A stretch of DNA of 64,000 bases, from positions 32,001-96,000 of the forward strand of contig CAVXWP010000014.1 in NCBI GenBank assembly GCA_963765495.1, given 5' to 3'. Below are positions 1-64,000 of the stretch, one piece after another. The notes under the pieces were generated by a model, which worked only from the letters and a program-made list of their open reading frames with translations, did not search any database and had not been told where the DNA came from. The position numbers were made by a program, and so were the translations under genes. This DNA comes from Blastocatellia bacterium. Lineage in GTDB: Bacteria; Acidobacteriota; Blastocatellia; UBA7656. Numbering within the stretch: the first letter of the stretch is position 1; every line of letters begins with the position of its first letter.

Positions 1-2269
1 TCTTCTCTTCGACTCTGATGCTGACTTCGGGCCGCGCGCCCGCTATGCGGCGATCAATGCGCAATTGCGTGAAGGGGATGACTATATCCTCCTGCCACAG
101 TCGTTCAAGTTGCGCGAGGCTTTTGCGCTCGCTGGCCAATCGCCCGGCGAAAAAACCTACAAGCGCGGGGTCCATTTTGATGATGACCGGCTGCGCGGCT
201 TCAAGCCTCGTGCCGAGCGCTTCCAGCCGTTCGGCTATTATCTGCTCGATAGCCGCCCGGTCAAGAACCTGAAATTCTATCACCTCGTCTATGGCGGCGG
301 CGAGCGCTTCTACAAGCCCGAATTCCGCGCTGCGCTCCCTGAGCAGCGAGCCGGTAGTCGGCCTTGAGGGCGCGCCTTCCTCGGGCGGTGCGGAAAAGCC
401 TACCTGATTTGGTTTGCCGTGTTCGCTTATGCGCGAAAGCGACATCGCCACCGTCATATTCGAAAGCGAAATCCTCGTTCCCGCCGCGTCCGTGAATCGG
501 CCTCGCTCAAACGCCTCGCCCAAAAATTGCTGCACGACCGGATGCGCCAGATCGATGTTGCGGAAGTATAGAACCGAATGCGGGCTGTCTTCGGCCGCTT
601 TGGATAAAAGCCCGCTCCGCTCGCCGTATCCGACATAGCCCGGCTCTGCGCCGACCAGCCGCGAGATTGCCCACGATTCGGTGAACTGGCTCATATCGAA
701 CTCGATCATCTTTTGCGGCGAGCCGTAAAGAAATTTCGCAAGCGCGGTCGCCATCTCGTGCTTGCCCACGCCTTCCGGCCCGATAAAGAGAAAGACCCCG
801 TCGGGCTGCTCGGGTCTGAGTTCGAGCCTGAGCTTGGCTATTCGCACTACGCGCGCCACGTCGCGGGCGGCCCGCATCTGACCCGGCACGGCGCTGTTTA
901 GAAAATCTTCGAGCCGGTCGAGCCGGTCGGCCGGGTCCTCATCCATGATTTCAAGCGGCAGCCCCGTGGTCTCTGAAAGCGTCTCGGTTATGCTCTCTCG
1001 CGACAGGTAATCCTTTCCGGCGATTGTAGTCTTTGCCGCCGCGCGGTCGAGCAGATCAAAGGCTTTATCGGGAAAGCTGCGCGAATGCAGATAACGGTCG
1101 GCCATATCTACTATGAGCGCGATCACCTCATCCGATATCTGTACCCCGTGATAGGATTCAAAAGCCTTGCGTGAATGAGAGAGTATTCGCGTAGTCTCTT
1201 CGGGCGAAGGCTCTTCGATTGTGATCGTGCTGAACCTGCGCGCAAGCGCCTCGTCGCGGGCTATATATTTGTAATACTCTCCAAGCGTCGTAGCGCCTAT
1301 GCACATGATCTCGCCTTTTGAGAGCGAGCTTTTCAGCAGGTTTGCAACATCACCCGTGCCTCCGGCTCCGCCCGCGCTGAGCAGCGTGTGAATCTCGTCA
1401 AAGAAGAGAATTACATCGCCTTCGCGGCGCACGTCTTCCAGCAATTTCTTCAGGCGCTCTTCTATCTCGCCCGCAAACTTCGCATCGGCCAGCAATCTGA
1501 GGCGCGAAACTTCCAGTATTCTTTTGCCCTGCAAACGCGCCGGCACATCGCCCGCGCAGAGCCTCATCGCTACGGCCGAAACGAGCGCCGTCTTGCCTAC
1601 GCCGGGTTTGCCTATCAACAGTGGATTGTTCTTGAGCTTGCGACAGAGAGTTTCAAGCACGGCCGTGATCTCGCGCTCGCGTCCGACAAAGGGGATCGGA
1701 GAAGCAGCGCGCGACTCTTCGGCGAGGTCGGCGCAGAAATCCTTGAGCGAGCCGCTAAGCTCGCGCGCCGGATAACCAGTGAATTGCTCCATCGTGGCTT
1801 CGCCGGTCTTGCCCGTCGTCGGTTGAACTTTAGAAGGGATTACGGATTCTTTCACGCGGTCGAAGAGGGCGAGGAGTTCGATCTCGAATTGCGGCTCGCC
1901 ATCGAAGGTTTCCCTGACGGTAGGGCTTGCCAGGGTGGCTCGAAGCAGTTGAGCGGGTATAATTTGAGCGATGCCTTCGGCCTGAGCCATGCGACCCGCG
2001 TCGGCCAGGACCTCCTGCGTCTCTTTCGGGACGACTATGCGCTCGGCCGGTTCCGTATAACGAGCCGAAAGCTTTTCGCGCGCCGCTTCAAGCAGCCTCA
2101 TCCGCTCATCTTGCAGGTGATCGGAATCAACCGGGATGTTTTCAAGAAGAGTCACAAGCAGGTGAAGCGGCGACACGACGCCGCCTCTTGCGCAGGCGAG
2201 CCTCTTTGCGATGTCGAACGCCTCGCGCGCCTCCGGGCCGAGCAGTTTGAGCAGTTCTTCCCTTTGCAT
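1..2269 (-). CDS. ClpA/ClpC-type AAA+ chaperone (Clp N domain, intact NBD1, degenerate NBD2); 3' end runs off the window
   Basis: Not in the ORF track; translated by hand from ATG 2269 (MQREELLKLLGPEAREAF...). Walker A GKPGVGKT, Walker B ILFFDEIH, IGATT, ALARRF; second module GVFLFIGPEGVGKH and pore loop GAEPGYVGY. Confidence 0.9.
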   Translation of the reverse strand, partial: MQREELLKLLGPEAREAFDIAKRLACARGGVVSPLHLLVTLLENIPVDSDHLQDERMRLLEAAREKLSARYTEPAERIVVPKETQEVLADAGRMAQAEGIAQIIPAQLLRATLASPTVRETFDGEPQFEIELLALFDRVKESVIPSKVQPTTGKTGEATMEQFTGYPARELSGSLKDFCADLAEESRAASPIPFVGREREITAVLETLCRKLKNNPLLIGKPGVGKTALVSAVAMRLCAGDVPARLQGKRILEVSRLRLLADAKFAGEIEERLKKLLEDVRREGDVILFFDEIHTLLSAGGAGGTGDVANLLKSSLSKGEIMCIGATTLGEYYKYIARDEALARRFSTITIEEPSPEETTRILSHSRKAFESYHGVQISDEVIALIVDMADRYLHSRSFPDKAFDLLDRAAAKTTIAGKDYLSRESITETLSETTGLPLEIMDEDPADRLDRLEDFLNSAVPGQMRAARDVARVVRIAKLRLELRPEQPDGVFLFIGPEGVGKHEMATALAKFLYGSPQKMIEFDMSQFTESWAISRLVGAEPGYVGYGERSGLLSKAAEDSPHSVLYFRNIDLAHPVVQQFLGEAFERGRFTDAAGTRISLSNMTVAMSLSRISEHGKPNQVGFSAPPEEGAPSRPTTGSLLRERSAEFGLVEALAAAIDEVIEFQVLDRAAIEQIIAERLEALGTRLEAAQPVIIKMDPALVGFFAGRLASERKSLAQLERLWQEDIVIPFTQLRIDRRIAGARPEVSIRVEEK

Positions 2270-2393
2270 ACAGTTGCGCTGCCGATTGATGGATAACAAA
2301 CAACCCTGTAGTTGCTTTGCCTGGCTCCCGCGACAAAGCCTATACGGCCTGTTGTCGCGGGTCAATACCTGTTGCAATTTATTGGATGGGGTT

Positions 2394-2828
2394 TTATTGG
2401 ATGGCCTCGGAAGTGACTATGGATCGCTGCTGTGTAGCATCAGAGATGGTGAGCAGTTGTTCGGAATAGAGATTCGAGTTGATAAGGGTCTGCACTACGT
2501 AGTCGCCGGGAGTCATAAAAGAGACATTCGCAAAAATGGTGACGTTGTCGGCATAACCGTCTGGCGGAATCTCGAAGGGTGAAGGCGGCGAGGCCGCGAT
2601 AGACTGAGTCCTGTCAGGCGTAAGTATTCGGACCTCCGAAAGAAACTGTCCCTCGCCCGACCAGTGATTGAGCACGACCATCTTGAGCAATGTGACCGGC
2701 ATCTGCGGAACCTGTATGCCGTAAAATATTCCCATAAGGCTCAACTTGTGATTGATCTCAAGCCGCACGTCTTCGCAGATAATGGTGTAGTACAAATGTA
2801 GGTTTTCTGGGGCTTTTTTTTGAGACAT
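2394..2828 (-). CDS. Hypothetical beta-sandwich protein (DUF6941-like)
   Basis: ICEDVRLE..KLSLMGIF N-terminal motif; likely start MSQKK at 2828 (alternative 2882). Confidence 0.65.
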   Translation of the reverse strand: MSQKKAPENLHLYYTIICEDVRLEINHKLSLMGIFYGIQVPQMPVTLLKMVVLNHWSGEGQFLSEVRILTPDRTQSIAASPPSPFEIPPDGYADNVTIFANVSFMTPGDYVVQTLINSNLYSEQLLTISDATQQRSIVTSEAIQ

Positions 2829-2915
2829 CAATTCTCTCGCTTTCCGGTAAAGACTAACTATCTCATGTCGGTTGGCGCTCATACAAGCAAGGGCTTTCGT
2901 TGTAGGAACTCAGAA

Positions 2916-2985
2916 TTGCCACAGAGACACGGAGACACAGAGACAGGATTATAAAAGACTCTGTGCCTCTGTGCCTCTGTGGCAA
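2916..2985. repeat. Palindromic element with octamer tandem-repeat arms
   Basis: ttgccacagagacacggagacacagag ... ctctgtgcctctgtgcctctgtggcaa. Confidence 0.85.
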
Positions 2986-3052
2986 ATTTCTCCCTTTCTG
3001 AACATATACCAATCGGTCTCGTTAATCTCAGATCTCAAATTGCGCGCCAGCG

Positions 3053-6000
3053 CTATGCTCCCTGCCGTCGTCTGGTTACGCTCGCAATAACCGTGGCAAG
3101 CTCGATCAGTTCCACAGGCTTTGACACGTGCGCGTCAAAACCTGCCGCGAGTGCGCGCAATCGGTCTTCGGCCCGCGCGTGCGCCGTCAACGCGATTGCG
3201 GCTATATCGCTTTGAGCCGACTCCGTAGCGCGTACCTTGCGGATTAAGGAATACCCGTCTTCTCCGTACATCTCTATATCAGAAATCAAGACGTCCGGCT
3301 TTGATCGTTCGAGCAATTCGAACCCTTCGGCGGCGTTTGCTGCTATCGTCACCCTTGCGCCGCATTGCTCAAGCATGAGCTTCATGACTTCTCGCGCATC
3401 CGGCTCATCCTCGACCACCAGCAGATGCAACCCGTCCAGTCGCGTTGGCGAGTCAGAGATTGCGGCTGTCGCGTGGCGAACCTCTTCCTGTTCCACCACG
3501 TCCGGGTTAAAACGTCCCGTATCATGGGCAATAATAAGCGGCAGCGTGACCATAAATGTAGCGCCCTGATCCTTCCCACTGCTTTGAGTCGATATTGTCC
3601 CGCCATGCAGTTCGACAAGATGACGCACGAGCGCCAGCCCCAAACCGAGCCCTCCGTGTTTTCTGGTGTAAGAGGTGTCTGCCTGCCGGAATCGCTCAAA
3701 AATAAAGGGCTGGAAGTCCGGGTCAATCCCCGGCCCTGTGTCGCTCACGATTATCTCGATGTGAGAGTTGACCCGCTCCAACCTAACCTGGACTCGCCCG
3801 CCTTTTGGGGTGAATTTCACGGCGTTTGACAAGAGATTCCACACGATCTGCTGCAATCGCTGAGGGTCGCCCGACACCGGACCGGCATTTGAGTCGAGCA
3901 ATAACTGGAGCCGAATCCCCTTGGCATCCGCAGCGGGTCGTATCACATCGACGGCGGCTTGAATCACGGCTGAAAGCTCGACGGGTTGTATTTCGAGCCG
4001 CAGCTTTCCTGTGATGATCCGCGAAACATCGAGCAGGTCTTCGATAAGCCTCGCCTGTGATCTGGCGTTTCGCTCTATGGTCTCCAGCCCGCGCGCGCTC
4101 ATCTCTTCGGTGAGTCTCCCTCCGCGCATCATAGTGACCCATCCCAGTATGGCGTTTAGCGGAGTCCTCAATTCGTGAGATACGGTTGCCAAAAATTCGT
4201 CTTTGGTCCGATTGGCGGCCTCTGCCTGAGCGCGGGCCTCCTGTTCACGCACCAGCAATTCGGCGCTGAGTTTCTGAGCCTGTTCAGCTTCGAGTCGAGC
4301 GCCCTGCGCGCTCACAAGCAATTGTTCGCGCTCCTCTTCGGCTCTCTTGCGCTCGGTGATGTCGCGAAAATAGACCGCAAGCGACCCGTCCGCGGACGGG
4401 AAACACCTGTTCTCAAACCACATATCCCATGGTTCGTAGAAGCTTTCAAATTCTACGCTCATCTGTTCTTCGACGGCGCGGCGGAATTCTCTTTCTGTCT
4501 CCGTGCCAAGTGTGGCCGGAAATGCTTCCCAGAGCTTCTTCCCAAGCAACTCATTTCGATTCAGACCCAGGCGTTCGGCTTCGGCGTTTATATAAATGTA
4601 GCGCCAGTCGCGGTCGAGCGCGACAAAGCCTTCATTGATACTTTCCCAGATGTTGATAACCTGTTGTTGAGCTTCGCGGCGGATGCGGACCAGTTCGAGA
4701 TGCGTCCCCACGCGGGCGAGAAGTTCGCGGGCCGAAAACGGTTTGACAAGATAATCGTCGGCCCCCGCTTCTATGCCTTCCACCCGGGCCTCTTCGCCCG
4801 CCCGCGCCGAAAGCATGATGACGGGAATCGTGCTCGTGCCCGGATTGTCTCTGAGCGCCCTCAGGAGGCCGAATCCGTCCAGGTGCGGCATCATTATATC
4901 CGTCAGCACAAGGTCCGGCGTGCGTTCTCGCGCAGCCGCGAGCGCCATCTCCCCGTCGGCTACCGCCTCGACTTCATACCGCGTACCCAACAACCTGCGC
5001 ACGTAATCGCGCATATCGGCGTTGTCATCAGCCAGCAGGATGCGCGCTCGCTTGCTTTCTTCGGATTTCTCTCTGGCCTCCAGCGGAAAACCGAAAATGT
5101 CCTTGCTTATAGAGCTTTCGGCAGCCGAACCAGATGCATCGTCTGGAAGCCAGCCGAGCGCCTCTTCGATGTATGTATTGGTGCCGAGTGCGGTTGACGT
5201 GAGTGATCGCCCGGCTTGAATGCGATCCGAGGGCAGATGCGCGTGGCCGAATGGGATCGTCACAATGAATGCGCTGCCTTGCCCGTAGACGCTTTCTACC
5301 CTCACCGAGCCATCGTGAAGCTTGACCAGTTCCTGTACAAGCGCGAGGCCGATTCCCGTCCCCTCGTAAGTGCGCCCGCGCGCGCCTTCTACTCTGTGAA
5401 ATCGCTCGAAAAGATGAGGCACCTCTTCGGCAGGAATGCCTATGCCGGTGTCTTTAATTGTAAGCTCGGCCATCTCTCCTGCCGCCTGCAATCGCACTTC
5501 AATCCCGCCTTCGAAAGTAAATTTGAAGGCATTCGAGAGCAGGTTTAGAACCACCTTTTCCCACATCTCGCGATCCACATAAACCGGCTCGGGCAGGGTC
5601 GGGCAATCAATAACGAGTTGCATCTCCGCCCGCTCGATGGCTGAGCGAAACACGCTCGCCAGATCAACCGTGAGGGCGGCCAGGTCTACAGGCTCGTAGC
5701 TCGCCTGCATACGGCCCGCCTCAATGCGCGAAAAGTCGAGCAGAGTGTTGACCAGTTTCAGCAGGCGCAGGCTGTTACGGTGAGCGACTTCGATATGCTG
5801 ACGATCTTCAGTCGCGTTGTCGGTTTTGGCCAGCAGGTCTTCAAGCGGGCCGAGCATCAGCGTGAGCGGAGTGCGAAACTCGTGGCTGACATTGCTGAAG
5901 AAAAGCGTCTTGGCGCGGTCCAGTTCGGCGAGAGCTTCGGCGCGCTTGCGCTCTTCCTCGTATGCCTGAGCGTTGGCGATACTGGCCGCTATCTGGGACG

Positions 6001-6967
6001 AAACCAGATCGATGAAACTTCTATAATTGTCGTCGAAGAGTCTGAACGGGTTTAGACCGGCAACGAGTATACCCGCTTTCCCCATCTCTCCTGATGGCGC
6101 GATTGGAACGGTCACGGCCTGTGAGGGAGGACGCTGCCATGCGCCTGTCGGAAGGTTGTCAAAGGTCGTCTCCAGACCAATGACCAGACGGTGTTTATGC
6201 GATTGAACCACTTCGGCAAAAGGCCATATTGAATCCTCATCCAGGGCGATCGTTTCAGGGGCTGCCGCGTGACCCCGCTCGATGCCGCAGGCTCCGGCCA
6301 GCGTGACGAGCCGCTTATCGGGGTCTATCAGATAGATCATCGCAAAGGGCAGATCAAAGGGGTTGGTCTCAAGACATCGGGCGCTCAGTGTGCAGGCATC
6401 GTCAAATGTGCGGGCATCCACGGCCCTTGCCGCAAGCTCTTTGAGCAAGGCCAACTGGCGTTCTCCCACTATGCGCTCGGTGTTATCGGTGTTTGCGCAA
6501 ATGATGCCGCCCGTGCCGCCCTGATCGCCGGGAACCGGGCTATATGAAAACGTGTAGTATGTTTCCTCCGGGTAGCCGTTACGCTCCATTATAAGCAGAA
6601 GCGACTCATCGTAAGTACCCTCATTTTTTAGCATCGCCGATTCGGCGCGAGGACTGACCTGATCCCATATCTCTCGCCACACATAAGAGGCCGGCTGTCC
6701 GAGCACCTCAGGGTGTTTGCCGCCGACAATCGCCTTATAGGCATCGTTGTACAGATTGATAAGTTCTTCGCCCCACCATACGAACATCGGCTGGCGAGAT
6801 GTGAGCATTATACGCACGGCGGTCTTCAGGCTTTGCGGCCACTGCTCGGCCGGGCCAAGCGGAGTAACTGCCCAGTTGAATGCGCGCATGCGCGCTCCCA
6901 TCTCTCCGCCCCCGCTGAGAAAATCCACGGCAACCTGTCCATTCCCGTTTTCAGTCGTATTTTCCAT
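3053..6967 (-). CDS. Hybrid sensor histidine kinase (PAS-like/GAF-HisKA-HATPase-REC-PAS-HisKA-HATPase-REC)
   Basis: Two H-boxes (SHEFRTPL, SHELRTPL), two NxxKFT/GxGLGL ATPase domains, receiver motifs LTDIMMP and ISDIEMY. Confidence 0.95.
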   Translation of the reverse strand: MENTTENGNGQVAVDFLSGGGEMGARMRAFNWAVTPLGPAEQWPQSLKTAVRIMLTSRQPMFVWWGEELINLYNDAYKAIVGGKHPEVLGQPASYVWREIWDQVSPRAESAMLKNEGTYDESLLLIMERNGYPEETYYTFSYSPVPGDQGGTGGIICANTDNTERIVGERQLALLKELAARAVDARTFDDACTLSARCLETNPFDLPFAMIYLIDPDKRLVTLAGACGIERGHAAAPETIALDEDSIWPFAEVVQSHKHRLVIGLETTFDNLPTGAWQRPPSQAVTVPIAPSGEMGKAGILVAGLNPFRLFDDNYRSFIDLVSSQIAASIANAQAYEEERKRAEALAELDRAKTLFFSNVSHEFRTPLTLMLGPLEDLLAKTDNATEDRQHIEVAHRNSLRLLKLVNTLLDFSRIEAGRMQASYEPVDLAALTVDLASVFRSAIERAEMQLVIDCPTLPEPVYVDREMWEKVVLNLLSNAFKFTFEGGIEVRLQAAGEMAELTIKDTGIGIPAEEVPHLFERFHRVEGARGRTYEGTGIGLALVQELVKLHDGSVRVESVYGQGSAFIVTIPFGHAHLPSDRIQAGRSLTSTALGTNTYIEEALGWLPDDASGSAAESSISKDIFGFPLEAREKSEESKRARILLADDNADMRDYVRRLLGTRYEVEAVADGEMALAAARERTPDLVLTDIMMPHLDGFGLLRALRDNPGTSTIPVIMLSARAGEEARVEGIEAGADDYLVKPFSARELLARVGTHLELVRIRREAQQQVINIWESINEGFVALDRDWRYIYINAEAERLGLNRNELLGKKLWEAFPATLGTETEREFRRAVEEQMSVEFESFYEPWDMWFENRCFPSADGSLAVYFRDITERKRAEEEREQLLVSAQGARLEAEQAQKLSAELLVREQEARAQAEAANRTKDEFLATVSHELRTPLNAILGWVTMMRGGRLTEEMSARGLETIERNARSQARLIEDLLDVSRIITGKLRLEIQPVELSAVIQAAVDVIRPAADAKGIRLQLLLDSNAGPVSGDPQRLQQIVWNLLSNAVKFTPKGGRVQVRLERVNSHIEIIVSDTGPGIDPDFQPFIFERFRQADTSYTRKHGGLGLGLALVRHLVELHGGTISTQSSGKDQGATFMVTLPLIIAHDTGRFNPDVVEQEEVRHATAAISDSPTRLDGLHLLVVEDEPDAREVMKLMLEQCGARVTIAANAAEGFELLERSKPDVLISDIEMYGEDGYSLIRKVRATESAQSDIAAIALTAHARAEDRLRALAAGFDAHVSKPVELIELATVIASVTRRRQGA

Positions 6968-7285
6968 AAAACCGTCTCTGTGATTTAAGATTCAACTAAT
7001 GGAACAAGCTCGAAAAAATATTGATGGTTAGAGTAGGGGGCGAAGCGCCGGATAAGCGCTTGAAACTGAAATGCGACGGCGTTGTCCATATTCCACCTTT
7101 CGCATCTTGCGTTGAAAGATGCGTGCTGGAACCCACAAGCGTCGCCTGATGCCACAGACCAGATAGCAGGTGTTTGATTTTATCACAACCCTCTTTGCCT
7201 ATGTATACCCTGAGCCGGTTTGCTCTTATATTATTTTAAATTGAGACCGACTGCGCTGGAAATAAATCTCTATCACCCGCGCCTA

Positions 7286-7319
7286 TCTGAAATTTCAAAT
7301 CTCGAATCTCAAATCTCAG
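7286..7319 (+). repeat. Short heptamer tandem repeat (AAATCTC-like), related to 62172-62205
   Basis: atctgaaatttcaaatctcgaatctcaaatctcag. Confidence 0.55.
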
Positions 7320-7373
7320 TCGTAGTGATCGACGGCCATCCTTACTTTCTCTAAAGCGGCAATAAGACCGGAC

Positions 7374-7411
7374 ATGAAGAAAATGCCGACCAGATTATCT
7401 GGTCGGCATTT
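7374..7411 (-). terminator. Rho-independent terminator of the 7457-8248 gene
   Basis: Stem AAATGCCGACCAG / CTGGTCGGCATTT followed by a T-rich tract on the minus strand. Confidence 0.8.
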
Positions 7412-7456
7412 CACTTTTGAATCACGGACTTAATAGCCCTTTAGAAGGTCCATCGA

Positions 7457-8248
7457 CTACCTGCGCCCTCGATAGGCTTCTTCGTAGCCTCGCTGGTAAC
7501 CCTCGCGATACCCCTGCTGGTACACGCTGCGGTCGCCGTACTCTGAGCGCCAGCCGCTTGTTGCATTGCGATAATCGCTAGCGTCATTGTAGTTGTAATT
7601 TCGCCGTCTGTTTCTATCATCCTGACCGTGCCGCAAGCCATCACGATAGCCGTTCTGCTGCGCCAGGCGATATACTTCGTTGCGATCATATCGGTTGTTA
7701 CGGTCGTTGCGATCATTGCGATCATTACGGTCGTCGCGACCTCTGTTACGCCTGTTGTACCAGTCGTCATCATCTCGACCCCAACGATCGTTTCCATAAA
7801 CCTCGTCGAAACTGGCACCCAGAACGGCCGCGGCATCTTTGCGATCATAACGGCGCGTGCGTCGGGAGCGGGCATCATTGAATCCTTCTTTGAAGCCCTT
7901 TCTGAAATAATCGCGGTAGGTTTTTACATCACCCATAAAATCTCGCCATCCGTCGTCCGGGTCACGGTACTCGGGCATGTCGTTATAGTTTTCCCTGTAT
8001 CCCCTTCCAGAATCGTTCTTTGCTATGGTGTAGGCCTGCGCATAACCGAATTTGAAGGCAAAGTCTCTTTCTCTTTGTTGGGGCCATCTGCCGTATTGTC
8101 CATTTCTGTTGTACTGGCCATAGCTGTAATTATCGTATGTACGGTACTGTGCCTGAGCCGTCGAATTTGCTATCACTCCTATGCCGAGCAACAGCGCAAT
8201 CGTCAGGGCAGTACCGCCTATCTTTCTCCTCAGGTTTATCGTGCTCAT
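7457..8248 (-). CDS. Secreted Arg/Asp/Tyr-rich protein with two ~65-aa GYxxG repeat domains and an (RND)n linker
   Basis: Signal peptide ending AQA; AGGGAGG RBS; internal repeats. Confidence 0.85.
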   Translation of the reverse strand: MSTINLRRKIGGTALTIALLLGIGVIANSTAQAQYRTYDNYSYGQYNRNGQYGRWPQQRERDFAFKFGYAQAYTIAKNDSGRGYRENYNDMPEYRDPDDGWRDFMGDVKTYRDYFRKGFKEGFNDARSRRTRRYDRKDAAAVLGASFDEVYGNDRWGRDDDDWYNRRNRGRDDRNDRNDRNDRNNRYDRNEVYRLAQQNGYRDGLRHGQDDRNRRRNYNYNDASDYRNATSGWRSEYGDRSVYQQGYREGYQRGYEEAYRGRR

Positions 8249-8311
8249 CTTCGTCCTCCCTACGTTTAACAGTTACAGAGTCAATATCGATTGCTCTGCG
8301 ACTAATAATAT

Positions 8312-8327
8312 AACAATTAGCGTGCCA
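8312..8327 (-). promoter_or_regulatory. Probable sigma54 (-24/-12) promoter
   Basis: TGGCACGCTAATTGTT versus consensus TGGCAC-N5-TTGCW (one mismatch at -12), about 65 bp upstream of ATG 8248. Confidence 0.55.
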
Positions 8328-8490
8328 TAGGTGGCCTGTATTCAATCAAATAGGTAAAAGACCTGTTCTACAGGCAGTTAGAGCGATCACCTCCTAAATT
8401 GCGGGGATGAGTGAACTGTATCGAAACACCAATTGCGAGTGAGTTCAAACGATTTCGTATAGGCGAAAATCGCCAAACCATAGATTTAAA

Positions 8491-8563
8491 TTTTGAGTTT
8501 TGAGTTTTGAGTTTTGAATTCCGTTTTATTTATTTCAATTCAAAACTCAAAACTCAAAACTCA
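8491..8563. repeat. Palindrome with (TTTTGAG)n / (CTCAAAA)n heptamer arms, directly after the accB stop
   Basis: ttttgagttttgagttttgagttttgaatt ... aattcaaaactcaaaactcaaaactca. Confidence 0.9.
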
Positions 8564-9058
8564 TCATTCAACGACCGCCAGCACTTGATTGGCATTGACC
8601 GTAACGCCTTCCCGGACGCGGATTTCGCTTACTCGCCCGTCCTTTGGCGATTTGATCTCGTTTTGCATCTTCATTGCCTCTACGATAATCACTCCCTGAC
8701 CTGTCGTGACCTGATCGCCTGTGTTTAGCAGGATGCGCACAACCTTTCCCGGCATAGGGGATATGAGATGCTGCTCGCCGTCATTGCCTTGATCTGCGGG
8801 CGAGCGTCTGTGCTTACGGTCTATAATTCTGGCGGTGAAAATGCGGTCGCGGAGTTTAATCCTGAGCGTACCCGCATCCGAAGGCCACACTCGTGTTTCG
8901 TAAACGTGGTCGCCCGAAAAAAGGAGATAAACGCTGCTTTCCGGGCGGATAAGCTCCAGATCGTAACTGCGCTGTTCGATGATTGCACGGATGTGACCAT
9001 CGCGCTCCTCAATATCTATTTCTATCTGGCGACCGTCAATTTCGGCTTCGTATTTCAT
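8564..9058 (-). CDS. accB: Biotin carboxyl carrier protein of an acyl-CoA carboxylase
   Basis: SPMPGKV and EAMKM biotinylation motif; start MKYEAEIDG. Confidence 0.9.
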   Translation of the reverse strand: MKYEAEIDGRQIEIDIEERDGHIRAIIEQRSYDLELIRPESSVYLLFSGDHVYETRVWPSDAGTLRIKLRDRIFTARIIDRKHRRSPADQGNDGEQHLISPMPGKVVRILLNTGDQVTTGQGVIIVEAMKMQNEIKSPKDGRVSEIRVREGVTVNANQVLAVVE

Positions 9059-9076
9059 AGTCTGATGACGCGCAAT

Positions 9077-9181
9077 ACGTGAAGCGTGATACGTGAAGCG
9101 TGATTCGTAATTTGCCGGACTTGCAAATTGACTATGGCCTACAGGCTCATCACGAATCACGAATCACGCTTCACGTATCAC
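9077..9181. repeat. CGTGA-heptamer-armed palindromic repeat, family copy 1
   Basis: cgtgaagcgtgatacgtgaagcgtgattcg ... atcacgaatcacgaatcacgcttcacgtatcac; core GACTTGCAAATTG. Confidence 0.85.
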
Positions 9182-9184
9182 CTT

Positions 9185-10693
9185 TCACTTTCTTTGAGCC
9201 AGGCGACCGTAGAGCTTCCACCGGCTCTCGGTCGCTTGCGGGGCTGGAGCCTGCGATTGAGGTGTGCTCGATTTCGCGTGCAAAATGGCTGCTATTGCCG
9301 CGATGTCTTCTCGCTCCTGGGCGAGGTCGTCGGGCTTGGCGGCAGTCTCTTCCCGGTTCAGGAAACGATCAATGAATCCGGTGTCGAAATCACCCTGTCG
9401 AAACTGCTCGTCGCGGGTCACCCGGCGAAAGAAAGGCAGAGTAGTTTGTATGCCTTCTATCGCGTATTCATCCAGCGCGCGCGCCAGGCGATTTATTGCC
9501 GCCTCGCGCGTCTCGGCCCATACCGAGAGTTTTGAAAGCAACGAGTCGTAATAGACAGGCACTTCCCATCCTTCATAAATGCCGCTGTCTTCGCGTATGC
9601 CCGGACCCGCTGCAGGGCGCAATCCTGTGATGAGCCCCGGGCTTGGAAGGAAATTTTTATCCGGGTCTTCGGCATAGATTCGGCACTCGATGGCGGCCCC
9701 TCGCATAAGTATATCTTCCTGAGAAAAAGAGAGCCTTGCTCCATCGGCCACACGTATCTGTTCGTGAACAAGGTCGCGCCCCGTCACAAGCTCTGTAACC
9801 GGGTGCTCGACCTGAAGCCGTGTGTTCATTTCAAGAAAGTAGAAGTTGCGCTCCTGATCCACCAGAAACTCGATAGTGCCCGCATTTACATAACCCGAGG
9901 CGCGAGCGATTTTGACAGCGGCTTCGCCCATGCGCCTCCTCATATCCTCGTCGACTACAGGTGAAGGGCATTCCTCCAGGACTTTCTGATGACGGCGCTG
10001 GAGCGAGCATTCGCGCTCGCCCAGATAAACGACATTGCCTTCACTGTCACCAATCAGTTGAATCTCGATGTGGCGCGGGCGCTCGATATATTTTTCGATA
10101 TAGACGGCAGCGTTCTTAAAACTCGCGGCTGCTTCCGATTGCGCCATCGAAAATGCATTTGCCATCTCGTCTGCCGAGCGAACCAGCCGCATGCCGTGCC
10201 CGCCGCCGCCTGCCGCCGCTTTGAGCATGAGCGGGTAGCCGATTATGTCGGCCGAGGATCTGGCCTCATCTATTGACGCGAGCGGGGAAGTCGTTCCCGG
10301 CACTACGGGCGCGCCTGCCGCTTGAGCGGCCCGACGGGCGCTGGTTTTCGATCCCATAAGCTTCATCGCCGAGGCGGGAGGGCCTACCAGAACCAGACCG
10401 GCGCTTTCGACCGCTTCGGCAAACTCCGCATTCTCGGATAAGAACCCATATCCCGGATGAATCGCTTCGGCCCCTGTCCGTTTTGCCGCGTCTATTATCT
10501 TTTCGCTTACAAGATAGCTTTCGTTTGAGGGCGCGGGGCCTATATGAACCGCTTCATCCGAGACCCTGACGTGCAGAGAGGCCCGGTCTGCGTCGGAATA
10601 GACGGTCACGGGCGAAATGTGCATCTCGCGACACGCGCGCGCGATGCGAACGGCGATCTCTCCGCGATTTGCGATCAAGAGCTTCTTAAACAT
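9185..10693 (-). CDS. accC: Biotin carboxylase subunit (acetyl/propionyl-CoA carboxylase)
   Basis: MFKKLLIANRGEIA, HPGYGFLSEN, ERECSLQRRHQK, EMNTRLQVEHPVTE. Confidence 0.95.
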   Translation of the reverse strand: MFKKLLIANRGEIAVRIARACREMHISPVTVYSDADRASLHVRVSDEAVHIGPAPSNESYLVSEKIIDAAKRTGAEAIHPGYGFLSENAEFAEAVESAGLVLVGPPASAMKLMGSKTSARRAAQAAGAPVVPGTTSPLASIDEARSSADIIGYPLMLKAAAGGGGHGMRLVRSADEMANAFSMAQSEAAASFKNAAVYIEKYIERPRHIEIQLIGDSEGNVVYLGERECSLQRRHQKVLEECPSPVVDEDMRRRMGEAAVKIARASGYVNAGTIEFLVDQERNFYFLEMNTRLQVEHPVTELVTGRDLVHEQIRVADGARLSFSQEDILMRGAAIECRIYAEDPDKNFLPSPGLITGLRPAAGPGIREDSGIYEGWEVPVYYDSLLSKLSVWAETREAAINRLARALDEYAIEGIQTTLPFFRRVTRDEQFRQGDFDTGFIDRFLNREETAAKPDDLAQEREDIAAIAAILHAKSSTPQSQAPAPQATESRWKLYGRLAQRK

Positions 10694-10831
10694 GATCCCT
10701 GATTGAATTGGGGCAGCGCGGCTGGCTGGCACCCCCATCCGGCGCTTGCGGCAGCCGACAGATAATTCAAAGGGCGGGCAACCTGCGCCCGCCCACGTAG
10801 CTAATAATACGATTATTCGCGCGCGAAAATC

Positions 10832-11557
10832 TCAACGCGGGGCAGCGCCCTGGACTATAGATCGTTTTACGACTTCGTCGCTTGGCAAAAATACGCCGTC
10901 GCGCATAATAATGTCGTCATCGGTTCCCATCTTTTCATCCGGGCCGGCCGAGCGTAATTCGAAATTGGCAATCGGTAAACTGGCTGTCGGAGACCTGTCT
11001 GCGATGGCTTCGGTATAACTGTGATACTCGATGGTATGCATCCAATAATCGGCGGGAAGCGATTCGTTTATAACCTTCCTGATGGCCAGGTCGTTAGGCG
11101 GGTACGAGCCGTATTTATGCTTATACGCTTCAAGAATATTTACCACATGATAAATACTTGCCTGAGTTGCCGCCGTCTGTTTTATCTGGCGGTTTTCCAG
11201 AAAACGTGGAATGTGAGCGACAGCGAAAGAGGCCGCCACCGCGCAGGCCGCTACCGAAACAACGAGCGTTGCCGTCGCCACCCTCAATCCGCCGTAGGCG
11301 GCAGGCTCGGATCTGGCGAGGCGCATTGCGCGTCGAGACGACCAGATTACGAGCACGCCCGCAAACGCAAGGTATTTTGTAATTATGAGCGCGCCCGCTA
11401 TGACGACGAGAAGCATCATTGTCGCCATCATCACCGGACCGAGACGCGGAACCTTGACGAGCGCCTCGTTTACGGGCTCGCCAACGAATCGCGCGCCGCA
11501 GGCACATTCAAACGCGGCGAGCGATATTTCATTACCACAACATGGGCACAACATCAA
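10832..11557 (-). CDS. Membrane protein with N-terminal Cys-rich zinc-ribbon-like motif and C-terminal GspG/pseudopilin-like domain
   Basis: CPCCG..CACG; about 3 TM helices; LEAYKHKYGSYP, DYW, LRSAGPDEKMGTDDDI. Confidence 0.7.
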   Translation of the reverse strand: MMLCPCCGNEISLAAFECACGARFVGEPVNEALVKVPRLGPVMMATMMLLVVIAGALIITKYLAFAGVLVIWSSRRAMRLARSEPAAYGGLRVATATLVVSVAACAVAASFAVAHIPRFLENRQIKQTAATQASIYHVVNILEAYKHKYGSYPPNDLAIRKVINESLPADYWMHTIEYHSYTEAIADRSPTASLPIANFELRSAGPDEKMGTDDDIIMRDGVFLPSDEVVKRSIVQGAAPR

Positions 11558-11576
11558 AAATAGCTCCTATCGTTTT

Positions 11577-12287
11577 TCAATTCTGAACGGAATAATCCGC
11601 TCTTACGAGCTTTTCACTGGCGGCTGCGTTTTCGCGTCTGGCGCGTAATGCTTCGACCGCCTGACGGTCAGTCTCTCTCAATTCGTGCCACGTATGATAT
11701 ATCCTGTGGACAACGGTCCAGTGCGATAAAACGGCCAGCACCCATAAGACCTGTGGCATTTTGTACAGGAACGGGTTCGACGGCGGGCCCATCATGGTAA
11801 GCGACCCGATTATCAACAACACAAGGCGCTCCGGTCTCTCCAGAAAACCTACCTTGCAGGCGATGTCGAGCGATTCGGCCCGCGCGCGCGAATAACTGAC
11901 CAGTACCGACCCGACCAGCGCAAGTCCTGTAAGGGTGACAAGCAAAATCGAATGATCCTTGGTCGCACGCGCGTAAAAGAGCATGATCCCAAGATAGACC
12001 ACGATGTCGGAATAGCGGTCAAGCACTGAATCAAAGAACGCGCCGAACCGGGTTACACGCCCTCTGCGGCGCGCTACCTGGCCGTCCAACATATCAAACA
12101 GGGCAGCGAAGATCAACAACGACCCGCCCGCGACAAACCTGCCGTAGCCATATAAAAATGCGCAACCGATGTTTATCACCAATCCGATAAAGGTCAGCGC
12201 ATTCGGATTTGCACGGCTGCGCGCAAGCGGGCGCACAATGGCATCCAGTATTTTTTTGCTCCCTACTCCGATGGCATCACTGATCAT
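11577..12287 (-). CDS. CDP-alcohol phosphatidyltransferase family protein
   Basis: DMLDGQVARRRGRVTRFGAFFDSVLDRYSD signature. Confidence 0.93.
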   Translation of the reverse strand: MISDAIGVGSKKILDAIVRPLARSRANPNALTFIGLVINIGCAFLYGYGRFVAGGSLLIFAALFDMLDGQVARRRGRVTRFGAFFDSVLDRYSDIVVYLGIMLFYARATKDHSILLVTLTGLALVGSVLVSYSRARAESLDIACKVGFLERPERLVLLIIGSLTMMGPPSNPFLYKMPQVLWVLAVLSHWTVVHRIYHTWHELRETDRQAVEALRARRENAAASEKLVRADYSVQN

Positions 12288-12366
12288 TCAGGCCTCCAAA
12301 GCACTGCCCAATACGCGCCACCGACGCGCTAATATTGCAAACGCTCACGCCTGTTGTCAAGGAATT

Positions 12367-12459
12367 GATGCGTGATCGCCGATGCGTGACTTTCAGATAG
12401 ATGACTTTCGATTGGAAATTGCCGGCTTCCGGGTCGCGCATCATCGATCACGCACCACG
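12367..12459. repeat. CGTGA-heptamer-armed palindromic repeat, family copy 2 (degenerate)
   Basis: gatgcgtgatcgccgatgcgtgactttcagatag ... catcatcgatcacgcaccacg. Confidence 0.7.
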
Positions 12460-12461
12460 GA

Positions 12462-12935
12462 TTACTTCTCAGAATCGTGAATGGTTATAAGCTTTATTAT
12501 CTCGAACCGGCGTTTCCCGGAGGGAATTACTATCTCTACTTCGTCGCCTTCTTTCTTTCCCATCAGTCCACGTCCAACAGGGGAGGTCGTGCTTATCTTT
12601 CCCATCGCGGCGTCTGCATCTTCGGCCATCACGAGTTTGTAGGTGATCTCGTCGCCCGCATCCACATCGTACAGCATCACAGTGGAACCGTAGGCTATGC
12701 GATCTTTTGGCAGCCGTGAGGTGTCTATCATGGAGAGGTCCGCCATGCGTTGCCGCAAATTGGCAATGCGGGCGCGAACATAGTCCTGGCGATTGCGCGC
12801 CGCTTCATACTCCGCATTCTCAGAGAGATCCCCCATGGCGACGGCTTTCTTAAGCTCCTGGGGAATTTCGGTTCTCAGTTCTGCCTCAAGCTGACGTAGC
12901 TCTTCCTGTATTTTCTGTCTTATTTCTTCCGACAT
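12462..12935 (-). CDS. greA: Transcription elongation factor GreA
   Basis: GDLSENAEYEAAR, ISTTSPVGRGLMGKKEGD. Confidence 0.95.
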   Translation of the reverse strand: MSEEIRQKIQEELRQLEAELRTEIPQELKKAVAMGDLSENAEYEAARNRQDYVRARIANLRQRMADLSMIDTSRLPKDRIAYGSTVMLYDVDAGDEITYKLVMAEDADAAMGKISTTSPVGRGLMGKKEGDEVEIVIPSGKRRFEIIKLITIHDSEK

Positions 12936-13567
12936 ATCATCACAAGCCGAGAGTTATCTGATTCGGCATCCTCCATCTCAAAAACAGTAATAAAGCGTTT
13001 CGCTCATCGCACCAGACCGGAAGCCTTACGGTTCCGGCTGCGGGTCGTGTCGGGCATCTTCGGTTGCCACACCAGACACAAAGCGGTTCCTCATATCTCG
13101 ATAGAGTTTATATCGCCTCGCATCATCATCACAAGTAAACTTTTTCGGCTCTCCCTCTTCGCAAAATCGAGACACATAATAAACCGCCCGGCATTTTCCC
13201 GGTTCTGATTCCGAAGCGAACAGTTCAACAAGCCGATTGATCAGCGTATCATTCCGCCGTTTTTGTCGCATCAGAGGTAGAAAACTATTGCCGAATGCCG
13301 GAGAGCATCTATCATGAAATCAGAGATTGGTATTGCTGAGATGAACGAGGAACGCAAGCCACGGATGTATGTGTGGTGACCATAGATTGAGAGCGCCTGA
13401 TGATTGGCATCATCCGCGCTGGCTCTGCACGTCCCGGTCAATCGATGGGTTGTGGTTCCCCGGTCCCTATTATAGATGTCCCGATCTTCTGCGATTCGAT
13501 ATTGAATCGCGCGAAGATTGATGGGCGGAGCGCGATGCTTCTGCTTGTCTGTTTGGAGGAGGGTAAT

Positions 13568-14032
13568 ATGCTTATGACAAGGCAAATGGCCGATGCAATG
13601 GGAGCGCCCGCAGTTCAGGTGGCCCCGGTTGCCGGCAGGCAAGATATAAAACAACTTCGAAACGAAATGATTTCGCTTCGAAGGCAACGGCGAAAACTGG
13701 AACGCGATGCAAAGGCCCGGATTCGGCAAAACATCTTTCTTCTGGTCCTGATCTTTATTCCCGCGGCTTTTACTTCTTTTATCTTCATGGCAAATATCAC
13801 TCGCACAAGCCAGTTTCAAAGCCGGGCCGGTATCGTAGCGGTTCTGGCCGAGTTGATAATCGTGGTGATTTATGAAGTGCGCTGGCGGAGGCGAATCAAT
13901 AAGAAAATGTTTGACGATTTGCAGACGCTTGATTCAAAGCTGTCGGAGGTCACGCAGGAAATTTCCGCCCGAAGGGCCAATGAGCAAGATGCAAAAAGCG
14001 AGGCGGTAACCCTGAATTCACGACAGGGTTGA
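13568..14032 (+). CDS. Hypothetical two-TM membrane protein with flanking coiled coils
   Basis: GGAGGAGG RBS before ATG 13568; two hydrophobic helices. Confidence 0.6.
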   Translation: MLMTRQMADAMGAPAVQVAPVAGRQDIKQLRNEMISLRRQRRKLERDAKARIRQNIFLLVLIFIPAAFTSFIFMANITRTSQFQSRAGIVAVLAELIIVVIYEVRWRRRINKKMFDDLQTLDSKLSEVTQEISARRANEQDAKSEAVTLNSRQG

Positions 14033-14240
14033 GCGCTAAGGGTCAGGCTTTGCCTGGATCGAATCTCCTCAAATAGCAATATCTGTTCAATGCCGCCGGG
14101 AAAGATCAGCATTGTCATAATGACCTGATGGGTGCGGGCGGACAAACCTTGTCAGCGTTTATCCGCCTCGCACCACACGTGTTACGTCAATAAGTAGTAT
14201 CCGTCTTTATACGCCTCTCATCCGTAATTCCAGGCGGTTG

Positions 14241-14669
14241 TCAAGAGACGGAGAAATTAGCCGTTTTCTGATCCTTTTGCGTGCCGTCGCTATCCATCAT
14301 AAAGACTTCGATCTTGTATTTGCCCGGTGGCCACCCGGTCGCCGGCGCTGAGAAGGTGAAAGTTGCCTCGCCGCTGTCGGTCATATCCAGCGTCTTTTCA
14401 GCGCCCGGAACCGGCCCGCTCTCTTCGCCTTCGACATTATCAATGACCAGACGCCCCTTTACCTTGACCGCGCTCGGGACATCTGAAATCTCCGCGACAG
14501 CATAGACCGTATCGTTCGACTTGAAGTTACTGGTCGGCTGGCTGACGCTTTTGTCTGTCCCCAATTTCAGGTCGCTTATATTGGCCGTCGTGACGCTGAA
14601 ATGACAGGCGGGGGCAACAACGAGCAGGAGGCCGAGGCTCAGTGTGAAATACCATCTCATTGTTTGCAT
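14241..14669 (-). CDS. Putative lipoprotein with beta-rich (Ig-like) domain
   Basis: Lipobox-like VAPAC; GWPPGKYKIEV motif. Confidence 0.75.
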   Translation of the reverse strand: MQTMRWYFTLSLGLLLVVAPACHFSVTTANISDLKLGTDKSVSQPTSNFKSNDTVYAVAEISDVPSAVKVKGRLVIDNVEGEESGPVPGAEKTLDMTDSGEATFTFSAPATGWPPGKYKIEVFMMDSDGTQKDQKTANFSVS

Positions 14670-14705
14670 TCTCTTTTTTCTCCTCTGAGTTGTCGGTTCC
14701 ATAAA

Positions 14706-15149
14706 CTACTTCACAAAATGCTCAATAAAGTCATTGATCATTTCGTGAAGTATGTTGTTAAGGGCGTCGAGCGTGTCTACGTCGCGATCCTCGTCCCAGT
14801 CACCACATCCGGTCGAGATGTGCCAACCCTCGTCGTCGTCATCTACGTCAATTTTGATGTGCAGTTCAAGAATGTCCACACCATCGGCGTTGACGACCGC
14901 GAAATGCGCGGCTTCGAGCCACCCCTCGATAATCTCTTCAATCGATTCGGTCGTGTATTCGTCAATCTCGCCATGAATTTCGACGGTGATGTCCACGCGC
15001 TTTTCGTCGTTGCGGAAATGCAGGGTGTTTGATGGCGCGCGTTTCGGCGTCGCCGCCAGTGTCCTGGCAGCGAAGCAAGGGAACAGGATCAGCGCGACGA
15101 GCGCCAGTTCCATAATAGTCTTTCGTGCAATTTCAAATGTTCTCTTCAT
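14706..15149 (-). CDS. Secreted acidic hypothetical protein
   Basis: Signal peptide; RBS AAGGAAG; Asp/Glu-rich mature part. Confidence 0.7.
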   Translation of the reverse strand: MKRTFEIARKTIMELALVALILFPCFAARTLAATPKRAPSNTLHFRNDEKRVDITVEIHGEIDEYTTESIEEIIEGWLEAAHFAVVNADGVDILELHIKIDVDDDDEGWHISTGCGDWDEDRDVDTLDALNNILHEMINDFIEHFVK

Positions 15150-15457
15150 CGTTCTTCCTTTCTCCATTCTGATTATTATTTAGATGTAAAGTCTGTCGTA
15201 TTCGAGGGGATTCCGAGCAATCCTGAAAGGCAGGGTCCGTTGACGAGAGCAATACATCCTATCCACACGAGCAGGCAGCAGACTCTGCGCGATTGGAGCC
15301 CTGCGATAGCTCTCATTAGATAAGGGGGAATTGGCGCGCAAAAGTGTTCACAATATGAAAAAAATTTCGAGCAAACATAGTTCTAGCTGAAATTGTACTT
15401 GTGTGCTAGATTTAGGCAGTATTTGCTTGGGCGTACACCGCAGCAAAGCGAAGAAGT

Positions 15458-16030
15458 ATGGGAGCCTCTACGCCGCCTAATATCACCCAATTGCTGGTCG
15501 CCTGGAATCAGGGAGACCAGGACGCGTTGGCGCAATTAACGCCGCTGGTATATCGCGAACTCCACCGGCTGGCGCATGGCTATCTGGCTGGCGAGCGGCA
15601 CGGGCACGTTTTGCAAACCACGGCGCTGGTAAACGAGGCATTTGTGCGGCTGATTGATTGGCAGCAGGTCGAATGGCAGAACCGCGCCCATTTTTTCGGC
15701 GTCTCGGCGACGCTGATGCGGCACATTCTGGTGCAATTTGCGCGTGAGCAGCAGGCGGCGAAACGTGGCGGTAAGGCGATCCAGGTATCCCTGTCGGCCG
15801 CCGCCAGTGACAGCACCCGGCACAACCCCGATCTGGTGGCCTTGGATGACGCGCTGGCCGCTCTTGAAAAACTCGATCAGCGTCAGGCCCGCATCGTTGA
15901 GTTGCGTTTCTTCGGCGGCTTAAGCCTTGAGGAGACGGCCGAGGTGGTGCGGGTATCGGTCAGCACCGTGCGCCGCGACTGGCGCATGGCACAAGCCTGG
16001 TTACATCAGCAATTGAGCCAAACGGCATGA
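15458..16030 (+). CDS. ECF-type sigma factor (TIGR02999-like, kinase-associated)
   Basis: ITQLLVAW..GD..AL..L.PLVY.EL, LQTTALVNEAF, VELRFFGGLS.EE.A, TVRRDW. Confidence 0.93.
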   Translation: MGASTPPNITQLLVAWNQGDQDALAQLTPLVYRELHRLAHGYLAGERHGHVLQTTALVNEAFVRLIDWQQVEWQNRAHFFGVSATLMRHILVQFAREQQAAKRGGKAIQVSLSAAASDSTRHNPDLVALDDALAALEKLDQRQARIVELRFFGGLSLEETAEVVRVSVSTVRRDWRMAQAWLHQQLSQTA

Positions 16031-19000
16031 CGCCTGAACGCTATCAACACATTGGCAGGCTGTTTGATGAGGCACTCGAACACGCGCCGGAAACGCGCGG
16101 CGCGTATCTGGATCAGGCTTGCGGTGCAGATGCCGGATTGCGCGCCGAGGTCGAAAGCCTGCTGGCCAATCATTTCGAATCCGAGGAATTTCTCTCCCGC
16201 CCGGCACTGGACGTAGCCGCCGCGTTGCTCGCGCAAGATCAACACGCCTCTCTGTCGGGCCAGACTCTTGGTCACTATCGCATTCTTGCCCTGCTCGGAG
16301 CGGGCGGCATGGGTGAAGTCTATCTCGCCGAAGACACACGCCTGCGCCGTAAAGTTGCCATAAAAGTCCTGCCACGAACTATCGCTCGGGATGCGGATGG
16401 TTTGCGCCGTTTTGAACAGGAGGCGTTTGCCGCGTCCGCACTGAACCATCCGAATATTTTGACTATTTTCGAGTTTGGCGCCGAAGGCGATATCCATTTC
16501 CTCGCTTCCGAATTCGTTCAGGGCGAAACTCTGCGCGCCAGACTCCAGCGCGAACGCCCGAGCTTATCCGAAACACTCGGCCTCATCATCCAAATCGCTT
16601 CCGCCCTGCATGCGGCACACGAAGCAGGCATAATCCACCGTGACATCAAGCCCGAAAACATAATGGTGCGGCCTGATGGCATCATCAAAGTCCTTGACTT
16701 TGGTCTCGCCAAGCTTACCGAATCACCGGCGTCCTTCGTTGATATGGAGACGACCCCGGCAGCCAGAATGAACACAAAAGCCGGAGTCGTGATGGGCACG
16801 ACCGCGTATATGTCACCGGAGCAGGCGCGAGGGTTGGGAGTTGATGTTCGGACCGATATCTTTAGTTTGGGCGTGGTGCTCTATGAGATGGTAGCCGGCT
16901 GCGCTCCCTTTGAAGGGCCAAGCGCCAGTGATGTGATTGCCTCGATTCTGACTCAGGCTCCGCCGCCAGTTTCACACTACTCGCCAGCCGTGCCCGCCGA
17001 ACTGGAGCGGATCATCGGCAAAGCCTTGGAGAAGGTTCGGGAGGACCGCTTTCAAGTTGTGAAAGACTTGCTGGTTGATTTGAAGCGGTTCAAGCAACGA
17101 CAGGCGTTTGAAGCAGAATTAGTGCGCTCGGGTGCGTCAGGCGAAAAAGATGCAGCCGTGGTGGCTGAAAGCGGGTCGGAGGCGACAGAGACGGCCCGCC
17201 CGCTTTCAGCCCACCCGCAGGCGACTTACAGCACGGAGGCGGAAACTGTTCGCAGAACCACCCGCATGGCGAACCTGTTTGGCGCGACAAAACGGCACAA
17301 ACAGATAGCGGCACTGGTTGGCCTGCTCGTGGCGGGGGCGGGTCTCATCTTCTGGCTCTCTCCATTTGGCCGGCACCGGGCTCCCCTGCAGAGTGCGACC
17401 GCGAGAATCATTCCCTTCACTACCTTTTCGGGCACGGCTGATCAACCCGCTTTCTCGCCGGACGGTAATGAGATCGCTTTTACCTGGGACGGCGGCAACG
17501 GCGACAACCTGGACATCTATATAAAACTGATCAGCGTCGGCACACCGCTGCGGCTGACGACAGACCCGGCCGAGGACATCAGTCCGGCCTGGTCACCTGA
17601 CGGGCGCTACCTGGCCTTTCTTCGGCGCTCGGCCAGTGAGAACGGCATCTTTATTGTCCCTGCTCTTGGCGGAGCCGAGCGTAAAGTTGGCAAGACCGAA
17701 CCGGAGTTGTCCAGACTGGCCTGGTCCCCGGATGGGCAGTTCCTGGCCATAGTGGATCGAACTTCACCCGACGAGCGCCAGAGCATTTTTTTACTCTCCG
17801 TGGAAAATGGCGAAAAGCAAAGACTGACCTCGCCTCCCGAGTTATCGGCCGATAATTCCCCGGTCTTCTCGCCCGACGGTAAGTACCTGGCTTTTATCCG
17901 TTCTGGCAGCCTTAGCTCCGAAGATGTCTATCTCATCTCGATTGAGGGCGGCAAACTTCGGCGAATCACGGCCGATGATAAGCGGGTACACAGCCTGACG
18001 TGGACAGCCGACAGTCGTGAAATCGTCTTCTCGTCGAATCGGGGCGGCGGCTTCAGTTTGTGGCGGGTAGCGGTCCCCGGCGGGACACCTGAGTGGGTCG
18101 CCGCCATCGGACAGAATGCCTACTCACCGGCGATCTCTCGTCAGGGCAATCGCCTGGCTTACAACGTCTCATTCTTAGACTCTAATATCTGGCGTCTTGA
18201 TCGTTCCGGCATCACTGGTCAGGCCGCCTCGGGTCGCCAGAACTCGCCGGTCAAATTGATCACTTCCACCCGGCAGGACCATAGTCCGCAATACTCTCCC
18301 GATGGCAAAAAGATTGTCTTTGTCTCGGACCGCTCCGGCAGCGATGAGATATGGGTGTGCGATGGCGACGGCTCTCATCCCGTACAACTGACTTTCTTTG
18401 ACGGTCCGCTCAGTGGGACGCCTCGTTGGTCTCCTGATGGCCGGCAGATAGTTTTCGATGCGCGGCCCGCCGGCAATTCCGACATTTACGTGATGAGCGC
18501 CGAAGGTGGCAACCCACACCCTCTCACCCAGGAGCCTTCCCACGATGTGATGCCTAGCTGGTCGCGAAATGGGCGCTGGATATACTTCTGCTCCAATCGC
18601 AGCGGCTCTTTCCAGATCTGGAAAATGTCGTCCGTCGGTGGGGAAGCCGTACAGGTGACGCAGCAAGGCGGATTTGAAGCCTTTGAATCACCAGATGGCA
18701 AGCTGCTCTACTACACGAAAGGCCGCACCCCCGGCGACATATGGCAAATGCCGGTCGCGGGCGGCGAGGAGAGGCAAGTGCCGGAACTGCTCAATGCCGG
18801 ATATCGACGTTATTGGACCCTGGCGGATGAAGGCATCTATTTCGCCTCGCCTCTGACATCAAATCGCACCGCGATCAAATTCTTTAGCTTTGCCACGCAC
18901 AGGATAGTAAAGATAGGGGTGCTTGAGAAAGACCCGCTCCAGGGACCGCCCGGATTGACTGTCTCTCCTGATGGCCGATGGATTTTGTACGCGCAAACGG

Positions 19001-19044
19001 ATCAAAGCATCAGTGATATTATGCTGGTCGAGAATTTTCGTTGA
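16027..19044 (+). CDS. Hanks-type Ser/Thr kinase with TM helix and periplasmic TolB/PD40 beta-propeller
   Basis: GAGGMGEVY, HRDIKPEN, DFG, YMSPEQ; many (W/F)SPDG repeats; ATGA overlap with the ECF gene. Confidence 0.95.
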   Translation: MTPERYQHIGRLFDEALEHAPETRGAYLDQACGADAGLRAEVESLLANHFESEEFLSRPALDVAAALLAQDQHASLSGQTLGHYRILALLGAGGMGEVYLAEDTRLRRKVAIKVLPRTIARDADGLRRFEQEAFAASALNHPNILTIFEFGAEGDIHFLASEFVQGETLRARLQRERPSLSETLGLIIQIASALHAAHEAGIIHRDIKPENIMVRPDGIIKVLDFGLAKLTESPASFVDMETTPAARMNTKAGVVMGTTAYMSPEQARGLGVDVRTDIFSLGVVLYEMVAGCAPFEGPSASDVIASILTQAPPPVSHYSPAVPAELERIIGKALEKVREDRFQVVKDLLVDLKRFKQRQAFEAELVRSGASGEKDAAVVAESGSEATETARPLSAHPQATYSTEAETVRRTTRMANLFGATKRHKQIAALVGLLVAGAGLIFWLSPFGRHRAPLQSATARIIPFTTFSGTADQPAFSPDGNEIAFTWDGGNGDNLDIYIKLISVGTPLRLTTDPAEDISPAWSPDGRYLAFLRRSASENGIFIVPALGGAERKVGKTEPELSRLAWSPDGQFLAIVDRTSPDERQSIFLLSVENGEKQRLTSPPELSADNSPVFSPDGKYLAFIRSGSLSSEDVYLISIEGGKLRRITADDKRVHSLTWTADSREIVFSSNRGGGFSLWRVAVPGGTPEWVAAIGQNAYSPAISRQGNRLAYNVSFLDSNIWRLDRSGITGQAASGRQNSPVKLITSTRQDHSPQYSPDGKKIVFVSDRSGSDEIWVCDGDGSHPVQLTFFDGPLSGTPRWSPDGRQIVFDARPAGNSDIYVMSAEGGNPHPLTQEPSHDVMPSWSRNGRWIYFCSNRSGSFQIWKMSSVGGEAVQVTQQGGFEAFESPDGKLLYYTKGRTPGDIWQMPVAGGEERQVPELLNAGYRRYWTLADEGIYFASPLTSNRTAIKFFSFATHRIVKIGVLEKDPLQGPPGLTVSPDGRWILYAQTDQSISDIMLVENFR

Positions 19045-19061
19045 ATTTTTTAGACAGGATT

Positions 19062-19199
19062 AGGTTCTGTTGACATTTCATTTTACGAGTCGCGTCAATC
19101 TGTTGAATCTGGGCTGTTTCAGCGGATTCAGAGCATTTTGGCGATCACAAAGCTAATCGTTTAGTTTCAGAATCTTATGAGCGAATGTCAACAGAACCT
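19062..19199. mobile_element. MITE-like element with perfect 16-bp terminal inverted repeats
   Basis: AGGTTCTGTTGACATT (19062-19077) / AATGTCAACAGAACCT (19184-19199); no coding capacity. Confidence 0.65.
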
Positions 19200-19218
19200 G
19201 ATACTCAAGGATTTCAGG

Positions 19219-19791
19219 CTAGGCCTTGCGTATGCTGTCTACCATCTTATTGAAGGCGGCCTGATTTTTCTCCCATGTTTGCGGGTCTGCAAAGCCGACT
19301 ATCAATACAGGCTTTTTGGCATCGAGCAGTGTAAAACTCCATTCGATTTTCTGGCCCTCTATTATCCCTGTGCCGGTGTTTGTGACCGTGGACATGCCGT
19401 TGAGGTTGCCTTCTTTTGCCTCTCCGTTAAATTCGGGGTTCTTGATTATCTTGTCGAGTTCCTCGGTTATGGCATCTACGGCCTTATCCCAATCCTCTTC
19501 GGTGCTGACCGAAAAGACTATGGCCACGCCGTTATCCGGGGAATTTACCACAAGGGTGTCGCCATCCTGCTTTTTTTGCCATCCTGCGGGCAGATCGAAC
19601 TGAATGCCGGCTTCCGTATGTGTCAGGGTCTCGGGCTGGCTCGGAGCCGCCACAGTCTTTACGGCCGGGGCCGTATTGGTGTTTGCGTCCGCGCTGTTTG
19701 TGCTTCCAGAGTACTTCACTGTGCAAGCACTAAAGAACGCGCAGATACTCAATAGCGTTATTGCTGCAATCATCGATTTACTGATCTTCAT
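19219..19791 (-). CDS. Putative lipoprotein
   Basis: Lipobox FSAC, Ser/Thr/Asn linker, AAGGAG RBS. Confidence 0.85.
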   Translation of the reverse strand: MKISKSMIAAITLLSICAFFSACTVKYSGSTNSADANTNTAPAVKTVAAPSQPETLTHTEAGIQFDLPAGWQKKQDGDTLVVNSPDNGVAIVFSVSTEEDWDKAVDAITEELDKIIKNPEFNGEAKEGNLNGMSTVTNTGTGIIEGQKIEWSFTLLDAKKPVLIVGFADPQTWEKNQAAFNKMVDSIRKA

Positions 19792-20702
19792 CTTTTTTAT
19801 CTCCTTTTAGAATCATATTCACATCAAATTTTCATACTCTCTCCCCAATCTGCCGAAGATAACTGCGCGGCCACGTGCCGCGATAGCTATGCCCCACCCT
19901 TATTTAATAGCGAGACCGATTGATCTGCTGTCTTGCGACAATATTAATGTGATTCGAAAACTCAAAGCGCCTTTGATTATTCAGCACCTCAACCGGCAAG
20001 AACGATGGGGTTGGCAGAACCGGGTTTAAGGCCTGGTTCTCTCTTGAGGCGATTCATGGCTTTTAAACCATAATTTCGTTCTGAAAGAGTTGGTAGCCAA
20101 CAGCGAGTATAGCAACTAATCTGCGCTTTGCAACTTGTTTCAGATTTCAGAAATCCGCGCTACTATCGTCAGTTCAATCTGCCTGTGTAAAGGGTTAGCA
20201 TTGGTTAAAGCGCACTCCATGCATAGTATTTTTTCATACTATACTCCCGGAGTAATCCGCATTGGACTCTGGCCGCGAATTATCGGGGATTTGCGCGAAT
20301 TGCTCGTCTATATCTTCAATAAACGCGGGGCTATCTTTCTGATAAACCAAAATGGAGGCCGCTCTAAAATCACAGGTGTCTTTGTCATGCCCGAATTTCG
20401 ATTTGCTACTTCTTGAGCCATCCGAGCAACCCGTGCCGGGTGTCTTGTGGTAGAGGCAGCCGATTGTATCGGTCAGAGGTATCTCTTTCGGGCGGGCCTT
20501 GACGCGATTTCGCGCGTTGTCGCAGTAGAGGTTCACGGCTATCATCAGCCCATTTCAGGTGAGCAAAGCGGTCATGGTATAAGGTGGCGATTACAAGAGG
20601 CAAATAAAGACAATTGACGCTCCATTGCTTAGGCAGTAGAATCTCCGTTGACAGGCCAAATCTCCAAATTTATATAATTTACAGCCTCCCGAGAAGATTG
20701 AC

Positions 20703-23700
20703 ATGCAAACAGCCAGAAGAGACAGAATGAGAGATATCTTTGACGAGGTTGCTCGCGGAAGCGATCTTGATCGCACTCTTGGTCTTATTGCCGATCAGAT
20801 AGCCGCAGACCTCGGCGCGCCTACCTGCAAAATATGGGTAGTCAAGCGGGGTGATATTTGCAGACGTTGCCCGCTTGCCGATTCGTGCCCCAATCGCCAG
20901 ATGTGCATGCATCTGATCGCGGCAAGCGGGGCCGCGATAGACAAAGAATATTCGCGCATACCGCTGTCAATCTTCAACGCGTCTTTGATTGCGCGCGGCG
21001 GGACTTCCGATTTCAGCGATCCAAACGACGGAGGCGAAAAGCTCTTTGGTCTCCAGCACGGAGCGCAAAATGGGGGCCGCGATTGCTATGCGCTTTATCC
21101 GCTCAAGAGCGCATCGGGAACGGTCGGCCTGATCGGAGTGTTCAACCACCGACTCATCACACCGGAAGAGATGTACGCGCTCGCTCAGATGGCTCCTGTG
21201 GCGGTGGCGGCCATTCGCGTGGCAGAGCTTGTAAGCAGATCGGATTCGCTTCGCTATCGCCTCGAACACAAACCCGCTTCCGCCTCCGATGAACATCCGT
21301 TGTCTGCCCGGGAGGGAGAGCTTGAAGAAGCGGTCGCTCAACTGACCAGACAGGTGGCGCAATTGCAGGTCGAACGCGATTCGCTGCTCCGCAAAGATGG
21401 AGAAGCCGACAGCCACCCGCTGCAACTCGAATCCGAAAACCGACTGCTGCGCGAGCGTCTCGATTCGATTGAAGCGAAAGGGCAGGAGATCAACCTCACG
21501 CACGCGAAACTCGCCGACGAGATCGAGACCGAGCGCACCCGCGTCGCCGAAGAGACCGCATCGCTCAAGTCTCGCTTCGCAACCCTTGAACAAGAGATGG
21601 AGCGTCTCGGCGAACTCCGCAATGCTTTGACGAAAGAACTCTCCGAACGCGACCAGGTCATCGAAGAGTTGAGGGCGGGTCTTGCGGCCGCGCATCAAAG
21701 GGAAGAATCTCAAAATAGCTCTATATCCGCATTCGAGCAACAAGTCGCTGCGCTCGAAGAGGCGAACGCAAGTTTGCGCGAGCAGAACACGGCCATCGGC
21801 GACAGCATTGACGATCTGGAGCGCTCATTGCGCATAGCCGAAGATGTGAGGTCGCGGTTGGAGCAAGACCGCGTGGCGCTCGAACAGCGTAACACGGAAA
21901 TGTCGGAGGCGACCGACAGTGTGCGCAAGGAGATCAGCCGCGTGAGCGCCGAAGCCGAACAGCTTGCGGCTGAACATGCAAGACTGCTCGATGAAAATGC
22001 AAGGCTTACTTCCGAATCGGAACAGTCGCGGGGCGACATTCAAACTAATTCCACCCGCATCTCCGAGCTTGAACAGGAGAACGCGGCATTGATTGAGGTC
22101 AACAAACAGCTTGAAGCCGCTGCCGCGCAGTTCGAATCGCTCACGGCCAGGCTCGAAGAAAGCGCGACCAGACTGAGCGATCAGGTCGCCTCCGAAAGCC
22201 AGGCTCGCGCTGCGCTCGCCGAGCACAGCCAGACGCTCGCGGAAGAAAACCTCCGACTGAAACGAGAGGGCCAGTCAAAGGCGCTCCTTTTTGCCAACCT
22301 CTCTCACGAATTTCGCACTCCCATGAACGCCATAATCGGGTTCACCTCCATGATTATGGAAGACCGGGCGCTCCTGCTTTCTGATCGCCATCGCAGCAAT
22401 CTGGATCGCGTTTATTCGAACGCCCGAGACCTGCTCGAACTCATCAACAACGTGCTCGATCTGTCGAAGATCGAAGCCGGACGCATGGATGTTTATTCGG
22501 AACCGGCAGACGCGCGCGATCTTATCGAGCGCTCGCTCGGAGTGGTCGAACCGCTTGTCGCAGGCCGCGCGCTCAAACTCTCGATGGAAATCGCCGACGA
22601 TCTGCCCAAAATGCGCACGGATCGGATGAAGCTACAGCAGATATTCATCAATCTGCTTTCGAATGCCATAAAATTCACTCCCGAAGGCCAAGTGAAAGTC
22701 ACGGCCGCGCGCGAAGGCACGGACCGCGTTCGTTTGAGCGTGAGCGACACGGGCATCGGCATAGCCGAATCCGACATCCCGAAGATATTCGAGGAATTCC
22801 GTCAGATCGGCGCTCATAATCAGGCGCGCGGTACGGGGACCGGGCTCGGGCTTGCCATCACTCGCCGTCTCGTAGAATTGCTCGAAGGTGAAATAGCCGT
22901 ATCGAGCCGCCCAAACGAAGGCTCCGTATTCACCGTCACTTTGCCCATAGAGATCGAAAGCCGCGTGACCGATACATCCGCACTTGCGGCTTTGCCCTCA
23001 GACCCCGACCGCACCGCGCTTGTGATCGACGCCGACCCGGCTTCGCTCTATCTGACAAGAAAGTATCTCTCCGAAGAATCCTACTCGGTCGCCGTCTCTG
23101 AAGATGCGAATCGCGGGATCGAGATAGCGCGGCTCGCGCAGCCGTCTCTCATCACCGTGGACCTGGATTCGCTTGAAGACGGGCCGGGCATCATCCGTAA
23201 GATCGCGGGCGACCGAAAGGCGGGTCTGCTGATTGCCATTTCGTCAAATGAGTCGGCCAAATTTCGCGCCATCGAGGCCGGTGCCGATCTCTTCCTGCTC
23301 AAACCCGTCGAACGCGAGGAGTTGATTAAAGCTTTAGAACAGACATCCGCAACCGCGCAAACGGGTGGGCGGGTGCTCATCGTAGACGACGACCCCGACG
23401 CGCTCAATCTCGCTGTGGAGATGATCGAAGGGAGCGGATATGAAATCCTCAAAGCGACAGGCGGACGCGAAGCCCTCGAAATGATCGCGGGTGCGCGGCC
23501 CGATGTCATCATACTCGACCTGACGATGCCTGAGATGGACGGGTTCGAAGTGGCGCACCGACTAAGCCTGAACGCCGACTGGCGCGATATTCCTATCATA
23601 CTGCTCACGGCGCGCGACCTTTCGCACGATGAGCGCCGCGCACTTGGCGCAAACACCATGAGCACAATTCAGAAAGGCCGCTTCAGCCGAAAAGAATTGC

Positions 23701-23777
23701 TGGCTGAGATCAAAAAGGCGTTGAGCGCGACATCAGAAAAGGCGGGCAAACGGAGAGGCGCAGAGGCCGAAGGATAG
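20703..23777 (+). CDS. Soluble hybrid histidine kinase: Cys-rich GAF, long coiled coil, HisKA, HATPase, 2 REC
   Basis: CRRCPLADSCPNRQMCMHL; SHEFRTPMNAIIG; NAIKFT; GTGLGL; LDLTMPEMDG. Confidence 0.93.
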   Translation: MQTARRDRMRDIFDEVARGSDLDRTLGLIADQIAADLGAPTCKIWVVKRGDICRRCPLADSCPNRQMCMHLIAASGAAIDKEYSRIPLSIFNASLIARGGTSDFSDPNDGGEKLFGLQHGAQNGGRDCYALYPLKSASGTVGLIGVFNHRLITPEEMYALAQMAPVAVAAIRVAELVSRSDSLRYRLEHKPASASDEHPLSAREGELEEAVAQLTRQVAQLQVERDSLLRKDGEADSHPLQLESENRLLRERLDSIEAKGQEINLTHAKLADEIETERTRVAEETASLKSRFATLEQEMERLGELRNALTKELSERDQVIEELRAGLAAAHQREESQNSSISAFEQQVAALEEANASLREQNTAIGDSIDDLERSLRIAEDVRSRLEQDRVALEQRNTEMSEATDSVRKEISRVSAEAEQLAAEHARLLDENARLTSESEQSRGDIQTNSTRISELEQENAALIEVNKQLEAAAAQFESLTARLEESATRLSDQVASESQARAALAEHSQTLAEENLRLKREGQSKALLFANLSHEFRTPMNAIIGFTSMIMEDRALLLSDRHRSNLDRVYSNARDLLELINNVLDLSKIEAGRMDVYSEPADARDLIERSLGVVEPLVAGRALKLSMEIADDLPKMRTDRMKLQQIFINLLSNAIKFTPEGQVKVTAAREGTDRVRLSVSDTGIGIAESDIPKIFEEFRQIGAHNQARGTGTGLGLAITRRLVELLEGEIAVSSRPNEGSVFTVTLPIEIESRVTDTSALAALPSDPDRTALVIDADPASLYLTRKYLSEESYSVAVSEDANRGIEIARLAQPSLITVDLDSLEDGPGIIRKIAGDRKAGLLIAISSNESAKFRAIEAGADLFLLKPVEREELIKALEQTSATAQTGGRVLIVDDDPDALNLAVEMIEGSGYEILKATGGREALEMIAGARPDVIILDLTMPEMDGFEVAHRLSLNADWRDIPIILLTARDLSHDERRALGANTMSTIQKGRFSRKELLAEIKKALSATSEKAGKRRGAEAEG

Positions 23778-23847
23778 AGGAAGGACGTCACATCCGGCGC
23801 GTGCCGGGGTGATTTGATTGCGTCCGCGCCTCTCCGAGGTCTAGCCA

Positions 23848-24168
23848 TCAATCACGATCCTGACGGTCGTGAGTCTGGCGATAAATATTGCGGTTCGAGC
23901 GATCAAGCATGTGGTCGAGGCGGCGGCGCTCGCGGAAAGTCACGCGCCCGTCAGACCTTGCGTATCTCTCATATCCTCTGATTCTTGCCTGCTCGGCTCC
24001 GAGCCGCGCAGCCTCGCGTCGGGTAAGCTCTCCGTCGCGAATCCCATGACGTATTCTGTGAACCTGACGGTGCTCGCGTCTGTTTACGACCGGCGTCTGC
24101 GCCATCGAAATTACGCTTGAGCCTAATACGAAAGCGCCCAGTAAAAAAATGCCGACAAGTCTCTTCAT
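23848..24168 (-). CDS. Small secreted Arg-rich helical repeat protein
   Basis: Signal peptide MKRLVGIFLLG..SMA; RIxxGxxxGELTxxEAxRL repeat family. Confidence 0.8.
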   Translation of the reverse strand: MKRLVGIFLLGAFVLGSSVISMAQTPVVNRREHRQVHRIRHGIRDGELTRREAARLGAEQARIRGYERYARSDGRVTFRERRRLDHMLDRSNRNIYRQTHDRQDRD

Positions 24169-24328
24169 GTTTTCTCCCTTTCCCATCCGCCCTCGAAACA
24201 ATTCCGACTACATTGAATAAGACAGACGCCTGCGCTGAAAGGTTTGAAAATCTCTGAGAGGTTGATAATTCAGATGGAATTACGGAGGCCCAGGTTGCTG
24301 GCAAATTTGAGATGAGGGCTTGCTCTAA

Positions 24329-24904
24329 TTTCTGGCGCTGTCAACTCGTTCACATTACGCCAATCCGAACTGGTTTGCAGCCACTTGTGAATATTTTGAA
24401 CGTTCAATCAAAAGCTATGCAAACGAAGAAAACGTTTTCCAATATGCAGTGTTCTTACAGAATCACAATAAATTTAACGAGGCTGAAACATACTATCAAC
24501 GATGCGTGAAAGGATTTGGTCAGGAGATTTCTATAGATTTCAAAGCAACGACGTTAAACAATTTAGCGGTCTTGCACAGCGATAAAAACGAGTATGAGCA
24601 AGCGCAGAATGAATATGAAGAGGCGTTGACAATATATCGCCAGTTAGCGGAGGTGAATCCGGCAAGCTATCTGCCTGATGTGGCAATAACGCTGATAAAT
24701 CTTTCTATTTTTTATCTTCAATCCAAGCCACATCAAGAAGAGTCTATTAAATTCGTATTGGAGGCAATACGGATTCTTTTGCCAATCGTTGAGCGTATTC
24801 CTTATACACAGCCTTATCTGCAAACAGCGAAGGCTATTATGAAAGCATGGGGCTTGAGCGATGAAGAAATCCGGCTTTTGATTGAGAACAAACAGGAAAT
24901 GTAG
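24329..24904 (+). pseudogene. 5'-truncated, AT-rich TPR protein remnant
   Basis: Frame open from just after TAA (24326-24328) with no good start or RBS; TPR motif ATTLNNLAVLH..EEALTIYRQLA. Confidence 0.6.
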
Positions 24905-24937
24905 TGAGAAGAATATCCCTCCAGCGATAGAGCGTAT

Positions 24938-25771
24938 TCATCGGCGGAACAACAAAGAGATAGTCATCACAAGCCCGATCACTACTACCGCGCGGCGAAC
25001 GAAACGCGGCCCGAGCATTTGCGCAAGCCCCGCTCCGCCGTAGCCTCCGGCAATCGCGCCCACGGCCATAATGAGAGCATCCGCCCAGTTGACGCTGCCT
25101 GACAGGCTGAAATAAACGGCGGCGATCCCGTTGATCGAAAGCCCGAGGAAATTCTTTAATCCGTTCATCTGATGAATGTTCGTAAAGCCGAGCAGACCCA
25201 TCGCGGCGAGCATCAGTATGCCTGCGCCCGCGCCGAAATACCCGACATAGATCGCCACGAAAAACTGAAACACAATCGCGCCTATCCACCAGCTTGTGCG
25301 AGGGTCGCCCTCCCGCTGATCTGCCTGCGAGTCCGAGGTCTTTCTATCGCGGCGGCGCAGCATCTTATTTACAGGCTCTCCGGCGGCAAACAACACGGTG
25401 GCAAAGAGAATCAGATAGGGAATTATCACGGCAAATGTCTGCGAAGGCGTGCGCAAAAGCAGATAAGCGCCGACTATGCCGCCCACGATTGAAGGCGCGC
25501 CGAGCATAATCATCCATTTACGGCTGCCGACCAGTTCCCGGCGATAGCCGATCATTCCCCCGATTGACGCGGGTATAAGCCCGAGCGTGCTTGTTATGTT
25601 GGCTACTATGGGGTCGCGGCCCATCCACAGCAATGTGGGAAAGGTGAGCAGAGTGCCGCCGCCCGCGACCGCGTTCATCATCCCGGCGACGAAGGCGGAA
25701 AAGAAGATGGCCAGCACGGAAAAAATTGAAGTGTAGGGCAAAAAGGCAAACAGAAGAGTAGCCGCTATCAT
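24938..25771 (-). CDS. TauE/SafE (TSUP) family sulfite exporter-like membrane protein
   Basis: AGMMNAVAGGGTLLTFP, YVGYFGAGAG. Confidence 0.9.
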   Translation of the reverse strand: MIAATLLFAFLPYTSIFSVLAIFFSAFVAGMMNAVAGGGTLLTFPTLLWMGRDPIVANITSTLGLIPASIGGMIGYRRELVGSRKWMIMLGAPSIVGGIVGAYLLLRTPSQTFAVIIPYLILFATVLFAAGEPVNKMLRRRDRKTSDSQADQREGDPRTSWWIGAIVFQFFVAIYVGYFGAGAGILMLAAMGLLGFTNIHQMNGLKNFLGLSINGIAAVYFSLSGSVNWADALIMAVGAIAGGYGGAGLAQMLGPRFVRRAVVVIGLVMTISLLFRR

Positions 25772-25785
25772 TATGCTCTTGTCCT

Positions 25786-27000
25786 TTACGTTGCGGCTTC
25801 GTTCAAATAGCGGCGCGCGACGCGAGTCATAATCTCGACGCCCAGTTCGAGCGCCGATTCGTCAATGTCGAATCGCGCAGAGTGATGAGGGTGCACCAGC
25901 CCGCGCTCATCGTTTCGCGTGCCGAGGAAAAAATAACAGCCCGGTACTCGTTCAAGGAAATAACACATATCTTCGCCGCCCATTGTGCGCTCGTCGATCA
26001 CTATATTGTCGGGGCCTACGACTTCGGCGGCGCAATCGGCTACGAGGCTGCACATCTCTTGATTGTTGACAAGCGGCAGGGTATGTCTTATGTAGTCAAA
26101 TTCATAAGTCGCGCCCATACTCGCGCAGACACCGCGAATCACGCGCTCGATCATCTCGGGGATAGTCGCATGAGTCTCTCGATTAAAGGTGCGTACGGTT
26201 CCCCGCAGAGTAGCCGTGTCGGCTATCACGTTAAAGGCCGAGCCCGCGAAGAATTTGCCTACGGTCACGACCGCCGGATCAAGCGGCGAAATATTGCGGC
26301 TCACGACCGTCTGAAGCGCGATCACGATTTGAGCGGCGGTAACGATTGTGTCAACGGTCTGTTGCGGCATAGCGCCGTGGCCTCCTCTGCCGTGAACGGT
26401 CAACTCGAATTCGTCTACGGCGGCCATCATCGCGCCCGTGTAAACGCCGACCTTGCCTACGGGCAGGTTGTTCCAGACGTGGAGTCCGACCGTAGCCGAA
26501 ACCTGGGGGCTTTCCAGCACGCCGTCTTCGATCATAGCGACCGCGCCCTTGCCGCCTTCTTCGGCCGGTTGGAAGGCAAACTTGATATTGCCGCCCAGTT
26601 GATCGCGCTCGCCGATAAGACGCCTTGCGACAGCCAGCCCGATTGCCACGTGCGCATCATGACCGCAGGCGTGCATTACCCCGTCGTTTTGCGAGCGGTA
26701 TTCAACGTTGTTCTCTTCATACACGGGAAGCGCATCCATGTCGGCGCGATAGAGCAATGTGCGAGGCGCAGTCTGTTTTGCCCCGCCCATTTTATCGCTC
26801 GCTTTGAGCAATCCGACAACGCCTGTTTTCCCGACCTCGCTCTCGACCTCATAGCCGTACTCGCCCAAACGGTCGGCGATGGTGCGCGCCGTGAGTTGTT
26901 CGTTGTATGCCAGTTCAGGATGCCTGTGAAAATAGCGACGGTCGGCTATTAGTTGTTCAATCTCCGTCTGCTCAAGCGAGGTTGCGAAATTATCAGCCAT
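25786..27000 (-). CDS. M20D amidohydrolase
   Basis: HRHPEL, RADMDAL, MHACGHDAH, FQPAEE, GGED, HH..F.IDE. Confidence 0.93.
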   Translation of the reverse strand: MADNFATSLEQTEIEQLIADRRYFHRHPELAYNEQLTARTIADRLGEYGYEVESEVGKTGVVGLLKASDKMGGAKQTAPRTLLYRADMDALPVYEENNVEYRSQNDGVMHACGHDAHVAIGLAVARRLIGERDQLGGNIKFAFQPAEEGGKGAVAMIEDGVLESPQVSATVGLHVWNNLPVGKVGVYTGAMMAAVDEFELTVHGRGGHGAMPQQTVDTIVTAAQIVIALQTVVSRNISPLDPAVVTVGKFFAGSAFNVIADTATLRGTVRTFNRETHATIPEMIERVIRGVCASMGATYEFDYIRHTLPLVNNQEMCSLVADCAAEVVGPDNIVIDERTMGGEDMCYFLERVPGCYFFLGTRNDERGLVHPHHSARFDIDESALELGVEIMTRVARRYLNEAAT

Positions 27001-27015
27001 AAGTTTCTCCTAAAT

Positions 27016-27390
27016 CAGTGGTCAGTGGTCAGCGCGAATCAGATCAGCAATTCCCGGTCAGGCTGTAAGTTGATGAAATCAAAAGAGGAAGCGAAAAAGA
27101 TAATTGCGAAAGTAAATTCTGTTGTACCAACAGTTATAGCAAAATCGGATAGATGTAATCGGTGTTTTGCGCTAAGTGCTGTGATTGCCTTAATTACAAC
27201 GCAATTTCACGATTTCTAATCTCCTTTGTTCGCTTCAATTCCGGTCTAACCGGGAATCGCTGGAAACAGATCCGCGTAAATCCGTCGCATCCGTCGCATC
27301 CGGGGCCTATTCCCATTTACCAATCTGGGGATTCCGGTTTAATCAGAATCTTTACTCGACTCGCCACTGACCACTGACCACTGCTCACTG
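27016..27390. repeat. Nested palindromic element (CAGTGGT heptamer arms enclosing a ~60-bp imperfect inverted repeat)
   Basis: cagtggtcagtggtcag ... ccactgaccactgaccactg; inner cagcaattcccggtcag..aattgcg / cgcaatt..ctaaccgggaatcgctg. Confidence 0.75.
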
Positions 27391-27395
27391 CCTGC

Positions 27396-28538
27396 TTACC
27401 TTATCCGGTCAAGGCCGTGTGCGTCATCAGGCGAGGCCGGTTCGTTTTCGGCGGCGCGTTTGTGCTCATCGGTCAGCAACTTCATCATCTCTTCGCGGCG
27501 CTCATAGAGTCGCTTGAGCCTTCTGGGTTTGTGGCGGGCAAGCGCGTAAGCTGTGATTATGGGCAGCGCAATCGTCGAGTCGAGATAACAGACCACCGCG
27601 TCGGGCAGGCGGTCGGGATCAATCTTGCCCCAGCTCACGGCTTCCGAAGGCGAGGCCCCCGACAGACCTCCTGTGTCGGGGCGAGCGTCTGTCACCTGTA
27701 AAAAGTAGTCGTGACCTTTCTCTTCGATCTTCAGCACTTCCTGAATCTGCGGCTCGGTCTGGAGCAGGAAGTTTTTCGGGCTTCCGCCGCCGAGGATAAA
27801 GACGGCCGACTTGCCGCCTCCGCGCTTTGCGGCGAGCACTATGGAGGCGGTTTCGTTCACATCCGCCGTCACATCATAACGGAGCCTGTTTCCTGTGAGC
27901 GCCTTTGCGGCCACGTTCATGCCGATGGAACTGTCGCCCGGCGATGATGTGTATATCGGCACGGCGGCTTCGTATGCCGCGGCCAGCACGCTCTTGCGCC
28001 CGATATTCAGGACGCGCTCGCGCTCGGCAATGTATTTGCCCGCGAGATAGTGAAATTCCGCCGTGCTCATATCGCGCTGAAACTCCGCGCCCTCGATCAT
28101 CTTGCGATAAAAAGAGTCGGTCGAAAGCAGCACGTCATAATCGAAGAATATGTCATAAATGCGGACTACGCCTTCTTCGCGCAACACTACGTCGGAGATT
28201 TGCGGATTGCCTCGATGCATACGAAGACCTATGCCGAAGTGTGTATCGTGATAAAGATTCGCGCCGGTCGAGACTATCCAGTCAACAAAGCCGTTTTCGA
28301 TAAGCGGAATTACAGATGACATTCCAAGCCCGGCAGGCGTAAGCGCGCCGGTCAGGCTCATCCCTATCGTCACATCGTCTTCGAGCATCTTCTCTGCGAA
28401 TAGCTGACAGCCCTCGCGCAGTCGGGCCGCGTTGTATGCGAGGAAGGCCGACTCTACAAGCTCGGCCACGCTCATCTCTCCGGTTACAGGTTGCGGGTCT
28501 ATCGCGGACCCGCCTAGAAAATTGTGTCTGTTCGCCAT
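27396..28538 (-). CDS. Deoxyhypusine synthase-like protein (probable homospermidine synthase)
   Basis: [30 protein letters not shown]. Confidence 0.9.
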
Positions 28539-28618
28539 CTTTACCTCAAATTAATAACCTCGATTTTTTTGACAGGGTTTACCTGATTTCTGTCAAATTC
28601 TTTTTCACCTGTCGCGCT

Positions 28619-29059
28619 TCACTCGGCAAGGTAAGGCGTGAGCCGCTCGATTATTTCAGCCGGTATAGGCATGGATTTGAAAGTAGAGCGACCGACACAG
28701 GCGAGCACTACGTGGCCGTCGGCAACCAGACCGCTCTCGCCTTTTCTGGTCACTTCAAACCGAAGTGTCAGCGATTTTGTGCCGAACCGCCCGACATATG
28801 CCGATACTTCTATCAGGTCGTCGAGAACCAGAGGCTTGCGAAAATCGAAATGGATTTGAACTCTCGGAAGCCAGATATCGAGACGGTCGAAGACCTCGGA
28901 GTAAGGCAGCCCCACAGCGCGGAACAACTCCGTCTCTGCGATTTCGAAAAATCTGAGGAACTGGCCGTAATAAATTATCCCCGCTCGATCCACATCCGAC
29001 CATCTGACCGGCTCTTCGATTGTAAACCGTTTGTGCATATTCAACCTTTCGGGTGACAT
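28619..29059 (-). CDS. Hot-dog acyl-CoA thioesterase (YbgC/4HBT family)
   Basis: VRWSDVDRAGIIYYGQFLRFFE. Confidence 0.9.
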   Translation of the reverse strand: MSPERLNMHKRFTIEEPVRWSDVDRAGIIYYGQFLRFFEIAETELFRAVGLPYSEVFDRLDIWLPRVQIHFDFRKPLVLDDLIEVSAYVGRFGTKSLTLRFEVTRKGESGLVADGHVVLACVGRSTFKSMPIPAEIIERLTPYLAE

Positions 29060-29175
29060 TCGATTGTAGACAATCGAAAACCGCTTGTCATCTCAGGTCT
29101 TCGCGCGTCTGTGATATTATTCATCCCCGGTCGCCTTCAAGCAGCCGAAAAGCGCTTTTAGGACATCTAAAAATC

Positions 29176-29667
29176 GTGAAACGAACAGTGCAAATCACAG
29201 GGCTTGTGATCGCGCTCCTGTACGCGGCAAGCATAATCTGGCTTTATGTGCGCCAGCCGCGCACATTTGAAGAACTCAAGACTCAGGCGGCGGTCGAAAC
29301 CAGCGTCTATCGAGTCAAGCAGGAAAACTTCGATGAGGCCCTCAGACAATTTAACGCGGGCCAGTACCAGGTTGCTATCGCGCAGTTTGAACTGGCCGAC
29401 CCTGCGCGCCTCGACCCTCAGACGCAGTTCTATATCGCTTATTCTTATTACAAACTCGGAGGAGGCACCGTTTACGACGACGATGAGATGTTTAAGAAGG
29501 GGCTTGAAGCCGTAGATCAGTGTCTGCGTGTTGCGCCTAACAATATATTCGAGATAGACCGAACGGACCTTGAGATACGAAGCGCCGGAGTCTTGCGCGA
29601 GCGGTTTCAAGAAGGGCTGAAAGTATCGCCTTCGGATTTCAATCCGCTCAACTGGTTCAAGAGATGA
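29176..29667 (+). CDS. Membrane-anchored TPR-like hypothetical protein
   Basis: GTG start, N-terminal TM helix, helical repeat (FYIAYSYYKLG). Confidence 0.65.
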   Translation: MKRTVQITGLVIALLYAASIIWLYVRQPRTFEELKTQAAVETSVYRVKQENFDEALRQFNAGQYQVAIAQFELADPARLDPQTQFYIAYSYYKLGGGTVYDDDEMFKKGLEAVDQCLRVAPNNIFEIDRTDLEIRSAGVLRERFQEGLKVSPSDFNPLNWFKR

Positions 29668-29692
29668 AAGGCAGGCCCGGAGACTGATTCGA

Positions 29693-30502
29693 ATGCAAAA
29701 GCCCGCGACAAAAGACGTACTCTCCTACATCATCGTGCCGTTCATATTCCTGACGGTGGCGCTTGTGGGCGGCGTGCGCATCACGGTTGAAAACCACGAA
29801 CTGCAATTCATCGGGCCGCAACTCGTCTCGTTGATACTCGCGGCGTTTGCCATGATTTTGTTCGCGCGCGGGGGTCTTGTAGAACTGCCCCGCTACGTGG
29901 GCGAACATCGCGGATTGCTTGATAACGCTTCCGGGGTTGTGAGCCTGGTGAGCCTCTATTTTGCGACGGTCCAGATTTTCAACTCGGTCACGCCGGAACG
30001 GGGGCTGCTGAATTTCTTCTTTTATCTCTTTTACTTTCTGATCTTCTGGAACAATCTGTTTGTGGTCTTCAACCCTGCGCGGTTGGCAAAGAGCCTGGCC
30101 ACGGTCCTTGGCGCATCGTTCCTTTTGAAATACCTTGTACTGGCGGATCTGTTTGCGCCGACCGAGTCGTGGGCAAAATACATACTGCAACGGCTGATGC
30201 AAACGGCTTCGCTTGGCGCGCTCGATTATCAGGCGTTTGCCCCGGCTACAGGCTACATAGGATTTGCCGCGCTTGCGCTTTACCTGCTTGGACTCTATTT
30301 GATCGCGCCCCCGGTTGACCGGGCGGAAGAGTTGCTCTACAGGATATTCATCGAGCGATACAGACTCACGCCCGCCGAGCGCCGCCGCTTGCTTACTACC
30401 ATTGCCGAGACGGCCTCCCTCAATGAAGGTGTTATTGAAGAAGATGTTATTGAAGCCGATGTGGTCGAGCCTCAAACCCTTGAGGTGCGCGACTCCGACT
30501 AA
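29693..30502 (+). CDS. Multi-pass membrane hypothetical protein
   Basis: About 6 hydrophobic helices, acidic C-terminal tail. Confidence 0.75.
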   Translation: MQKPATKDVLSYIIVPFIFLTVALVGGVRITVENHELQFIGPQLVSLILAAFAMILFARGGLVELPRYVGEHRGLLDNASGVVSLVSLYFATVQIFNSVTPERGLLNFFFYLFYFLIFWNNLFVVFNPARLAKSLATVLGASFLLKYLVLADLFAPTESWAKYILQRLMQTASLGALDYQAFAPATGYIGFAALALYLLGLYLIAPPVDRAEELLYRIFIERYRLTPAERRRLLTTIAETASLNEGVIEEDVIEADVVEPQTLEVRDSD

Positions 30503-30514
30503 CGCGCCTGTGAG

Positions 30515-30784
30515 TTACCAGTCAAGATCGTAGGACTCTACGCCGAGGGTTTCGTAAAGCGAGGATGCCTGAGCTTTCGAGGGTGGTTTTGCGGGCACAT
30601 CCAGAACGCGAACCGTGGTGAGCGAGCCGCGCTGGCGTATGCTGATTTCATCGCCTGCGCGCACTTCACGCGCGCTCTTTGCCTGATTTCCGTTAAGGCT
30701 GATCGCGCCCGCCTCGCACATCTGCTGCGCGAGCGTGCGGCGCGGGACGAGCCGACTCTGCTTTAAGAAGATATCCAGTCGCAT
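30515..30784 (-). CDS. S4-domain RNA-binding protein (Hsp15/RqcP-like)
   Basis: MRLDIFLKQSRLVPRRTLAQQMCEAG..K.AREV..GD. Confidence 0.9.
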   Translation of the reverse strand: MRLDIFLKQSRLVPRRTLAQQMCEAGAISLNGNQAKSAREVRAGDEISIRQRGSLTTVRVLDVPAKPPSKAQASSLYETLGVESYDLDW

Positions 30785-30808
30785 TTTTGAGCAATAGTCT
30801 CAAGGTCA

Positions 30809-30937
30809 GACACGGGGACGCGGCGAAAAGAGGGAGCAGGGGGAATTTGAATTTGATGAATCATAGAATCCGACAAATGATCGCCGCGCCCTCGTGTTGC
30901 CCCATCTCTGCATTTTCGCATCCCCGTGTTGCCCCGT
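30809..30937. repeat. Degenerate palindromic element with CACGGGGA/CGCGG-type arms
   Basis: gacacggggacgcggcg ... cgccgcgccctcgtgttgcccc..catccccgtgttgccccgtc. Confidence 0.55.
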
Positions 30938-30943
30938 CGTAGC

Positions 30944-31987
30944 CTACTGATTCTCTTTCTTTTCTTCTACTACCTGAGCCTGATAGCGGTCGGTAATCTT
31001 TATATAAGCCTCTTCGCGCAACTGCTTGAGGTATTTCTTGCGGGCGTCCTCGGCTTGATCCATCACAGCGGCGTTGGCTACGGCCTGCTGGACCTTGGGG
31101 TCGTCAAACGGGAGCACCTGTTCAGGCTTTCGCTCGTCCACGCGAACAATTTGAAAACCGTCCTGAACCCTTAGGGGCTCGGTAATGTCGCCGACCTTGA
31201 GCGTCGAGATGGCTTTTTCTATATCTTCTTTCATCTCGCCCGGCTTGAAGGTCCCAAGCTTTCCGTCCCGCGCCCGCGAAGGCTGGTTTTGCGCTGTGTA
31301 CTTGTGCACCGCTTCGACAAAGGATAATGCCCCGCCGCGCAATTCGGCTACGATGCGGCGAGCGCGCTGCTCTACATCGGCTGCGGTGTAGCCTTCGAGC
31401 GGCAAAAATATTTCAGAGATAGTCACTTCGCCCGGCTTTGTGAACTCTTTCTTATACTTTTCATAAAAATCGCGACGATCTTTATCGGTAAGATTGGCAT
31501 AGATCGGCTGGAGCACTTCGCGCTGAATTACGTATCTTTGCTGGAACTGCTTGCGTAGCGATGACCTCGCCGTTTCCGGTTCTATCCCCTGCTTTTTGAG
31601 TTCCTGCTCAAGGGCTAATGCATTTGGCAGATTGTTCTCTTTGGCAATGGCATCCATCTGCTCATTGATCTCGGCTTCAACATCTATGCCGAGTTCCTTG
31701 GCCTTTTGCTGAAGCAGCAGATCGTCGATCATGATATCGAGCACGGTCGGCTTGAGTTTCTCGATCTGCGCTTCTATTTCGGCCTGACTTTTACCCTGCA
31801 TCTGGCGGGTAATCTCCGTCCTTAAATCGTTTTGCGCGTTATTATAGTCGTTTAGCGTGATTATATCGCTATTGACGTGGGCCACTATCTCGTTCACCAG
31901 TGTCGGTTCCTGCGCGTGCGTGTGCGCCACAAAACCCAGAATCAGAGCAGCCCCAAGCATTCCACTTAGAAACTTCATACTACACAT
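30944..31987 (-). CDS. SurA-like periplasmic chaperone / parvulin PPIase
   Basis: Signal peptide, IVAHVNSDIIT SurA_N motif, rotamase domain (DGKLG, GDITEPL). Confidence 0.88.
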   Translation of the reverse strand: MCSMKFLSGMLGAALILGFVAHTHAQEPTLVNEIVAHVNSDIITLNDYNNAQNDLRTEITRQMQGKSQAEIEAQIEKLKPTVLDIMIDDLLLQQKAKELGIDVEAEINEQMDAIAKENNLPNALALEQELKKQGIEPETARSSLRKQFQQRYVIQREVLQPIYANLTDKDRRDFYEKYKKEFTKPGEVTISEIFLPLEGYTAADVEQRARRIVAELRGGALSFVEAVHKYTAQNQPSRARDGKLGTFKPGEMKEDIEKAISTLKVGDITEPLRVQDGFQIVRVDERKPEQVLPFDDPKVQQAVANAAVMDQAEDARKKYLKQLREEAYIKITDRYQAQVVEEKKENQ

Positions 31988-32078
31988 CCTCTCTTTGAAT
32001 TATCAGCGATGAATTATGAACGATGGATTGCCATCGTTTTGCATTCACCCGGGATCAACCGTCCTTGATCGGTAAAGT

Positions 32079-33011
32079 TTAATTTTGCCTGAACTGACCC
32101 TCATATGTGAAGCCCAGAGTTTTATCATTAATTTTGACCACCGCCTGCGTGGCGAGCCTTGAGAGCGCTTCGTCTACGACCTGCTGATTTCTGCGGGCGA
32201 CAAGCTCCTGGGCGAGTTGCGACCTGCGGTCATCGAGTTGCGACCTGCGCTCTTCTATCGGGCGCGGTTGTATGCGATGTTCGAGCTTGAAAATGTGAAA
32301 GCCGTAGGTTGATTCGATAACCTGGCTCACATCGCCGGGTCTGAGCGGTTGAATGGCCTTTTCGAGAACCGCCGGCATCTGCCCTTCCTCGTAGCGCGCA
32401 AGCCCCCCCTTTTCGGCGTTCGGCGCATCGGAGTGCAAGCGGGCGACGGCGGCAAAATCGCGGTGCTCTTCGGTGACTTCGCGCCGCAGCTTTTCCGCCT
32501 CTTCGCGCGATTGAGTGCGAATTTCGCGCACAAAAAATCCGGGCCGGTCGGTCAATCGTGCCTGGTTCTCTTCGATGTAATGCTGAATCTCTTCGGGCGA
32601 TACGTGCACATTGCGCAGCAATACCTGCTGATAGTATTTTTCAATCAGCAGATCGTTCATATACTCTTCGCGTGTGTCTGCGGTCGCCGCCGTAGACTTC
32701 ATCTGCGGATTATCCTGAGCGGCCTGATCCACTTCCGCCCCCGATATGGTAAGCCCCGAGCGCGCAGCTTCGTCGAGCACAAGACGGCGGCGTATGTATT
32801 CGTCAAGCATCTGGCTGCGGAGGGCATCGCTCGTTTCCGTCGAAGTCAACTCGCCCATCTTCAGAGTGAGGAATCGCTCGAATTCGGCGCGGTGAATCTC
32901 TTTGCCGTTGGCGCTGGCGATTACGGGCGAGCGGTCACTGTTGCCGCGACACCCCATAACAAGCCCGCCCGCCGCAATACATAGGAGTAGGATTGATACT
33001 GCCGGTTTCAT
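32079..33011 (-). CDS. PrsA/SurA-like parvulin PPIase lipoprotein
   Basis: Lipobox VMGC; DFAAVARLHS, GG.L, GDVSQVIESTYGFHIFK. Confidence 0.88.
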   Translation of the reverse strand: MKPAVSILLLCIAAGGLVMGCRGNSDRSPVIASANGKEIHRAEFERFLTLKMGELTSTETSDALRSQMLDEYIRRRLVLDEAARSGLTISGAEVDQAAQDNPQMKSTAATADTREEYMNDLLIEKYYQQVLLRNVHVSPEEIQHYIEENQARLTDRPGFFVREIRTQSREEAEKLRREVTEEHRDFAAVARLHSDAPNAEKGGLARYEEGQMPAVLEKAIQPLRPGDVSQVIESTYGFHIFKLEHRIQPRPIEERRSQLDDRRSQLAQELVARRNQQVVDEALSRLATQAVVKINDKTLGFTYEGQFRQN

Positions 33012-34384
33012 CAGGAGAGACGGCTTATCTCATCAAGGTAGCGCACAAACATCTTTATGCCGCCCCGCGCCATCTGCCAGTCGAAATTTTCATTCTTGGC
33101 GTGATAGCCGTGTTCCGGCAACGACAGCCCGAGGAAAACCACGGGCGCTTTCAGATGCTTTTTCATGGTTACCACAGCACCGATTGATCCGCCCTCGCGC
33201 GTGAAGGCGGGCTGGCGTTTGAAGGCGAATCTCATCGCTTCGCTCGCCGCGTCGGCGTAAGGCCCTTCAAACTCGCCGAGGTAGGGTTCGAGCGCCGATT
33301 TGTATTCGCATTTTACATCGGGATTTTTCAGACGAACGAAATCGCGGATCAGCCGGAAAACCTTCTTCGCATCCTGATCGGGAACGAGCCTGCAACTGAT
33401 CTTGGCCTGAGCGCGGAATGGCACTATCGTCTTTACCCCCGGCCCCTGATAGCCGCCCGTTATCCCGTGCACTTCAAAAGTAGGCTCGGCCATGATGGCC
33501 TTCAACACGCGCTCGGCATCGTCAAAACGCAGCTTTTTCAATTCGTGCGCCGCCTTGAATTTCTTTGTCGTAAACCCGGAATCCAGAAAGCTCTGTAACT
33601 CCTTTTTAGTCGCGCGTCGCACGTCATCATAAAACCCTTTGACCTTCACGCGCCCCGTATCTGCGTCATAGACCTCGGATATGACCTTGCACAGTTCGCC
33701 CAGAGGGTTTCGCGCCGGGCCGCCCGTCAGTCCCGAATGCACGTCTTTTGCGCCCGTCTCAAGCGTCATGGTCATCATCATCGCACCGCGCAATCCGTAG
33801 GGCACCGCCGGGCGCGCGCGCGAAATCCATATCGTGTCGCTCACAAGCACGGAGTCGGTTCCCAACCGTTCACGATTTGCCTTGATGAAGTGCTCGAAGT
33901 TTGGACTGCCTATCTCTTCTTCAAGTTCCCAGATGAAATTTATGTTTATGGGGACCCGATTTTCCGCAGCGTAGCGCGCACCCATCAGGGCGGCGAGCGC
34001 CGGACCCTTGTCATCGGTCGTGCCCCGGCCTTCGTAACGGTCGCCTTCTTTGAAAAATGTGAACGGAGCCTTATTCCACTCCTCGGCATCAGCAGGCTGC
34101 ACATCAATGTGATTATAGATGGTCACGGTCGGATTATTTGCCCCCGCCTCTATGCGGCCGAATACGACGGGGTTTCCGGGAGTCTCTACCACCTCGGCCC
34201 GCGCGCCGATTGACTCAAGATAATCGCGGGCAAGAAGCGCACCCTTGCGGCAATCCTCTTTGTGATCGGGGTCCATGCTGATGGTTGGGATTTCGACCAA
34301 TGCTGCGAGCTTTGATTCGAATTCCTCGCGCCGGTCGCGTACATACGAATCGAGATGTTCGTACAACTTCGATTTTTCTGCCAT
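33011..34384 (-). CDS. M20 family dipeptidase (ArgE/DapE/Dug-like)
   Basis: [28 protein letters not shown]. Confidence 0.92.
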
Positions 34385-34494
34385 ATTTGTCGCGGTGTCT
34401 CCTTGATGTTAGCTGCCCGGCCATTATGATAACCACCTTCCGGCACTGTCAAGCTAGCCCGCAAACCGATCCGTCATCCGTGCCCCGTGATCGA

Positions 34495-34638
34495 GGCCAT
34501 TTAATTCTCAGAAAACTACAGTCTGCTTAATGAACTCTCTTAGCGAGCTTTGCGTCTTTGCGTCTTTGAAACTACCTGTTGCTTCGCAAGACGCAAAGAC
34601 GCAAAGCCCACTAAGATGTCCCTGAGAATTTAATGACC
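34495..34638. repeat. Nested inverted repeat (outer ~17-bp IR, inner CTTTGCGT octamer arms)
   Basis: ggccatttaattctcag..ctttgcgtctttgcgtctttg / caagacgcaaagacgcaaag..ctgagaatttaatgacc. Confidence 0.8.
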
Positions 34639-34684
34639 CTGCGCTGCGATGAAACCTGAACGACCCTGACCCTCTCATCCTGCC

Positions 34685-34734
34685 TTGACTTTATGATTTC
34701 AATGATGTATAAGATTTATATAAATTTTATATAA
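34685..34734 (+). promoter_or_regulatory. Sigma70 promoter overlapped by three tandem 8-bp boxes (candidate operator)
   Basis: TTGACT-N17-TATAAG; ATGTATAA (34705), TTATATAA (34716), TTATATAA (34727). Confidence 0.7.
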
Positions 34735-34750
34735 GTGGATTGGTGAGCGG

Positions 34751-34945
34751 ATGCAGAAGAAGAAAGTCAGGACATACTCGGCGACGGACCTTGATATGGC
34801 GATGCTCGAATCGGTTGCGCGTTATCACGGGATGAACAAGAGCGCGACCATAGCGAGTCTGATTCGCAGAGAGTTTTGGAGGATATTCCCTGCGGGGACC
34901 GACAAGATAAAGCCGGATCGCGGGGCGAAGGTGGAGGAACAATGA
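34751..34945 (+). CDS. Small ribbon-helix-helix-like DNA-binding protein
   Basis: KVRTYS strand, helix to LESVARYHG, turn MNKS, second helix ATIASLIRREF; ATGA overlap with nadA. Confidence 0.7.
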   Translation: MQKKKVRTYSATDLDMAMLESVARYHGMNKSATIASLIRREFWRIFPAGTDKIKPDRGAKVEEQ

Positions 34946-35928
34946 GCACTCAACTTATAAATTTCAGCACAGCGGCTGCGCCCGTTTTCGAGAGCGAAAG
35001 GACCGCATTGATGGAAGAGATACGAAAGCTTGCGCGCGAGCGCAACGCCATAATACTGGCGCACAACTATCAGGCGGGCGAGGTGCAGGACGTAGCCGAT
35101 TTCACGGGCGACAGTCTGGGGTTAGCCCTTGAAGCGCAAAAGACCGAAGCGCAACTGATCATATTTTGTGGTGTTCATTTCATGGCGGAATCGGCCAAAA
35201 TACTGAACCCTGAAAAGAAGGTACTGTTGCCAAACCTGGCCGCCGGGTGTTCGCTTGCGGATTCGATCACGCCGGAAAGTCTCGACGAATGGAAGCGCCG
35301 GTATCCGGGTTACACGGTTGTGACTTATGTAAACTCTACGGCGGAAGTAAAAGCCATGAGCGACATCTGCTGCACGTCGGCCAACGCCGTATCGGTGATC
35401 CGTTCGCTCGCGTCGGACAAGATACTGTTTACGCCCGACCGGAACCTGGGCAACTGGGTGAAAAAGCAAGTCCCCGAAAAAGAGATAGCCATTTATGATG
35501 GCGCGTGTCCTACGCACGATGTGCTTCGCGGCGCAAATGTCAGCAAGGCGCAATCGGACTTTCCCGACGCCGTAATCATCGCTCACCCCGAATGCCGCGA
35601 AGACATAATAGCGCTTGCCGACGAGGTCTGTTCTACGACCGCGATGCTCGACCGCATAGCACTTCACCCGGAGGCGAAGACCTTCATAGTGGCGACCGAA
35701 AGCGGGATCGTTCATCAGATGAAGAAGCGTTATCCTGACCGCGAATTCGTCATGGCGGACGGGTGCATAGGCTGCCGCCTGCATTGTCCTTACATGAAAA
35801 TGATCTCGCTTGAAGATGTGCGCCGGTCGCTCATTGAAGATAAGTTCGAAATCACGGTAGAGCCGGATGTTATGGAAGGCGCTCGCCGCGCGCTTGAGCG
35901 TATGCTCGCCGTGCCCAGAGACAACTAG
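34942..35928 (+). CDS. nadA: Quinolinate synthase A
   Basis: ILAHNYQ, GDSL, FCGVHFMAESAK, AGCSLA, TYVNS, CPTH, AHPEC, CPYMK. Confidence 0.97.
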   Translation: MSTQLINFSTAAAPVFESERTALMEEIRKLARERNAIILAHNYQAGEVQDVADFTGDSLGLALEAQKTEAQLIIFCGVHFMAESAKILNPEKKVLLPNLAAGCSLADSITPESLDEWKRRYPGYTVVTYVNSTAEVKAMSDICCTSANAVSVIRSLASDKILFTPDRNLGNWVKKQVPEKEIAIYDGACPTHDVLRGANVSKAQSDFPDAVIIAHPECREDIIALADEVCSTTAMLDRIALHPEAKTFIVATESGIVHQMKKRYPDREFVMADGCIGCRLHCPYMKMISLEDVRRSLIEDKFEITVEPDVMEGARRALERMLAVPRDN

Positions 35929-36026
35929 CAGGGATCGGGGGCCGGGGGTCGGGGGCCAGGGCTACAAATCTCCCAACTTCTAATGGTAAGCGTGAGCAAC
36001 TGTCTGACAACCGGCCCCCAGCCCCC
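35929..36026. repeat. Palindrome with GGGGGCC heptamer arms (related to 60290-60463)
   Basis: gggatcgggggccgggggtcgggggccaggg ... ccggcccccagccccc. Confidence 0.75.
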
Positions 36027-36101
36027 ATTAAAATTCAGACTTTCGAGCTTCTAAACGGGTCTTATGATCGTAGAGGTCTGTTTGGGCCTGAAATCGGAGC
36101 A

Positions 36102-36746
36102 ATGATGAGAAAGCTTTTCATAGCAGGTTGCTTGATGACACTCGTGCTGTCGTTGTCGGCTGAGACAACCTCCGTGTTTGCGCAGCAGAGGAACCCTCGT
36201 CCTAATCGTCGTCAGAATCGCTTTCCCGACATTCAAAGAGGGGAAAATCCTGATATAGATGCGGCGGACCCTCAACTGGAGAGGCGACAGGGAAACCGCA
36301 GACAGGCGGTCAATCAGCAAATCAGACAGCAGATCATGCAGGCTATAGGGCTTACTCCCGATCAGCGTCTTCAAATGGCCGAAATACGTCGCAGCCACGA
36401 TGACGAGATTATCTCTGCCGGTCGGCGCGTGCGCGAGGCTCGCCGGGCGCTGGATCGCGCCATTATGAGCGAAGTCTATGATGATGCGTTAATCAATCAA
36501 CATGCCAGCGTCCTGGCGGCGGCCCAGACCGATATGATCCTTTTGCAGACGCATATACGCAGCCAGGTGCGAAGCGTGCTCACCACGGAACAGGTTCGCC
36601 GATTCAACGATCTTGAGCAGAGATTGCGCCGCCAGCGCCGCCAACAACGCCAGATGCGGCTCAAAGAAGGCCCCCCCGGCATTCCCGGCACGCCCGATGA
36701 TCTGGGAGAGACCGATATTGTCAGCCTGCTGCTTTCCATTCCTTGA
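36102..36746 (+). CDS. Spy/CpxP family periplasmic protein
   Basis: Signal peptide; LTPDQ and LTTEQ (LTxxQ) motifs. Confidence 0.85.
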   Translation: MMRKLFIAGCLMTLVLSLSAETTSVFAQQRNPRPNRRQNRFPDIQRGENPDIDAADPQLERRQGNRRQAVNQQIRQQIMQAIGLTPDQRLQMAEIRRSHDDEIISAGRRVREARRALDRAIMSEVYDDALINQHASVLAAAQTDMILLQTHIRSQVRSVLTTEQVRRFNDLEQRLRRQRRQQRQMRLKEGPPGIPGTPDDLGETDIVSLLLSIP

Positions 36747-37020
36747 ACTCCTGGTGTTATGTTCCAGAGACGTTTGGTTTCCCAAAATACCAGGATTGAA
36801 AGATGGGAACAGACCGTCCCGGCCTATTTCAACTTACCTTTTTTTCATATTTAATCTTTAATGTGTCTGACGCCGGATGTTTCGCGGATCAACAACTGAA
36901 TGGCCCTGGCAGATCAGGGATTATGCGTAGCCGAATTAAGTAACGCGCTGGACAGAGCGAAAGCCCGCTATTAGAATTCGTGATTGGCATTTTGAAATTA
37001 ATAAGCTCACAGGAGGATAG

Positions 37021-37274
37021 ATGGAAGAAAACGAGATAACTTATCACGCAGTCGAGAAAGATGGAGAGGTCACGGCTATCTGGGAAATGCAGGGCCGCAA
37101 GCATCTGCGCACGATTGACCCGCGTAGCGAAGAGGGGCGTCGAATACTCGGCTCTCACACGATTGACGAATCGGCCGAACACTCCATCCCGCAGGCCGAA
37201 ACCGCTCAACAAAGCGAATCTCAACAAAGCGAATCTCAACATAGCGAATCTCAACAAGGCGAATCTCAACAGTA
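37021..37274 (+). CDS. Small hypothetical protein with C-terminal (SESQQ)-like repeats
   Basis: AGGAGG RBS; 15-bp tandem unit AGCGAATCTCAACAA about 4 times (37213-37272). Confidence 0.6.
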
Positions 37275-37355
37275 GCGGCAGCGCCTTCGGCTCAAGCCCC
37301 GAAGTAGCGCCGGGTCCTGGGTCATTTGCTCGCTCAGGACTGGGCGCTCGCAGGG

Positions 37356-38153
37356 TCAATCGCAAAATATCAGTTCGCGCGTCTCTTCGATCAGCCCGCC
37401 TTCACGTGCAAGCTCATAGTAAAGCTTCAAACCTTTGAGGCACTCTTCATCAAGATCGTAGCTGATATTTTCCGTCAGGTACCCTACCAGATCAGCCTGA
37501 GACAGCCCGAGGCTCGATGAATACGCGGCGGCTATTTCGCCCGTGTGCGCGACGCCTTCACGTTTTGCTTCGAAGAAATCCACCCCGCCCGGCCACGCCG
37601 GAGAATCCGACCTTATGGCCCAGAACGCGAAGACAAACCCCAGCCCCGTAGCCTTGCGCCATTCTTCGGCCAGATCGTAAACATTTAGCGCCGCGCGGTC
37701 TATCAACATAGCCGGGTCTCCAATGATCAATGCCGCGTCATTTGATTCAAGCATCTTTTCAATCTTTGGCGGGGAGGTCCGGTATTCGGGTGTGAGATTG
37801 TAAAACCGATTCAGGATTATCTGTATAAGCGCCGCAGACGTGCGCGATGAGGTGTCGAGCGCGACCGACCGGACATCACCGATGGGCACACGCGAAGCCA
37901 GCACTACCGAGCGGACGCTCTTCTTTGATGCCACACACGCGCCGGGCGCTACCTTGAGCGCGGGAATCCTCTGATATTCGATCACGGGGATCAGGGCGGC
38001 ATCGGCGCGCCCTTCGGCAAGTAACTCAGAACAGCGGGCGGGCGCTGCATCTGATAGAAAATGGCAGCGATCTTTTTGCGCGCCGTGGATAAAGCTGTAA
38101 CATAGCGGGGCGGCGTTCAGATAACTCGACGCCGCGATATAAGGCATGGCCAT
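37356..38153 (-). CDS. mqnA: Chorismate dehydratase (futalosine menaquinone pathway)
   Basis: YLNAAPL, SVRSV, SSRTSAAL, LIIGDPA, YDLAEEW..TGL.FVFAFW. Confidence 0.92.
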   Translation of the reverse strand: MAMPYIAASSYLNAAPLCYSFIHGAQKDRCHFLSDAAPARCSELLAEGRADAALIPVIEYQRIPALKVAPGACVASKKSVRSVVLASRVPIGDVRSVALDTSSRTSAALIQIILNRFYNLTPEYRTSPPKIEKMLESNDAALIIGDPAMLIDRAALNVYDLAEEWRKATGLGFVFAFWAIRSDSPAWPGGVDFFEAKREGVAHTGEIAAAYSSSLGLSQADLVGYLTENISYDLDEECLKGLKLYYELAREGGLIEETRELIFCD

Positions 38154-38243
38154 AATCTTTCTACCTGAAAATCTTAATTCGTATATTCAAAATCCGTCAC
38201 GGTGAATTTGGTAATTCCCGTCAAAAAAAGCCTCGATAGAAAG

Positions 38244-38514
38244 TTTTCCACAAAAGCTGTGGAAAACCTTGTGGAAAACCGGCTTTTGATCGCCGCAAAT
38301 TCAGAAATTTACGGACTTGTAGCAGTTTGCACACATTTTGTTCAAATTCTGTTTACCTACATAAGTTCAGTTATTTCAGCTATTTAGCTTGTAAACCAGC
38401 CATTTAACGTCTGATTTTTGATGTATTTGCTTTAAGGAAGGTCTTTATCATCCAGCCTGTGCAAAACTCGGCAAAATAGTGTGAAAAACCGCCTAAAATC
38501 AACTCTTTTCCACA
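38244..38514. promoter_or_regulatory. DnaA-box cluster in an AT-rich intergenic region
   Basis: TTTTCCACA at 38244 and 38506, TGTGGAAAA at 38258 and 38270, near-matches TGTGCAAAA 38458 and TGTGAAAAA 38480. Confidence 0.65.
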
Positions 38515-38537
38515 GATAATTCGGCTTTTAAAAGTGC

Positions 38538-41219
38538 TCAGTCATCCACCTCTTCGCGTCTCTGCTCGATGCGGTCGCGGAATTCATAGGCACCCGACAG
38601 CACCTTGCGAGGTTTTGAGCCTTCGGCCGGGCCTACGAAACCTTCGTGCTCCATCGTGTCTAAAATCTTTGCTGCTCTTCCGTATCCGATTGAGAGCCTG
38701 CGCTGTAAGACCGAGGTCGAGGCGCGGCCCATATCTATGATGATCGCAAGTGCTTCGTCGTACAATTCGTCGTGCTCGCCTGAGAACCCGTCGCCGTCTT
38801 CGGAGGCCTCCTGTTCGCTCAGGGTCACCTTCTCGTCATAATCCGGGTCGGCCTGTTTTCGAGTGTGATCGGTGATTTTTTTGACCTCGTCTTCGTTTAC
38901 GAATGAGCCGTGGACGCGGACCAGCCGCGAGGAAGCGGGCGGCAAAAAGAGCATGTCACCCTGACCAAGCAATCCTTCTGCGCCGTTTGCGTCGATGATC
39001 GTGCGCGAGTCAACTTTTGACGACACGCGAAAGGCTATGCGGGAAGGGAAGTTGGCCTTTATGACGCCCGTGATCACGTCTACGGACGGGCGCTGAGTGG
39101 CAAGCACAAGATGGATGCCCACGGCGCGAGCCATTTGAGCGAGGCGAGCGATTGAGGTTTCCACATCGCTGCGAGCGACCATCATGAGATCGGCGAGTTC
39201 ATCAATGGCTATAACTATGTAAGGCAGCGGTTTGCGCGCCTCGGGGTCATCTTCGGAAAGCGTCGGGTGCAATAACTCCCGCACCTGCCGGTTGTATTGG
39301 TCTATGTTGCGGACCCCGAGCGTGGCAAGCTCTTTGTAGCGGTTCTCCATTTCGTTTACGGCCCATTTCAAGGCATTCGAGGCTCGCTTGGGGTCGGTGA
39401 CTATCGGAGTCAGCAGGTGCGGTATCCCTTCGTAAAGACCGAGTTCCAGCCGCTTGGGATCAACCATTATAAACTTCACCTGCTCGGGCGATGCCTTGTA
39501 GATGATCGAGCAGATTATCACGTTGAGCGTGACGGATTTGCCCGCGCCGGTTGCGCCCGCAATCAAAAGGTGAGGCATCCTCATCAGATCGGCTACGTAC
39601 TCTTCGCCGTTTATCGTCTTGCCGAGCGCGATTGTGAGCGCCGACTGGCTGTTTTGAAATTTTGACGATTCGATCACATCGCGCAGGTAAATCGTCTCGC
39701 GCTGCGAATTTGGAACCTCTATCCCCACCGTTGATTTGCCCGGTATGCGGTCGATGCGAATCGATTCGGCCTTGAGCGCAAGGCACAGGTCGTCGGAGAG
39801 ACCTACCACGCGGCTGTATTTGATGCCGGGGTCGGGTTTGAACTCGAATGTAGTGACCACAGGGCCGGGGTTGATGCGATGAATGTGGCCGGTGACGGAA
39901 AACTCTTTGCACTTTTCTGCGAGAGTTTTGGCGCGTTCGCGCAACTCTTCTTCGGCCTGTTCGGCGTGTCCGATTGGTGTTTCCAGTAAATCGAGCGGCG
40001 GCAATTTATAATCCACCTCGATGGCCGTGTGTGCGGGGGCCTTCCGGCGAGGAGTGCTTACGCGCGGGCCACCTTCGGATTCCTCCGCTGGCAGAGTGCG
40101 CTCGATTGAGATCGTAGATGTCATCTCGGCCACAACCGGGTCCAGCGTGACATCTGAGGCTACGGATTGTCTTGCGCGGGCCTGTTCGCTTCTTGCGGTT
40201 CGCGCTTTCAGGACCGCCGCCGCCGCCATCTCGCGGTGCGTGACGGATGCGGTTCGGACCGGCTCAACCTCTTCTTCTTCAAAGTCTTCCTCGAAATCGG
40301 TGTCGAGTTCAGCTTCTTCACCTTCTTCGATAAAGTTTGCCTGCCCGGTGGAGGCGACTACAGGTGAAATAATGATCTCCTCATCATCCTCCCGAGACTT
40401 TTGCGGCGCGGCTTTTCGCCGTTTTTCTGCCGCCTGTTGCCTGCGCTCTTCCGCCTGTTGTTCGCGTTCGAGTTGGCTGCGAACCTGTTCTTCCCGTTCC
40501 CTTTGTTGTCTTTCTGCTTCCTTCAGGCGGCGCTCTTCGGCCTTTGCCGTCTGTCGCTCTTCGGCGATTCGGCGGCGCTCTTCGGATCGCACGGCCCACC
40601 ACTGGCCGAGTCTTTGAAACATAGTAGGCTTGCCTTTGCGGCTCTTTTGGTAGGCTTCCCTTATTGATCGCAGCCAGTTGACGGCGGTCGCAAGCGAGAC
40701 TTCCATCGTGAGCATCAGCGTCAATACCGAAGCCACCGTCAGCACGATGGCCGCGCCTACCGTGTTCATCAGCCCCGCGAGCGCGCCTTCGAGCAGATAG
40801 CCGATCATACCGCCGTTTGTGCGAACATTTGCCAGCATCTCCAACCCAAATCCGGGAAAGAGAGCGAGGAATCCCGACAGCGCCAAAAGCAACAACACCG
40901 CGCCCACGATCTTTCGAAGGGGCAGCCCCGCCCGCTCTGAAAAGAATGTGCGCCCGGCTATCAGGACAAGCAACAGGGGGATGGCAAGCGAGGTCAGCCC
41001 AAACAACTGTAGGAAGAAGTCGCCGATGTATGCGCCCACCTTGCCTATTATGTTTGCAGGTTTATCAGCAATGACGGCGGAATTCCAACTGGGGTCTTTC
41101 GGATCGTAGGTCAAAAGGCTCAATAGCAGCAGGATGGCGGCGGCGACCAGAATTATAGCCACCACCTCGTTAGCGACCGATTTGCCGCTACTCTGTTTTG
41201 CGCGAGGTCTAGAGGTCAT
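38538..41219 (-). CDS. ftsK: DNA translocase FtsK
   Basis: 4TM N-terminus, PHLLIAGATGAGKS, DELADLMM, ATQRPSVDVITG, gamma domain ASTSVLQRRLSIGYGRAA. Confidence 0.97.
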   Translation of the reverse strand: MTSRPRAKQSSGKSVANEVVAIILVAAAILLLLSLLTYDPKDPSWNSAVIADKPANIIGKVGAYIGDFFLQLFGLTSLAIPLLLVLIAGRTFFSERAGLPLRKIVGAVLLLLALSGFLALFPGFGLEMLANVRTNGGMIGYLLEGALAGLMNTVGAAIVLTVASVLTLMLTMEVSLATAVNWLRSIREAYQKSRKGKPTMFQRLGQWWAVRSEERRRIAEERQTAKAEERRLKEAERQQREREEQVRSQLEREQQAEERRQQAAEKRRKAAPQKSREDDEEIIISPVVASTGQANFIEEGEEAELDTDFEEDFEEEEVEPVRTASVTHREMAAAAVLKARTARSEQARARQSVASDVTLDPVVAEMTSTISIERTLPAEESEGGPRVSTPRRKAPAHTAIEVDYKLPPLDLLETPIGHAEQAEEELRERAKTLAEKCKEFSVTGHIHRINPGPVVTTFEFKPDPGIKYSRVVGLSDDLCLALKAESIRIDRIPGKSTVGIEVPNSQRETIYLRDVIESSKFQNSQSALTIALGKTINGEEYVADLMRMPHLLIAGATGAGKSVTLNVIICSIIYKASPEQVKFIMVDPKRLELGLYEGIPHLLTPIVTDPKRASNALKWAVNEMENRYKELATLGVRNIDQYNRQVRELLHPTLSEDDPEARKPLPYIVIAIDELADLMMVARSDVETSIARLAQMARAVGIHLVLATQRPSVDVITGVIKANFPSRIAFRVSSKVDSRTIIDANGAEGLLGQGDMLFLPPASSRLVRVHGSFVNEDEVKKITDHTRKQADPDYDEKVTLSEQEASEDGDGFSGEHDELYDEALAIIIDMGRASTSVLQRRLSIGYGRAAKILDTMEHEGFVGPAEGSKPRKVLSGAYEFRDRIEQRREEVDD

Positions 41220-41374
41220 TCCAATGCTCGTTCTAACCTTACCAGATTCTCACGAAATGGCCAGCGCCAAAACAGCCACATTATGCACGAAGGGGGCCGG
41301 TGGCTGCAAAGCGGGAAAGAAAATCAACCTCCCTTCAAACGCGGAGCCGGTCAATTCCTGAGATGGTCTTTGCG

Positions 41375-41437
41375 AATTTTGCGTCCCGGCGTCTTTGCGA
41401 ATCGCGGTTTTTCGCAGAGTCGCCGGGACGCAAAATT
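41375..41437. repeat. Long hairpin (TTTGCGTC-type arms) just after the M16 gene; possible terminator
   Basis: aattttgcgtcccggcgtctttgcgaa / ttcgcagagtcgccgggacgcaaaatt. Confidence 0.75.
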
Positions 41438-41442
41438 TATCG

Positions 41443-44244
41443 TTACTGCTTGGCCGCAGACTTTGCGAAATCGCCTGCTTTAACTATGGTCAGCTTCGAC
41501 GGGTCCAGATGACGCTTGAGCGCCTGATTGATTTGTTCAGGCGTGAGCGCGGCTATTTTCTTTTCCAGTTCGGCGTTCCAGGCAAGCGTGCGATCTAAGA
41601 AAAGATATGAAGCAAGCGTCCGCGCGAGCGCCCCATCCTGTGCGCGGTTGACCTGTTGCGATTGCAAAAAGCCCGTCTTTGCCGCCTCTACCTCTTCGGC
41701 GGTAAATCCGTCCTTGAGCGCCCGCTCGATCTCTTCTTTGAAGGCGGCTTCCAGTTTAACCGCATTCTCAGGCGCATATATCGCGAACGCCGTGAACGCG
41801 CCGCTGTCATCAAGCGCGTCCGCGCTCAGATTCGATCCGATGCCGTAACTCAAGCCTTCTTTCTGTCGAATGCGCGTGGCAAGACGCGAGTTCAAAAACC
41901 CGCCTCCAAGCATGTAATTGCCAAGCAATAGCGCCGGGTAATCCGGGTCGTTGTCTCGCAACTTGAGCGGCATCCCCGCCACGAAGAAAGCGTTTGCCTT
42001 GTCGGGCGTCTGTAGCGATTCGTTGATCGGCGGAATGGGTTTATAGACGCTGACTATCCGCGAATATGATCCGGGGTTCTTCCACGAACCGAAGAGCGAA
42101 CCCGTCAGGTCTTTGACCGCTTTAGGATCGAAAGCGCCCACAATCGCAAACTCGCCCTTCGACGCGCCGTAGAAATCCTTGTAAAATTTCTTTACGTCTT
42201 CAAGCGTCAACGCCTTCACATCAGCCACGTCTTCATCGGGCGTGGTCACGTATCGCACATCACCCTTCGGATACGGGCTCATGTGTCGCTGGAAAAGAGT
42301 CAGGGCCACCGATTGCGGCTGGCTGCGCTGGGATTCTATATCGGTCAGCACCTCCTGCTTGAGTTGTTCGAACTCTTCGGCGGGAAATGCCGGCTCTTCG
42401 AGTATTTCAGCCACGAGTTTCAAAACGGCCGGAAAATTCTCGCGCGTAGTCTCGATGGAAGCGTTGGCAGAAGTCGGGCCGCCCGTGACTGCGACTCGCG
42501 CCTTGAGGCGGTCGAATTCATCCTGAATCTGCTGGCGCGTGTGTTTCGTGGTGCCCCTCATCAGCATCTGCCCCGCAAACGTAGCGGCCGTCGAGCGATT
42601 CATCAAACTCTTTTCATCTCCGAAGTGCAGCCGCAAGGATGCGACCACGGTGTTGCCGCGCGTCTGCTTTGGAAGCATCGCCAGTTCAAGCCCGCCGGGA
42701 AGCGTATCTCTGGTCACACGCGATTCGATATTTGCGGGCGACGGGTCGAACGCCTCGCCTGCGGCTATGGCAGCCTCGCCCTTGTAATCCTTGACCAGCG
42801 CCTCGACATCGGGCGTGGGCGGAATCTCGGCAATGTCGGGTTTTTCGGTGGGAATGAACTGGCCTACGGTGCGGTTTGTCGGTTTCAGATAAGCCGCGGC
42901 CACGCGCTCGACATCGGCGGGCGTGACTTTCTTTAATCGGTCTCGATGAAGAAAGAACAACCGCCAGTCTCCCTGAGCCATCCACTCGCTGAGTTGCAAG
43001 CCTACGCGGTCGGCCGAATTCAGCGTCAGCTCTATGTTCTTCAGCAAAGAGGTTCGCGCACGCTCGACCTCTTCGGCGGTTGGCGGTTTGGTCGCCATCC
43101 CTTCAACCGTTTCGATCATGGTCTGGCGCACCTCTTCGACCGATTTGTCTTTTGGCACCTCGGCGTTGACAAGCAGCATACCCGGATCGTGCTGTTGAAA
43201 GTTAAAGCCGCCGACCGAAGCGGCCTTCTTTGTCTCGACCAGTGCCTTGTGCAGTCTGCCGGACGGCGTGTCGGCGAGTATCTGTGTGAGTATATCTATG
43301 GCCGCAAAGTCCGGGTGCGAGCCCGCCGGTATGTGGTAAAGAGCCATTACGAGTTGCGTGTCGCCGACACGGCGAACGTCTACGGTGCGCTCGCCGTCTT
43401 TGGCGGGCTCTACGGTGTAGATCGGCTCAAGCTTGCGCGTGGGTCGCGGTATTGAGCCGAACTTGCCCGCGATCATATCGAGCGCCTTGTTTGAATCGAA
43501 TTTGCCCGCGACCAGAAGCACCGCGTTATCGGGCTGGTAATAGTTGTGATAAAAAGCCTGCAAACGCTCGATGGGAACGTTTTCGATGTCGCTGCGATTG
43601 CCTATGGGCAGATTGCCATAGTTGTGCCAGTCGTAGGTCGTGCCCAGCATACGTTTGAGCAGCACGAGAAACGGAGAGTTTTCGCCCGATTCGAATTCAT
43701 TACGCACGACGGTCATCTCGGAATCGAGGTCTTTTTTTGCGATGAAAGAATTGATCATGCGATCCGATTCAAGGTCGAGCGCCCAGTCGAAATTGGCATC
43801 CGTGGCAGAGAATGTCTCGAAATAATTTGTGCGGTCGAATGACGTGGAGCCGTTCGGGAATGCGCCGTGCGCGGTCAATTCCTGCGGGATGTTCTTGTGG
43901 TTGGGCGTACCCTTGAAAACCATGTGTTCAAGAAGGTGCGCCATGCCGGTCTCGCCGTAATTTTCCTGCCGCGAGCCTACCAGATAGGTGACGTTGACGG
44001 TGATCGTCTGTTTTGATTGATCGGGGAAAAGCAGAACCCGCAAACCGTTTTCGAGACGATATTCGGTTATGCCTTCAACGGATGTGACACGCGTAACGCC
44101 TTTCGGAAGCGCCTGTGCCGCCTGTTGCGGCGGCTTTGCGGGAGAGGCCGCAAGCGTCGCTATCGGCGCAAGACTGGTTGAGACGAGCGCCAGAAAAATC
44201 AATAAGAGCAAAATTTTATGTCTTGCTACGCTGTTAAATTTCAT
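41443..44244 (-). CDS. Secreted M16 zinc metallopeptidase (PqqL/pitrilysin-like)
   Basis: Signal peptide; GMAHLLEHMVFKG (HxxEH); RL...IRQKEGLSYG. Confidence 0.93.
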   Translation of the reverse strand: MKFNSVARHKILLLLIFLALVSTSLAPIATLAASPAKPPQQAAQALPKGVTRVTSVEGITEYRLENGLRVLLFPDQSKQTITVNVTYLVGSRQENYGETGMAHLLEHMVFKGTPNHKNIPQELTAHGAFPNGSTSFDRTNYFETFSATDANFDWALDLESDRMINSFIAKKDLDSEMTVVRNEFESGENSPFLVLLKRMLGTTYDWHNYGNLPIGNRSDIENVPIERLQAFYHNYYQPDNAVLLVAGKFDSNKALDMIAGKFGSIPRPTRKLEPIYTVEPAKDGERTVDVRRVGDTQLVMALYHIPAGSHPDFAAIDILTQILADTPSGRLHKALVETKKAASVGGFNFQQHDPGMLLVNAEVPKDKSVEEVRQTMIETVEGMATKPPTAEEVERARTSLLKNIELTLNSADRVGLQLSEWMAQGDWRLFFLHRDRLKKVTPADVERVAAAYLKPTNRTVGQFIPTEKPDIAEIPPTPDVEALVKDYKGEAAIAAGEAFDPSPANIESRVTRDTLPGGLELAMLPKQTRGNTVVASLRLHFGDEKSLMNRSTAATFAGQMLMRGTTKHTRQQIQDEFDRLKARVAVTGGPTSANASIETTRENFPAVLKLVAEILEEPAFPAEEFEQLKQEVLTDIESQRSQPQSVALTLFQRHMSPYPKGDVRYVTTPDEDVADVKALTLEDVKKFYKDFYGASKGEFAIVGAFDPKAVKDLTGSLFGSWKNPGSYSRIVSVYKPIPPINESLQTPDKANAFFVAGMPLKLRDNDPDYPALLLGNYMLGGGFLNSRLATRIRQKEGLSYGIGSNLSADALDDSGAFTAFAIYAPENAVKLEAAFKEEIERALKDGFTAEEVEAAKTGFLQSQQVNRAQDGALARTLASYLFLDRTLAWNAELEKKIAALTPEQINQALKRHLDPSKLTIVKAGDFAKSAAKQ

Positions 44245-44301
44245 GCTAACTCCTTGAAAACTGGGCAGACAAAAATGGGTACGATTATCACCCGCTGATT
44301 G

Positions 44302-45433
44302 CTATTTATTTACCGCATCCGGCACGGTTGCTTCGAGCGCGGATTTGCTCTTTAGCGCGAGATACTGCTTTATAAACTCGTCAATATCCCCATCGAGCAC
44401 CGCATCGACATCCCCCATCTCATACTTTGTTCTGACGTCTTTCGCAAGACGATACGGATGCAAAACGTAATTGCGTATCTGCGAGCCGAATGATATATCG
44501 CGCTTCGTCTCTTCGAGTTGAGCGGTCTCGGCCCGCCGCTTCTCCATCTCGAGTTCGTAAAGGCGCGATTTGAGAATCCGCATCGCCACCTCGCGGTTCT
44601 GATGCTGAGACCGTTGATTCTGACACGTGACGACGATGCCGGTCAGCAGGTGAGTTATTCGCACCGCCGAATCGGTCACGTTTACGTGCTGGCCGCCCGC
44701 GCCCGAAGAGCGATATGTGTCAACGCGCAAATCTTTATCCTGAATCTCGATGTCCACATCTTCTTCGATGTCGGGATAGACAAAGACCGAAGCGAAACTG
44801 GTTTCGCGGCTCTGCCCCGCGTTGAACGGGCTGAGCCGGACAAGTCGATGCACTCCCGCCTCGGCCGCAAGCAACCCGTAGGCGTACTCGCCTGAGACGG
44901 TAAATGTAGCCCCTTTTATGCCCGCTTCCTTGCCGGGCTGCTCGTCTACTATTTCAACCTTGAATCCGTGCCGCTCGGCCCATCGCAGATACATCCTGAG
45001 CAGCATCCCGGCCCAGTCCTGTGCGTCGGTCCCGCCCGCCCCCGCGTTTATCGTGACTATGGCGTCGCGAGCGTCATTCGGGCCTGACAGAAGCATTTCG
45101 GTCTCGGTCTCTTCGACTTCGGTTTCGAGCCGGGCTATGGCCGATTCAAGCTCGGCAAGCGAGCCTTCATCCTCGGCGGCAAACTCTATCAAAACGCCCG
45201 CGTCTTCAACATCGCGGCGAAAGCGGTCGGCTTTTTCGATAGCCGATTCCAGGCGGCTGCGTTTCTTGAGGATTTTTTGCGCCCGCTCCTGATCGTCCCA
45301 GAAATCGGTCTTTGCGCTCTCTTCTTCTATCCGCGTGAGTTCTACTCTTTTTGTTTCCGGGTCAAAGAAACCTCCGCAACTCGGCGGCGCGCGCGGATAA
45401 ATCTTCGTATTTGTTCTTCAGTTCTTCGATCAT
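44302..45433 (-). CDS. prfB: Peptide chain release factor 2, translated via a programmed +1 frameshift
   Basis: ATG 45433 ... CGG AGG TTT CTT TGA C (45367-45361), then RF2 body with SPF and GAGGQ motifs. Confidence 0.96.
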
Positions 45434-45464
45434 AATCTTAACCTCAACGAGTAAGCGCAAAAGA

Positions 45465-48182
45465 TCACTCTTCGCTTTTCTCTTTCTTAGGAATAAAAGT
45501 CGCGGCCACAAGCAGCAGGCTGATTGCTGTGCACGCAATTGCGAACAGATCGCCGTAGCGAGTGTAGAATGTCAGGCCGTCGCCTCCGGCTTCGGCAACC
45601 GTCTTTGCCTTCCACCGCCGCGTAGCAATCTCAAACATCTCCGTCTCATCGTATGTATTGCCGTAACGATCTATTCGTGCCGACAGTCCCGAATTGGTCA
45701 CGCGGATCAATTCCGTGTTGTTTTCGACCGCCCGAAATACCGCCTCGGCCAGCATTTGCCGGGCGGCAGCCGCAGAGTTGTACCACAACTCGTTGGAAAT
45801 TTGCGCGAACACGGAAGCGCCCATCAACCGCTCGCGGCGCGCAATATCGGGCCTTGTGGCCTCAAAGCATATCAGTGTTCCGAGCTTTGCTCCTGCCACG
45901 TCGCTCAAAATCAAATTCTTGCCGGGAGCGATATCATAAATGAGCGCGGGCACGCGATCCATAAAGGGAATCCAGCTTCGCGCCGGCACATATTCGCCAA
46001 AGGGAACCAACGCGATTTTATCATATTCGCTGATTTTCTCACCAGTTGGCCCTATCAGAATCGCGCTGTTATAGCTTATATCATCGGTTTCGGCTCCGAC
46101 TGGAAATCCCCAGCTGCTTATCAAAAGATAGACCTGATTGCGCCGAGCAAACTCACCGAGTCGCCCGCGCAAACCTTCGTCACGATCGTAAGCATAATTC
46201 ATAGGCGATTCGGGCCAGATCACAAGATCGACCCCCGCGCCCTTGTTTTCGCGGTTCTCAATCGGCCCCTCGGTCGGCGCGAAATTCTTTCCCGGCGCGG
46301 CAGCGCCCGGCGGGTTACCCTTTCCCCTTATGGCCTCTTCCGATAGCGTGAGGTGCTGAGTCGTCATTCGATCGATGAAATTCGGATCGTCCCACGGCCC
46401 CGAGATCGGAATATCAGGCTGAACGGCTACAACCGAAACCGAATGCGGTTCATCGGCTTCGGGTCTGATTGCCTGCCCGTAGGCGAGAGTCGCTCCCGCA
46501 AGCACGCCTGCCGCCGTCAGCACTATTATGCCGCGCCTCCGTTCCAGATAGATCAGAGCAAACACGAGCGCGGTGCTTGCCGAAACCAGGAGCGCGCTCA
46601 CGATGTAGACACCACCCAGCCGCGCTATTTGAATTACCGGCTGCTGAAACGCCTGAGAATACCCGAGCGCGTTCCAGCCCATGCCGACCGTTTGAATCCG
46701 CGCCCACTCGCTTGCGGCCCAGAGAGCGGGCGCGGCAAGCATCGCCCACCCGCCGAACCGGTTTATCAGGCGGCCAAGCGCCGCCGCAAAAAGTCCCGTG
46801 AATAGACCGAGCAGCGAAGCGAAGGCCAGAAGAATCAGATAGCTTAAAAAGAGCGGTATCTCGCCATAGACATTGAAGGTATGAGTTACCCAGTGCGACG
46901 AGCCCATGTAAAAGAGCGTCCCCGTCACATAGCCGAGCAGCATCGAAGGCCAGAAACGCTGTTCGCGGGCAACGGCCATGATGAGCGGCGCGGTGCCTAC
47001 CCAGCCGAGCGACCAGAGATTCCATTCGGGAAAAGCGAAGATCAGCAGCAGGCCGGAAAAAAGGGCGAGCGATAGATTGCTGATGAAAGGAGGGGTCGAT
47101 TGCTGGTAAGGCAGCACCTTTGCTACGCGGAGCCGCCGGGCCAGAAGATCATCGCGAGAGAAGGCCGGAGGCATAGCCTCTTCGGTGTGCCGAAGGCGAA
47201 AGGTTTTCTCGTCTGCGATCAGCGATGGACAATCAGTCATGAATTTATTGGCGCTGAATACTTCGAATCCATCATTCAGATCTTCAGCACGGGTCTGCTC
47301 GTGGACCATCTCGGCCATATACGAACTTCTGACCAGCGGCCCGGAAAAGACGGCGCGAAACCCCAGCCCCTCGCCGTACTCTTTGTACTCCTGGAAAACA
47401 TCCGGGTGAAGGTACTCTTCAACGGCCAGGTGCTTCCGCGTAGGTTGCAGATACTGGCCTATGGTCACGACGCCTACATCGTGCGCGCGCAAATCTTCGA
47501 GCAGTTGCCTTACTTCCTGCTTTCGCTCGCCCAGGCCAACCATAAACCCGGATTTCGTCAGGATGCCGGGCGCGTAACGGTTCGCGTTTCGAAGCAGATC
47601 GAGTGATTGCTGATAATCGGCCTGCGGACGCACCTTCGGATAGAGCCTGGGGACCGACTCTACGTTGTGATTGAACGTATCGGGCCGGGCGTCGAGCACA
47701 GCGTGGAGGGCTTCCCGGTTCCCCTTGAAATCCGGGGTCAGCACTTCTATCAGAGATTCAGGCAAGCGGCTACGGACGGCGTGTATGGTCTTTGCGAAAT
47801 GGCCTGCGCCGCCGTCGGGCAATTCGTCTCGATTGACCGAAGTGATGACCACGTACCGCAACCCGAGTTGAGAGGCGGCTTCGGCCACCTCGTCGGGCTC
47901 GCCCGCGAGCGATTCGAGCGAAGCTCCTCTGCCGGTCTTTACCGCGCAGAAACCGCAACTGCGCGAGCACGTATCGCCAAGTATCATGAAAGTAGCCGCG
48001 CCACGGGCAAAGCAATCGTTTCGATTCGGGCAGCGCGCCTCTTCGCACACGGTGTGCAGATTTCGGGTCCGAAGCATCCGCTTCAATTCGTGATCGGCCT
48101 CGACATTGCGCCCGGGCTTTCGAAGCCATTCGGGGAGCCGCGCACGCGGGTTGCTTTTCATTCCTTCGATTTGAACTAGCAT
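45465..48182 (-). CDS. lipA-lnt: Lipoyl synthase (LipA) fused in frame to apolipoprotein N-acyltransferase (Lnt)
   Basis: LipA CEEARCPNRNDC, CSRSCGFC, RSSY; Lnt TM block, IWPES, YDKIALVPFGEY, LICFE; no stop codon between them. Confidence 0.85.
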   Translation of the reverse strand: MLVQIEGMKSNPRARLPEWLRKPGRNVEADHELKRMLRTRNLHTVCEEARCPNRNDCFARGAATFMILGDTCSRSCGFCAVKTGRGASLESLAGEPDEVAEAASQLGLRYVVITSVNRDELPDGGAGHFAKTIHAVRSRLPESLIEVLTPDFKGNREALHAVLDARPDTFNHNVESVPRLYPKVRPQADYQQSLDLLRNANRYAPGILTKSGFMVGLGERKQEVRQLLEDLRAHDVGVVTIGQYLQPTRKHLAVEEYLHPDVFQEYKEYGEGLGFRAVFSGPLVRSSYMAEMVHEQTRAEDLNDGFEVFSANKFMTDCPSLIADEKTFRLRHTEEAMPPAFSRDDLLARRLRVAKVLPYQQSTPPFISNLSLALFSGLLLIFAFPEWNLWSLGWVGTAPLIMAVAREQRFWPSMLLGYVTGTLFYMGSSHWVTHTFNVYGEIPLFLSYLILLAFASLLGLFTGLFAAALGRLINRFGGWAMLAAPALWAASEWARIQTVGMGWNALGYSQAFQQPVIQIARLGGVYIVSALLVSASTALVFALIYLERRRGIIVLTAAGVLAGATLAYGQAIRPEADEPHSVSVVAVQPDIPISGPWDDPNFIDRMTTQHLTLSEEAIRGKGNPPGAAAPGKNFAPTEGPIENRENKGAGVDLVIWPESPMNYAYDRDEGLRGRLGEFARRNQVYLLISSWGFPVGAETDDISYNSAILIGPTGEKISEYDKIALVPFGEYVPARSWIPFMDRVPALIYDIAPGKNLILSDVAGAKLGTLICFEATRPDIARRERLMGASVFAQISNELWYNSAAAARQMLAEAVFRAVENNTELIRVTNSGLSARIDRYGNTYDETEMFEIATRRWKAKTVAEAGGDGLTFYTRYGDLFAIACTAISLLLVAATFIPKKEKSEE

Positions 48183-48184
48183 AA

Positions 48185-48283
48185 TTCGTAATGCGTGATG
48201 CGTGATGCGTCACGCGTGACTATCAGACAGGTCGCTGTTTCAGACAATTTGCAAGTCTGCAAGAATCACGCGTCACGCATCAC
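48185..48283. repeat. CGTGA-heptamer-armed palindromic repeat, family copy 3
   Basis: gcgtgatgcgtgatgcgtcacgcgtgactatcagacag..caatttgcaagtc..aatcacgcgtcacgcatcac. Confidence 0.85.
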
Positions 48284-48286
48284 TTT

Positions 48287-48721
48287 TCAATTCTGCGCCC
48301 CCGGGATAATCATCACGCCCTTCATGCCTTCGGTCGTAAGCTCGCTGGCTACCTGTTGAGCCTCCTCACGCGTTTTATACGGACCTATGCGAACGCGATA
48401 GAGAGTGTCGGGGCCGTTGGGCTCCTGTGTGTGCGCGCTCAGATATTTCTGGCGAAGTTCGGAAACGCGATGGTCCGCCTGATCTTTTGTTCCATACGCG
48501 CCGACCTGCACGATAAAACGGGCGTCTTTACTCTCTTCCTGCGTTTGCGTCTGCGTGCCTGCGGGCGGCTGTTTGCCGGATGATGCGTTCTTGGAATCTG
48601 CCGCGACCGGCTCACTTGCAGTCGAAGGAGCTTCCTTGACCACGTTCAACCCGGCCCAGAAAGCTCCCAGAAGCAACGCGATTCCTACGATAAAGAGCGC
48701 GATTACCTGCTTGTTAGACAT
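48287..48721 (-). CDS. SPOR domain protein (FtsN/DedD-like)
   Basis: N-terminal TM helix; FIVQVGAY, LYRVRIGPY..REEA. Confidence 0.9.
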   Translation of the reverse strand: MSNKQVIALFIVGIALLLGAFWAGLNVVKEAPSTASEPVAADSKNASSGKQPPAGTQTQTQEESKDARFIVQVGAYGTKDQADHRVSELRQKYLSAHTQEPNGPDTLYRVRIGPYKTREEAQQVASELTTEGMKGVMIIPGAQN

Positions 48722-48762
48722 CTTCCTTAGCTCATCTCCTGCGCCTTGATTTCAACCTCGCG

Positions 48763-49572
48763 TTACCCCACCTTGAAGGTTTCGCGCGGCTGGCCTGTAA
48801 CGGCCTCCTGCCTGATTTTGGGGCCGAGCAGCGCCGTAAGCATATCTACCGGGACCGGAAAAATTACGGTGGTGTTTTGCTCCATGCCTATCTCGGTCAG
48901 CGTTTGCAGATAGCGCAACTGCAACGCGGTAGGCTCAGCGGCGATGGCCGTAGCGGCGCGAACCAGCTTTTCTGCCGCCTGATATTCGCCTTCGGCGTGG
49001 ATGATCTTGGCGCGCTTTTCGCGCTCGGCCTCAGCCTGTCGCGACATTGCCCGGCGCATCTCCTGAGGCAAATCCACCGCCTTGATCTCGACCATTGACA
49101 CCTTGATGCCCCACTGGTCGGTGTGCAGATCGAGTATCTCTTGAAGCCGCTCATTCAACTTCTCGCGTTTCGATAACAACTCGTCAAGCTCCGCTTCGCC
49201 GAGCACCGAGCGCAGAGTGGTCTGCGCGAGTTGAGAAGTGGCGTAGAGATAATTTTCAACTTCGACCACTGCCAGACGCGGTTCAAGCACCCGAAAGTAG
49301 ACCACCGCGTTTACGGAAACGGTCACGTTGTCACGTGTTATCACATCCTGCGGCGGAACGTCCATCGTGATCGTCCGAAGACTTACCCGCACTATGCGAT
49401 CAATCGGACGAAAGACCATGATGATGCCCGGCCCTTTTGCTTCCGGCAGCAACCGACCGAGGCGAAAGATGACGCCTCGCTCGTATTCCGGCAAAATATT
49501 GATCACGCTCAAAAGGTAGATCAGCAGGATCGCGCCTGCGATGATCGGCCATGTGAAAAGTTCATTGCCCAT
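48763..49572 (-). CDS. SPFH/band-7 (stomatin-like, slipin) protein
   Basis: [43 protein letters not shown]. Confidence 0.95.
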
Positions 49573-49741
49573 AGATCATCTCCTATTCTAGTCGGTTCTC
49601 GCTCACAGCGAAAGAGAACCTGTCAAAGGCTTCGACGTTCAGTTTAGAGTATTCAATTATACAAAGCCGGAATTAATACCTGGGAACCTTAACATCTCTG
49701 AACGTGGATCACAGCAATCCGGGCAAATTATGATGATTCGA

Positions 49742-51079
49742 TTATTGCTCGATAGCGGAAGCCTTTTTTGGCGCGATCGCTTCATCCGTATCGGCTTCGA
49801 CCTCAAGCGTAAGCCCGCTCAGGCCGGTGACGCGCACCGCTTCGCCCCTGGCAACCTGCATCCGCGAGCGAGCGCGCCACAACTCGCCTCGAACAAAGAC
49901 AGTGCCTTCGGGCGCTATTATGGATTCCGCCCTGCCCCTGAGTCCGATCATTCCACACGCGCCCGTAACCACTTTCGCGTGCCGCGCCCTGAGCGCGAGC
50001 TTCAGCATAAAGATCATCATCAGGGCAAAGGGTATAACCACGGCAAGCACGAGGCCAAGCGGCAGTCGCAACCCAGAAGCCGTCGGCACGTCTATCAGGA
50101 TGAGCGAGCCGATCACTGCCGCCGCGATCCCGCCTGCGCCCAGTATGCCAAATCCCTGCACCTTGGCTTCGAGCACAAATAGCCCCAGGGCCACGGCTAT
50201 CAAAAGCACGCCGGTCAAATTTATCGGGAGCATATGAAATCCATATAGCGCCAGCACCACTGAGAGAGCGCCCACCACGCCTGGCACAATCGCGCCCGGA
50301 TGCTGGAATTCGAAATAGACACAGAGCGCGCCGATTGCAAAAAGCACAAAGGCGATTCGCGGGTCGGCAAGCGCCATAAGCAATCGCTGCCTGATGCTCG
50401 GATGGATCTCGGCCACCTTTTCATCAGAGGTTTCGAGCCTCACCTGAGAGCCGTCGAAACGAGTGATCAAGCGCCCGTCGAGTTGCGCGAGCAAATCCTG
50501 CTCATCGCGCGCGACGATCTCTACAAGATGATTTTCCAGCGCCTCGCGCTCGGTGAAGGATTTGCTTTCGCGGATGGTCGTCTCTGCCGCCTGAGGATTT
50601 CGACCCCGTTTTTCGGCGAGGCTGCGAACATAGGCCGAAGCGTCGTTTACTACCTTTTCGGCCATGGTCTTATCCATTTCGCCGCCACCCATCATAACGG
50701 GATGAGCCGCGCCTGTAGCCGTTCCCGGAGCCATCGCCGCGACATCCGAGGCGAGCATTATGACGAATCCGGCCGATGCCGCCCGCGCCCCTGCCGGCGC
50801 TACATAGACGATCACCGGCACGCGCGAGGCGAGTATGTGCGAGACGATTTCGCGCATGGAATCCGAGAGCCCGCCCGGTGTGTCGAGAATGATTATCAAA
50901 GCCTCCGCGTTTTGTTGTTCGGCTCGCGCAATTGCCGACGTTATCACATCGGCGCTTGCAGGTGTTATCTGATCGTCGAGCCTGAGGCTGAGAACTTCCG
51001 CGCTTGCGCTTGCGGCTGCGGCAAATAAAACCAGCAACAGCGCAAGCGTTGTGGTGATGCTTTTCTTGAGCGCATTCAT
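49742..51079 (-). CDS. nfeD: NfeD family membrane-bound serine protease
   Basis: LDTPGG, ARAASAG, GAAHPV, TM block, C-terminal OB fold (GELWRA). Confidence 0.93.
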   Translation of the reverse strand: MNALKKSITTTLALLLVLFAAAASASAEVLSLRLDDQITPASADVITSAIARAEQQNAEALIIILDTPGGLSDSMREIVSHILASRVPVIVYVAPAGARAASAGFVIMLASDVAAMAPGTATGAAHPVMMGGGEMDKTMAEKVVNDASAYVRSLAEKRGRNPQAAETTIRESKSFTEREALENHLVEIVARDEQDLLAQLDGRLITRFDGSQVRLETSDEKVAEIHPSIRQRLLMALADPRIAFVLFAIGALCVYFEFQHPGAIVPGVVGALSVVLALYGFHMLPINLTGVLLIAVALGLFVLEAKVQGFGILGAGGIAAAVIGSLILIDVPTASGLRLPLGLVLAVVIPFALMMIFMLKLALRARHAKVVTGACGMIGLRGRAESIIAPEGTVFVRGELWRARSRMQVARGEAVRVTGLSGLTLEVEADTDEAIAPKKASAIEQ

Positions 51080-51522
51080 GCCGATACTTCCTATCCTGAG
51101 AATTGAAATCTCTCTGCTTTAGTTTAACACAAACCGCCTGTAATGCCTGGCCCGGGACGCGACGCCGGGCAACATTCTGACGCCGGGCGCGCGCGCGCCT
51201 TTGTGAGCGCAAATATAAAGGCTTGTAGCAACAAAAAAAGCTTGACAATATGAGCAAAAAACACAATTATTAGCGCGTTCATAGGCTCTCAAGCTGTTAT
51301 TTCTCTGGAATCTATTAATAAGTGGTCGGGCGCTGTTTAGTTGTTCGCCCCGGAAATTTGTCTTATAGGCTGGCCTTATCTAGCTACTGACTCTGAGGAA
51401 GTAGTCTCAGAATCTCATCAGCTTAGAGTCCGGTTTTCAGGCGTGGCTTGAATCTCTTAACTCTAATATAAGAATCAATGAGGCACATTACCGCTCACAG
51501 GACTTGAAAGGAGAAGCAAGGT

Positions 51523-54500
51523 ATGCGTAGCAAGCTTAAAATCTTGCTGCTGACAGTCACAATATTGACGTTGGTGGCACAGATGTCCTTCCCAGCTTTT
51601 GCACAAAATCCTACAGGCTCGATCCGGGGCACGATCACCGACCAGCAAGGTGACGTGATACCGAATGCGTCTATTACGGTCACCAACAAGGCGACCGGCG
51701 AAGTAAGGAAATCCAATACCGGCAACGACGGTATTTATCAGGTGAGCACCCTCTTACCGGGAGAGTATGAAATCAAAGTCGAAGCCGGCGGCTTCGCTAC
51801 TCAGATCAGCACAGTGCTTGTGCAGGTCGGCAATACCTCTTCGGGTGACGCTTCTTTGCGAGTCGGCACGGCCAACGAGATCGTAGACGTTGTGGCCGAA
51901 GCGCCGATCATTGATAAGCAGAACTTCAAGATTGACGGTGTCATCAACCGCCAGAAGGTAGAAGCCCTGCCGCTCAACGGTCGCAACTTTTTGCAACTCG
52001 CATTGCTTGAGCCGGGCGTCTCGGTTTCGGCCAAGAATCCGGGGTCTCAAAACAATCTATTCAACGTCTCTATCGGCGGCGCTGATTCGGCATTGACGCG
52101 ACTCACTGTCGATGGAGGCAGCATAGTCGACCCTGTGTGCGGCGGCGCGGCCCAGAATTTTTCAACCGAAACGATTCAAGAGTTTCAGATACAGACCTTC
52201 AACTTTGATCTCTCGACAGGTACGACTTCGGTTGGCGCAATCAATATCGTGTCGCGCACGGGGACAAACGATTATCACGGCAGCGGATTCCTCTACTTCC
52301 GCGATCACTCCATAGCCGCCAATCCAAATCTCCAGCGCAGCATTACAAACCCCGACCCGTACTTCCGCCGCTATCAATACGGCGGCGCGTTCGGCGGACC
52401 TATCAAGAAGGATAAAGCCTTCTTCTTTGCCAATGCGGAGCGCCTCGACCAGACCTCGGCCATATCGAATGTCGTCACGGGGTTTTCGGGATTTAGCCAG
52501 TTCAATACGACCTTCACGAGTCCCTATAAGGGATTTCTGGTCAATGTGCGCGGCGATTACAGCATCAATGACAAAAACAAGCTGTTTTCGCGCTACAGCT
52601 ATGACCATAACGATACGCTCGCGCCGGATGCCAACAACTCGTTGCCTTCGCGCTGGCGAGACAACAAGAGCAGAGATCACAACCTGCAATTCGGTCTGAC
52701 GACCATATTCACAAACAACCTTGTAAACGATGCCCGCTTCAACTATCAGAAGATCAAGAACGTGGAAGGGATACCCTCTTCTTCACAGTGTCCGGCATCC
52801 GAGATAGGCTGCATAGGGCTCGGAGGCGCTCAGGTACAGGTCAATAACAGCAACCTGCTTCTCGGCAACACGACCAATGCGCCACAGGCGCGCGATCTGG
52901 ATCGGTACCAGACGACCGATAGCCTCAGCTGGCAGAAGGGCGCTCACCGGATTCGCATTGGCGGCGAGTGGGAGCACAACTACGGCAAAGGATTATGGGC
53001 ATTTCTCGATCCGGCGCTGATAGTCTTGCACGACCCGCGCGATGTGATTGCCACGAATGCCTTTATCTCCACGCTTCCATTGCCCGCGCCGCTCAAGGCC
53101 GCGCTGACGATACCGCTGCCTGCGGCCTTCACCACCCCGGGCGCAACCCTTACACTTGATGACATTCTACAGCTCCCGATCATAGCGGGAGCCGTGGGCA
53201 TAGGCGATCCGTCGCAGCCGCCCCCCTTCAACACGGAGATAGCGCGGCAGGGCAATCGCTATCGCTTCTTCGCGCAGGATTCCTGGCTTGTGCGGCCCGG
53301 CTTCACGTTCTCTTTCGGAGCGGCTTATCAGTATGAAACCAACCTCGCAAATCATGATCTTGCAAAGCCGGCCCTGATTGCGCCGCTTATCGGTGACATC
53401 GGAAAACCGGGCAAGGACAAAAACAACATCGCTCCTTCAATCGGATTTGCGTGGGATGTGGCCAACCAGGGCAAGACCGTCATACGTGGCGGCGCAGGCA
53501 TCTATTACGACACGGTCCTGTTTGTTACCAGATTGCAGGAAAGAGCTACAAACGGCCCGGCGGGTAACGGCCGCTCGGTCGTGGCAACCGCTTACTTCCA
53601 GAACAATCTTGCGTTTCCGCAACTTCCATTGCCCGCGCCGCTCAATCTGATAAATCCGGCGCTCGGCACACCGATTGACTTCCGAACAATCCCGACAAAG
53701 TTCACGGGCGCTAATTTCCTGACGTTGCTCAACGCGCAGGGGCCGATCATTGCCGCAGGGCTTCAGGCAGCAGGCGCGGCGGGATTTTCCGGCCTCGATT
53801 TCTTCAAGACAGGCGACGGTATACTTGACCCAAATCTGGAATCTCCCTACTCGGAGCAGTTCACCATAGGCGTTCAGCGCCAGTTGCCGAGGAATATGGC
53901 CCTATCGGCCGACTTCGTGCTTCGCAAGCGCGTACACACGCTCTTTGCCAACGATTTCAACGTCTATAACCGACCGGACGCTTTCGGCGGACCCGCCATA
54001 CGCAGGTGCGTGGGTCTGGAAGCAGTCAACCCGTCCGTGCAATGTTCGAACGGGTCGATCAATGTCACGCAATCGAGCGGACGCTCGGATTACAGGGCTC
54101 TGCTTGTGAAACTGGACAAGCGTTTCTCGAATCGGTATCAGTTCACCGCGAGCTATTCGCTTGCGAGCCGAACAGAGTTTTTCACCGGAGAGAACCTGCT
54201 TGACTGGTTTGGAAACAAGGGGCCTGCCGGGTCCCGTCATAACCTTACTATCAGCGGTGTGGTCGATCTGCCGCTCGGTTTCCAGGCGTCGTTGATCGCA
54301 GTCTATGGAAGCCGCGGTGCGTTTAATGCGAGACTTGGCGGAACGGTCGATATAAACGGCGACGGGACGGGCGGCGACACTCTGCCCGGTCTTGAGATCA
54401 ATACGCTCGGACGCGGCACGAGCAAGCAAGAGTTGATCACGATTGTAAACCAGTTCAACTCGAACTTCGCCGGCAAGCAGGACGCAAGAGGCGCTACGAT

Positions 54501-54765
54501 CAACCCGATCAACTTACCGACTCAATTCGAATTTGGCGACGATTTCCAATCCGAGGATATTCGTTTGTCAAAGACATTCACGTTCAAGGAAAGCTATAAG
54601 GCCCAACTCTTCGCAGAGGTCTTCAACCTGTTTAATATCGCAAACCTTACCGGGTACAGTCAGACGTTAAACAGTAACTTTGGCCAGCCTACGCAAAGAG
54701 CGGGTCAGGCCTTTGGCACGGGCGGACCGCGCGCCTTCCAGTTCGGAGGCCGGTTCACCTTCTAA
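51523..54765 (+). CDS. TonB-dependent outer-membrane receptor with carboxypeptidase-regulatory-like N domain
   Basis: Signal peptide, GTITDQQG, LPLNGRNFLQL, GGPIKKDKAFFF, NLFN, C-terminal FQFGGRFTF. Confidence 0.95.
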   Translation: MRSKLKILLLTVTILTLVAQMSFPAFAQNPTGSIRGTITDQQGDVIPNASITVTNKATGEVRKSNTGNDGIYQVSTLLPGEYEIKVEAGGFATQISTVLVQVGNTSSGDASLRVGTANEIVDVVAEAPIIDKQNFKIDGVINRQKVEALPLNGRNFLQLALLEPGVSVSAKNPGSQNNLFNVSIGGADSALTRLTVDGGSIVDPVCGGAAQNFSTETIQEFQIQTFNFDLSTGTTSVGAINIVSRTGTNDYHGSGFLYFRDHSIAANPNLQRSITNPDPYFRRYQYGGAFGGPIKKDKAFFFANAERLDQTSAISNVVTGFSGFSQFNTTFTSPYKGFLVNVRGDYSINDKNKLFSRYSYDHNDTLAPDANNSLPSRWRDNKSRDHNLQFGLTTIFTNNLVNDARFNYQKIKNVEGIPSSSQCPASEIGCIGLGGAQVQVNNSNLLLGNTTNAPQARDLDRYQTTDSLSWQKGAHRIRIGGEWEHNYGKGLWAFLDPALIVLHDPRDVIATNAFISTLPLPAPLKAALTIPLPAAFTTPGATLTLDDILQLPIIAGAVGIGDPSQPPPFNTEIARQGNRYRFFAQDSWLVRPGFTFSFGAAYQYETNLANHDLAKPALIAPLIGDIGKPGKDKNNIAPSIGFAWDVANQGKTVIRGGAGIYYDTVLFVTRLQERATNGPAGNGRSVVATAYFQNNLAFPQLPLPAPLNLINPALGTPIDFRTIPTKFTGANFLTLLNAQGPIIAAGLQAAGAAGFSGLDFFKTGDGILDPNLESPYSEQFTIGVQRQLPRNMALSADFVLRKRVHTLFANDFNVYNRPDAFGGPAIRRCVGLEAVNPSVQCSNGSINVTQSSGRSDYRALLVKLDKRFSNRYQFTASYSLASRTEFFTGENLLDWFGNKGPAGSRHNLTISGVVDLPLGFQASLIAVYGSRGAFNARLGGTVDINGDGTGGDTLPGLEINTLGRGTSKQELITIVNQFNSNFAGKQDARGATINPINLPTQFEFGDDFQSEDIRLSKTFTFKESYKAQLFAEVFNLFNIANLTGYSQTLNSNFGQPTQRAGQAFGTGGPRAFQFGGRFTF

Positions 54766-54792
54766 TCACTCAGGCAAACAGCTACTACTGAC

Positions 54793-54838
54793 ACGAATGC
54801 CCGCGAATTCAGCATTGATTCGCGGGCATTCGTCTTTG
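54793..54838. terminator. Hairpin terminator between convergent genes
   Basis: ACGAATGCCCGCGAAT / ATTCGCGGGCATTCGT followed by CTTTGT. Confidence 0.75.
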
Positions 54839-54851
54839 TGGATAAGACATT

Positions 54852-56496
54852 TTATTTTCCCGGCGCGGTCGTCTTTGCCTGTGCCCTTACAAGCTCCGGC
54901 AGGTCCGTATCGGCATCGCTCCAGTATTTTTCGGCCAGCGCAAATTCTTTCTGAGCCGTTGAGGTGTCCTCGTTATGCTCGGCCACAAGCGCCAGCGCGT
55001 AATGAGTTCCTCCGTAGGCCGGGTCGTGTTCAAGCATCTGCCGGGCGGTGTATTCGGCCAGTTCCCAATCCCCCACTTCGCGCGCCACGCGGGCTATCGC
55101 TTCCAGCCTGAACAGAGCCTGAATCCACGCATCGGGTCCGGGCTCGACACGCATACGGGTCTGGACGGTTTCGAGAATAGTTCTGCCCTTTTCAACCTGT
55201 CCGGTGCGTAGAAAAAATTCCCCCTGCAAGGCTGAAAGATACTGGGTCACAAACCCGATTGTTCTGGCCGAGCCTCGCGTCTTTTCAAGCGCCGCTTTCG
55301 CTTCCGCGCCCGCATCCGAAAGCCTCCCCATAGCCATAAGCGCGCGGCTCGCCATGATGTGGCCTATGGTCGAGACGATTTCCCAAGGACTTGCGGCCAG
55401 TATTTTCGCCGCGTCGAGCGCCTCCTGATTTCGCCCCCTTGAGAGCAAAAATTCCGGCCATTCTTTCTTGTTGAATGCGAGCGCATCCTGCATGACTTCA
55501 ACGTCAAATGACTCGCGCATGAATTTTCGCCGTCTTCATCTGCCCGCGATACTGGTAAGATGTCGAAAGCAAATCGAGATTATGCTGATGATGCCAGTCG
55601 TATCGGGCCGGTATGTTTTCCCGCTTGTAGTAAGCCGTTTCAAGCTCATAAGCCTTGAGAAATTCGGCCAGCGCATCATTGATGCGGCCCACGCGGCGAA
55701 GATCGTGTCCGTACATGTGGCGAGCGTGAGGCACATCGGGGGCCATACGGGCATAAATTTCGCCTTCCTTTAAGGCCTCTTCGATCCGGTTCAGATTCTC
55801 GTATGAATGAATCAGAAAGTGATGCGCGGCAAAGCAATCGGGGTCGAGTTTCAATGCCCGCTGATAGAATGAGATTGACGATTCCGCGCCGCTCTGGCCT
55901 CGCCCCGAGGCCAGGGGCTCTTCGGCATTCCCGCGCAACAACAACAGTGCCGGATCGTCCGGGTAGGCAGCAATTGCCGCGTCGAGCGCCTCCTTATAGT
56001 TAGAGTGCGGCGCGGGGTTTCCAGGTTCAGACATTGCTTCGAGTTGAATGGCTCTGAGGGCGATAAATTTCTGTTCCCGCTCGCTTGCGCCCGCGCCGAG
56101 CGCCTGAGCTTTCCGAAGCATTTGACGAGCGGCCTCCGTAACATTCAGCCCCGAATAAGCGCGGCTCAGACCCACGTAAGCCATCGCAAGGTTCGGGTCG
56201 AGCCTGAGCGCCTGATTAAACGAGCGTGCCGCTTCTATCCATACGTAAGAGTACAGATAAGCAAGCCCCTGATCGTAAAATGCCTGCGCCTCCTTTGATG
56301 AAGTCGTGACCGACTGATGCGCGCGGCCTATACCGGAGCGGAGCGATACGGGGCGTTCGAGGATTTCAGCGGGCACCCCAATCGCAGTTTCATCGCCGTG
56401 ATGAGCGTGTGCGTCACCTTGCGCGAAGACAGTTCCCTGAATCAAGATCAGCCCCGGTAGGAGAAAAATCAATTTGCAAAGATGTGAATACTTCAT
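54852..56496 (-). pseudogene. Secreted His-rich TPR protein, split by a frameshift near 55525
   Basis: ORFs 55504-56496 and 54852-55520 overlap and join at GCG AAAA TTC ATG; continuous TPR-like sequence. Confidence 0.75.
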
Positions 56497-56543
56497 GTGA
56501 TTTCAGGCGATACGCAACAATATTAGTCTTACTTGAATAGCGC

Positions 56544-57701
56544 TTACTTGATTTCGAGCCTTCGCCGGTCGGCCCAGTTATTGCCATAAGGGGTAAGCGC
56601 CAGAGGGTTGCGCTCAAGCGGCTGCGCGCGCCCGAGGCTGTCGCTTGCGCGCACGATGATTTCATAACTGCCCGCAGCCTGAGGCTTCCAGGCGTAAGAC
56701 CAGAGCCGCCATGCAAACGGCGCGCTTTCGCCGTTCAGATCGGCTTCAACCCAGGAGCGCCCTCCGTCAAAACTCAATTCCACCCGCTCGACACGAGCCT
56801 CGCCGCTCCATGCCGCACCGATGATAGTAGCCTGCGCTACGCGCCGGTCGGCGGATTCGGCTAGACGGGCAATCTGAGATTTGACGAGCATTTCGTGGAG
56901 CGCGATTCGCTTTATCCCTTTTCTTTCGTGGCGCGCTACATAATAGCGTTCGGTTTGATAAAACCCCTTGAATGGTTTGTCGGCGACCGTGATTCCGGTG
57001 AGCCACTTTACGGAATCCATCCCGTACCATCCGGGCACGATGGCCCTGAGCGGTCCGCCGTGCTCGGGCGGGAGCGGCTCGCCGTTCATCCTGTAAGCCA
57101 GAAGCGTATGCTCGTCCATCGCCTTCGCAAGCGGTATGCTGCGCGCAAACGAGTCAACCATTATGCCACCGGCCTCGCGCTCTTTTCCTCCGTCCGCTCC
57201 ATTGAGCACTACCTCGACAGCGCCCTGGCGTGCGCCGACCGCTTCGAGCAGCGCGCCTAATGATATGCCGGTCCATCGCGCATTCGACACGCCTCCAAAG
57301 CCTACGAGATTGCCAGCGCATTCAAGCGTGACGACCTCTTCGCGCGAAGGCATCTTCATCAATTCATCAAGCGTAAAGGCCCGGGGGCGTGCGACCGCGC
57401 CGCTGATCTTGACCATCCACGGCGAGCCGTCGCGGGCAGGTATGCCGAAATGGCTGCGGACAAAGAATTCGGGATTAGGAGTGATCCAGGTTTTGAGCGT
57501 AGAGAAATCGAAGGCGCGACTGTAAGGCGAACCGGGCGAAAACAGGGGCGGCTGCTGAGGCGCTCGCGCAAGGCTTGCGCCGCGAAGCCAAACGGCGGCA
57601 AAAGGCAAGCCCGCAAGCTGCGTGATGAGACGGCGGCGGCCTGCATCGAACCTGCGAGACTCCTGCCCATCGGTAGATGAATGCTTATAAGCTCTCTTCA
57701 T
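56544..57701 (-). CDS. Tat-exported sulfite oxidase family molybdoenzyme (SoxC/SorA-like)
   Basis: GRRRLI Tat motif, FFVRSH, TLECAGN Mo-ligand Cys, HGGPLR.IVPGWYG..SVKWL, dimerisation domain. Confidence 0.9.
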   Translation of the reverse strand: MKRAYKHSSTDGQESRRFDAGRRRLITQLAGLPFAAVWLRGASLARAPQQPPLFSPGSPYSRAFDFSTLKTWITPNPEFFVRSHFGIPARDGSPWMVKISGAVARPRAFTLDELMKMPSREEVVTLECAGNLVGFGGVSNARWTGISLGALLEAVGARQGAVEVVLNGADGGKEREAGGIMVDSFARSIPLAKAMDEHTLLAYRMNGEPLPPEHGGPLRAIVPGWYGMDSVKWLTGITVADKPFKGFYQTERYYVARHERKGIKRIALHEMLVKSQIARLAESADRRVAQATIIGAAWSGEARVERVELSFDGGRSWVEADLNGESAPFAWRLWSYAWKPQAAGSYEIIVRASDSLGRAQPLERNPLALTPYGNNWADRRRLEIK

Positions 57702-57758
57702 TATTGACTCTAATGATCGCAGCATCGAATTTACAACAGCAGGGGTTGTTATCTCAAC

Positions 57759-57844
57759 TGATGCGTGAAGCGTGATTCACCAGGATTGCAATATGTCTGT
57801 AACAAGCTGTCTTCCTAATAGTCACGCATCACGCATCACGCACC
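57759..57844. repeat. CGTGA-heptamer-armed palindromic repeat, family copy 4
   Basis: gatgcgtgaagcgtgattc..ttgcaatatgtctg..atagtcacgcatcacgcatcacgcac. Confidence 0.85.
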
Positions 57845-57851
57845 ATTTTTC

Positions 57852-57880
57852 TGTAACCGCCCGCGCCTTGGTTTTCGTCT
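57852..57880 (+). promoter_or_regulatory. ECF-sigma-type promoter
   Basis: TGTAAC-N18-CGTCT upstream of gene 57965. Confidence 0.45.
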
Positions 57881-57964
57881 TTGTATAGGGCAGGCGCTTG
57901 ATTAAATACCTGCTCATCTTATTTCGATTCAGCCAGCAGTATTTTAGTTTGAAGGAGAAAGTTA

Positions 57965-58456
57965 ATGAAAAGGGTTGTAGCGATCAGCAGTTTTGTTTTT
58001 CTGATGGCCGCAAGCGTATTTGCCTTAAGCCTTGCGCCCGCGAATTTTTCGGGCACATGGGTTCTGGATAATGCAAAGAGCGAAGGATTGAGAGGGAGGA
58101 TGGCCGATGCCGAAGTCACAATGAAAGTGACTCAGGACGGTGCGAAGCTTGTCGAAGAGACCACGACGGGCGATAACACTCAGAGCTTGACATTCAATCT
58201 TGACGGCAGCGAAACCACCGCCGAATTTCAGGGCCGCATGCCCTCAAAAGGAACTATCAAGGCTAAGTGGATGGATGACGGCAAGATGCTTGAAATCACT
58301 CAGGTTCGGAACCTGAATTTCCAGGGCAACGATGTCACCATCAACGTAAAAGAGCACTGGCAGTTGTCGGAAGACGGCAAGGTGCTGAATATCCATCGCA
58401 CGACGGAATCGCCGCGCGGCACTATGGAATCAAAGCTCGTCTTCAACAAGAAGTAA
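57965..58456 (+). CDS. Secreted beta-barrel (lipocalin-like) hypothetical protein
   Basis: AAGGAG RBS, signal peptide, NFSGTWVLD..KS, LSEDGKVL. Confidence 0.85.
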   Translation: MKRVVAISSFVFLMAASVFALSLAPANFSGTWVLDNAKSEGLRGRMADAEVTMKVTQDGAKLVEETTTGDNTQSLTFNLDGSETTAEFQGRMPSKGTIKAKWMDDGKMLEITQVRNLNFQGNDVTINVKEHWQLSEDGKVLNIHRTTESPRGTMESKLVFNKK

Positions 58457-58703
58457 GCCGTTGCATGTCTGCAATCGACAGGCAAATAACATTGCTGGGC
58501 GAAGGGCTTTTGCCAAAACAGCACCTTCGCTCAGCCTCTCAGCCCGAAGAGACCTTCGGCGTTTGAATTCGCAATCGAATACGAGTAAACTCGCCTCATC
58601 AACTTGATTCTGGTATTTAGCAGACAGTCTTTATCAGCAGACGAGCGGATCAGCATGTTTAAAACATGCGCGCACTGACTGCTTATACCAAACCATAATT
58701 GAG

Positions 58704-58801
58704 TGTAGGGGCAGCCCTTGTGGCTGCCCGAATCGCGCGCGAGCGCGATGGCAGTCATCGCTCTTCGAGCGATCCGGGCAGCCACAAGGGCTGCCCCTAC
58801 A
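58704..58801. repeat. GTAG-family REP doublet (REPIN-like)
   Basis: Perfect 27-bp inverted copies of TGTAGGGGCAGCCCTTGTGGCTGCCCG at 58704-58730 and 58775-58801. Confidence 0.85.
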
Positions 58802-58842
58802 TTCATCGAAAATCGCTTTATCAAAGATCGAAAGGAGCGCCC

Positions 58843-60279
58843 ATGTGGAGACGTAAGTGTTACCTCGACGATGAATCCGACATTCAATCGCCGATACCGA
58901 GTTGCATATCATCGAATGAAGAATTCATACCGCCTCCCCAATCGGCCCGTGAGCTTGAGGTCGAAAACCGTCTGAGGGAGATGGCCGACCGCAACGCGAA
59001 GCTCTTAGGCGTCACGCGCCGCCGATTCCTACAATCTTCCTGCGGCATGGCCGCGGCGATGCTATGCTTCAACGAAGTATTCGGAAAGACCTACGAGGTT
59101 GACCCGATTGAAGCGCTCGATGCGGCTGCCTACGAAGAGCACTGGCCAAAAAACGAATTCATATTCGACAACCAGACGCATCACATCGACGTGGAGTCAA
59201 ACTGGTTTGAGACCACGGATGCGGGGCGCGAGGCAGCCGCTTTTCTAAAGCGATTCAGACCCCGCGAGCAGAGCACCTCCGCGAGCCTTGCCGCGCTAAA
59301 CGAGACCCACTACGTCAAGGAACTGTTCTTCGATTCCGACACCGTGATGGCGATCATCAGCGGCGTTCCTACAAGTTCGTGGAAAGAGAATATTCTGCCG
59401 CCCGACAAGATGGTAGCCACCAGAAACGATGTGAACGGCTGGGCGAAATCCGAGCGAATGCTCTCTCATGGTCTTCTGCGGCCCAACATGGGATCGTCAG
59501 AGATCGAAGAGATGGAACGGCAGGCCAAGGTGCTGAAGATCAACTCGTGGAAGCTGTATCCAGGGGCCGAGATAAACAAGACCGCCTGGTGGCTCGATGA
59601 TGAAAAGATGAGCTATCCCTTCTGGGAGAAGTCGCGCAAGATGGGGATCAAGAATCTGTGTATCCACAAGGGGCTGCCGCTCGGTCTCTTCAACGAAGAG
59701 CACTGCCACCCGCGCGACATCGAAAAAGTAGCCAAAGATTTCCCCGATATAAACTTCATCATCTACCATTCGGCGTGGCATCCTACGGCTCCGCGCAAGG
59801 AAGGCATGGCCGATAATCCGCAGTACATCCCGTGGTGCTCGGATTTGATCGACATAGTCAAACGCAACAAACTGAGCAACGTCTACTTCGAACTTGGTTC
59901 GACCTGGAACGGCACGTCGGGCGCGCGACCCGAAGTAGCCATGCACCTGCTCGGGCAGATAATGAACCTGCCCGGTGGCGAAGAACATATCATCTGGGGG
60001 ACGGATTCGATCTGGGGCGGCTCTCCGCAAAGCCAGATAGAGCGATTCCGCCGCTTCCAGATCAGCGATGAAGTGGCCGAAAAATACGGCTACAAGAAAC
60101 TCACTCCCGAAATCAAAGCCAAGGTCTTTGGCCTGAATGCCGCGCGCCTCTACAAGATCAACGTGGCGGCCAAGCGCAACGCGATCAAGACCGATAAGAT
60201 TTCCGAGATGAAAGAGGAGTATCAGCAAAACCCGCAACCGTCAAATACCCAGTATGGCTGGGTCTGGGCCGGAAAATAA
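58843..60279 (+). CDS. Amidohydrolase_2 family metallohydrolase with internal Tat-like motif
   Basis: AAGGAG RBS; D.QTH, KLYP, CIHKG, IIYHSA, WGTDS; TRRRFL near residue 58. Confidence 0.88.
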   Translation: MWRRKCYLDDESDIQSPIPSCISSNEEFIPPPQSARELEVENRLREMADRNAKLLGVTRRRFLQSSCGMAAAMLCFNEVFGKTYEVDPIEALDAAAYEEHWPKNEFIFDNQTHHIDVESNWFETTDAGREAAAFLKRFRPREQSTSASLAALNETHYVKELFFDSDTVMAIISGVPTSSWKENILPPDKMVATRNDVNGWAKSERMLSHGLLRPNMGSSEIEEMERQAKVLKINSWKLYPGAEINKTAWWLDDEKMSYPFWEKSRKMGIKNLCIHKGLPLGLFNEEHCHPRDIEKVAKDFPDINFIIYHSAWHPTAPRKEGMADNPQYIPWCSDLIDIVKRNKLSNVYFELGSTWNGTSGARPEVAMHLLGQIMNLPGGEEHIIWGTDSIWGGSPQSQIERFRRFQISDEVAEKYGYKKLTPEIKAKVFGLNAARLYKINVAAKRNAIKTDKISEMKEEYQQNPQPSNTQYGWVWAGK

Positions 60280-60289
60280 GCGGTAGCGA

Positions 60290-60463
60290 GGCCGGGGGCC
60301 GGGGGCCGGGGGCCGGTAATATTGAGGTCAATATGAATATGATCCGCGAGAATCCGCCCGATCCGCGTCCGTCCCGGCCTGTTGCCGATTAGCAAATCGG
60401 GATTTTCAATTTAGCGGATAAGAGACCTTATAAACCGGCCCCTGGCTCCCGACCCCTGGCCCC
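60290..60463. repeat. Palindrome with GGGGGCC heptamer arms enclosing an ATCCG-repeat segment
   Basis: ggccggggcc/ggggccgg repeats ... ccggcccctggctcccgacccctggcccct. Confidence 0.8.
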
Positions 60464-60481
60464 TAGCCGATGGAGGTGACA

Positions 60482-62125
60482 GTGAAAAAGAGACTATCAA
60501 TCCTCGCAATAGCGATCATTTTTCTCTTCAGTGCTTACACGCCTGCGCCGTCGCAACAGCCGGAACCGGCAAAGACCGTAAATCGCGACGAGCAGATGGT
60601 GGTCATGCGCGACGGCGTAAAACTTGCCACAAACGTCTATCTGCCGGAGGGCAAGGGGCCGTGGCCGGTTGTGCTTGTGCGAACTCCTTACAATAAAGAG
60701 TTGAATGGAGCGGGAGCCGCCGCGTGGGTCAATAAAGGCTTTGCGCTTGTGATTCAGGATGTGCGTGGAAAGTTCAAAAGCGAAGGCAAGTACCAGCCTT
60801 TCGTAGACGATCCGCAGGATGGTTACGATACGGTGGAATGGGCGGCCAAACAACCCTGGTCGAACGGCAAGATAGGGATGTTCGGCGCATCGGCTATGGG
60901 TATAACCGCGAACCTCGCCTCGATGATGAACCCGCCTCATCTGGTCGCCATGTTTGTGATGGTGGCCCGGTCGAGCATCTACACTCAATCGGCTTTCATG
61001 GGCGGAGTCTTTCGCAAAGAGTTGAACGAAATCTGGCTCAAGCGGCAAAACGCGCTTGACGCGCTTTACGAAACGTTCAAGCACAACGTCTATGACGGGT
61101 ATTACGATTCGAATGAAATGTCGAAACGCTGGCCCGATGTCCACGTCCCTGTTTATAACTACGGCGGATGGTACGACATCTTTTCAGAGGGGAATATTGA
61201 AAATTTCGCCGGGCTTCAGGTGAAGGGGGGCGGGCTTGCGGCAGGCAATCAGAAACTGATGATGGGGCCGTGGGGCCACGGGAATATTGAAGAAGTGAAA
61301 TACCCGGCAAACTCTTCGGTCAATCCAAACGAAGAGGCGCAGCGATGGTTTGATTACTGGCTCAAGGGCACTGACAACGGCATCATGGACGAGCCGCCGA
61401 TCAAATACTACGTGATGGGAGATGTGACCGATCCGAAGGCTCCGGGCAACCGGTGGCGTACGTCTGTGGCGTGGCCTCCGCCCGCGAAAACGACATCATA
61501 CTTTTTGATGGCGGGTGGCGGACTGGGCGAAAATATTCCTGCCGATAAAGAGAGCAGCGATACTTACAAATATGATCCGAAAAATCCGGTCCCGACTATC
61601 GGAGGCGGAAACCTCAACATAAAGAAAGGGCCTATGGATCAGCGCGCGACCGGAGACCGCAAAGACATCTTGAAATATATGACTGCGGCGCTCGACTCAG
61701 CGGTCGAGATAACAGGCCCGGTCACGGTAGAGGTATGGGCGGAATCCGATGCGCCGGACACCGATTTTATGGCCAAGCTGGTCGATGTCTACCCTGACGG
61801 GACGGAGCGGCTGGTGCTTGACTCGGCCGTGCGCGCAAGGTTTCGCGAAGGCTTTGATCACGAAGTTTTTATGAAGAAAGGCGAAGTCTATCGCTTCAAC
61901 ATAGACCTGTGGGCGACGAGCATAATCTTCAACAAGGGCCACAAAATAGCCATTCAAATAACAAGCTCGAACGATCCCCGATTCGATCCCAATCCGAACA
62001 CCGGAAAACCTCTTCGGGCAGACGACGAGACGCGCGTGGCTACAAACACAATCCATCACGACCGGGCGCATCCTTCGCGGGCGCTGCTTCCGGTCGTACC
62101 CGTTTACAACGGCAAGCAACCCTGA
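60482..62125 (+). CDS. Secreted CocE/NonD family serine hydrolase
   Basis: GGAGG RBS + GTG; MRDGVKLA, RTPY, QDVRG...SEG, GASAMG nucleophile elbow, GGWYD, GPWGH. Confidence 0.92.
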   Translation: MKKRLSILAIAIIFLFSAYTPAPSQQPEPAKTVNRDEQMVVMRDGVKLATNVYLPEGKGPWPVVLVRTPYNKELNGAGAAAWVNKGFALVIQDVRGKFKSEGKYQPFVDDPQDGYDTVEWAAKQPWSNGKIGMFGASAMGITANLASMMNPPHLVAMFVMVARSSIYTQSAFMGGVFRKELNEIWLKRQNALDALYETFKHNVYDGYYDSNEMSKRWPDVHVPVYNYGGWYDIFSEGNIENFAGLQVKGGGLAAGNQKLMMGPWGHGNIEEVKYPANSSVNPNEEAQRWFDYWLKGTDNGIMDEPPIKYYVMGDVTDPKAPGNRWRTSVAWPPPAKTTSYFLMAGGGLGENIPADKESSDTYKYDPKNPVPTIGGGNLNIKKGPMDQRATGDRKDILKYMTAALDSAVEITGPVTVEVWAESDAPDTDFMAKLVDVYPDGTERLVLDSAVRARFREGFDHEVFMKKGEVYRFNIDLWATSIIFNKGHKIAIQITSSNDPRFDPNPNTGKPLRADDETRVATNTIHHDRAHPSRALLPVVPVYNGKQP

Positions 62126-62171
62126 ATTATTTAAGTTGAAGTTCCGATTGAAGCCGAAAGATACCGCAAAC

Positions 62172-62205
62172 AGATCTGAGACCTGAAATTTCAAATCTCA
62201 GATCT
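62172..62205. repeat. Short palindrome (AGATCTGAGA..TCTCAGATCT) between convergent genes; possible terminator
   Basis: Hairpin followed by a T-rich tract. Confidence 0.6.
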
Positions 62206-62224
62206 GTTTTTTAATTTTGGTCTT

Positions 62225-63157
62225 TTAATTTTGAGCCGGGGGCGCGCCGACCCTTGTGTAGAGAGCCTGGCCGAGACGCACAAACGGGCCTCCGTCTTCC
62301 GATAGATCTTCGACCACGGTGAATGAATGCGCGGCGACTACGTTTATGGTTCTTTTCAACTGAAGCGTCTGCCCCTTTATCTTTACGGGCTCGACCGCAA
62401 AACGAATCGAGATGGGTATGCGCCAATCGCCTTTGCTTTGAAGCAGGATGCCGTTGCTCAATTTCTCGCTGACCGTGAGCATCTTGTTCGCCTCATCAAA
62501 AGTTATGACGGCGCTCTCTTGATAAGCCCCCGCGTCGGTCTTACCTGAAATCCTTGCGTCAAGCGATTTGCCGTCCGCGCTTTTTGTGAAAACGACCGTC
62601 CCTTCTCTCGGAGCCGACCCGAGCGCGCTTTCGCGGCCCAGATATTTGAAGTTCCACGTTCCGGCAAAATAATCGAGCGACTGCTCCTGTTTGGGCTGCT
62701 CGACGCGCTGCCTTCGTTGAGGCGCGCTTTGCTGTTGGGGCTGGGCCTGAGCGTGCGCGGCGGCGGTCTTTTCATCGACTCGCTTCAAATCATAATTGAA
62801 CGTAAAGGTTTGACCTCCGAAATCGACCGAGCCTTCGCCCTTTAGCGACTCGGCCTCAAGCTCGAAGGCGAAATTTAGCGTGATGCCCCCCTGCGGAGTC
62901 TCTACCATAGCGATTGCTGTAATATTGTTGCCTTCGATTTTTATATCTTTAAGAAGGATTTCATCGCCCCGCATACCGGAAGTGGCTCCGCTATAGCCTT
63001 CGCCTTCCTTTTTGAAAGTGATGTAGGTATCGCGCTCGCCCTGAGCCGACTTAACTTTGCCTTCCCACCGACCCTCAAGCTTATCCTGCTGGGCCAGGGC
63101 CACAAAAAAGAGTTGAACGGTTATGATTGCTCCAAAAAAGATCAACAGGCGTCGCAT
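62225..63157 (-). CDS. Secreted two-domain beta-rich hypothetical protein
   Basis: Signal peptide MRRLLIFFG..ALA; two G.W-initiated domains joined by a Gln/Pro linker. Confidence 0.8.
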   Translation of the reverse strand: MRRLLIFFGAIITVQLFFVALAQQDKLEGRWEGKVKSAQGERDTYITFKKEGEGYSGATSGMRGDEILLKDIKIEGNNITAIAMVETPQGGITLNFAFELEAESLKGEGSVDFGGQTFTFNYDLKRVDEKTAAAHAQAQPQQQSAPQRRQRVEQPKQEQSLDYFAGTWNFKYLGRESALGSAPREGTVVFTKSADGKSLDARISGKTDAGAYQESAVITFDEANKMLTVSEKLSNGILLQSKGDWRIPISIRFAVEPVKIKGQTLQLKRTINVVAAHSFTVVEDLSEDGGPFVRLGQALYTRVGAPPAQN

Positions 63158-63243
63158 CGTTTTCCTCCCTGTACGGTAGACCGGGGGCCGAAAGGCCGCG
63201 AAAAAAATTCTCAACCTGCGCGGCCCCCAAAAACCGTATGACT

Positions 63244-64000
63244 TTATTTGGTTGCCGTGACATCGCGCAAATTCTGGCTGTCGAGCGTGTAATCAAACCA
63301 GCCGATCATCATCTCTTCCCATGTTTGATCGCCCCATCGCACTTCCTTCGACGGGTCCGGGTTGAACCTGTTACCAGACGAATTGTCGTGATGAGCTACG
63401 CATTCCAGCCGGCTGCCTTTCGGGGCCGCGAGCGGTTCCTTCAACCAGTAATTCAACTGCCAGTTGAAATCATACTTTGGCACATTGAGCACGATCTTTG
63501 ATGTGCCGTCGGGGTAAACCAGCTTGTACTCAAAGTCTTTGCCGCGAAGGTGCATGTGCGGCATGAAGCCCCAGATGTGACTGTCTTCGGTAAAGGTGAA
63601 TGAGGCGTGGGATTCATAGTTGGCCTCGCCCGGTGGGATGATCAGATTATGAGACGATGCGGCTGATGTAAGAAACCGCTTCTCAACCGGCCCCTGAGCA
63701 AACTTCAAGCCTACGCTTGTGCGATCCTTTCCCTCCACGCCGTTTGTAGTGTAATGCATCTGGAAGACGAGCGCGGAGCCTTTCTTGACGAGTTTGGCGA
63801 TACCCGGTTTTAAGATGAGCGGGCTCATGCCGGGAGCCCAGCCTACGAGCAATGCGTCGCGGACGCCTTCACGGCTGCCTCCTGCTCGGGCTCTTCCCCG
63901 ATTCTCTCCGAGCCCGCCGGTATTGAAACGCAACGGGCCTTCGGGTGGCACCTTACCGTCTGCTCCGGGTTCGATCACGTTGATAATAACGTGATGCACA
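63244..64000 (-). CDS. C-terminal part of a copper type II monooxygenase-like (PHM/DBH fold) protein; start lies beyond the window
   Basis: [30 protein letters not shown]. Confidence 0.8.

Follow-up and report, generated by a model that had tools for sequence, protein, structure and literature searches.

A 64-aa RHH-like protein encoded with nadA is a candidate local autorepressor of NAD synthesis in Blastocatellia

The DNA analysed here, a 64-kb stretch of a Blastocatellia bacterium genome referred to as the window, contains a small gene that directly precedes nadA and is itself preceded by promoter-like hexamers and a cluster of three short boxes. The features of the locus are:

34685..34690, + strand: TTGACT, a -35-like hexamer, read from the sequence
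34705..34734, no strand assigned: putative operator array of three 8-bp boxes, based on sequence, shuffles and a position weight matrix (PWM)
34705-34712: box 1 of the array, ATGTATAA
34708..34713, + strand: TATAAG, a -10-like hexamer inside box 1, read from the sequence; presumptive promoter element
34716-34723: box 2, the middle box, TTATATAA
34727-34734: box 3, TTATATAA
34742..34747, + strand: GGTGAG, a possible, weak Shine-Dalgarno-like sequence before the small gene, from the sequence only
34751..34945, + strand: small gene for a 64-aa RHH-like protein, a predicted repressor, from the ORF listing
34933..34937, + strand: GGAGG, Shine-Dalgarno sequence for nadA within the end of the small gene, read from the sequence
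34942..35928, + strand: nadA, encoding quinolinate synthase of 328 aa (Pfam NadA, E 2.4e-119)

The TGA stop codon of the small gene (34943-34945) overlaps the ATG start codon of nadA (34942-34944), giving ATGA. Both the 64-aa ORF with the sequence originally quoted for it and this overlap were confirmed by direct reading and by the ORF listing. The junction of the small gene and nadA, including GGAGG, recurs in most loci of the family of genomes designated f1. The nadA gene at 34942..35928 is the single NadA match in the whole genome.

The original prediction also described a TTGACT-N17-TATAAG promoter overlaid by three boxes in an exact 11-bp register. By direct reading, the two hexamers are present with a spacer of 17 nt, and the start-to-start distances of the boxes are 11 and 11 bp. 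The element was not in the output of a consensus promoter scan because that scan needs a T at the last position of the -10 hexamer, which here ends in G. Most related loci have a TTGAC(A/T/C) hexamer at an equal distance 5' of the boxes, and a TATAA(A/G) or TATATA equivalent is kept in the family f1 loci. On the basis of its sequence and this conservation in relatives, we consider TTGACT-N17-TATAAG to be promoter-like.

The array reads as a palindrome centred on box 2 (inverted repeats I4 and I6). With up to two mismatches allowed, a degenerate 28-nt pattern describing it matched nowhere else in the window (once per strand) and gave 0 matches in 100 dinucleotide-preserving shuffles. Moreover, with a PWM built from 33 related sites, the site itself being left out, the array scored 47.9 bits compared with 18.1 bits for the second-best position of the 7.3-Mb genome. 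Further operator sites were considered as regulon members and rejected, as the best outside scores in the whole genome, 18-20 bits, were not credible; the best outside two-box match falls within a 1219-aa ORF. No array site was found before nadB or nadC in this genome and, therefore, the predicted regulon is the small gene-nadA operon alone. Thus, the suggestion that such arrays recur before nadA, nadB and nadC was borne out for nadA, where the array is conserved together with the small gene, but not for nadB and nadC in this genome.

At E<=0.01, 468 homologues of the small protein were identified; the 120 matches listed of these 468 have lengths of 63-71 aa. Median dN/dS was 0.094 over 37 usable pairs. 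Judged from these sequence comparisons, the small ORF is a genuine gene and evolves under purifying selection. In the alignments, invariant residues are spread across the strand, both helices and the tail: the N-terminal segment K-V-R-T-F/Y-S-A and the turn H-G-x-(N/S)-K-S are conserved, and a tail of ~19 residues past helix 2 (F-W-R-x-F-P-x-G-T...P-D-x-G-A) is conserved as strongly as the core.

An AlphaFold2 (AF2) model of the monomer has an extended segment of residues 1-12, in which the strand is unpaired, followed by helices at residues 13-26 and 30-45; together with the alignments, it has the strand-helix A-tight turn-helix B order of the RHH superfamily. The best Foldseek matches of this first model were the Rv0298 antitoxin, CopG (32% identity over 38-41 aligned columns), NikA, Arc, MazE, AtaR, TacA, NikR and AmrZ, at E >= 0.28 throughout and thus below significance. 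In the VIA search, which is independent of Foldseek, RHH proteins made up most of the top 36 rows, with a top Z of 4.7 that is not significant. The four nearest named ESM-Atlas clusters were all RHH families, with scores of 0.91-0.92, and profile searches gave weak matches to Rv0298 (E 0.072) and CopG (E 0.25). Profile rows among PDB sequences for a ribosomal protein (E 0.057) and for KDM5 demethylases (E 0.066), the latter sharing an E-F-W-R stretch with the small protein, were taken as chance matches, none being significant. In a second AF2 model, made with a deeper alignment of 68 sequences, the tail folds back on the core and is predicted with higher confidence; this model matched mostly homeodomains, with RHH proteins at ranks 1, 13, 15 and 29, each with E > 2. 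Of 26 family members, none reached the cut-off of a Pfam or NCBIfam family, including RHH_1, RHH_3, the CopG-like models and the antitoxin models; stray matches below the cut-off were to DUF6290 (E 0.1), aCcr1 (E 0.0048) and RelB antitoxin (E 0.016). The anticipated RHH fold was, therefore, recovered consistently by structure, profile and language-model searches but with weak statistics throughout. Altogether, these models and searches point to membership of the RHH class, each individual score being weak.

In the class to which the window belongs, 40 of 201 genomes carry the small gene, and in all 40 it adjoins nadA. The NadA clade of the window (>=71% identity) is present in 41 of the 201 genomes, i.e. 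the same 40 and one genome (G192) in which the end of the contig cuts the small gene down to its final 12 codons; the small gene is absent from the 124 genomes of the class with other NadA types. The small gene is next to nadA in 15/15 loci from other classes of the phylum and linked to nadA in 78/80 loci from other phyla and in 74 of the 76 evaluable metagenome loci. Homologues were thus found where they had been expected, immediately upstream of nadA in almost all of the loci examined; in six loci, nadC comes next after nadA. No matches came from a metagenome scan in which the two most distant relatives served as queries.

Four homologue loci in the genome and metagenome sets lack nadA. Two of these are SAR324 orphans from assemblies without a NadA match, and no boxes are recognisable there. 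One nadA-less homologue lies beside an oxidoreductase fragment. Finally, one homologue with the same conserved tail heads a gene of the isochorismatase family (nicotinamidase-like) and an NAPRTase gene (pncA-pncB) with boxes upstream; nadA was not found within the 4.5 kb available at this locus. Horizontal transfer of the cassette between phyla, considered from a NadA tree, was dropped, the tree being a quick one in which labels mix within tight clades and in which the phylum labels of the metagenome-assembled genomes are those of their submitters.

Across 185 non-redundant loci, at least one box was present in 165 and a pair at exactly 11 bp in 84; the spacing was 11 bp in 93 of 138 box spacings, while shuffles gave almost none. 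In family f2 as well as in other classes and other phyla, a separate -10 hexamer precedes the boxes, which, thus, are not merely promoter. Among seven nadA loci without the small gene, none had an array upstream. The phased TTATATAA boxes are, therefore, kept with the gene across classes and phyla and absent at nadA without it, and the expectation that the boxes be conserved holds. In one clade, the strand changes from x-V/I-R-T-F to R-P-R-T-F and the centre box becomes TTACGTAA-like with the 11-bp phase kept. Part of the box conservation could reflect shared descent of a gene-boxes-nadA cassette; however, the flanks of the cassette have diverged freely, which runs counter to mere shared descent. 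In total, we conclude that the small gene is real, conserved and tied to nadA, and that the array in cis is conserved and unique in the genome.

Control of the synthesis of NAD, the vitamin B3 cofactor, is understood in just part of the bacteria, where it involves NadR, NiaR, NrtR, NadQ and two riboswitch classes. In an Rfam scan, the region 33800-36400 gave no match to the NAD+-I riboswitch (RF03013) at E <= 1 and just sub-threshold matches to microRNA families, on a long hairpin at 34530-34623. Across 151 genomes of the class, the NAD+-I riboswitch was not found. Family f36 alone had it, in 9/10 genomes, showing that the search works elsewhere in the phylum; the NadA that it precedes there is merely 32-35% identical to that of the window, and none of the 16 small-gene genomes in the sample of other classes belongs to f36. 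Moreover, neither the 3H domain of NiaR nor the winged-helix domain of NrtR was found in this genome. A literature search at the level of abstracts found no RHH or CopG-type regulator of nadA among them.

The small protein shares with CopG of pMV158 and with Arc/Mnt a size of about 45-65 aa, the order of N-terminal strand, helix, G-x-(S/N)-K-S turn and helix, and a gene that comes first in its operon with an operator overlapping its own promoter. The phased palindromic 8-bp boxes at 11 bp fit an RHH operator layout on the cis side, and they also fit the geometry of Arc and CopG sites, in which several dimers occupy one face of the DNA. Unlike these proteins, the small protein has no Pfam RHH match, extends by its conserved ~19-residue tail past helix 2, and has a chromosomal gene with a biosynthetic enzyme rather than plasmid copy number or phage lysogeny as its predicted target; its boxes are perfect 8-bp palindromes, two or three at 11 bp. 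MetJ and NikR, the latter among the fold matches, belong to the RHH class; they repress metabolic or uptake genes by acting on repeated short boxes and need a co-repressor. Both are larger, with about 105 aa for MetJ and about 130 aa, including a separate metal-binding domain, for NikR, whereas the small protein offers only a short tail for any ligand. RHH antitoxins (Rv0298, MazE-mt, TacA, AtaR) were the best structural and profile matches, and in their operons a small RHH gene whose product has a C-terminal tail similarly overlaps the downstream gene; by contrast with type II toxin-antitoxin operons, the downstream gene here encodes NadA and no toxin, and the partner genes at other loci are nadA, nadC, pncA-like and pncB-like genes.

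NiaR, NrtR, NadR and NadQ have the role predicted for the small protein, i.e. repression of genes for NAD biosynthesis or salvage. They combine helix-turn-helix or winged-helix domains with 3H, Nudix-like or NMNAT/kinase enzyme domains, none of which is shared with the 64-aa RHH-like protein, which has no Pfam match. According to excerpts of the 2008 NrtR paper, NrtR and NadQ cluster with NAD genes (PMC2330246), as does the small-gene family. The NAD+-I riboswitch (nadA motif) of Acidobacteria likewise immediately precedes nadA within this phylum. It differs from the small protein in being an RNA; in excerpts of the paper that describes it, the riboswitch is presumed to turn nadA off at high NAD+ levels (PMC6859854).

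Taking fold, linkage and boxes together, we consider the 64-aa protein a likely RHH autorepressor that acts locally, at the operator array, on the small gene-nadA operon. This agrees with the original prediction in fold, nadA linkage and conserved boxes; DNA binding, repression, cooperativity and an effector are properties that we infer for the protein. In the proposed mechanism, the paired N-terminal strands (K-V-R-T-F/Y-S-A) of dimers would enter the major groove at every palindromic TTATATAA box. Because 11 bp corresponds to about one helical turn, two or three dimers would lie on one face of the DNA, and dimers on adjacent boxes would probably bind cooperatively. As the array in this genome covers the -10 hexamer and the probable start site together with roughly the first 15 bases of the transcript, its occupancy would exclude RNA polymerase. 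Since the repressor and NadA would be made from one message by coupled translation, the loop would limit NadA output. A co-repressor, if part of the mechanism, would most likely be a small NAD-pathway molecule (NAD+, niacin or a pyridine nucleotide), perhaps acting through the conserved tail after helix 2; because the protein has no obvious effector domain, this part of the model is a guess, to which we give a little less than an even chance.

The same autoregulator could function without any effector, with plain negative feedback on the shared message fixing the NadA level and nothing being sensed, as in the autoregulation by plasmid CopG and phage Arc. A protein of just 64 aa with no recognisable ligand domain, a single target in the genome and a tight translational coupling by which the level of repressor reports operon output would all suit such a device. 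However, the tail is conserved like the DNA-binding core and is predicted with rising confidence as the alignment deepens, a shared metabolic signal better explains the range of contexts including the pncA-pncB operon, and regulators of NAD genes that have been described elsewhere respond to metabolites of the pathway according to excerpts of two papers (PMC2330245, PMC2330246); we therefore regard feedback without sensing as unlikely, though worth keeping in view. What is sensed could also be NadA itself, if the tail bound NadA, perhaps in an Fe-S-dependent manner, and the NadA-to-repressor ratio set operator occupancy. Such an antitoxin-like arrangement would match the type II toxin-antitoxin layout of a small RHH gene first, an overlapping second gene and a conserved tail, the RHH antitoxins among the closest structural matches, and the tie of the gene to only one NadA clade in 41/41 genomes. 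It was also part of the original prediction but found no support, and it is made less likely by the homologue with the same tail that heads the pncA-pncB operon, with no nadA in the 4.5 kb available, and by the presence of the protein in the two SAR324 assemblies without a NadA match. A complex prediction for NadA and the small protein, made without controls, had a score of 0.00, the mark being 0.32, and neither supports nor opposes binding. We consider sensing through NadA improbable.

The perfect co-occurrence with one NadA clade would also suit an accessory factor for the assembly, stability or activity of that clade of NadA that does not bind DNA, the array then serving another factor or the promoter, and such a role would accommodate the missing match to a Pfam DNA-binding family, the weak fold statistics and the ambiguous second AF2 model. 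It leaves unaccounted for that three independent kinds of search return predominantly RHH proteins, that palindromic boxes in an 11-bp phase accompany the small gene even to the pncA-pncB operon, that the boxes are downstream of a separate -10 hexamer in many lineages, and that the change of strand coincides with the change of box in one clade; we consider this role highly improbable. Lastly, boxes 2 and 3 would be transcribed if transcription starts just past the -10 hexamer, and another family of the phylum has an NAD+ riboswitch before nadA, so that the transcribed part of the array might be imagined as a leader structure or riboswitch for the operon. No Rfam family matched, however, the putative leader at 34718-34760 folds no better than shuffles (z -0.10), and the boxes are conserved as sequence, made of A and T only, with no paired changes of the RNA-helix type seen; we give an RNA-level element almost no credence.

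The RHH autorepressor thus being preferred, the best reading of the family is that of a new family of NAD-pathway regulators of RHH type. A broader and more tentative proposal, which we think somewhat doubtful, is that this is a fifth family of NAD regulators, of RHH type, with a regulator-operator-nadA cassette in at least five phyla and a tail that senses a ligand or NadA. Under this broader proposal, 64 residues would make a complete metabolite-sensing repressor, the smallest for the NAD pathway, in which the tail would form a pocket for an NAD-pathway ligand across the dimer; more boldly, by analogy, the tail would read the state of Fe-S NadA as an antitoxin reads its toxin.

The family reaches from Blastocatellia and other Acidobacteriota to Latescibacterota, Gemmatimonadota and some SAR324, Myxococcota-labelled and Planctomycetota genomes. 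The groups that carry it are abundant and mostly uncultured, in soil and marine environments. The putative operator is a defined 30-bp element and, thus, an easy target in vitro. Its parts, a protein of 64 aa and a palindrome of 8 bp, make this a very small system, which could serve as a model for how a tiny repressor senses a metabolite, if it senses any, and may be of use as a compact genetic switch. If the proposal is true, hundreds of proteins annotated as 'hypothetical proteins' would receive a name and a testable function. According to excerpts of the 2008 NrtR paper, the mechanism of NAD control was still unknown in many lineages (PMC2330246); if true, the new type of regulator would fill this gap for Blastocatellia and the other groups that carry it.

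The small gene directly precedes nadA, and its TGA overlaps the nadA ATG as ATGA (sequence reading of 34400-36100 and ORF list). The encoded NadA is the sole NadA match in the 7.3-Mb genome. The original prediction described the small ORF, this overlap, a promoter-like site and three boxes spaced by 11 bp, each of which we recovered by sequence reading and from the ORF list:

34751-34945, + strand: small gene, 64-aa ORF (sequence reading and ORF list)
34942-35928, + strand: nadA, quinolinate synthase NadA (Pfam E 2.4e-119)
34685-34690, + strand: -35-like hexamer TTGACT (sequence reading)
34708-34713, + strand: -10-like hexamer TATAAG, 17 nt after TTGACT (sequence reading)
34705, 34716 and 34727 (starts): three boxes, spacing 11 bp each (sequence reading)

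TTATATAA, the middle box, reads the same on both strands, and the 30-bp array as a whole is palindromic around it. A degenerate array pattern with up to two mismatches matched a single place in the window and 0/100 shuffles. The TTGACT/TATAAG pair was not among the matches in a consensus promoter scan of the window because its -10 ends in G; therefore, TTGACT-N17-TATAAG is a candidate promoter on the basis of sequence reading and conservation. The Rfam scan found neither an NAD+ riboswitch nor any other Rfam family at the locus, and RNA structure in the putative leader (34718-34760) was no better than chance (z -0.10). A long G+C-rich hairpin 3' of the nadA stop (35937-36026) has no T tail and a stability within that of shuffles (z -1.27), so that it is a doubtful candidate terminator. 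A nested inverted repeat of 144 bp (34495-34638), with 29-nt arms (93% complementarity) inside 17-nt arms, separates the divergent M20 peptidase gene from the promoter of the small gene; it has sub-threshold microRNA-family matches in Rfam and five further copies in the genome (contigs C6, C8, C1, C10 and C7; 87-95% identity), and has the appearance of a small palindromic element dispersed in the genome.

The small protein has 468 homologues at E<=0.01, and 38 clusters at E<=0.001 were obtained when representatives at 50% identity were searched exhaustively. Homologues are 63-71 aa long among the 120 matches listed, and those named by any source are named 'hypothetical protein'; Pfam and NCBIfam recognised 0/26 family members. 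Compared with close relatives, the small gene has a median pairwise dN/dS of 0.094 (37 usable of 62 pairs). In an alignment of 68 sequences covering several phyla, (near-)invariant positions are R7, A11, M18, L19, A23, Y25, H26, G27, K30, S31, L37, E41, F42, W43, R44, F46, P47, G49, P55 and A59. Because these positions reach past helix 2, the tail is conserved to the same degree as the core. In total, we conclude that the small ORF represents a genuine and conserved gene whose family so far has no name.

The original prediction assigned the small protein a ribbon-helix-helix (RHH) fold. An AlphaFold2 model from a 21-sequence alignment (model 1; mean pLDDT 75) has an extended N terminus followed by helices at 13-26 and 30-45. 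Foldseek gave no match to the PDB at E<=0.001 for this model; the top rows, none of them significant, were almost all RHH proteins (Rv0298 antitoxin, CopG at 32% identity, NikA, Arc, MazE, AtaR, TacA, NikR and AmrZ). A VIA search, which is independent of Foldseek and covered 48,161 chains, had a best Z of no more than 4.7; RHH proteins made up the majority of its first 36 rows. Similarly, in the ESM Atlas the small protein lies among 30 unnamed clusters, and 4/4 of the nearest named clusters are RHH families (0.91-0.92). Profile searches returned Rv0298 (E 0.072) and CopG (E 0.25). By contrast, a second model from the 68-sequence alignment (pLDDT 75.1) has the tail folded back (pLDDT 82-87) and helix 2 broken, and its Foldseek matches were mainly homeodomains at E > 2, which counts against an RHH fold. 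Model 2 may, however, have forced the inter-chain contacts of an obligate dimer into the one chain of a monomer model. Thus, model 1, ESM Atlas and profile matches lean towards RHH, each with a weak score; altogether, we consider it very likely that the small protein has the RHH fold, whose defining feature is a dimer with paired strands, both models here being monomers.

In the class, the small gene was detected in 40/201 sampled genomes (33/49 in family f1, 5/5 in f2, 1/1 in f3 and 0/145 in seven other families). The predicted link of homologues to nad genes held at nearly every locus: the small gene lies directly 5' of nadA in 40/40 class genomes carrying it, nadA adjoins it in 15/15 fetched phylum loci, and nadA directly follows in 78/80 loci from public genome contigs (best 80 of 161 relatives, labelled Latescibacterota, Gemmatimonadota, Acidobacteriota, SAR324, Deltaproteobacteria, Planctomycetota and Entotheonellaceae). 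Of the first 30 loci, 29 have the ATGA junction; in genome G156, the two genes are split across two contigs. Among 80 metagenome loci, nadA is adjacent in 74 and absent in two, and the remaining four are not long enough to decide. Over all sets, nadA is in turn followed by nadC at six loci. A phylum profile search of 401 genomes found the small gene in 16 (families f1, f39, f41 and f77). As kin are not independent, these counts represent one conserved cassette rather than hundreds of separate events. The NadA clade of the window (at least 71% identity) occurs in 41/201 class genomes, i.e. the same 40 and G192, whose contig breaks off 37 bases past the nadA start yet retains the final 12 small-gene codons. 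The small gene is absent from 124 class genomes whose best NadA match is at most 54% identical, a count that takes in two rows marked unpublished (G199 and G130); 36 further class genomes had no NadA match at E<=1e-20.

Several complete or near-complete genomes of the same bacterial family as the window lack any NadA (genomes looked at: G016, G097, G123, G011, G026 and G069), and one genus there mostly has another NadA type, an open frame of ~420 aa that aligns well only over the N-terminal half; thus, de novo NAD synthesis is patchy in this group. The NadA clade that accompanies the small gene shows unusually high conservation (66-86% identity across phylum labels) and has nine invariant cysteines, including C-x-x-C-x-x-x-C at residues 275-282; NadA has three cluster ligands, fewer than these nine. 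Cassettes with 78-86% identity to that of Blastocatellia are present on three contigs from MAGs labelled 'uncultured Clostridia' (L085, L089 and L132); in a quick NadA tree, two of these contigs fall among Blastocatellia, which points to wrong labels or wrong binning rather than to gene transfer.

The boxes are conserved with the small gene. One or more boxes (up to one mismatch) occur in 165 of the 185 non-redundant loci that have 150 nt or more of upstream sequence, and two boxes exactly 11 bp apart occur in 84; box-to-box spacings are 11 bp in 93/138 and 22 bp in 12/138, and shuffled sequences gave almost none. In f1 and f3 loci, the three-box array lies 17-18 nt after TTGAC(A/T/C) within diverged flanks. 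With a three-box matrix built from 33 f1/f3-type sites, the window's own site left out, the window site scored 47.9 bits vs 18.1 for the next best in the whole genome; with a two-box matrix it scored 33.4 and 32.7, and the best outside match (20.3) falls inside a 1219-aa ORF. The array is missing at seven nadA loci that lack the small gene (three-box <= -7.2 bits, two-box <= 0.2 bits). The original prediction also raised boxes before nadB and nadC; in the window's genome these upstream regions scored below -3, and therefore the predicted regulon here is the small gene-nadA operon alone. A two-box version (TTATATAA, 3 nt, TTATATAA, or near variants) is present in f2 as well as in other classes and phyla, immediately 3' of an ordinary -10 that is distinct from it; thus, the boxes are not simply the promoter. 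Moreover, in one clade (nine NadA rows in a quick tree, one evolutionary event), the strand reads R-P-R-T-F instead of x-V/I-R-T-F and the centre box is TTACGTAA or TTACATAA with the 11-bp phase kept, a joint change of the kind expected if the strand reads the box.

Some loci lack nadA. In SAR324 loci L096 (3495-3713) and L100 (3495-3704), the small gene neighbours Smr, glyoxalase, glycosyltransferase or trehalose-synthase-like genes; TTATATAA boxes were not recognisable, and these assemblies, of unstated completeness, gave no NadA match. In L191, it lies beside a GFO/IDH/MocA C-terminal fragment. In metagenome contig L210 (319-2652), a homologue 62% identical to the window's protein, with the same tail and TTATATAA-like boxes upstream, heads a nicotinamidase-like isochorismatase-family gene (Pfam E 4.7e-35) and a nicotinate phosphoribosyltransferase gene (E 4.3e-34), which is a pncA-pncB salvage operon. 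This single locus ties the family to another branch of NAD metabolism and makes a regulator of the pathway more likely than a partner specific to NadA.

We propose that RHH dimers would bind each palindromic box, two or three of them spaced by one helical turn along the same face of the DNA, and would occlude the -10 and start site in the window's genome or, in other lineages, obstruct the region transcribed first; coupled translation of repressor and enzyme would then give negative autoregulation. We regard this mechanism as a whole as likely. That a small molecule of the NAD pathway modulates the predicted repressor is a more tentative suggestion, favoured because the tail is strongly conserved, because one family member would control salvage genes and because neither the NiaR 3H domain, the NrtR winged-helix domain nor the NAD+ riboswitch was found in the window's genome.

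The operators of Arc, CopG, MetJ and omega provide the geometry for comparison, and the small protein is proposed to work like CopG/Arc-type autorepressors. It is probably a member of the RHH superfamily, belongs to none of the curated RHH families and has nothing in common with NadR, NiaR, NrtR or NadQ. The NAD+ riboswitch was found in 0/151 genomes of the class and, within the phylum, only in family f36 (9/10 genomes), where it precedes a NadA only 32-35% identical to that of the window. A full-text literature search, mostly at abstract level, found no description of an RHH regulator of nadA. As a predicted small RHH autorepressor, the small protein would also represent a new family of NAD regulators.
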